DNA from: Candidatus Scalindua sp.
GTDB taxonomy: Bacteria; Planctomycetota; Brocadiia; Brocadiales; Scalinduaceae
Reading direction: 5' to 3'
Assembly (NCBI GenBank): GCA_031316235.1
Contig: JALDRA010000001.1
Coordinates: forward strand, 2,370,001 to 2,402,000
DNA length: 32,000 nucleotides
The notes under the pieces were generated by a model. The model did not search any database. It saw only the letters and a program-made list of their open reading frames with translations, and was not told the DNA's origin. Positions 1 through 32,000 of this stretch are shown here, in pieces; within the stretch, counting starts at the first letter, position 1; the number at the start of each line of letters is the position of its first letter. A program made the translations under genes and the position numbers.

Positions 1-1
1 T

Positions 2-913
2 GTAAATGCGCGAAATAAAAAGAATGAAGTACCCTTACACCTTATTACAGAAGGGCCCCTGGACATCCTTAAGATGGCAAAATTATTACTATCTGCAGGT
101 GCGGATGTGAATGCCAGTGATGCACAGGAAAAAACACCATTACACTGGGCAGTTGAACGGAATTACTACGACATGGTTAAGGTGCTCGTGAAAAAAGGAG
201 CTGGGGTAAATGTAAAGGACAAAAGTGGTGATGCACCCCTGCATCAAGCAGCTCAAGGGGGTAATAAGGCCATAGCCAAGTTTCTCATTAAAAAGGGAGC
301 TGATATCAATTTACAGAATAATAATGGCAAGGCCCCGATAGAGAATGCTGTTCATAATAAACATAAGCGTTTGATCAAATTGTTTATTGCATATGGTGTA
401 GATATAAATACCAAATTTAAGGATGGACAAACAATGCTCCATCTGGCTGCTCAGGAAAATATGTCAAGGATTGTTAAACTCCTTATTTCCAGAGGAGCTG
501 ATGTTCAAGGGCAGGATAAAAACGGCAAGACCCCTTTGCATATAGCGGCTTACGAGGGACATGAGAGTATGATCAAATTGCTGTTGAACAGAGGGGCGGA
601 CATTAATGCGGAGGATGAACAGGGCAACACCCCTTTATATTTCGTGATCAAGCAGGGGAATTATGACATAATGAAATTACTCATTATTAAGGGCGCGGAC
701 ATAAACCACAGAAACAAGAGCGGCGAAACACCATTACACTGGTCGGTTGATTGTGGGACAAAGGATCAACAAAAATTGATAAAGGTGCTTTTAAAGTATA
801 AAGTTCATATTAACGTAAAAGATGTGAATGGCGAAACACCTCTCTACTGGGCAAACCAGAGAGGCCATAACGACATTGTTAAAATACTCGAGAGATCAGG
901 AGCTAAAGAGTAG
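2..913 (+). CDS. Ankyrin-repeat protein, 5' end outside window
   Basis: The frame is open from nt 2 (VNARNKKNEVPLHLITEG...) into the listed ORF 74..913. It holds about 8 tandem 33-aa ANK units with the TPLH...GAD(V/I)N signature, e.g. EKTPLHWAVERNYYDMVKVLVKKGAGVNVKD and GKTPLHIAAYEGHESMIKLLLNRGADINAED. Confidence 0.9.
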   Translation, partial: VNARNKKNEVPLHLITEGPLDILKMAKLLLSAGADVNASDAQEKTPLHWAVERNYYDMVKVLVKKGAGVNVKDKSGDAPLHQAAQGGNKAIAKFLIKKGADINLQNNNGKAPIENAVHNKHKRLIKLFIAYGVDINTKFKDGQTMLHLAAQENMSRIVKLLISRGADVQGQDKNGKTPLHIAAYEGHESMIKLLLNRGADINAEDEQGNTPLYFVIKQGNYDIMKLLIIKGADINHRNKSGETPLHWSVDCGTKDQQKLIKVLLKYKVHINVKDVNGETPLYWANQRGHNDIVKILERSGAKE

Positions 914-914
914 T

Positions 915-1030
915 TATACTCATCTCATAATGGTTTTCGGACAAAATCCGGCGAAAAAAGGAGCGAGTAAGGTCCTCGGCGTTTTTTGTCCGGGGATACC
1001 GGCAATCAGGCTCTGGTTTTGGTACAAATG
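915..1030 (+). repeat. Intergenic three-hairpin repeat, copy 1 (long form, diverged 3' third)
   Basis: Starts 2 nt after the ankyrin stop with the head TATACTCATCTCATAATGGTTTTCGGA. It aligns by eye to copies at 2625-2763, 2862-2974, 13555-13695 and 21178-21289. It contains the internal module GGTCCTCGGCGTTTTTTGTCCGGGGA. Confidence 0.85.
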
Positions 1031-1147
1031 AATTAAGCCTTGGTCTTTTAGCCTGGGGGCGTGTAAGATTTCAACACGGGTTTGCGCCTCAAATATTCTC
1101 TCCTGCCTCCTGGATACCTTCTCACAAGCTCTCTGCAGCACCCTTTT

Positions 1148-2074
1148 TTACAGACCCAGGACCAGAGAAATACTGTACTTGAAATCGTATCGTTCATCTT
1201 CGGATGAATCAAGTTCGTTGTATAAGCCAAATTTTACGCCCATGTTACGGTAGTGATTTAAATCAAACTTCCAATCGAGCGTAGTCACGTTACGGTACTC
1301 ACCCTTGTTTGATAGGCTTGGGTAGAAATCGTTAGTGAACCCAAGCGTATGTTTATCCCGGATTTTCCACATCATTTCAACACCCAGGTCCGCTTCAATA
1401 ACCGTTGTATCATTCTCATCGCCTTCAGTATGGTACGTGCTTGGTCCGAACCTGCTGAGGAGCTTCAAATTGTCTTTTTTTATAAATTCATAACCGAGCC
1501 CGGCTGAAGATCTTGTACGATAATCCCAATCCTTGAATCGATCCCAGTCGTAACCGAATTTGGAAAAATAGAACCATTTCGAATTTGGAAGGAGCCAGTC
1601 TCGAATCAGGTTGGCAGTTAAACGATTTTCTTCGACCTCGCTATTCTCCTCTGTCAGAAGGTAAAACATGGAAAAATGCCAGCGCCTTTTATGATCCTTG
1701 TATCTCATTTCGTACAATGAACGAAACTTCGAATTATTCGAGACACCGACCGCCCCGTTGAGGCCGACTTCAAGGGAACGTTTCCAGTTACGAAAGAGTC
1801 TTGAATAGAAAAGACCTTTATCAACATGGGGGATAGCGGTAACCTTTTCACCAGGTGCTGTTTTACCCTCGTAATTGATTGAAGCGATGTGTTCCCATAG
1901 AATGGTAAAGGAGCCAAGATTTGTGTGTTTAATATATAACTCTTTATCGGTTCGCTTTGTAACAATGGCGTGTAACGTGTCGCCATTTTGAAGGGTAATT
2001 ATTTCCGCTGATAATGAGATTGGACTCAAAAACAGTATGATGAAAATAAGGAATCGAAATAAAGAGCTGTTCAT
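1148..2074 (-). CDS. DUF481 (YdiY-like) outer-membrane beta-barrel protein
   Basis: The listed ORF is 1148..2113. The internal ATG at 2074 gives a signal peptide, MNSSLFRFLIFIILFLSPISLSAE, and is preceded by GGGAGAAG. The N-terminal part reads ITLQNGDTLHAIV...LYIKH. Alternating aromatic/polar strands follow (WHFSMFYLLTEE, WFYFSKFGYDWDRFKDWDYR, YDFKYSISLVLGL ending in an aromatic-x-hydrophobic tail), as I remember for DUF481. Confidence 0.75.
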   Translation of the reverse strand: MNSSLFRFLIFIILFLSPISLSAEIITLQNGDTLHAIVTKRTDKELYIKHTNLGSFTILWEHIASINYEGKTAPGEKVTAIPHVDKGLFYSRLFRNWKRSLEVGLNGAVGVSNNSKFRSLYEMRYKDHKRRWHFSMFYLLTEENSEVEENRLTANLIRDWLLPNSKWFYFSKFGYDWDRFKDWDYRTRSSAGLGYEFIKKDNLKLLSRFGPSTYHTEGDENDTTVIEADLGVEMMWKIRDKHTLGFTNDFYPSLSNKGEYRNVTTLDWKFDLNHYRNMGVKFGLYNELDSSEDERYDFKYSISLVLGL

Positions 2075-2624
2075 TCTTGATTCTTCTCCCAGTTGATTTG
2101 TAAAAGGGTGCATGGTTTTAAGATGAAATACCGTTCACAGTGAAAATCCTCTGCTTTTGTTTAATCAAAAAATCAAAATTTCAAGCAAACTCCTGCCCTG
2201 AAATTCTAAAAACCATTTTGTAATGGGTATGGTATCAATCCCTTCGAGTCTGTTCGTATGGATATGATAATCACAATGATTAAAAATGCCATAATTATAT
2301 TTCTGGAGCAGGGGAAAAATTTTTCCTTTTAATCATGAAAAAATATATTATCATATTTTGGCAGTTAGTCAGCCTCACCCAACTTTATACCAAAGCTCCC
2401 GACTATATCCATACTGTTGATTATCTGTCCAGAAAAAGGTGTAATGCATGATCCCTCCAGAGGGTTAAACGGCCTGCGGTTAAATTGTAACGATCACTCA
2501 GGAGCAGCTTCAGGCAGCAGAGAGAAACAAAAGCTTTTTGATGTGGCAGGAGATGCTAACGGGGGAGTATCCATTTTCCGATTGTGCTGTACTGTCACGA
2601 TAGTAAATGTATGCTCTTTAAGAG

Positions 2625-2763
2625 TATACTAAAACCGATCTGGTTTTCGGATTTACCGGAAATCAAATCCTGGTGAAGGTATCCCCGGACAAAAAGCGCC
2701 GAGGGCTTTACTCGCTCAATTTTATCCCGGATTTTATCCGAAAACCATTATGAGATGAGTATA
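2625..2763 (-). repeat. Intergenic three-hairpin repeat, copy 2 (full-length long form)
   Basis: 139 nt. The reverse complement begins TATACTCATCTCATAATGGTTTTCGGATAAAATCCGGG and ends CGGTTTTAGTATA. It shares a 32-nt identical block, CAAATCCTGGTGAAGGTATCCCCGGACAAAAA, with copy 4. Confidence 0.9.
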
Positions 2764-2839
2764 TGATAGAGAGAACCGTATTATTTCATAATGATGCCTG
2801 CATTGGTTCTTATTAATATACAGGAATAACAAAGAAAGC

Positions 2840-5800
2840 ATGAATAGTAAAAAAGTGGCAATATACACATCTTATGATGGTTTTCGGATAAAATCCGGGA
2901 AAAGACGGAGTGAGTATACCAGCAATCAGGCTCTGGTTTTTAGAAAAATCAAAAACCAAATCGGTTTCAGTATAGTTACTGCTCTGTTAATTTCCGTGAT
3001 GCACATTGTAATGTGTGAAATCGGGAATTGCAACCAAACTTCTACGGTCGAGAATTTAACGGAAAAACAGGCTGAAACCATAAAATATATAAATAAGATC
3101 CTTGAAAATCATGAAACGTATCTGATTCGTCAGGGATCAGAGTTAGGCATCCTCAGGGGGAAATTAAATAAGCTTGAAGCTTCACGTAAGGCATTACCTG
3201 CTGATAAGACAGGTGGAGCAGCCCTCGATTTCAATTCGGAGCTTAACGGTATTATTAAAGAGAGGGTAAACACCTTAAAAGAGACGATAAAAGTCAGAGT
3301 GGAGATTGTTAAAGAGGCGAACACCTATAAGAGGGTTCTCAAAATCCTGTCGTCTCTGGCAGAAAGGAAAAACAGGCTGCAGGATGAATCCGCCCGACAG
3401 CCGGCATCCCAATTCGAAAGTATTCTCAAAGAAGTGGCACTTGCCAAGACACGTCTTGAAGTAATCCGGACTGCCGTGAAAGAGATGGAAATCTCCCTCG
3501 CGGCCTCAGAAACAACCCTTGATTCAGCAAAATTAAAATCTGAAGACGAGAAAAAGAGACTCGGGAAGAAGCTGGAATCGCTCGTCGCCCAGACAGCACA
3601 GACAGAGGACGAAGTGAAACAGATTGAGAATAACAGGCAGCTCCTTAAGAATAAGATTAAACTGATTGATGAAAAAACAGAATTTCTCAGAAACCAGAAC
3701 ACTCTTGCGAGACTCCGCCTGCAAACTGCCCAGATTCAAGAGAATAATATCCAGTCAGAAATTGATATCAATACGCAAATTGCCGCTATTTTGTCTCAAA
3801 GGTTCAAGGAGGAGGAGGCAACCAGTAAGAGAGCGAAAGAAGAGAGAGCGAGAATAGCGGAAGAGGAGAGAAACAAAAGAACAGAGGAGGAAAAGGTAAA
3901 GATTGAACGAGAGAAGGAGCTGGCATTAAAAAAAGCGGATGCAGCCCTGCAGAAACAGATCGAGGAGATATCGCCGGAAAAGAAAAGGGTCTTGGAGGTT
4001 GAAGCTGATGTTCACAAACAAGAGGGAATTATCGCAACGATAAAGGATGAATTAATCAACGAAGACACGGAAAGGTACAAAGACCGTACCGAGCTTAAAA
4101 TGGTATCAGATGCGATCGAAAAGATGCTTGGCGGTGAAAATACCTCCAGTGAAATCGATGAAGAGCTGCAAATCATTGAAACCCACTTAAAAAGAGCGTC
4201 CGGCAAGGTAGAGACCATTCAGGGGTTTCTGGTTGCTGTCGAAAAGCAGAGAGCCATCATAAATGAAAGTTTGGAAAATGTACGTGCAACTCTGTCGTCA
4301 ACCACACCCGGGCAGAAATCAAGTATAGAAAAAGAGGCGGAGGGCTTTTCAGACAAGGTACAGGCGGAAAAACTCGTAAAGTTTGCAGATTTGCGGTTGA
4401 AACTTATCGAAGAACAGGCTGAGCTTATACAGACCAAAATAGAAAGGCTGAATGAACGGCTGGAAATAAACAAGATTCTATACGAGAAATTGATGCGGTC
4501 CAAAAAAGAATTTTCACAGATACGGGCTGCAAATGTCTGGGCAAGGCGTGAGAATACGATTTCAAGAGATACCTTCCAGTCAGTACTCTCTGATATAAGG
4601 AGTCTAAAAAACAAGTCGGTTGGTTTCTTTAACGTATCAATCCAGAATGTAAAAAAAATCCGTCTCTTTCTTTCAGACACGGGGAATATGCGGGAAGTTG
4701 TTAAAAAACTCTCTATTATCACAGCCGTTATCCTGCTTTCATATTTTATGAGAAGTTATCTGAAGAGGTGGGCAAGAGAGAAGAAAGAGAAGTTCATAAC
4801 GATTACCCCTCAGACTTTTTTCACCTTCAAGCTCGTACCGGGACTCCTGCAGATCATGCTTGATACCTTGACGGTATCTCTCCTGTTTGTTATCTCTTTG
4901 TCAATATCTATTACTGTACCATCCAGGGCACCCCTACTCCTGTCCGCCATGTATGGATTTGCTATCTTCTCGGTTTATAAACTTCTTAAAGGCTTTGTTG
5001 AAGAGTCTTTCAGTCCCTATGGCGGAAAGCGGTGGGCCAAAATTCCCTATTTTTCTGCCAAGCTGTTGTTCCGGGATTTAAACATACTTCTCATCTTTTC
5101 CGCTGTTTCTCTTACATTACTGTCAGTCCTGTCCGCTCACCAGTATGCTAAAAAAGATGTCATGGAGCTGATATGGTTTGTGTACCGAATCGTTTCGCTG
5201 TTTCTCATCATCCTCATTGCCGCCAAACAGAGATCATATCTGCTCAGGTTATTACCCTATCCGGGGAGTGCTCTCGGCAAGATTATTAATAAAATCATTA
5301 ACCTCATTTACCCATTGCTTATAGGCTTTGTTATCTCGCTCTTTGCCTTACGAAGCCTTGGATTCGTCTTATTGACTTATGCGCTGATATGGACCCTGAT
5401 AAAAACAATATCGGTAGTAATCATTTTCTACATAGCACATGTGTATCTCTTGAAGCTGCTTCTGCATTCACAGAAAAACCGGTTAAAGGAGTGCAGGCTG
5501 CTGGAAATAAAAGAGATGGAAACTGAAGAACGGGGAATAAATGTCAGGTTCAGGGTGTACCAGAAAATTTTACACTATGGGACGGTAACCCTGTCAGTAG
5601 TTATGGTACTCGGGATATTGAATGATACCTTTAAAGATGTAGTCAGCTCTCCTGCCGCACCAGTGATGTTTCTTGAGGTGTATGAAAGTGTTTTGTATGT
5701 GCTTGTTTCAATAAAGAACAGTTTGACCTATAAATTTGGCCTTGCTGAGGGAAGATATACCACACCCTTTAAGATGCTGTTTGGTATCCTGGTCCTGGCG

Positions 5801-6565
5801 TTTGCGTTCGTACTTGCAAGGTATTTGAAAGGAGTCCTGCAGACACGATTTTATGATAAGTCTACGTTGGAACTGGGGGTTCAACAATCTATTTCGGCCG
5901 GGGTTAAATATTCCATAATCGGAATTGCCGCTATCATAGGATTAAATGTTGCAGGTATCCCTTTACAGAGCCTCACAATTTTCGCCGGTGCCTTTGGTAT
6001 TGGTGTAGGTTTCGGGATGCAGAATATCATCAACAATCTGGTAAGCGGAATTATCATTCTTTTTGAGAGGCCGATTAAGATTGGAGATGTAATAAATATT
6101 CAAGGGGATATCGGTGGTACAGTAGAAAATATCAGTATCCGAAGCACCACGATAAAGACCTTTGACAGGACAACGGCAGTTGTGCCTAACTCCAAGTTCC
6201 TGGAGGGAAGCGTAATCAATTGGGTACATGGAGGAGATATGCTTCTGAGGGCAAAAATAATTGTTGGTGTGGCTTATGGCTCAAATACCGAACTTGTCCA
6301 TGAGTGTCTGTTAAAAGTCTCCCATTCACATCCTGATGTGGAGAAAGATCCTGAACCGGTTGTACGCTTTGCAGAGTTTGGGGACAGTTCCTTGAATTTT
6401 CAATTATATGTCTGGGCCCACATAAGCAAACGATGGATGGTGATCAGCGATTTGCACTTTGCAATAGACAAGATTTTTAGAGAAAACGGAATTGAGATTG
6501 CCTTTCCGCAGAGAGATCTGCACATTCGCTCTGCGATACCAATGAAGACAGAGTTCACCAGGTAA
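2840..6565 (+). CDS. MscK/KefA-like giant mechanosensitive channel (MscS family) with a long N-terminal coiled coil
   Basis: The C-terminal MscS core reads GIGVGFGMQNIINNLVSGIIILFERPIKIGDVINIQGDIGGTVENISIRSTTIKTFDRTTAVVPNSKF. A multi-TM block spans about aa 640-1010. About 550 aa are charged, heptad-rich sequence (EEERNKRTEEEKVKIEREKELALKK). The start is uncertain: codons 8-45 are encoded by repeat copy 3, and the next ATG is at 2999. Confidence 0.85.
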   Translation: MNSKKVAIYTSYDGFRIKSGKRRSEYTSNQALVFRKIKNQIGFSIVTALLISVMHIVMCEIGNCNQTSTVENLTEKQAETIKYINKILENHETYLIRQGSELGILRGKLNKLEASRKALPADKTGGAALDFNSELNGIIKERVNTLKETIKVRVEIVKEANTYKRVLKILSSLAERKNRLQDESARQPASQFESILKEVALAKTRLEVIRTAVKEMEISLAASETTLDSAKLKSEDEKKRLGKKLESLVAQTAQTEDEVKQIENNRQLLKNKIKLIDEKTEFLRNQNTLARLRLQTAQIQENNIQSEIDINTQIAAILSQRFKEEEATSKRAKEERARIAEEERNKRTEEEKVKIEREKELALKKADAALQKQIEEISPEKKRVLEVEADVHKQEGIIATIKDELINEDTERYKDRTELKMVSDAIEKMLGGENTSSEIDEELQIIETHLKRASGKVETIQGFLVAVEKQRAIINESLENVRATLSSTTPGQKSSIEKEAEGFSDKVQAEKLVKFADLRLKLIEEQAELIQTKIERLNERLEINKILYEKLMRSKKEFSQIRAANVWARRENTISRDTFQSVLSDIRSLKNKSVGFFNVSIQNVKKIRLFLSDTGNMREVVKKLSIITAVILLSYFMRSYLKRWAREKKEKFITITPQTFFTFKLVPGLLQIMLDTLTVSLLFVISLSISITVPSRAPLLLSAMYGFAIFSVYKLLKGFVEESFSPYGGKRWAKIPYFSAKLLFRDLNILLIFSAVSLTLLSVLSAHQYAKKDVMELIWFVYRIVSLFLIILIAAKQRSYLLRLLPYPGSALGKIINKIINLIYPLLIGFVISLFALRSLGFVLLTYALIWTLIKTISVVIIFYIAHVYLLKLLLHSQKNRLKECRLLEIKEMETEERGINVRFRVYQKILHYGTVTLSVVMVLGILNDTFKDVVSSPAAPVMFLEVYESVLYVLVSIKNSLTYKFGLAEGRYTTPFKMLFGILVLAFAFVLARYLKGVLQTRFYDKSTLELGVQQSISAGVKYSIIGIAAIIGLNVAGIPLQSLTIFAGAFGIGVGFGMQNIINNLVSGIIILFERPIKIGDVINIQGDIGGTVENISIRSTTIKTFDRTTAVVPNSKFLEGSVINWVHGGDMLLRAKIIVGVAYGSNTELVHECLLKVSHSHPDVEKDPEPVVRFAEFGDSSLNFQLYVWAHISKRWMVISDLHFAIDKIFRENGIEIAFPQRDLHIRSAIPMKTEFTR
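2862..2974 (+). repeat. Intergenic three-hairpin repeat, copy 3 (short form), inside the 5' end of the MscK ORF
   Basis: TATACACATCTTATGATGGTTTTCGGATAAAATCCGGG...AACCAAATCGGTTTCAGTATA. It lacks the 27-nt internal module. It lies head-to-head with copy 2, 98 bp away. Confidence 0.85.
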
Positions 6566-6686
6566 TGCAGTTATCAATTTTTATCCTTTTCCCGGTAGTG
6601 AGAGAAATCGTAAGCGGGAAGCATGCAGATGGTAGAACACTTTTATGAGTCCTGGGTTTGTTTTTTTGTGAAGGGGGGAGATTTCA

Positions 6687-7247
6687 GTGTTAAAAACGGG
6701 TAAAAAACTGCTTTTTGTTACCGTAATGGTCTATTTTCTTGTAAACGCTCCGGTAATTGCTGAGGAACCTTCACAGAAGCGCATGTTTGTATCACCGCAG
6801 GATATCGGAATAGAAAAGGCAGTAGATAGAGCAAAAAAGACAGTGAGAATGATAGATGATATGTATAAGACATTTATTGTTCTTGTCACAAAAGAGTATG
6901 TGACAGATCCGACCATGTTTTCTGCTCTTATTCTCTCCAAAAAAGTGTTTGAAGCAATGAGTAAAAAGGGGTGGCATGAGGCGAGATTGCTGGGCACAGA
7001 CGAAGCTCCGCATAATCCGGAGAATTCCCCGAAAGATGGTTTTGAAAGAGATGCCGTTGAAGCGTTGATCTCCGGGAAAAACTATTATGAAAAAGTTGAA
7101 ATGGTCGAGGGCAAATACTATTTACGCTCAGCTACCAGTGTAATTGCTGTTATGGAGGGATGTACGATCTGTCACCCGGGTAAAAAAGTCGGAGATCTTT
7201 TAGGTGCCATCTCATACAGAATATCGGTGAATGAGTATTTTGATTAA
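6687..7247 (+). CDS. DUF3365 (Tll0287-like) periplasmic c-type haem protein
   Basis: GTG start preceded by GGGGGGAG. Signal peptide KKLLFVTVMVYFLVNAPVIAEE. A single CXXCH motif (CTICH, nt 7161-7175) sits near the C-terminus, after NPENSPKDGFERDAVEALISG...YYLRSAT. This layout matches what I remember of DUF3365. Confidence 0.7.
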   Translation: MLKTGKKLLFVTVMVYFLVNAPVIAEEPSQKRMFVSPQDIGIEKAVDRAKKTVRMIDDMYKTFIVLVTKEYVTDPTMFSALILSKKVFEAMSKKGWHEARLLGTDEAPHNPENSPKDGFERDAVEALISGKNYYEKVEMVEGKYYLRSATSVIAVMEGCTICHPGKKVGDLLGAISYRISVNEYFD

Positions 7248-7266
7248 AAAAGGACAAGGATAGGTT

Positions 7267-8577
7267 ATGTCAGTTAATAACGCCTTATTATCAGTTATCA
7301 GGAGACTGATCGAAGAGGATCATATGATGGCTGCACGAATAATCGAGAGCCTGGATGATTCAGAGGCTCTTGATGTTATGAAAGCCATTCCTCCTCTGCA
7401 GTCCGTAAAGGTGATTTATGACCTGCAGCCAAGTCTTGTTGCCTCATTTCTGATTCAGCTTCCGGATGAATTCTTCGAGGGAATTGTTGACAATCTGGAT
7501 CCTCAAAAAATCAGTGATATAATACTCAGCTTACCGGATGAAATGAGAGACAACCTGCTTGAAAAGACTCCTGAAAAGAAAAAGAGACTTATCAGGGAAT
7601 TGCTCACGTTCCCGGAAGACAGTGTCGGCCGTATTATGAGCAGAGACTATCCGGCATTTCGTGTTGACATAAAAGTGATGGACGTTATTAACAAGATCAG
7701 GTTTATGGCACGCAGGAAAGCATCATTTGCTTACGCTTATGTGGTGGACAGTGATCATCGGTTAGTAGGGATATTGCGTATGTTCGATCTCCTTGCAGCA
7801 TCAAGAGATGCTACGGTAGGGGCAATTATGAGAAAAGAGGTATTTTCTATAGACAGCTTTTCAAGTATAGAGCAAGCCAGCAACTATTTTAAAGTACACA
7901 GGTATTCAGCTGCACCTGTTGTGAATAGCGAAAACCGCCTGCTTGGAATTGTGAAAGCTGAAAAATTAATCCAGGAGGCATGGGAAGATATTGGTGAAGA
8001 TATCCAGAAGATGGTTGGAGTAGCACCTGAGGAACGCACATTTTCATCTATATGGTTTTCTCTCCGCAAACGTCTGCCGTGGCTTAATGTGAACCTGGCA
8101 ACTGCGTTTGCAGCCGCCGGTGTAATTGCAGTATTTGAGGATATTATCCATCAGATTACGGCCCTGGCAATCTTTCTTCCTGTTGTTGCAGGGCAGGGGG
8201 GTAATGCTGGTGCACAGACCCTGGCGGTTGTCATGAGAGGGCTGGTAATGCGGGAAATTTCCAGGGGCAGGTTTAAAGGGTTGATCTTGAAGGAGGGTAT
8301 TTTAGGCACTCTGAATGGAATTATCATAGGTCTCATAACCGCTGTGATAGCATGGATGTGGAAGGGTAATCCGTACCTGGGAATCGTTGTTGGTCTGGGA
8401 ATGATTGTAAATATGGTCGCAGCAGGTTTTGCCGGAGCTATAATCCCGATAGTTATGAAGAAACTTGGGATAGATCCGGCTCAATCATCAAGCATTATCT
8501 TGACAACAATTACTGATATCGTGGGATTCTTTGCATTCCTGAGCTTTGCTGTGATGTTCCAGGAATTTATCATGTAA
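7267..8577 (+). CDS. mgtE: Magnesium transporter MgtE
   Basis: 436 aa. The N-domain is acidic and helical. A CBS pair follows (VGRIMSRDYPAFRVDIKVMDVINKI..., VGAIMRKEVFSIDSFSSIEQA...AAPVVNSENRLLGIV). The TM domain carries PVVAGQGGNAGAQTLAVVMRGL and ITTITDIVGFFAFL. The gene starts 19 nt after the upstream gene. Confidence 0.92.
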   Translation: MSVNNALLSVIRRLIEEDHMMAARIIESLDDSEALDVMKAIPPLQSVKVIYDLQPSLVASFLIQLPDEFFEGIVDNLDPQKISDIILSLPDEMRDNLLEKTPEKKKRLIRELLTFPEDSVGRIMSRDYPAFRVDIKVMDVINKIRFMARRKASFAYAYVVDSDHRLVGILRMFDLLAASRDATVGAIMRKEVFSIDSFSSIEQASNYFKVHRYSAAPVVNSENRLLGIVKAEKLIQEAWEDIGEDIQKMVGVAPEERTFSSIWFSLRKRLPWLNVNLATAFAAAGVIAVFEDIIHQITALAIFLPVVAGQGGNAGAQTLAVVMRGLVMREISRGRFKGLILKEGILGTLNGIIIGLITAVIAWMWKGNPYLGIVVGLGMIVNMVAAGFAGAIIPIVMKKLGIDPAQSSSIILTTITDIVGFFAFLSFAVMFQEFIM

Positions 8578-8818
8578 AACTTCATGTTGAAAATGAGACA
8601 ATCAAGCTTAACGGCAGAGGCCGGCTGCCTGTTGAAACAGGTGCGGAAATCGGTATTTTTTAGTCAATACAGATCAGGCGGGTATATTTTAGTGAAGAGT
8701 GTGGGAATTTGCAATTGTCATCCTTTCTCGATCCGCCTCGGGAATCAGACGCAGCGAGATGGTTTCTTACACAAGGTAAGTCTGGGGGGCAGTATCCTCA
8801 AAAAATTATGACTACCTG

Positions 8819-10816
8819 TCAGCGCATTGATTCGAGGAGATATTCCAGAACTTTATCAGGGCGATAGAGTTTTTTCGTAGTCAGGAAATACGGCAACATA
8901 ACAGGAGGATCGATCATTTTTCGCTGAATGAGTTCATTAATTATATCCAGATACTCGAACGAGGTTTTGCCGACAAATAATGGACTTATATCACAGATTT
9001 TGAATTGCTGCAATGCCATCCGTAACCCTCTTAAATATAAGAAATCTTTTGTAAAACCTCCACCACGATAGACACGAGCGGTTATTTTGAAGGCTTCATT
9101 CTGATTTAAGGCATAATCATCCACCAGGATCTTGAATGTTCGGGAAAAATCGTAGTCTTTTATCATCATTTTAACGGCAATTACTCTCAATGCGAGCACT
9201 TTCAACCGCTGCAACGTTAAATTGCCTGTCATGTATTCACTTAATACTGCAAGACCCTCCTGTGTGCAGGTATTACCGGGTAATCCCAACCTGAAAATTT
9301 TCAGTTTCTGGTTTTCACTATTAACTGTTGTCAACATATGCACTTCCAGTTCATGATGAATCAATGCATTGAGTTCTCTTTTATTAATGCAGGCAGCCCT
9401 GTTAATCAGAATCAATCTGCTTGTTGATTTTACCATTGCGTTTGCAATAATGTTGTCGGTCAAAAGAACCCGACACTTTATCAGATGCTTATCAATAGCA
9501 GCGAGAAATGCATCTCTTATCCCTGCGGCATCTATCGTACTCGCTTCGTTTGGCTCAAACTCTTTAGCAAACAGCAGAAATTCCGCCGTCTTATTATCAT
9601 TCTCTGATGGTTCTCCATAATAACGCAACGAGTTATAGAGAAACTTTTCTTTACCTACTGATGCTATCAGGTCTACTTTTATGGCATAGGCATCAATAAC
9701 ATCCCGATAAAACTGCTGAATACTGACATCACGAATATCATCAACCGGTAAACGATAAAGTTTTTCCCGAAATTCATAGGGGTTGATATCCAGATGCTTA
9801 TAAGTAAATGAGGGGACATAGTTGTAATTTTTTGAAAAGAAACGCTTTTTCTCCACCGCTATGTTTTGTGGATTAATATACGTTAAGGTTTCAATCCCCC
9901 TGGCAAGATGATACAGCTGTTTATCCAGGTTGAGAATCGATGACTCCAGGTTTGAGGATAAAAGTACCGCTTTTTTCGAGTGATTTTTATTCGTGTGATA
10001 TTTAGAGAAGTAAAGAGCGGTTTTTAAAATGGACTGTTTCAATACTTCTTTTAATTCAGGTAAAACCAGTGGGTATACATCACCGGTATTTTCCTTCATA
10101 AATATTTTTTTGACTTCGGTTGGCAATACCAAGGTATTACGAAAATGTTGCCTGACAAAGTTAGCAAGGTAACCCCGCCCGAAAAACACTTCATCAGTTG
10201 CGGAACGCACATCAACATTGTGAAGAGTAGTCTTGTTAAGAGTTTTATTCCAATGCTGAATTACCGAATTCCACCGATGTTTGTTCAGTTGTTCAGTGCC
10301 GATATTAAAAACAGGTGTGTCGGTTATCGTTAATCTTTGGTAATTGTAGGAATGAATATCATAGATCAAACAGGATCCGAACTGTGACTGCAGCTTCTCT
10401 AAAAGCACACTAAGGATTCGATAAAAAACATGATGTTTGTGTTGGCTTGTTTTGCATTCATCTTCTGTCAACGGGGAGCTCCAGACAGATTTTCCCCATG
10501 CCCGCTCATATACACACTGTTCCGGGGAACGGTTTAAATCATATTCATAGCGAGAATCAAGAGCAACCAGCGTAATCGGCAGGGAAGAGATTAAATCACC
10601 GGTAAAAGGGTCTTCTTCGTATAAACGTTCCGCTTCATCCAGTGCGCATTTATTAACTAACTCCTGGCGTAAACGGTGCCCATTGTGAATTGCGGTACAG
10701 ATAAAGAAACTGTACTCATCAATCTTGAGAGAGAATGATCCGCCTTCTATTTCAGCCTGAAAAGTCTCTCCATTTTTTATTGCCTCAATGCAGGCACGCT
10801 CAGACAACAATTGCAT
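8819..10816 (-). CDS. Fusion protein: N-formylglutamate-amidohydrolase-like (FGase) domain plus DUF1704 / QEGLA-motif (MATCAP-like) putative metallopeptidase domain
   Basis: The listed ORF starts at TTG 10822. The ATG at 10816 has AGGTGA 6 nt upstream. The N-terminal half carries FGase-like motifs (FICTAIHNGHRL, CLIYDIHSYN). The C-terminal half carries HELEVH (nt 9338-9355) and QEGLA (nt 9248-9262). It overlaps the upstream ligase gene by 17 nt. Confidence 0.75.
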   Translation of the reverse strand: MQLLSERACIEAIKNGETFQAEIEGGSFSLKIDEYSFFICTAIHNGHRLRQELVNKCALDEAERLYEEDPFTGDLISSLPITLVALDSRYEYDLNRSPEQCVYERAWGKSVWSSPLTEDECKTSQHKHHVFYRILSVLLEKLQSQFGSCLIYDIHSYNYQRLTITDTPVFNIGTEQLNKHRWNSVIQHWNKTLNKTTLHNVDVRSATDEVFFGRGYLANFVRQHFRNTLVLPTEVKKIFMKENTGDVYPLVLPELKEVLKQSILKTALYFSKYHTNKNHSKKAVLLSSNLESSILNLDKQLYHLARGIETLTYINPQNIAVEKKRFFSKNYNYVPSFTYKHLDINPYEFREKLYRLPVDDIRDVSIQQFYRDVIDAYAIKVDLIASVGKEKFLYNSLRYYGEPSENDNKTAEFLLFAKEFEPNEASTIDAAGIRDAFLAAIDKHLIKCRVLLTDNIIANAMVKSTSRLILINRAACINKRELNALIHHELEVHMLTTVNSENQKLKIFRLGLPGNTCTQEGLAVLSEYMTGNLTLQRLKVLALRVIAVKMMIKDYDFSRTFKILVDDYALNQNEAFKITARVYRGGGFTKDFLYLRGLRMALQQFKICDISPLFVGKTSFEYLDIINELIQRKMIDPPVMLPYFLTTKKLYRPDKVLEYLLESMR

Positions 10817-11837
10817 CTTCAATCACCTGCTTAAATTCAGTTTTTCTGATTTTCAACGTTTCCTTGGAAATGACGACACCTTCAACAAAGTCAATTACCT
10901 GTTTTTGTAATTTTGTCCGATTCAGTCGATTTATGCGCACAATGCCACCCGGACTTAATACATTCACCTCAATGAGCTTGCCGTTAATTACATCAATGCC
11001 TACAAAAAAAAGTCCGTCTCTGATAAGTTTGACACCAATATGCCTGCATAATGCTTTTTCAGCTTTTGTTAAATTGTGTTTAACTACCGTACCTCCGGCG
11101 TGAATATTAGAACGGATATCCCCTTGGGCCGGTATACGCCGCATAGCGCCAATCGGTTCAGCATTCAGCATCAGAATGCGGATATCGCCTTGATCTGCGC
11201 CTTCAACATATTCTTGTAAAATCACATAGTTTCCGCCTTCACGACTGTTGATATAAAATTCAAGCAGCGAATGGAAGCTCTGCTGTGCGTGTTTTTCAAT
11301 TAAAATAATACCTCTGCCACCATACCCATCCAGTGGTTTCATAATCATCTTATCGGTCTTGGACTCTCTTAAAACCTCTTCTAAATACTCTATGTTTTTT
11401 GAGACATGCGTGACCGGAATAAATTTGTTTCCAGGGTCATCAAAGGCTGAGGTATAGAGTTTATTATTGGCAATTCGCAGCCCATCAATATCATTCATAA
11501 TAAATACGTCGTTACGCACTGAATCGAGAAAGTTGAGTGCGATGGGATTTAAAGGGGGCTCACAACGCATAATGATGGCATCAAAACCGGCCAAAGGCAG
11601 CCTTGACTTTCTAAATTCTGCTTTTTTGTAGAAACTTACAATATTGCCGGGAATAACAGCTTTTTTTTTCAAGATATGACACAGTGCACTTGAAACAGTA
11701 TCCCGCATTGTCAAGTTGCTCGGCGTAGCCACAGCTACGGTGTGTTTTCTTGTAAAGGCCTCATGGATAAGTCGAAGCGTAGTATCCGTTTCAGCCTCAA
11801 TCTTGGACCACGGATACATTAAAAAGAGAATATTCAT
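10800..11837 (-). CDS. Glutathione-synthetase-like (GshB family) ATP-grasp ligase
   Basis: 345 aa. Collinear with E. coli GshB as I remember it: DAIIMRCEPP vs DVILMRKDPP, NNKLYTSAF vs NEKLFTAWF, MIMKPLDGYGGRGI vs IILKPLDGMGGASI, GDIRILMLNAEP vs GDKRVLVVDGEP, RIPAQGDIRSNIHAGG vs RIPQGGETRGNLAAGG, FVGIDVINGKLIEVNVLSPGG vs FVGLDIIGDRLTEINVTSPTC. GGGGAGAA lies upstream of the ATG. Confidence 0.85.
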   Translation of the reverse strand: MNILFLMYPWSKIEAETDTTLRLIHEAFTRKHTVAVATPSNLTMRDTVSSALCHILKKKAVIPGNIVSFYKKAEFRKSRLPLAGFDAIIMRCEPPLNPIALNFLDSVRNDVFIMNDIDGLRIANNKLYTSAFDDPGNKFIPVTHVSKNIEYLEEVLRESKTDKMIMKPLDGYGGRGIILIEKHAQQSFHSLLEFYINSREGGNYVILQEYVEGADQGDIRILMLNAEPIGAMRRIPAQGDIRSNIHAGGTVVKHNLTKAEKALCRHIGVKLIRDGLFFVGIDVINGKLIEVNVLSPGGIVRINRLNRTKLQKQVIDFVEGVVISKETLKIRKTEFKQVIEDAIVV

Positions 11838-12036
11838 GAAAGGTTCTCCCCTGGTTATCTGAAAAAGCAGTTTTGCGTAGAGAAGAAAAGATATTTTTTT
11901 CCCGTTCGCCTCTTCAAAAAGTTTGGTTCATTATTTGTAAATTCTTCGTTGTTTTATGATCACATGAACAATTGGAATGGCCAGCATAAAGATCCAGCAG
12001 GATAACGGGAGGCAGTCATCCCAATTGAGAAAACTA

Positions 12037-12065
12037 TTGCAATCGCACTAATATTAGCCTACTAT
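12037..12065 (+). promoter_or_regulatory. Candidate sigma70-type promoter for the GDH gene
   Basis: TTGCAA (12037-12042), a 17-nt spacer, then TACTAT (12060-12065), about 35 nt upstream of the ATG at 12100. It overlaps the 11-mer TATACTCATCT, which is also the head of the repeat family. Confidence 0.3.
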
Positions 12066-12099
12066 ACTCATCTTTTTATCAAAATTCTAGATAATACTT

Positions 12100-13515
12100 A
12101 TGGAATCAATTCTTCCTTTTTTTGAACAGGTAAATATTCATTTCGACAAAGCCGCAAGATACACAAATTATGCTCCCGGTATATTGGAGGAGATTAAGGT
12201 TTGCAACAGTGTCTACCACATGACGTTTCCCCTCAAACGAGATGACGGCACGATTGAAACCATTCACGCGTGGAGGGCAGAACACAGCCACCATAAATTA
12301 CCCACAAAGGGTGGAATTCGTTTTAGCACCCTGGTGAACGAAGATGAGATAATGGCACTTGCCGCATTAATGACGTATAAGTGCGCTGTTGTAGATGTCC
12401 CCTTTGGTGGAGCAAAAGGCGGCATTCAAATCAACGTTGAAAAATATTCAGTGGGAGAACTTGAACGTATTACCCGACGTTATACGTATGAACTGGTCAA
12501 TAAAAACTTCATTGGTCCCGGCATTGATGTGCCGGCACCGGATTATGGTACGGGGGAACGTGAAATGGCGTGGATCCTGGACACATACAACGCAATGACT
12601 CCGGACAAACTTGACGCCCTCGCGTGTGTGACGGGTAAACCGATAGAACAGGGAGGTATGCACGGGAGGAAAGAAGCGACCGGTCTTGGAGTATATTATG
12701 GCCTCCGTGAAGTGTGCAGTTTTGTGGAAGATATGAAAGCACTTGGTCTTCTTCCCGGTTTAGAGGGAAAATCGGTCGTGATTCAAGGATTTGGGAATGT
12801 AGGCTACCATGCTGCAAAATTCCTGATGGAAGGAGGAGCGATCATCACGGGATTGGCTGAATATACAGGAGCCATTCATAATAGCAGAGGGTTGGATGTA
12901 GAAAAAGTCAACTCATACCGCAACGAGAATGGTTCGATCCTGAATTTTCCCGGTGCCACGACATTGGCAAATCCGTCAGATGTGCTTGAATTGGAATGTG
13001 ATATTCTGGTTCCTGCTGCCCTTGAAAATCAGATTACCAGCAATAATGTCAATCGTATTAAAGCCCGAATCATTGCAGAAGCGGCAAACGGGCCGGTTAC
13101 TCCGGCTGCGCACGATCTTCTCCTGAAAAAGGGTGTTCTTGTTATCCCTGACACCTATTTAAATGCCGGAGGGGTAACTGTTTCGTATTTTGAATGGCTT
13201 AAAAACCTGTCTCATGTTCGTTTTGGACGGATGGGAAGACGTTTCCAGGAAAATAGCAGCAAGGATTTTATTGTGGCGATAGAGAAGATTACGGGAAAAA
13301 AATTTCCGAAAGAGGAATTAATAAAACTGGTGCATGGCCCCGAAGAGAAAACATTAGCAAAATCCGCCCTTGAAGACACTATGACTGTAGCTTACAACGA
13401 AATCCGGGAAACCAGAAACCAGCACGGCTCAAGCGTCGACTTGCGGACAGCTTCCTTTATCAAGGCAATTCACAAGGTTGCCTGTTCTTATATGGAACTG
13501 GGAATTTTTCCATAA
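12100..13515 (+). CDS. Glutamate dehydrogenase, animal GLUD1-like subtype with an antenna-like insertion
   Basis: [92 protein letters not shown]. There are 80 residues between YFEW and DLRTA, against 38 in the second GDH in this window. Confidence 0.92.
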
Positions 13516-13554
13516 AACAGCTTTAATCTTACTCACCATTTAAACAGCGGCAGC

Positions 13555-13695
13555 ATACGCTAAAACCGATTCGGTTTACGGTTTTACTGGAAACCAAATC
13601 CTGGTGAAGGTATCCCCGGACAAAAAACACCGAGGACTTGTACTCGCTCAATTTTTTCTCGGATTGTATCCGAAATCCAGTATGAGATGAGTATA
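13555..13695 (-). repeat. Intergenic three-hairpin repeat, copy 4 (full-length long form)
   Basis: 141 nt. It fills most of the gap between the convergent GDH (stop 13515) and GH13 (stop 13749) genes. About 85 percent identical by eye to copy 2. Confidence 0.9.
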
Positions 13696-13748
13696 AATGA
13701 AAAGCATTCACCTCTTATCGATTATGGATTACCTTTCCATCAAAACGT

Positions 13749-15494
13749 TTAATTTTCCTTGTGCTTTTTCAACCAAACCATCTGATAGGAATCCAATGTC
13801 AATTTCTTACTATGGATTTTTGTATGTGTGAGAATGTCAACCAGAGGTTCAGGTTCCTCAAAGGGAAGAGTAATTTCCACGCACTTCCCGTCAAAATTAA
13901 ATAGTGCAAGCACAAACTCAATCTCATCTTTAGCGTATCTTTTTATAGCAAATACCTTGCTCCCCAGATCAGGGATCTCAAATTTGTTGAGTGGATGAAA
14001 GGCCTCTTCGTTTATTCTTATGGACAAGAGCTGTTTATATCTTTTAAAGAGAATCTTTTGCAGGCTCCCCTCTTCTTCAAGCAGCTCTTTTAAATTGTCG
14101 TAATTTAATCTGTCTCTGTTAATGGATCTGTTGATTCTCGTTTTTCTCACCGCTTCAGGATAATTATGGGAACCAACTAATGAGTGAAAATAGATGCCGG
14201 GAACTCCCGGCATTACGAGCACAACTGCCTGTGAGAGTATCATTCTTTTTACCCTGACATTATCATCCTCCTTCGGATCTGTCAGCAAATCCAGATAACT
14301 GCAATTTAACTCGTAAGGAGACACCTCTTCATCGCCAATTGCCCTGTATGATACCAGCCCCCCATGCTCAACAGTTGATTGCACCAGAAATTCCATCTCG
14401 TTTTCGTCTAAAATCTCATTTACCGCTCTTACACCGACACCGTCATGACTTGCAGTAAAATTAAAAAAACATACCCCGCTATCCGGGAGAGTCAGCTCTT
14501 TTGCCCAATGGGTAAGCTTTGTTGTATCTGATTTTAATATGGAAAACGCTAAAAGGGGAGGAAGCGCAAAATTGTAAACCATTTGAGCCTCGTCATCACC
14601 CCCTCCAAAGTATGAGACATTTTCACCATGAGGTACATTTGTCTCTGTTATTATTATGACCTCAGGTGCAACTGCATGCATAACTTCGCGCATAAGCTGA
14701 ATCAACTCGTGGGTCTTCGGGTGGTGAACACAAGGTGTTCCGAACTCTTTCCATATAAAAGCAATTGCATCAAGTCTGATAAGTGATGCGCCTTTCTCGA
14801 TATAAAAAAGCAGTACGTCTAAAATCTTGAGTAATACTTTATAATTAGCATAATTCAAATCCACCTGATCATTACTGAATGTTGTCCAGATGTTTCTGAT
14901 TTTTGCCTCATCATCGATAAACTCAGTTAAAAGAGGAGAGGTTCTTGGTCTTACAACTTTAGATAAATCTGTACTCGGATCAACATCGATGAAAAAGTTT
15001 TCAAACGCGGGGGTATTCGCCAGATAATCAGTAAACCATCGGTTTAACTGTGATACGTGATTAACGACACAGTCAAACATTATCCGATAACTCTTCTTGA
15101 TCTCTCCTATGTCTTTCCAGGAGCCCTTGAGCGGGCAGACACCTTTATGGTTCACAATTGAAAAACCATCATCGGAAGAGTAAGGGTAAAATGGTAAAAT
15201 ATGTACCGTGTTTATCGCATCCTGTACATACTCATTTAAGAATCTTCGTAAGGTAGCAAGTGCAGTTTCGCCTTGATGAAAAACCTGATCTCCGTAAGTT
15301 ATGAGGATAATATCCTTCTGGGTCAAGTAATACGGGACACTTTCCACTCTCTGTTTGTACTTGAAGATTAAGGCGAGAATCTTCTCATAAGCCCTTGCAG
15401 CATCCTCCTGAGAATAGATAAATTTCAATGACTCTTCGATGAGTTTTAATCTATTTTCTGTAGTATGCCGAACATAATGCTCTTCATTAGCCAT
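13749..15494 (-). CDS. GH13_18 sugar phosphorylase (sucrose-phosphorylase family, YcjM/glucosylglycerate-phosphorylase-like)
   Basis: 581 aa. ILITYGDQ, VHILPFYPYSSDDGFS, DCVVNHVS, IRLDAIAFIWK (nucleophile Asp), IITETNVPHGEN (acid/base Glu), FTASHDGVGV. Substrate cannot be assigned from sequence. Confidence 0.85.
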   Translation of the reverse strand: MANEEHYVRHTTENRLKLIEESLKFIYSQEDAARAYEKILALIFKYKQRVESVPYYLTQKDIILITYGDQVFHQGETALATLRRFLNEYVQDAINTVHILPFYPYSSDDGFSIVNHKGVCPLKGSWKDIGEIKKSYRIMFDCVVNHVSQLNRWFTDYLANTPAFENFFIDVDPSTDLSKVVRPRTSPLLTEFIDDEAKIRNIWTTFSNDQVDLNYANYKVLLKILDVLLFYIEKGASLIRLDAIAFIWKEFGTPCVHHPKTHELIQLMREVMHAVAPEVIIITETNVPHGENVSYFGGGDDEAQMVYNFALPPLLAFSILKSDTTKLTHWAKELTLPDSGVCFFNFTASHDGVGVRAVNEILDENEMEFLVQSTVEHGGLVSYRAIGDEEVSPYELNCSYLDLLTDPKEDDNVRVKRMILSQAVVLVMPGVPGIYFHSLVGSHNYPEAVRKTRINRSINRDRLNYDNLKELLEEEGSLQKILFKRYKQLLSIRINEEAFHPLNKFEIPDLGSKVFAIKRYAKDEIEFVLALFNFDGKCVEITLPFEEPEPLVDILTHTKIHSKKLTLDSYQMVWLKKHKEN

Positions 15495-15760
15495 AGGGTA
15501 AACTGTCCTTCTTAAAAAAGAATCCTATAATAATTTTTTCCTGCGAGGATGTCAACAGTGGAATGTTCTGCTTTCTCTACTACAAGCCCAAACGCAATCC
15601 ATTTATTCAGCATGATACCTGCTGCGTTGCCGGCTGAAAAACCTTTAACAAGGGCGCGGTAGCTGGTATCTCCATGCTCCCGCTGCAGACTCTTATCGCA
15701 TTTGTTTCTAGCCAGCTGGTATGCATATTATTTCAGCGGGAATCAGTGTCCTGGAAGAGT

Positions 15761-15796
15761 AAAAAAAGGGGGAAGTGCTGCAACCCCGCTTCCCCC
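15761..15796 (-). terminator. Rho-independent terminator (minus strand)
   Basis: The minus strand reads GGGGGAAG-cggggttgcagca-CTTCCCCC followed by TTTTTTT. It begins 18 nt downstream of the small ORF stop. Confidence 0.8.
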
Positions 15797-15813
15797 GTCC
15801 CCTGAGAATTCAA

Positions 15814-15930
15814 TTACTCTTTCTTGTCAGAAAATTTCTGCTTGCGAGCCCTTTTATACTTCATATTTTTTGAATTCTTTTTAAGCCTGCCGGGCTTCTT
15901 ACCAAGATCATCCTCAAAATCTTTTTCCAT
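15814..15930 (-). CDS. Small (38 aa) lysine-rich protein, unlisted ORF
   Basis: MEKDFEDDLGKKPGRLKKNSKNMKYKRARKQKFSDKKE. GGAGGA sits 5 nt upstream of the ATG. The ORF starts 52 nt after the HMA gene stop and is followed by a strong terminator. It is below the ORF-track size cutoff. Confidence 0.5.
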   Translation of the reverse strand: MEKDFEDDLGKKPGRLKKNSKNMKYKRARKQKFSDKKE

Positions 15931-15982
15931 CGTATTCCTCCAGACAAAATTGTTATAAAAATAGTTCTCATTAAAAAGGGGC

Positions 15983-16426
15983 TTACTCCTCTTCGAGAAC
16001 AGAAAATCCTGCCCTATTTACCACCGCTACAACTTCATCATAATCAACCTCAAACACATTCACTTTGATAATGGCCTCAGATTCTTTATAGCTGACACTT
16101 GCCTCTTTAATACCGTGGCATGCTAAAAAGGCGGTTTTTAAAGTCTCTTCGCACCTGCCACAAGTCATACCTTTAATTTTCAGTACAATTTCTTCTATTT
16201 CTTCATCCTCGATATCAGCATTGTCCGGGAATCCCGGCTCAACATCTTCTTCCATGAGCTCATCCTCTTCATAGGTGCGTGTTTCATCATTCTCATATTG
16301 TTGTGTGAATCCATCTTTATCTTTCAGTAAAGATGAGCCGTCTGCCGTGCGTATTCCCATCACTGCTCCCAGAAGTAATAAAATAACTGATTGATAAACA
16401 AGGCTTACATATCTATCCACCGACAT
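15983..16426 (-). CDS. Membrane-anchored heavy-metal-associated (HMA) domain protein
   Basis: N-terminal TM segment YQSVILLLLGAVMGI. Acidic linker EEDELMEEDVEPGFPDNADIEDEEIEE. HMA fold with GMTCGRCE. GGAGGGGGG lies upstream of the ATG. Confidence 0.85.
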   Translation of the reverse strand: MSVDRYVSLVYQSVILLLLGAVMGIRTADGSSLLKDKDGFTQQYENDETRTYEEDELMEEDVEPGFPDNADIEDEEIEEIVLKIKGMTCGRCEETLKTAFLACHGIKEASVSYKESEAIIKVNVFEVDYDEVVAVVNRAGFSVLEEE

Positions 16427-16583
16427 ACACTTTCCCCCCTCCTGATACCGAAAATTTTAAATTACGCGGGTCTGATCCATCGTACTGTTACTGTTATTTT
16501 CTCTGCCCAATGAAGATTCCGCAGGAGTTCAAAAATGATATATGTATGAATAGTCATTAGCTTTTCCTTGTAAGAATTTTCGT

Positions 16584-16620
16584 TGAAGAGATCATTACTG
16601 TGAGAGTAATGATCTCTTCA
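16584..16620. other. Perfect 16-bp stem / 5-nt loop hairpin
   Basis: TGAAGAGATCATTACT-gtgag-AGTAATGATCTCTTCA. No U-tract follows on either strand. Confidence 0.8.
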
Positions 16621-16743
16621 CCTTGATGCAACAAAAATCATGCCAATTGAATTGTATTCTATGGCAGGTACTTAAACCATTGTTTACCATTGTTCGAAAG
16701 AAAAAAATTTGTATTTAATAAGTGGTTCTGCTTAGATTGATAA

Positions 16744-16797
16744 CGCCAATATGGCATGGTATTTATTGAAATTGGTTTCCTTCAGGCCATATTGGCG
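16744..16797. other. 12-bp inverted repeat with a 30-nt spacer
   Basis: CGCCAATATGGC (16744-16755) and GCCATATTGGCG (16786-16797). Confidence 0.7.
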
Positions 16798-16931
16798 CTA
16801 TACTCCTCTGTTTTTGCAGGGAAATATGGTTACATTTCCGTAAATTTAATGAAGAGAAAGGATACAAAATAAACGATATCAATAAAAATGCCATGCAGAT
16901 ATTATTAAATTATACCTGGCCCCAGTAGTGT

Positions 16932-16950
16932 CCGATCTGGTTTTAGTATA
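16932..16950 (+). repeat. Solo terminal fragment of the repeat family
   Basis: CCGATCTGGTTTTAGTATA resembles the 3' terminus CCAGATCGGTTTTAGTATA of copy 2. Confidence 0.45.
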
Positions 16951-17140
16951 TTTATCTCTCTTCGCTGGTAATTTTGAGAAACAGGAAGATTTTTGAGTAA
17001 ATAAAAAATCCGGGAGTTCAGGAAAAAAAGTAGCCAATTGGAATCAGATTTGGTAGATTGGACATCAGGTAAGAGCTATACGATACAAATGCGCTGTGAA
17101 GGGAAAACCGACTGCACCCTTAACGCGCAGGAACACCCTG

Positions 17141-18127
17141 ATGAGGAGCTTAATTGTGTCTTTTAATGTGTATGTTACCCGAAATATTCCCAGCGACGGT
17201 ATTTCCCGATTGCGCATGATTTGCGATAACGTTGAAATAAACCCGGACGACAGATCTTTAACCTATGAAGAACTTCTGGCACAGGTAAAAGGGAGAGATG
17301 CCTTACTTACCATGCTTTCCGATACAATTGATGCAAATCTGATACATGAAGCACAAGATCTGAAGATAATTGCCAATTATGCCGTAGGGTATGACAATAT
17401 CGATATAAAAGCGGCAACTGCTAAAGGCGTTGTCGTTACCAACACCCCCGGTGTATTGACAGACAGCACGGCGGATATGGCGTGGGCGCTCCTCTTTTCC
17501 ATTGCCAGAAGAGTCGTGGAAGGTGACAGATTTACCCGTACCGGAAAATTTCTGGGTTGGGAACCTCTGCTTCTCCTGGGCGGAGATTTCAGGGAGAAGA
17601 CGCTTGGAATTATTGGCGCCGGAAGAATCGGCACAGCTGTGGCCTTGCGATCAAGAGGATGGGACATGAAGGTGCTCTATACTACATGGAGCAGCAGAAA
17701 TTCCATGCTGGAAGAGACGTTGAACGCAAAGAGGGTAGATCTGGAAACACTTTTGCGGGAATCTGATTTTGTCTCTATCAATACCCGATTTTCTGAGGAG
17801 ACGAGGCATTTAATCGGGCTCAGGGAGTTTTCAAAAATGAAGCCTACGGCCTATCTCGTTAATACGGCGCGCGGAGCGGTAATTGATGAAGCGGCACTGG
17901 TAGTGGCGTTAGAGAATGGTCAGATTGCCGGAGCGGGACTGGATGTGTATGAAGATGAGCCGGGACTAAAACCCGGCCTGGCCGAGCTGAATAACGTTGT
18001 CCTTGCTCCGCACCTTGGCAGTGCAACCATCGAAACCCGCACAAAAATGTCTCTCATGGCTGCGGAGAATATCATAGCCGTCTTAAACAATCGGAAACCG
18101 GAAAATGCGGTTAATCCTCAAGTATAA
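17141..18127 (+). CDS. D-isomer-specific 2-hydroxyacid dehydrogenase (glyoxylate/hydroxypyruvate reductase-like)
   Basis: GIIGAGRIGTAVA NAD fold, YLVNTARGAVIDE, AGLDVYEDEP, LAPHLGSAT. The listed ORF starts at GTG 17096. ATG 17141, or GTG 17156 (GAGGAG 6 nt upstream, giving MSFNVYVTRNIP), is more plausible. Confidence 0.88.
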   Translation: MRSLIVSFNVYVTRNIPSDGISRLRMICDNVEINPDDRSLTYEELLAQVKGRDALLTMLSDTIDANLIHEAQDLKIIANYAVGYDNIDIKAATAKGVVVTNTPGVLTDSTADMAWALLFSIARRVVEGDRFTRTGKFLGWEPLLLLGGDFREKTLGIIGAGRIGTAVALRSRGWDMKVLYTTWSSRNSMLEETLNAKRVDLETLLRESDFVSINTRFSEETRHLIGLREFSKMKPTAYLVNTARGAVIDEAALVVALENGQIAGAGLDVYEDEPGLKPGLAELNNVVLAPHLGSATIETRTKMSLMAAENIIAVLNNRKPENAVNPQV

Positions 18128-18137
18128 ACGCAGAAAT

Positions 18138-18953
18138 ATGATCATTGTGGCAGCAGTAAAAAAAGTAAGAAAACACTCTCTTTCCTGTCTGAGTGTTTGT
18201 TCTTTCGCAGTAGCAGTATTTTTTTTCAATACACACTGTTTTTCCGCTCAAATTTCAGTAACGTGGTCACCGAATATCGAAAAAAATATTGCAGGGTATA
18301 AAGTATACTATGGAGACTCAAGCAGGAATTATAATAACAGCATTGACGTTGGCAGCAGGACAAGTTACACGATATCAAATCTTAGAGAGGGGAATACGTA
18401 TTTCATCGGAATAACTGCATACGATTTCAATGGTAATGAGAGTGGTTACTCCGATGAAATACGTTACGATGCCTCGACTCCTGTTAACAATTCTCCACTC
18501 GAATCTTTAGAAGGTACGCAGAAGACGCTGCACACAAAAAGAACCAATGACGGTTTCGTATACGCTGCAAAACATTCTCGTGTTGTTCACCTCCCTGATT
18601 GTGAAAAACTTATTTCCGGCATTGAAGGTGAAACAAAAAAAGGTGAAACGGTTCAGGCATCTGATTCCAAAATAGATGCTTTGCATAACCAGATAACTCA
18701 GATAGAAAAAGAGATTACAGAGTTGCGTAAGAAGTATTTTGATGAATACCCGAAAATCGTTCAACGGAAAAAGCAAATAACTGGTCTGGAAAAACAGATA
18801 GAGGAAGAATCTCTCAGGAACGTCAACAAGCAGAACATAAACAAAAATCCTGGATCAAACAATCTGCTTGAAACTGAAAACGTAGTGACATTCCCCTCTT
18901 TAGAAGAAGCCATGGAAGAGGGTGCTGTTGCGTGTCCTGTCTGTAATCCGTGA
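18138..18953 (+). CDS. Secreted FN3-domain protein with a coiled coil and a split Cys/His motif
   Basis: Signal-like LSCLSVCSFAVAVFFFNTHCFSAQ. FN3 domain ISVTWSPN...IAGYKVYYG...YTISNLREGNTYFIGITAYDFNGNESGYS. Coiled coil IDALHNQITQIEKEITELRKKY...LEKQIEEE. C-terminal ACPVCNP. Confidence 0.7.
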   Translation: MIIVAAVKKVRKHSLSCLSVCSFAVAVFFFNTHCFSAQISVTWSPNIEKNIAGYKVYYGDSSRNYNNSIDVGSRTSYTISNLREGNTYFIGITAYDFNGNESGYSDEIRYDASTPVNNSPLESLEGTQKTLHTKRTNDGFVYAAKHSRVVHLPDCEKLISGIEGETKKGETVQASDSKIDALHNQITQIEKEITELRKKYFDEYPKIVQRKKQITGLEKQIEEESLRNVNKQNINKNPGSNNLLETENVVTFPSLEEAMEEGAVACPVCNP

Positions 18954-19136
18954 GAAGACTGAAATATTCAGCGATTTTAAGAACATAGAGTATCACTCTT
19001 CAGGCCATATGTAATGATCCTTTCGGAAACCGGTTGTCTGCTGAAAAAAGCCGGAATAACGAAGAGGGTAGCGCATATGACAAATTATGAACGGGGCAGT
19101 ATTGCACTCGTTCCATAACCCTTAATTCCCCACATC

Positions 19137-21155
19137 TCATGACCATTTTTTCTGTTGTGCGGGTTCATCGAGTTCAATAAACGGTTCTTCCGTCGCGGTC
19201 AGCTCCGGTTTTTCATCATCACCTGCTCCTGTTTCGGGCCTTTGCATCTCCTTTGCATTAAACTGCATTTCAAAGAGTTTTTTATACAGCCCACCGTTTG
19301 CGAGCAGCTGATGATGATGGCCTGTTTCAACTATCCTTCCGTTTTCCAGCACAACGATCAGATCAGCGTGGAGGATCGTAGAAAGCCGGTGGGCGATTAC
19401 AAACGTGGTACGGTCTTTCACCAGGCGGTAAATAGCGTTTTGAATGAGCTGTTCGGTTTCAGTATCCACGGAGGAGGTAGCCTCATCCAGGATCAGAATT
19501 CGAGGATTGGCAAGGATGGCCCGGGCAATGGCGATACGCTGCTTTTGCCCCCCGGAGAGTTTAACTCCCCGCTCACCGATGAGAGAGTCGTAACCGTTTG
19601 CAAGCCCCATAATAAAGTCGTGGGCGTTGGCTGCCCTTGCCGCGGTTTCTATTTCATCGTCAGAAGCTCCGGAACGTGCATACGCAATATTTACCTTGAC
19701 TGTATCGTTAAAGAGAAAGGTTTCCTGGAGTACCATGGCCATCTGCTTTCGCAGAGAATGAAGTTTGACGTCCTTTATATTGCAACCGTCAATGAGAATA
19801 TCTCCCCTGTTCGGGTCGTAAAACCTGGGTATCAGGTTCGTGAGGGTAGTTTTACCGCTGCCGCTTGGCCCGACAAAGGCAATCATCTTGCCCGGCAGCG
19901 CCTTTAGGGAAATATCCGTTAAGACCTCAGAATCCTTATGGTAACCGAAGTGCACGTTTCTGAATTCAACCGTACCCCGCACGGGAGGGAGATCGAAAGC
20001 GTTCGGAGAATCCTGCAGATCTGCGGGAGTATCCAGCACCTCGAAAACCCGTTCAGTTGAGGCAATGGCCCGTTGCACCTGGTTGTAAAAACGTGTTAGT
20101 CCCGTAATGGGGCCGTACATCATCTGGAGATAGGGAAAGAAAATGACAAAGGTACCGGCGGAGAGCTGCCCCTGCAGTACCCTGTATCCACCCAGGCAGA
20201 TCACAACTACAGCACCTGTTTCGGTTATCAGATCAACGATCGGTCGCAGGGTAGAAACAAGCTTGAGTATCCGAACATGCAGGTAGTAGTTTTCATAGTT
20301 TTTCTCTTTGAACCGTTTCAATTCTTCCTCCTCTTTGGCAAAGCTGGCAATCACGCGGATACCGGAGATGTTATCCTGAATGAGCGCATTGAGATCACCG
20401 GTCTTCTCCCTGAGAGAACGGAAAATTTTCCGTATCCTCTTTCCAAAATTATAGGTGCAGAGGGAGATAAAGGGACAGACAATTAAGACGATACTCGTAA
20501 GCTGCCAATCGAGTTTCATACAAAAATAGAGTATCCATACAAACTTGAACATGTCGGTAATAAAGGTGATTACCGGGCCGACAATCGCCTGTTCCAGTGA
20601 ATTGACATCGTTCATGAGGCGGCTCATAATGTCGCCGGTCTTGTTGTTTTCAAAATAGTTGAGAGGAAATCGCTGGATGTGCCCATAGAGCTGGTTCCGC
20701 AGATCATAAACGAGCCTTTGTCCCAACTCAGAGGTAATAAAACCGTGAGCCATGGTGATTCCGCTGCCCAGGGTATGCATAAGTATGAAGCTTGCGGCAA
20801 GAAATATAAGCATAAAGAGAGTGGAATGGTAATCTCCGAACCAGCGCTCATGTACATAATCGGAAGCCGTCAAGAGCGGTCTGGAAAGGGGTATGGGACT
20901 TGTTCGTCCGGACGATCGACTGCCGGATTCGAATTCAATGCTTTCATGACTGCTATCCCCGTTTTGTCCAGACTGATCCGATAATCTTATTTCGTCTACC
21001 GCAATACCCAATATTTGAGTTGGTAATACAGCAATGTATGCACTGGTTGCAGAAAGAAGGATGATAATAAGCGTCCTTCGCCAGTAGGGTTTCAAATAAC
21101 CCAGCAATCTGAAATAGGTGCTTTTCGGGGGTGTGCTCCTCGATGTCTTTGTCAT
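19137..21155 (-). CDS. ABC exporter, fused permease/ATPase (MsbA/multidrug type)
   Basis: Walker A GPSGSGKTT, signature LSGGQKQRIAIARA, Walker B ILILDEATSSVD, six-TM N-terminal half. The listed start is TTG 21170; the ATG at 21155 (MTKTSRSTPPKSTYFRLLGYLKPYW) is preferred. A Ser/Gly-rich insert lies after TM1, and the C-terminal tail is acidic. Confidence 0.9.
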   Translation of the reverse strand: MTKTSRSTPPKSTYFRLLGYLKPYWRRTLIIILLSATSAYIAVLPTQILGIAVDEIRLSDQSGQNGDSSHESIEFESGSRSSGRTSPIPLSRPLLTASDYVHERWFGDYHSTLFMLIFLAASFILMHTLGSGITMAHGFITSELGQRLVYDLRNQLYGHIQRFPLNYFENNKTGDIMSRLMNDVNSLEQAIVGPVITFITDMFKFVWILYFCMKLDWQLTSIVLIVCPFISLCTYNFGKRIRKIFRSLREKTGDLNALIQDNISGIRVIASFAKEEEELKRFKEKNYENYYLHVRILKLVSTLRPIVDLITETGAVVVICLGGYRVLQGQLSAGTFVIFFPYLQMMYGPITGLTRFYNQVQRAIASTERVFEVLDTPADLQDSPNAFDLPPVRGTVEFRNVHFGYHKDSEVLTDISLKALPGKMIAFVGPSGSGKTTLTNLIPRFYDPNRGDILIDGCNIKDVKLHSLRKQMAMVLQETFLFNDTVKVNIAYARSGASDDEIETAARAANAHDFIMGLANGYDSLIGERGVKLSGGQKQRIAIARAILANPRILILDEATSSVDTETEQLIQNAIYRLVKDRTTFVIAHRLSTILHADLIVVLENGRIVETGHHHQLLANGGLYKKLFEMQFNAKEMQRPETGAGDDEKPELTATEEPFIELDEPAQQKKWS

Positions 21156-21177
21156 ATCTGAACGTTTCAATCGGGTT

Positions 21178-21289
21178 TATACTCATCTTACAATGGTTTT
21201 CGGATAAAATCCGAGATAAAATTGCGCGAGTATACCTTCACCAGGATTTGGTTTCCGGTAAAACCGAAAACCAAATCGATTTTAGTATA
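21178..21289 (+). repeat. Intergenic three-hairpin repeat, copy 5 (short form)
   Basis: TATACTCATCTTACAATGGTTTTCGGATAAAATCCGAG...GATTTGGTTTCCGGTaaaACCGAAAACCAAATC...TTTAGTATA. The third hairpin pairs at 14 of 15 positions. The copy begins 23 nt upstream of the ABC ATG. Confidence 0.9.
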
Positions 21290-21456
21290 ATACCTGTTCC
21301 TTCCCTACTTCCAGCGCGAACGATTTTTTACCTGAACAGAGAGACAGCCTCTCCTTTGTCTCCTCCTTGGCCGGGGTGTGTGGGGCACATTTGAGCTTTC
21401 AGCTTTGAGCCAGTTTGCCATCAGCGGTGATCTTTCTGTCGCGTACCAGATAGTAT

Positions 21457-21470
21457 CATTTTAGTATAAT
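21457..21470 (+). repeat. Solo 3'-terminal fragment of the repeat family
   Basis: Within CATTTTAGTATAAT, the 14-mer ATTTTAGTATAATA (21458-21471) is identical to the 3' junction of copy 5 (21278-21291). Both copies contain a perfect TATAAT hexamer. Confidence 0.5.
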
Positions 21471-21557
21471 AATAGCAGAAAATGCTAAAAAGTGGGAAAT
21501 CTTTTAAAATAATACATTAATTCAGTTTTCTGCAGCCGGCTGAATGAAAAATACAAC

Positions 21558-21694
21558 GTTAGCTGGTGGTTGAACGAAAACTGCCCAGATTCAAGGCGCG
21601 TACTGATTTTGTAACCGGAGCGTACTCAAGTACGTGAGTATTTCGAAATCAGTACAGAACGCCGTAGATGGGTAGTTTTCGTTCAACCACTAAC
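21558..21694. repeat. 137-nt near-perfect nested hairpin (palindromic element)
   Basis: The outer arms are GTTAGcTGGTGGTTGAACGAAAACTgCCCA (21558-21587) and TGGGTAGTTTTCGTTCAACCACTAAC (21669-21694). The inner arms are GTACTGATTT / AAATCAGTAC and CGTACT / AGTACG. The right end touches the TAG stop (21694-21696) of the DUF1848 gene. Confidence 0.85.
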
Positions 21695-22578
21695 TATCTT
21701 CCAGGCAGCTGAGTACTTTCCGGGTTGTGCAGTTTATGGCACTTTTCTGCACGATCGAAATTTGATGTAGCATAGCAGTAAACACACTCATACAGGCAGG
21801 TGTTATAGCTCCCGATATCACGGCTTTCTACGCAGTGACAATTTTTTCGCTGTGTTAAATCTTTTTTGCCGGTTACGGAGATATTGAAGAGCCTGGTGAT
21901 CAGCTGATCATCAACGCATTTACCCGGACTGACGCCATAGGGGTGAAATTCATTCTCCTCGGCACAGGAATATATCTCCACCCCGTATCTGTGTGCAATT
22001 TCCAACAAGTTGGTAATGATATCTCTCATGGTATCGGGTTTTGGTCTCTCAATGAAATGGCCCTCATGTACAATCTTATCAAGACGTTTTTGAATTTTAC
22101 GGTAGAAATCTACAAAGCTGATAATGGATCGTTTTGTAGATCCGTGCAGACGGGAAGTTATTTTTTCATACGTTTGAAGATGAAAATCCTGTGTCATGTC
22201 GTCAGCTAGAACAATGGGGTCGTATCTCCAGATTACTTTTTCCGGCCCTATTATCTCTGCCAGTTTTCGAAACGTCCCTATTCTGGTTTCCACATCCGGC
22301 ATTTTGGGATCGAGGTATCCTGGATTATCCATCAGGGTGTAAAGAAAGTAGTAACGGTATCCGAGTGAATCCAGCTCTGACAGCCTGGGCATGAGAGGTT
22401 TCGGGTTGCGAGTCCAGAAGACAATGACATCTACGTCTTCCGCTCGAAGCGAAATTCGTGAGACCTGGTGAGAATTATAAGGGTTTTGCACTTCACAGAA
22501 TCCTGCATGAATACGATTCATGAACCATTCAGCATAAAATGCAGGAATGTCCGTACGTCTACTGGCACTGATTATCAT
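21694..22578 (-). CDS. DUF1848 family protein (C-terminal Cys cluster)
   Basis: MIISASRRTDIPAFYAEWFMNRI...VIVFWTRNPKP...WRYDPIV and C-terminal CHCVESRDIGSYNTCLYECVYCYA. This matches DUF1848 as I remember it. Confidence 0.75.
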   Translation of the reverse strand: MIISASRRTDIPAFYAEWFMNRIHAGFCEVQNPYNSHQVSRISLRAEDVDVIVFWTRNPKPLMPRLSELDSLGYRYYFLYTLMDNPGYLDPKMPDVETRIGTFRKLAEIIGPEKVIWRYDPIVLADDMTQDFHLQTYEKITSRLHGSTKRSIISFVDFYRKIQKRLDKIVHEGHFIERPKPDTMRDIITNLLEIAHRYGVEIYSCAEENEFHPYGVSPGKCVDDQLITRLFNISVTGKKDLTQRKNCHCVESRDIGSYNTCLYECVYCYATSNFDRAEKCHKLHNPESTQLPGR

Positions 22579-22917
22579 GTTGGGTTTCCCTTATCATTGA
22601 GGTAAAAAAACAATGAACACTTGTTCTCAAAATTTCATAGTATCATATTATTTTTTATCTTGCAAAACAGGAATCATCTCTCATATTATCAAGTTTCTGA
22701 CAAAATATGTATTGAGTCTTTGAGGTCTGAGCTAGACGGATGAGATATTGGCCATTATAAGAGATTACGTGGAGTCGACCAAACATCGTTGCAGGCGGTT
22801 ATGAAAGATCTTGAAAACTTTACTCAACCGATCACCGAATATGTATTTGACGAAATTAACAAGTAGTTCATGAAATTTGTAGATTTTTTCCTTATTTATT
22901 GCGCTGAAGGCGTAAGT

Positions 22918-22963
22918 CCAAAATCCCTGAAACTGCCATGGAAGGCAGTTTTAGGGATTTTGG
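22918..22963. other. 20-bp stem hairpin upstream of the glycosylase gene
   Basis: CCAAAATCCCTGAAACTGCC-atggaa-GGCAGTTTTAGGGATTTTGG, with one G-T position. It ends 35 nt before the ATG at 22998. No U-tract. Confidence 0.75.
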
Positions 22964-22997
22964 AAAAGTTAGCCAGGATGGTCTAACTTGAAACATT

Positions 22998-23840
22998 ATG
23001 ACTGAACAGGGAAAACCAAACAAAATACAAACACCTGCAGCTGTCCGTAAATTTCAGAAGGAGATCTATTCTCACTATCACGAACATGGACGTGACCTTC
23101 CCTGGAGGGAGACAGGTGATCCGTATTGCATCCTCGTTTCAGAAATTATGCTTCAGCAGACGCAGGTGCAGAGGGTTTTGGAAAAGTATGACAAGTTTAT
23201 CAAACAATTCCCTGATTTTCCTTCGCTTGCCAGGGCACCGTTACAGAAGATACTCAGCCAGTGGCAGGGATTAGGCTATAACCGGCGGGCGATGGCCTTG
23301 AAACAGATTGCCCAAAAAGTTGTGAATGAGTTTAATGGCACTCTTCCCTCATCTGGAGAGACGCTTACGACATTTCCCGGGATAGGGAAGGCGACTGCCG
23401 GTGCAGTTACCGCCTTTGCGTATCACCAACCTGCCGTCTTTATTGAGACAAACATCCGCAGGGTATACATTCACCTCTTTTTTAAGGACAGGGGTGATAT
23501 CAGGGATACCGAAATCCTCCCCATCGTACAGAAAACACTTGATACTTCAAATCCACGGGAGTGGTATTATGCACTTATGGATTATGGTGTAATGATAAAG
23601 GGAAAGTATGAAAACCCGAACAGGAGAAGTGCTCACTATAACAAACAGCCCCCTTTTGAGGGCTCCAACAGGCAGATTCGAGGAATGATACTCAGGTTGC
23701 TCATTCAGGAATCAGCTGTTTCAGAACATGAAATTGTGCAGAAAATCAATAAAGATGAGGGTAAAACAGGAAATATTCTTGTGCAGCTTGTCAATGAAGG
23801 GTTTATCAAAAAGGGGGGAGGAAAGTTTTCTTTAACGTAG
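22998..23840 (+). CDS. HhH-GPD DNA glycosylase, MutY/Nth-like core without an Fe-S cluster loop, C-terminal winged-helix-like tail
   Basis: PYCILVSEIMLQQTQVQRV, QGLGYNRRA, the HhH segment LTTFPGIGKATAGAVTAFAY, and FIETNIRRV where MutY has LDGNVKRV. The whole protein has a single Cys. There is no NUDIX-like domain. Confidence 0.8.
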   Translation: MTEQGKPNKIQTPAAVRKFQKEIYSHYHEHGRDLPWRETGDPYCILVSEIMLQQTQVQRVLEKYDKFIKQFPDFPSLARAPLQKILSQWQGLGYNRRAMALKQIAQKVVNEFNGTLPSSGETLTTFPGIGKATAGAVTAFAYHQPAVFIETNIRRVYIHLFFKDRGDIRDTEILPIVQKTLDTSNPREWYYALMDYGVMIKGKYENPNRRSAHYNKQPPFEGSNRQIRGMILRLLIQESAVSEHEIVQKINKDEGKTGNILVQLVNEGFIKKGGGKFSLT

Positions 23841-23985
23841 AGGAAAAAACTGGATATTTCCGTTCAACAAGTTAGAATATCAACTGGCGGGGTGAAGGGC
23901 ACTACCCTTCTGCTGCAACGCTGCAGGAAGTCTTTAAACCTCAAGCATTCAGAGTAAAAAGTGATAGAATTTATTGGGATGTAAA

Positions 23986-26073
23986 ATGACCGATTATATT
24001 GTTACTGTTAAACAGGTCCCTGACATAACGCAAATAACAGGTAACGCTTTCAATCCTGAGACCGGCACCTTGAAACGGGGTATGTTGCCAAGCGTTATAA
24101 ACAAGCTTGATGCAGATGCACTGGCATTTGCTGACAAAATGAGAAAACTGTCACCTGGTAAGATTATCTGCCTCACCATGGGGCCGCCCATGTCGAGAGA
24201 AGTTCTGGTTTATTCGTTGAGCCGCGGCGCTGACTCTGCTGTGCTCCTGACAGATAGAGCATTAGGGGGTGCGGATACCCCCGCGACAGCCAACCCTTTG
24301 GCATACGCTATAAAGAAGATAGCGGAAAATATGTTCAATGGAAGCGATGATTATATGGTAATATCAGGTATGCAGTCGGTTGATGGAGACACGGCTCAGG
24401 TACCCGCACAAATAGCGGAGGAGCTGCAGATACCCTGTATAGCGTACGCAACAGAGGTTGAATTTGTTGACGGTAAGTTCCAGATTGAGAAAATTGTTGC
24501 CGGTGGCAACCAGTGGGTAAGCCCCAAACAGCTGCCCTGTGTGATAACCGTTGCTAATTGCGAATACCCGTTATTTGCGTCATTCCAGCACTCACGATGG
24601 GCAAACAAATCTGCCATTACAAACTGGTCCATGGAGGACATAAAGCCTACGTTATTCGGGTATGATGGTTCCAAAACGCGGGTTACGAGAGTTTTTCCTC
24701 CACCCAAGAGCTCAAGAAAAAACAGAGAGGTTGATACGATTGATGAGTTTGTTACCGAATTGTTGGCTGATTATAAAAAAGGAAATTCTGGCAGCTCTTC
24801 TCAATCGGAAGAGGTAGATTACAGAGTTCCTTCTCAAAGAGAAGGGGGAACATTTCAACGTACGTATGAAAGTACTGAGAAGGAATGTAAGGTGTTTGAA
24901 CAGGTTGCGCAATTCCTTTCCTCTTCCGGAATCACTCAGGTAGAGCAGCTAGATGAGTCCCTTGTTGAAAGGGTACACGAACATCTCCAGAAGAAACTGA
25001 CAAAAAAGACGATAGGGGAAATGTTTGAAGGATATAAGACTACAGAGCCTAGTTATACAGGGGATGTCTGGGTAGTTGCAGAGCATGATGGTCAAAAGAT
25101 GAATGATGTCACCTTTGAACTCCTTGGGAAAGCTTCTCATCTGGCGAAATTATTGGGTCTAAGGGTTGGTACGGTGCTTGTGGGGTATAAATGCCGGCAG
25201 ATGGCAGATGAACTTGTTGCTGCGGGTGCAGACGACGTCTATATCATTGAGGATGAATTACTGGAAGATTTCAGGCCTGTTTCCTATCGAAAAACAGTCG
25301 TTGATGTGATAAGGAGATACGACCCTCAAATTGTTCTGTTTGGCGCTACACCTCAGGGAAGAGTCCTTGCACCCATGGTTGCTTATCGGCTCGGTTGCGG
25401 ACTGACGGCTGACTGTACCGGATTGGATATTCGGGACATTACAAAATGGGGAGCGGTTGGAATATTGATGCAGACCCGCCCAGCGCTGGGTGGTAATATA
25501 ATGGCTACCATTATTACAAAGGATTCGAAAATACAAATGGCTACAGCCAGGCCTGGAGTAATGAAGAGGATCCAGACTGACTCTTCAAGAAAAGGAAATA
25601 TCGTAGAGCACAGTGTAGATCTGGATGATTCTGACATTGAGTATGACATTATCAGTACTGAATTGGGAAGTGAAAGCACAAATCTAGCTACCGCAGATGT
25701 AGTTGTATCAGGGGGCAGGGGGCTCAGGAACAGAGATAATTTTGATAAGATTGTGAGTGATCTGGCCGAAGTGATAGGGGAAAAACTTAACTGTCAGGTT
25801 GAACGCGGGGCATCGAGAGCCGCTGTTGAACAAGGTTTTGTCGGACGTCCCCACCAGGTTGGACAAACAGGGACTGCTGTCAGTCCTAAACTCTATATTG
25901 CACTTGGGATTTCCGGTGCTATCCAGCACTTGATCGGAATTGAAAACGCTGGAATAATTGTAGCCGTCAATTCTGACCCGCAGGCGCCTATATTCAAGCA
26001 TTCAGATTATTACATTGTTGGAAATGCGGAAGAGATTGTACCACAGATCACTGAAGCGTTAAGAGACCGATAA
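23986..26073 (+). CDS. Fused electron-transfer flavoprotein, EtfB-linker-EtfA in one polypeptide
   Basis: The N-terminal part is EtfB-like (IVTVKQVPD, ADSAVLLTDRALGGADT, MVISGMQSVDGDTAQVPAQIAEELQIP). The C-terminal part is EtfA-like (VVVSGGRGL, ERGASRAAVEQGFVGRPHQVGQTGTAVSPKLYIALGISGAIQHLIG, IVAVNSDPQAPIF). The listed TTG 23974 was replaced by ATG 23986. Confidence 0.88.
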   Translation: MTDYIVTVKQVPDITQITGNAFNPETGTLKRGMLPSVINKLDADALAFADKMRKLSPGKIICLTMGPPMSREVLVYSLSRGADSAVLLTDRALGGADTPATANPLAYAIKKIAENMFNGSDDYMVISGMQSVDGDTAQVPAQIAEELQIPCIAYATEVEFVDGKFQIEKIVAGGNQWVSPKQLPCVITVANCEYPLFASFQHSRWANKSAITNWSMEDIKPTLFGYDGSKTRVTRVFPPPKSSRKNREVDTIDEFVTELLADYKKGNSGSSSQSEEVDYRVPSQREGGTFQRTYESTEKECKVFEQVAQFLSSSGITQVEQLDESLVERVHEHLQKKLTKKTIGEMFEGYKTTEPSYTGDVWVVAEHDGQKMNDVTFELLGKASHLAKLLGLRVGTVLVGYKCRQMADELVAAGADDVYIIEDELLEDFRPVSYRKTVVDVIRRYDPQIVLFGATPQGRVLAPMVAYRLGCGLTADCTGLDIRDITKWGAVGILMQTRPALGGNIMATIITKDSKIQMATARPGVMKRIQTDSSRKGNIVEHSVDLDDSDIEYDIISTELGSESTNLATADVVVSGGRGLRNRDNFDKIVSDLAEVIGEKLNCQVERGASRAAVEQGFVGRPHQVGQTGTAVSPKLYIALGISGAIQHLIGIENAGIIVAVNSDPQAPIFKHSDYYIVGNAEEIVPQITEALRDR

Positions 26074-26112
26074 ACAGACGATTGAAGAATTTTACATAAT
26101 ACAGAAATAGTT

Positions 26113-27807
26113 ATGGCGGGAAAAGAAAAAGCGTATACACACATTTCTCTCTTGGTTGTTGGAGCCGGGCCAGCCGGCCTTGCCGCGGCAATTGCTGCAA
26201 AAAGTGCGGACAAAGAGATAGATATAGCCGTTCTGGAAAAAGGGGAGGCTTTAGGGAATCACAATCTGTCGGGTGCTGTTCTGGAAACCGGTTCCTTAAA
26301 GCGTCTGCTCGATGATGCCATGCCTGATTGGCTGACTATAAAAGGTGCTGATACCATCCTCGAAAGGGTTGTCGAAGAAGACGACATACTATTTTTTCCC
26401 GGGAAACAGCTTGCTGTTAATATATCTCCGCTCATTACGATTGGGAAAAAATTAGGACTCTCCCTTGGTCAGATGTCTAATGAGGGAAGTTCCATTGTCT
26501 CGATAAGCCGGCTGACCAGGCTCCTTGGTGAAATTGCCGTGTCATTGGGTATAGAGATTTATACAGGCTTTGGTGTGAAGGAGATCTTATATGATCGGGA
26601 CAGGAAGAAAGTTCATGGTGTTAAACTTGTTGATCAGGGGCTCGACAAAGAGGGGCATCCACAACCCAACTACATCAAGGGTGAAACGATTACGGCAGAT
26701 GTTATAATCCTTGCTGAAGGAACTGATGGGCTTGTTACTGAGGATCTTGTTACAAAGACAGGTCTTAAACGTAAGAACAATCAGGTGTTTTCGGTTGGTG
26801 TTAAAGAAATCATCAGGGTAAGTAAAAAGCAGTATGAACTGTTTGGTGAAAAGCGGGTAGTTCATACGATGGGGTATCCGTTATGGTCGCCAATATTCGG
26901 ACCAGCGATCTTTGGAGGCGGATTCGCGTACAGCAGTGGTGATAACGAAATTGCTGTCGGCATCATTGCCGGAGCTGACTGGAAGTATTATAACTTTAAT
27001 CCGCAGAAGGCACTCGATGCTTTTAAACGGCACACTTTTATCCGACAGTTCGTCGATGGGGGAGAAGTTATTGAAGCGGGTGTAAAGATGATACCCGAAG
27101 GTGGATACTACGCTGTGCCTCGTAACATGCAGCCAGGTACGAGTGGAAGGATACCTGGCACGGTAGGCTACGAAAACGTATTGATAATTGGTGACAGTGC
27201 GGGTTTTGTAAACATGAATAAGATAAAGGGACTCCACAATGCCATAGAGTCAGGATCTCTTGCAGGCAAAGCGGCAAGTCAGTGTATGAAAAACCCGGAA
27301 AAGGCTGCCCAGGTCTATACTGATATGTTGGAACACAATCCGGTAATGGATGAGATGAGGTCTGCGAAAAACCTCCGTGCAGTGATCGCAAGATTCGGAC
27401 AGGCAATCGGTTATCCCTTATCGATCGTGGGCAACTATCTTCCCAGGTTCTCCATGGAAGAAGATTATAAAGCCATGACCTCCGATGAGTTTACATTTGA
27501 TACTCCCGGGGAATATGACAAGTCGACTTTTGTCTCATTCGCAGGCACCCAGCACAGAGAAGAACAGCCTTCGCATCTGAGCATTCTGGAACCCTCTCTT
27601 TGTATCGACAAGTGCGATCCTGCTTTTCAACGGGCATGCATAACATTTTGTCCTGCTGGCGTATATGAGAAGATCGGTATTAATACCCATCCAGCCAACC
27701 CTTCAAACTGTGTTCACTGCAAAACATGTCAGAGGAAGTGTCCATTTGACAATATCAGGTGGACGGTACCTGAAGGAAACGGCGGCCCCAAATATAAACA
27801 GATGTAA
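26113..27807 (+). CDS. Electron-transfer flavoprotein:quinone oxidoreductase (ETF-QO, FixC/FixX-type fusion)
   Basis: FAD fold LLVVGAGPAGLAAAI and IIGDSAGFVN. C-terminal ferredoxin-like CITFCPAGVYE...CVHCKTCQRKCPFDNIRW. The gene starts 39 nt after the etf fusion gene. Confidence 0.88.
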   Translation: MAGKEKAYTHISLLVVGAGPAGLAAAIAAKSADKEIDIAVLEKGEALGNHNLSGAVLETGSLKRLLDDAMPDWLTIKGADTILERVVEEDDILFFPGKQLAVNISPLITIGKKLGLSLGQMSNEGSSIVSISRLTRLLGEIAVSLGIEIYTGFGVKEILYDRDRKKVHGVKLVDQGLDKEGHPQPNYIKGETITADVIILAEGTDGLVTEDLVTKTGLKRKNNQVFSVGVKEIIRVSKKQYELFGEKRVVHTMGYPLWSPIFGPAIFGGGFAYSSGDNEIAVGIIAGADWKYYNFNPQKALDAFKRHTFIRQFVDGGEVIEAGVKMIPEGGYYAVPRNMQPGTSGRIPGTVGYENVLIIGDSAGFVNMNKIKGLHNAIESGSLAGKAASQCMKNPEKAAQVYTDMLEHNPVMDEMRSAKNLRAVIARFGQAIGYPLSIVGNYLPRFSMEEDYKAMTSDEFTFDTPGEYDKSTFVSFAGTQHREEQPSHLSILEPSLCIDKCDPAFQRACITFCPAGVYEKIGINTHPANPSNCVHCKTCQRKCPFDNIRWTVPEGNGGPKYKQM

Positions 27808-28063
27808 CCCGTCCAAGGCATTCTTTCAGAAAATCCCATTTGACAGGAGAATTTGTGAAGCCGGAATTGCTCAATGCAGCCAGGGGACAAAAAGAGAACC
27901 AGGCTGAAACATTTAGGCTTTGAAAAGGTAGAGGACCAGTACCTGAAGATGCCGCTGTATACAGGCATGCGAAATCCACATTTCCCCAACTTCTTATGAG
28001 TGAATCAAAAATTCATGAATTCGCACTCAAACCTGAACGGATTGATCATTTCCTTATCATGAT

Positions 28064-28100
28064 CATGATTCTATTCTGTGAGATAGAATCATGTTTTATG
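28064..28100 (+). terminator. Possible intrinsic terminator
   Basis: CATGATTCTAT-tctgtgag-ATAGAATCATG followed by TTTTAT. The stem is AT-rich and lies about 255 nt past the ETF-QO stop, so this is weak. Confidence 0.3.
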
Positions 28101-28428
28101 CGCAGATACATAAACAGGCAGCAAACCACAATGGTATCAGCCCTCAGTGAGTAACCGCGTAGATTTAATATCCGGCTTTTACCCTTCCTTATGGTAAACC
28201 GGAGAAACTTGAATGAAAGAGATGAGCTGCAAAAAAATAGAGATTAGTTGCAATCAGCAAAGATCACCTTGACATTATCCTGGTTTTATGATAGCGTTCC
28301 TCGTATGGTGCACTGTGTGGAATTTATGAAGATATTTTGCGATTATCTGTAGAATAAATGAGCGTTGTGAGAAGTGCATATTATCTTAGTTTTAGTCTTG
28401 AGTTCAATTCTGGAGAAAAGGAGAAAAA

Positions 28429-28848
28429 ATGGCGGTAAAGACAAAAAAAAGCAGTGGGAAAAAAATATATACCTGTAAAACATGCGGAAAGATTGCAATA
28501 CAGAAAGGCCATCTCTGTACTCCAGTCGCACAAGAGAAGGCAGTTGTTTGTGAATTTTGCGGAGCAAAAGAAATAGGCGAAAGACATGTGTGTGCACCGA
28601 TGACACTTCAATTTAAATATTTTTGTGGAACATGTGGCAGGCCTGCAGTAAGTAAGAGCAACGTATGCATGCCAAAGGTAATACCACAGGGGAAATCAGA
28701 CGCAGCCACCAGAAAGAGTGCGGCAACGAAAACTGCCACCAGGAAAGCTGTTACTAAGAAACCTGCAGGCAGAAAGAGTGCTGCGGTAAAAACAGCCGCG
28801 AAAAAGAGTGTGAGCAGAAAAACGACAAGTGCGAAAAAAAAGAGTTAA
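28429..28848 (+). CDS. Small protein: three tandem C-x2-C-x8-(H/N)-x-C modules plus a Lys/Ala/Thr-rich histone-H1-like tail
   Basis: AAGGAG lies upstream of the ATG. The modules are at C16/C19/H28/C30, C41/C44/H53/C55 and C66/C69/N78/C80, with an exact 25-aa period. The tail is TRKSAATKTATRKAVTKKPAGRKSAAVKTAAKKSVSRKTTSAKKKS. Confidence 0.75.
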   Translation: MAVKTKKSSGKKIYTCKTCGKIAIQKGHLCTPVAQEKAVVCEFCGAKEIGERHVCAPMTLQFKYFCGTCGRPAVSKSNVCMPKVIPQGKSDAATRKSAATKTATRKAVTKKPAGRKSAAVKTAAKKSVSRKTTSAKKKS

Positions 28849-29048
28849 ACAGTATAAAATAACACCGCTCTTTTGATAAGCCGGAAGGGACCTCATTCTT
28901 GCTTACTACCACATTGGGTATCTCTTCATAACCTATTGTCCAAATCTGCTGCAAATTCAAGCACGTGATGCATTACTGATGCCGCACGGTTTTGCGTCCG
29001 GGATTCCGGAGCTGTACCACTTTTGTTGAAATAACCAGATTGGTACCA

Positions 29049-29183
29049 AATGAAAAGAAGGGTCTTATCGTCGTTATCACCGGTAATGGGAAAGGAAAAA
29101 CCACTGCTGCACCTGAAATTGTTGTTACAGCATGCGGACATGATATGAGTGTCTGTTTTTGTATAAAGGCAACAAGTCAGGGA
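29049..29183 (+). pseudogene. 5' remnant of a cob(I)yrinic acid a,c-diamide adenosyltransferase (CobO/BtuR-type) gene
   Basis: [41 protein letters not shown] compares with BtuR [39 protein letters not shown]. The nearby ATG (29050) is out of frame by one base in an A-run. Homology stops where the convergent GDH gene ends (29177). Confidence 0.5.
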
Positions 29184-30415
29184 AACAGGCCTCTGGCTTT
29201 CTGTGCCTCTGATACGCGGCCGATACCGAGCATCCATGCAGTAGTCCGCATATCGATTTTCCTTTCTCGAGACAACAGCAGTACCCTGTTAAATACGTCT
29301 GCCATTATGTTTTTTAGGCGCTCAAGAACTTCGCGTTCTGTCCAGAAGTAGAATTGAAGGGCTTGTACCCATTCAAAATATGAGATGATCACACCCCCAG
29401 AATTTGCGAGTATATCCGGAATCAGGAGCACACCACGGCTGTCGAGAATCTCATCTGCTTCAGGCGTAGTTGGCCCGTTAGCACCTTCAACAATTATACT
29501 TGCCTTGATACCGGCTGCATTGGATTTGGTGATTTGCCCTTCTATCGCAGCAGGTATCAGCACATCGCAGTCAAGAGTAAGAAGTTCTTCATTTGTTATG
29601 TTATCAACATCAGGAAATCCGGAGATTGTCTGATGTTCCGCGGCATAGAGTAATAAATTTTTAATATTAATGCCATTCTGGTTAAAGATCCCGCCCTTGC
29701 TGTTACTTACCGCAACAACCTTGCACCCTTTTTCGGAAAGCAGCCTTGCAGCGGTAGAAGCTACATTTCCAAATCCCTGGATAGCAATTCTGAGCCCTTT
29801 CAGCCTTTTTCCAATAGCTTTTGCAGACTCTTCCACTATATAATACACTCCTCTTCCGGTACCTTCCTCTCGACCCAAAGAGCCTCCCAATACCAATGGT
29901 TTGCCCGTAACTACTCCCAGTACAGTGCTTCCTTTCTGCATGCTATAGGTATCCATCATCCATGCCATAGTCTGCATATTGGTATTCATATCAGGGGCAG
30001 GTATATCCTGTTGCGGGCCAATAGCCCAGATAATTTCTGTCGTAAACCTCCTGGTAAGACTCTCTATCTCCTTTTCCGACATCTCTTTCGGATTACAGCA
30101 TACACCGCCCTTGGCTCCACCGTACGGCAGCTGCATCAATCCACATTTCCAGCTCATCAACATCGCCAGGGCGCTTACCTCTTCAAGGGTCACGTTCGGA
30201 TGATAACGGATACCGCCCTTTGATGGCCCCAGGGTAACATCATGCTGCACCCGGTAACCCATAAACACCTTGTTTTTTCCCGTATCCATTTTAGTGGGAA
30301 TAGATACAATGAGTGAGCGTTTAGGATATCGTAATCTCTCTCGAATTGCATCATCCAGCTCAAGCTTATCAGCAACGAGGTCATATTGTTTTAAAACCGA
30401 CAGTAAAAAAGACAT
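29177..30415 (-). CDS. Glutamate dehydrogenase, compact bacterial/archaeal type (no antenna)
   Basis: 412 aa. KGGIRYHPNVTLEEVSALAMLMSWKCGLMQLPYGGAKGG, DIPAPDMNTN, IAIQGFGNVAS, IIVEGANGPTTPEA, NSGGVIISYFEWVQ. Confidence 0.92.
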   Translation of the reverse strand: MSFLLSVLKQYDLVADKLELDDAIRERLRYPKRSLIVSIPTKMDTGKNKVFMGYRVQHDVTLGPSKGGIRYHPNVTLEEVSALAMLMSWKCGLMQLPYGGAKGGVCCNPKEMSEKEIESLTRRFTTEIIWAIGPQQDIPAPDMNTNMQTMAWMMDTYSMQKGSTVLGVVTGKPLVLGGSLGREEGTGRGVYYIVEESAKAIGKRLKGLRIAIQGFGNVASTAARLLSEKGCKVVAVSNSKGGIFNQNGINIKNLLLYAAEHQTISGFPDVDNITNEELLTLDCDVLIPAAIEGQITKSNAAGIKASIIVEGANGPTTPEADEILDSRGVLLIPDILANSGGVIISYFEWVQALQFYFWTEREVLERLKNIMADVFNRVLLLSRERKIDMRTTAWMLGIGRVSEAQKARGLFP

Positions 30416-30644
30416 AATTGCAGCAGTTCTCCACTTTTTACAGGTGAGAGATACGCAGCTCCCTGGTCTTTTAAAAAAAGAGGACGGGAGCTGGAGGGTT
30501 TCGAAGTATTTGTAATCGTACCTTTATAGAGTGTTTTTTACTGATAATCAATATTTTTTCTCACGGTTTTCCATAGATTTGCCTTCAATCAGGAGATAGA
30601 GCTCTCTTTTCAGAGAAACTGAAATTTTATCAAGCAGGAGAGTT

Positions 30645-31091
30645 TCATAATGTTGATTTGAAATCCTCAAAAGCATCTATCAGCGTTTTCAGCGATGAAA
30701 ACATCTCTTTTGTCCCGTTACCCTCAACTTTCTCCTTAACGGCCTCAAAGTATTTGTCTTTAAACTCCTCGATATCCTTTGTTAACTTCTTTCCCTTGTT
30801 GGTTAGTTTCACCACTACTACGCGCCTGTCGCATGTATCGCCCCCTCTTTCGACGAGCTCATCTTTAATGAGATTATCAACTATGCGTGTCATAGTGCTC
30901 GAAGTCAGAAACATCTGCTCGCTTAACTCACTCATCTTCAGACTCTTTTTATCTTTTAACGTGCTGAGTGTCTGCGCCCTTGTTGAAGATATGCAGAATT
31001 TGGTTTCCATCTCCTTATCAAGCATGTTTATACTGCTCAAGAGGCCTTTCATCAGATATCTAAATCCCTCACTATTGAAATTGCTTTTCAT
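30645..31091 (-). CDS. MarR-family transcriptional regulator
   Basis: wHTH segment LKMSELSEQMFLTSSTMTRIVDNLIKDELVERGGDTCDRRVVVVKLTNKGKKL. The listed ORF extends to 31256, but the ATG at 31091 has AAAGGAAC upstream, and the extension is low-complexity sequence over the promoter region. Confidence 0.85.
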   Translation of the reverse strand: MKSNFNSEGFRYLMKGLLSSINMLDKEMETKFCISSTRAQTLSTLKDKKSLKMSELSEQMFLTSSTMTRIVDNLIKDELVERGGDTCDRRVVVVKLTNKGKKLTKDIEEFKDKYFEAVKEKVEGNGTKEMFSSLKTLIDAFEDFKSTL

Positions 31092-31130
31092 TGTAGTTCC
31101 TTTCAAAGGGCAAATTTTGTATGTTTCCCA

Positions 31131-31147
31131 ATTTGTATATAACAAAT
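31131..31147. promoter_or_regulatory. Candidate MarR operator palindrome
   Basis: ATTTGT-atata-ACAAAT lies 40-56 nt upstream of the marR ATG, in the divergent intergenic region shared with the M32 peptidase gene. A related half-site, ATTTTGTAT, is at 31113-31121. Confidence 0.35.
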
Positions 31148-31374
31148 ATAATCTGAGTTTTGTTCCACTGTAATTTCCTTTGTATTGTGTAGATAACGTA
31201 AAAACGGCTGCTCTCCAGAGACAAAGGAAAGCATTAGTACTTGAAAAAAATGGCACAAAGAAATAAAATACATACTATTACGAGCTTTCACTATGTCAAC
31301 TGCTGCCTGCGGGAGGAATATTTCAAAAAAGAACAGAGAACTATCCGCCTCACTCTCTGCAACGGGAGGATAGA

Positions 31375-31416
31375 ATGACAGGAGATCACTTTTATTTATC
31401 AATTTTTATGATTTGA
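31375..31416 (+). CDS. 13-codon upstream ORF ending 2 nt before the carboxypeptidase ATG
   Basis: GGGAGGA lies 4 nt upstream of ATG 31375. The peptide is MTGDHFYLSIFMI. The TGA at 31414-31416 is followed by ATG 31419, which has no SD of its own. Confidence 0.3.
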   Translation: MTGDHFYLSIFMI

Positions 31417-31418
31417 CT

Positions 31419-32000
31419 ATGACTATTATGGGTAATTATGAAAGGCTTTTAGAAACATATAAGAAATCAACAATTCTTGAATCTATTGCCGAGGTTCTCC
31501 AATGGGACCAGGAAGTGATGATGCCGGAGGGCGCTTTGCCGGTACGGGCACAGCAGAGCTCTGCTCTGGCAGCACTGGAACACGACATCCTGACATCTGA
31601 TGAGATGAACGTCCAGCTTGTATCAGTAGAACAGGAAAATCTGGATCTTGACCAGGCTGCAAATGTGCGGGAGATTAAGAGAAATTTTGAACGTGCCAGG
31701 AAAGTTCCGAATGCATTAGTTCAGGAATTACGCGAAACCGCAATAACGGGTGTCGAATCCTGGAAAGCAGCTCGGAAGGGGAACGATTTCAAGATATTTT
31801 TACCCTCTCTCAGGAATGTTTTCGCCTTATCAAGAAAAGTTGCGGAATGGATAGACCCAGACAAACATCCGTATGAAGTTCTCCTTGAAAGTTACGAGCA
31901 GGATATGTCTATAGAGGAGATTAAAAGTCATCTCAATACAATAAAAGAGCATTTTGTCCCTCTTATTGCCGGGATTAAGGGCCAGGAAATAGACGATTCC
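31419..32000 (+). CDS. M32 (Taq-type) metallocarboxypeptidase, 3' end outside window
   Basis: MTIMGNYERLLETYKKSTILESIAEVLQWDQEVMMPEGALPVRAQQSSALAAL..VREIKRNFERARKVP..ELRE...SWKAARKGNDF parallels the N-terminus of Thermus carboxypeptidase Taq (LLEF...LGALAAWDQRTMIPKKG..RA.Q.AAL). The frame is open to the window end. Confidence 0.85.
   Translation, partial: MTIMGNYERLLETYKKSTILESIAEVLQWDQEVMMPEGALPVRAQQSSALAALEHDILTSDEMNVQLVSVEQENLDLDQAANVREIKRNFERARKVPNALVQELRETAITGVESWKAARKGNDFKIFLPSLRNVFALSRKVAEWIDPDKHPYEVLLESYEQDMSIEEIKSHLNTIKEHFVPLIAGIKGQEIDDS

Follow-up and report, generated by a model that had tools for sequence, protein, structure and literature searches.

A ligase gene and a hydrolase gene of Candidatus Scalindua form a two-gene operon that is widely distributed and uncharacterised. 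The ligase is an ATP-grasp enzyme and the hydrolase is a fusion of an FGase-like and a MATCAP-like (DUF1704) domain; their pairing, found at 134 of 136 informative loci, is far from chance. Our best reading, by analogy with RimK/RimB, is that the two genes would serve the ligation and removal of glutamate-type amides, tied to osmotic or ionic homeostasis. We put the probability at about one half that the cassette is a self-contained operon for ATP-dependent amide formation and zinc-dependent hydrolysis, glutamate-linked and with an osmotic or ionic role. It is probable that the ligase attaches amino acids to a glutamate-containing compound or protein tail and that the hydrolases take them off again.

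Gene order and conservation of the operon

The window, i.e. the whole 32,000-nucleotide stretch that was analysed, comes from a marine anammox bacterium. Both genes are on its reverse strand. The ligase gene (10800-11837) codes for a GshB-like protein of PRK12458 type with 345 amino acids, and the fusion gene (8819-10816, stop codon included) is a 665-aa ORF when counted from its ATG; an alternative TTG lies two codons upstream. A Candidatus Scalindua MAG has an annotated protein (P0001) identical to the fusion. The two genes meet in a translational-coupling junction (10800-10828, reverse strand), where the ligase gene overlaps the fusion by 17 nt, from the ATG of the fusion (10814-10816) to its own stop codon (10800-10802), and an AGGTGA (10823-10828) precedes the ATG by 6 nt. 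These coordinates agree with the overlap and the separate AGGTGA described in the initial annotation. On the 5' side of the ligase there is a 262-bp intergenic region (11838-12099), the presumed promoter region. A consensus promoter scan of it found no site on the ligase strand, and promoter and terminator scans gave counts no higher than the shuffled expectation.

At related loci the ligase is directly upstream of the fusion and on the same strand in 77 of 78 informative genome loci and in 57 of 58 informative metagenome loci, which supports the earlier proposal that the two genes are a conserved functional unit. At most of these loci the ligase match extends 2-14 nt into the fusion. The pairing is found in at least seven phyla, with hosts among Planctomycetota, Deinococcota, Nitrospirota, Campylobacterota, Desulfobacterota, Bacteroidota and many Gammaproteobacteria, and the ligase identity among paired loci goes down to 42%. 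One locus (L158) has FGase and MATCAP as two separate genes. When metagenomes were scanned with P0257 for stand-alone relatives, mostly fusions were recovered.

Further, a second and distant branch (class c), about 30% identical to the Scalindua branch, encodes the same three modules in separate genes. Here the genes are tightly packed in the order FGase (~260 aa), a MATCAP protein (~635 aa) with an unassigned N-terminal domain, and ligase (348 aa). This trio was seen in five of the seven contexts sampled, and also on rhizobial replicons; its hosts are Bacteroidota, Thermodesulfobacteriota and rhizobia including S. meliloti. Two class-c ligases score 486 and 461 against NF009110 (cut-off 408), both being below the GshB equivalog cut-offs. 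The class-c N-terminal domain has no Pfam match, and its weak local BLASTP match to FGase (E 6e-4) covers the C-terminal part of the domain only. The recurrence of the modules as separate genes in a distant lineage is strong evidence that they work together. Since this lineage includes soil rhizobia, an exclusively marine or osmotic role does not apply throughout.

An ATP-grasp partner for every bacterial DUF1704 protein is ruled out. At all three stand-alone QEGLA proteins examined (Pseudoalteromonas, Legionella) both a ligase and an FGase neighbour are absent, and two class-c relatives examined have no ligase neighbour.

Domains and active sites of the two proteins

Profile searches returned the families that had been expected, namely GSH-S_N, GSH-S_ATP, FGase, MATCAP/DUF1704 and TIGR02421. 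In the ligase, GSH-S_N (residues 1-121, 71.7 bits) is followed by GSH-S_ATP (residues 125-306, 184 bits). Equivalents of E. coli GshB K125, K160, R210, R225, R233, N235, D273, E281 and N283 are kept in the alignment, as are the lid-loop residues and the equivalent of Arg86, so that the collinearity with glutathione synthetase noted earlier holds. The AlphaFold2 model of the ligase has a TM-score of 0.76 to GshB (1gsa) and of 0.75-0.78 to RimK.

The family of the ligase is, however, not that of the GshB equivalogs. Its best-fitting model is NF009110 (PRK12458), which it passes with 452.7 bits (cut-off 408), while it stays below TIGR01380 (223.1, cut-off 299.05) and narrowly below NF003573 (269, cut-off 272). 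Judged by profile scores, the ligase is assigned to a separate, GshB-like subfamily. It shares with GshB the two-domain architecture, the catalytic residues and the lid loop, and GshB is its best structural match, but it is only 29% identical to the E. coli enzyme and has insertions and a C-terminal helix of ~30 residues that are absent there. Since the NF003573 score is close to the cut-off, and one close relative passes it (275.9), a genuine glutathione synthetase activity is possible.

The fusion was modelled confidently by AlphaFold2 (pLDDT 91.4, pTM 0.88). Its N-terminal FGase-like amidohydrolase domain (residues 1-295, 9932-10816, reverse strand) matches Pfam FGase (PF05013) at residues 38-195 with 58.1 bits (cut-off 28.9), and the FGase-type motifs that had been read from the sequence were located at residues 41-47 (TAIHNGH) and 153-158 (DIHSYN). 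AIHxGH, EEDP, SRxExDLNR, DxHxY, NIGT and ExKKxFM are invariant, even in comparison with stand-alone FGases that are 33% identical. In Foldseek the domain model matches 2q7s (TM 0.71) and 2odf (TM 0.69), and the fusion model has weaker matches to M14 carboxypeptidases. The N-formylglutamate amidohydrolase HutG has the same fold and Pfam family; the fusion, in contrast, is far below the HutG equivalog cut-off (TIGR02017, 17 vs 278.75), and there are no hut genes in the window.

The C-terminal gluzincin domain (residues 296-665, 8822-9931, reverse strand) matches MATCAP (PF08014) at residues 324-651 with 326.4 bits (cut-off 27), and the fusion passes the QEGLA family model TIGR02421 with 391.7 bits (cut-off 338.65). 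Its model resembles human MATCAP (7z5g/7z6s) with TM-scores of 0.68-0.72 and an E-value of ~4e-9. The zinc-binding and catalytic HExxxH motif, HHELEVH (residues 487-493, 9338-9358, reverse strand), corresponds in the alignment to MATCAP RHEIGTH (mutated in 7z6s, where it reads RHQIGTH), and TQEGLA corresponds to TEEGLA. The QEGLA motif (residues 519-523, 9248-9262, reverse strand) contains Glu520, the presumed third zinc ligand. Both motifs are invariant across 20 homologues. The assignment of this half to DUF1704, with HExxxH and a downstream glutamate, is thus in register with human MATCAP, and all metal ligands are present.

While its C-terminal half is above the TIGR02421 cut-off, the Scalindua protein differs from that family at large by belonging to an FGase-fused subfamily. 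The QEGLA family reportedly owes its name to a reporter screen that involved P. aeruginosa PA3697, and PA3697 is described as a regulator of fhp. We found no literature on the function of bacterial MATCAP, DUF1704 or PRK12458 proteins, in agreement with the initial annotation of the QEGLA family as functionally uncharacterised; an earlier computational mention of the neighbourhood is possible. Neither the ligase nor the fusion matches any PADLOC defence-system model, and a reading as anti-phage defence was rejected on this basis.

Expression, genomic context and proposed function

In Photobacterium damselae grown at 1% instead of 3% NaCl, the "glutathione synthase" gene is induced 38-fold, the adjacent QEGLA gene 27.5-fold and rimK 52-fold, all three being among the top induced genes (PMC10308900); this low-salinity induction comes from one study of one species. 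Mg2+ transporters or MscS channels are found in the flanks of 15 of 167 loci (~9%), a modest raw count. The Scalindua window also encodes MgtE and an MscS-type channel.

The initial annotation had further pointed to a glutamate dehydrogenase gene. A gene of GLUD type (12100-13515, forward strand; ORF map and Pfam) is indeed divergent from the ligase across the 262 bp, but this arrangement is not conserved. Glutamate dehydrogenase is beside the cassette at none of 80 genome loci and at one of 167 loci (L082), i.e. 2 of 168 when the window is included, and as a conserved component of the system it is ruled out. Its adjacency in Scalindua is a weak hint towards glutamate.

A close parallel is the RimK/RimB system. 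RimK adds C-terminal glutamates to ribosomal protein S6 and makes poly-alpha-glutamate, and is opposed by the peptidase RimB; further, the Rlo operon (protease and ATP-grasp) influences hypo-osmotic tolerance (PMC11957051). As in RimK/RimB, an ATP-grasp ligase of one GshB/RimK clade is encoded with a putatively opposing peptidase, and ligase and peptidase are conserved in one operon, here at the 134 of 136 loci and in the separate-gene trio. RimK/RimB also often has an M14-like deacylase as an AstE/AspA-like neighbour. The two systems are moreover found together: the low-salt response of P. damselae includes rimK along with the cassette, and rimB-rimK-AstE-like clusters abut the cassette in Thiomicrorhabdus and at L082. 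They differ in their parts, the Scalindua ligase having GSH-S_N where RimK has Rimk_N, and the hydrolases being a MATCAP gluzincin and an FGase where RimB is a retropepsin.

By this analogy, the ligase, whose PRK12458 subfamily is a sister of GshB and RimK, would convert a carboxylate into an activated acyl-phosphate and then attach an amino acid. This amino acid, most likely glutamate, would be joined through an amide bond and keep its alpha-carboxylate free. The co-translated fusion would bring two carboxypeptidase-type sites, one FGase-like and one a MATCAP-like gluzincin, both of which may strip residues off, probably by cutting two distinct bonds or by acting one after the other. We infer that ligase and hydrolases have a common substrate. 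As there is no conserved third gene, this substrate should already exist in every recipient cell of an operon that appears to have spread horizontally. The substrate could be a small glutamyl peptide (gamma- or alpha-linked), a compound of the N-acyl-glutamate type, or a conserved protein, modified at its acidic C-terminal tail. Like RimK/RimB, the system would serve adaptation to low osmolarity and ion balance. Instead of opposing each other, the ligase and hydrolases could also catalyse successive steps of a salvage or biosynthetic route.

Alternative readings and implications

If the substrate were the tail of specific proteins, the ligase would add a residue to acidic C-termini and the MATCAP- and FGase-like domains would trim them, as a bacterial parallel to the tyrosination, detyrosination and deglutamylation of tubulin. 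We consider this rather unlikely, although several observations point towards it. MATCAP-family (TMCP) enzymes work on acidic protein tails, from which they take Tyr and also Glu (PMC10499314), and the ligase model resembles RimK, the S6-glutamylating enzyme, as closely as it does GshB. In Gammaproteobacteria, 44-50 of 80 loci have an acidic-tailed DUF413/MaoP-like gene directly upstream of the ligase, together with an HdfR-like LysR gene, and the DUF413/MaoP-like gene is co-induced 9-fold at low salinity in P. damselae (PMC10308900). A protein of 52-57 aa linked to the cassette in Photobacterium has an acidic and aromatic tail, usually with Tyr or Phe as the last residue, and is induced 18.6-fold. 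In Vibrio sp. HDW18 the ligase is missing while LysR, DUF413 and fusion are retained. However, no linked candidate substrate gene is found beyond Gammaproteobacteria. In the Scalindua window a dedicated substrate ORF was looked for and rejected, there being no small acidic-tailed ORF near the operon, 262-bp region included. Further, the final residues of DUF413 tails vary, acidic tails are perhaps a general DUF413 trait, and hdfR and maoP may be neighbours through inherited synteny. The ligase has kept a GshB-type N-domain and lid loop, which fits a small substrate.

The likeness to the tubulin system, in which TTL/TTLL ligases are set against MATCAP/TMCP and CCP carboxypeptidases, consists of an ATP-grasp ligase alongside a MATCAP-fold zinc carboxypeptidase with a common HExxxH and downstream Glu, and of a second hydrolase fold (FGase) related to the M14 carboxypeptidases by weak Foldseek matches. 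On the other hand, the fusion is only ~20% identical to MATCAP, the ligase is GshB/RimK-like and not of the TTL family, there is no tubulin, and the bacterial enzymes are encoded as fusions or in operons, with translational coupling. A bolder version, which we hold to be quite doubtful, is that of a C-terminal tail code older than tubulin, in which the PRK12458 ligase would add residues, the MATCAP- and FGase-like (CCP-analogous) hydrolase would remove them, osmolarity would be the switch, and the eukaryotic MATCAP detyrosinase would have descended from it. DUF413/MaoP-like proteins and the Tyr/Phe-ended small proteins of Photobacterium would be candidate targets of such a code, with S6-like targets elsewhere.

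Of similarly low probability is a specialised glutathione system, with the ligase as a condition-specific GshB isozyme and the fusion degrading or remodelling gamma-glutamyl tripeptides, for instance by removal of the C-terminal residue. Glutathionylspermidine synthetase/amidase is a precedent for a coupled synthetase and hydrolase of one thiol conjugate. The database labels of these ligases (NF009110 itself is named glutathione synthetase), the borderline NF003573 scores, and the conserved GshB catalytic, lid-loop and Arg86-equivalent residues with E. coli GshB as best structural match are all consistent with it. Against it are the TIGR01380 score and the low identity to E. coli GshB, the location of the P. 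damselae cassette on chromosome II, and the class-c trio in Thermodesulfobacteriota and Bacteroidota. The Scalindua ligase is obligately linked to two hydrolases, in a separate NF009110 subfamily, whereas canonical gshB has no such linkage, and gshA is absent from the 32-kb window and from every flank examined.

Very improbable is a role in salvage or catabolism of peptidoglycan-derived or other D/L-glutamate peptides, where the hydrolases would free amino acids from gamma-D-Glu peptides and the ligase would rebuild an intermediate in sequential steps: the M14 matches of the fusion model, the Legionella stand-alone QEGLA gene between dapA and murI (glutamate racemase), and the Creatininase, MR_MLE (a family that includes dipeptide epimerases) and DUF1611 genes that directly precede the trio at L165 agree with it, but the latter two contexts are single loci not conserved across 167, no Mur/Mpl ligase or amidase genes are linked, and the known murein-peptide ligase is of Mur type, not ATP-grasp.

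Returning to glutamate-type ligation and removal in osmotic or ionic homeostasis, the hypothesis is directly testable, since the tractable hosts S. meliloti and Photobacterium carry the cassette. The database names "glutathione synthase" for the ligase and "flavohemoglobin expression-modulating protein" for the hydrolase, in use for thousands of genomes, are both probably misleading. If so, glutathione-pathway inferences that count PRK12458 as GshB (e.g. PMC3462692) would be wrong for these genes. The cassette is a compact, mobile module with three active sites. Through it the MATCAP fold gains a bacterial enzymatic context, in which a MATCAP-like hydrolase is encoded with an ATP-grasp ligase, mirroring the eukaryotic tubulin ligases and carboxypeptidases. 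The cassette's strong induction at low salt suggests that marine bacteria, the anammox Scalindua among them, have a so far unrecognised glutamate-linked response to osmotic or ionic change.

Operon and active-site residues

The ligase, a GshB-like ATP-grasp protein of 345 aa, is encoded on the minus strand of the window at 10800-11837. On the same strand, at 8819-10816, lies the fusion of an FGase and a MATCAP/DUF1704 domain, which is 665 aa long when read from its ATG; a TTG is found two codons upstream of this start. The initial annotation described a 17-nt overlap at the junction and an AGGTGA belonging to the fusion. Both are found in the sequence, the overlap between the ligase stop codon and the fusion ATG and the AGGTGA 6 nt upstream of that ATG, as is every motif listed there. 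The families it expected are all matched in a profile search: the ligase has the Pfam domains GSH-S_N and GSH-S_ATP, and the fusion has FGase at residues 38-195 and MATCAP (DUF1704, PF08014) at residues 324-651 and scores above the NCBIfam cut-off for the QEGLA family, TIGR02421. An annotated protein in a Candidatus Scalindua MAG is identical to the fusion.

NCBIfam places the ligase in the GshB-like subfamily NF009110/PRK12458 (452.7, cut-off 408), and both GshB equivalog cut-offs are missed (269 versus 272 and 223 versus 299). PRK12458 has so far simply been counted as GshB (PMC3462692).

Judged by retained residues and structure models, the ligase, FGase and MATCAP modules all look like active enzymes. 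In a proper alignment of the MATCAP half to human MATCAP, HHELEVH is in register with RHEIGTH, TQEGLA with TEEGLA and GGFTKDFLYLRG with GCFSKDQVYLDG, and the metal-ligand motifs of DUF1704 (HExxxH and the downstream Glu) are retained. The structural comparison with MATCAP that the initial annotation proposed also gives a match: the AlphaFold2 model of the fusion (pLDDT 91.4, pTM 0.88) matches MATCAP at TM 0.68-0.72, FGase structures at TM 0.69-0.71 and, more weakly, M14 carboxypeptidases. The FGase motifs AIHxGH, EEDP, SRxExDLNR, DxHxY and ExKKxFM are invariant, even when compared with the separate FGases of the distant trio, the split version of the system with separate FGase, MATCAP and ligase genes in that order. 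For the ligase, equivalents of the ATP, Mg, catalytic and lid-loop residues of E. coli GshB are retained; the E. coli sequence used here matches a PDB alignment at residues 72-301. The model of the ligase, with a pLDDT of 77.6, lies about as near to GshB as to RimK, and the ligase has an extra C-terminal helix. The predicted key residues of the fusion are H488 and E489 in the MATCAP site and H44 and H155 in the FGase site.

Recurrence of the three modules

Using one genome per species, we find 80 loci that encode the fusion, 78 of them with enough upstream sequence. The ligase is directly upstream on the same strand in 77 of the 78; it ends at or slightly within the fusion start, and ligase identity is 62-92% across these loci. 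The hosts are Scalindua, Trueperaceae, Nitrospirota, Sulfurimonadaceae, Desulfobacula, Bacteroidales and many marine Gammaproteobacteria. In metagenomes, 57 of the 58 informative loci have the pair, ligase identity falling to 42%. The patchy phyletic distribution points to horizontal transfer of a two-gene unit. Outside Gammaproteobacteria the flanks of the related loci contain no further conserved neighbour of the pair, and therefore we regard the two genes as the unit. One Scalinduaceae genome carries two whole cassettes about 400 kb apart on contig CBDCUS010000014.1 (L001 and L043), with fusions 85% and 83% identical to that of the window.

Among 1.84 billion representative proteins searched, 2210 clusters have the MATCAP domain, and they form three length classes: the FGase-MATCAP fusion of ~665 aa seen in the window; short proteins of ~380-450 aa (426-449 aa in the three stand-alone examples with context examined); and proteins of ~635 aa, where MATCAP follows an N-terminal region of ~250 aa without a Pfam match. 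This region, the first ~250-290 residues in loci L162-L166, resembles the C-terminal part of the FGase domain only weakly and locally (E 6e-4) and may be a degenerate FGase-like domain. In five of seven contexts the gene of the ~635-aa protein is closely packed with two others, a separate FGase gene on its upstream side and the gene of a GshB-like ligase on its downstream side. Annotated examples of the same order are found on a Mesorhizobium plasmid and a pSymB-type replicon of S. meliloti (FGase, QEGLA and "glutathione synthase", L171 6072-9873), and the trio is conserved on chromids of Sinorhizobium, Ensifer and Rhizobium, with 79 Sinorhizobium records in the plasmid collection. Trio ligases are only ~30% identical to the window ligase; they nevertheless exceed the NF009110 cut-off and, like the window ligase, fall short of those for the GshB equivalogs. 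At one trio locus (L163), GH13 and GH77 genes are located 3' of the trio.

Other arrangements exist as well. FGase and MATCAP are separate neighbouring genes at L158. A metagenome contig (L082, 2995-10405) has glutamate dehydrogenase and then the ligase on one strand, with a divergent stand-alone MATCAP gene, and also a second pair, in which the MATCAP protein has 667 aa and the ligase 406 aa, with rimK and an MscS gene close by. The strongest evidence for action in one shared process is that the three modules recur jointly, in varied gene orders and states of fusion.

Ligase pairing is not universal for DUF1704 in general: a ligase neighbour is absent from the three stand-alone QEGLA genes checked and from two relatives of the ~635-aa class. 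One stand-alone QEGLA gene, on a plasmid of Legionella adelaidensis (L173 5689-7850), is found between dapA and murI (glutamate racemase), a hint that this subfamily may have a role with cell-wall peptides.

Salt, ions and glutamate in the neighbourhood

In Photobacterium damselae, at 1% versus 3% NaCl, the QEGLA gene is up 27.5-fold, the adjacent "glutathione synthase" 38-fold and rimK 52-fold, placing the cassette genes and rimK among the top induced; the DUF413 gene is up 9-fold and the gene of a cassette-linked 56-aa protein (RS17005) 18.6-fold (PMC10308900). In 44-50 of the 80 loci, all in Gammaproteobacteria (about 5400-6900 in L020-L080), the ligase is directly preceded by genes for an HdfR-like LysR regulator and a DUF413/MaoP-like protein with an acidic tail. 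Vibrio sp. HDW18 (L169) keeps LysR, maoP and the fusion; the ligase is absent.

The small linked protein has 52-57 aa (MAKLDQKFSKGSKSK...KKKRR...) and no Pfam match. It is encoded on the minus strand in two different arrangements relative to the cassette, at 5074-5244 in L026 with an equivalent place in ~20 Photobacterium loci, and at about 10229-10390 in L035 and L038. Its C-terminal tail is acidic and aromatic. In P. damselae both this protein and the DUF413 protein have acidic tails, and in Photobacterium the last residue of these tails is usually Tyr or Phe.

Of 167 loci, 15 have Mg2+ transporters (MgtE, CorA, CNNM) or MscS channels in their flanks, and such genes recur near the cassette in about ten lineages. 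The window has, on the plus strand, a 1241-aa protein with a C-terminal MscS-type mechanosensitive channel (2840-6565), a Tll0287-like protein (6687-7247) and MgtE (7267-8577), convergent with the operon; in the other Scalindua loci, L001, L015 and L043, MgtE likewise lies downstream of the cassette. Clusters of rimB, rimK and an AstE-like gene adjoin the cassette in Thiomicrorhabdus and L082. The glutamate dehydrogenase gene highlighted by the initial annotation is adjacent in the window and L082 only and does not hold as a conserved feature. On the minus strand of the window, a GH13 protein (13749-15494) is nearest to sucrose phosphorylase; it scores 198 bits with TIGR03852, whose cut-off is 334, and may belong to compatible-solute or glucoside metabolism. 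No link is seen in the window between the operon and a 279-aa ankyrin-repeat protein (74-913, plus strand) or a 294-aa DUF1848 protein (21694-22578, minus strand).

Proposed activity and related systems

GshB and RimK each attach a residue at the C-terminus, and FGase sets glutamate free from an N-acyl group. MATCAP-family enzymes take Tyr or Glu off acidic tails (PMC10499314). Known members of all three families thus handle amides in which the amino acid, typically glutamate, has its alpha-carboxylate free. The simplest reading of the cassette, in line with the writer and eraser of a C-terminal or gamma-linked amino acid proposed initially, would be ATP-driven addition and Zn-dependent removal of amino acids on a common cellular substrate. 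The ligase would add residues to this substrate, which may be a small peptide or the tail of a protein, and the fusion would remove such residues, in opposition to the ligase or in sequence with it. The proposed addition and removal have parallels in RimK/RimB and in the Rlo system, the latter tied to hypo-osmotic tolerance, with epistasis between rloA and rloC (PMC11957051).

A literature search found no paper on the bacterial family; an earlier computational note is possible, the 2009 amidoligase survey being outside the search. We rate the cassette as a form of antagonistic or coupled ATP-grasp ligase and peptidase system. S. meliloti, which carries the trio and is genetically tractable, and Photobacterium are good prospects for testing its function.
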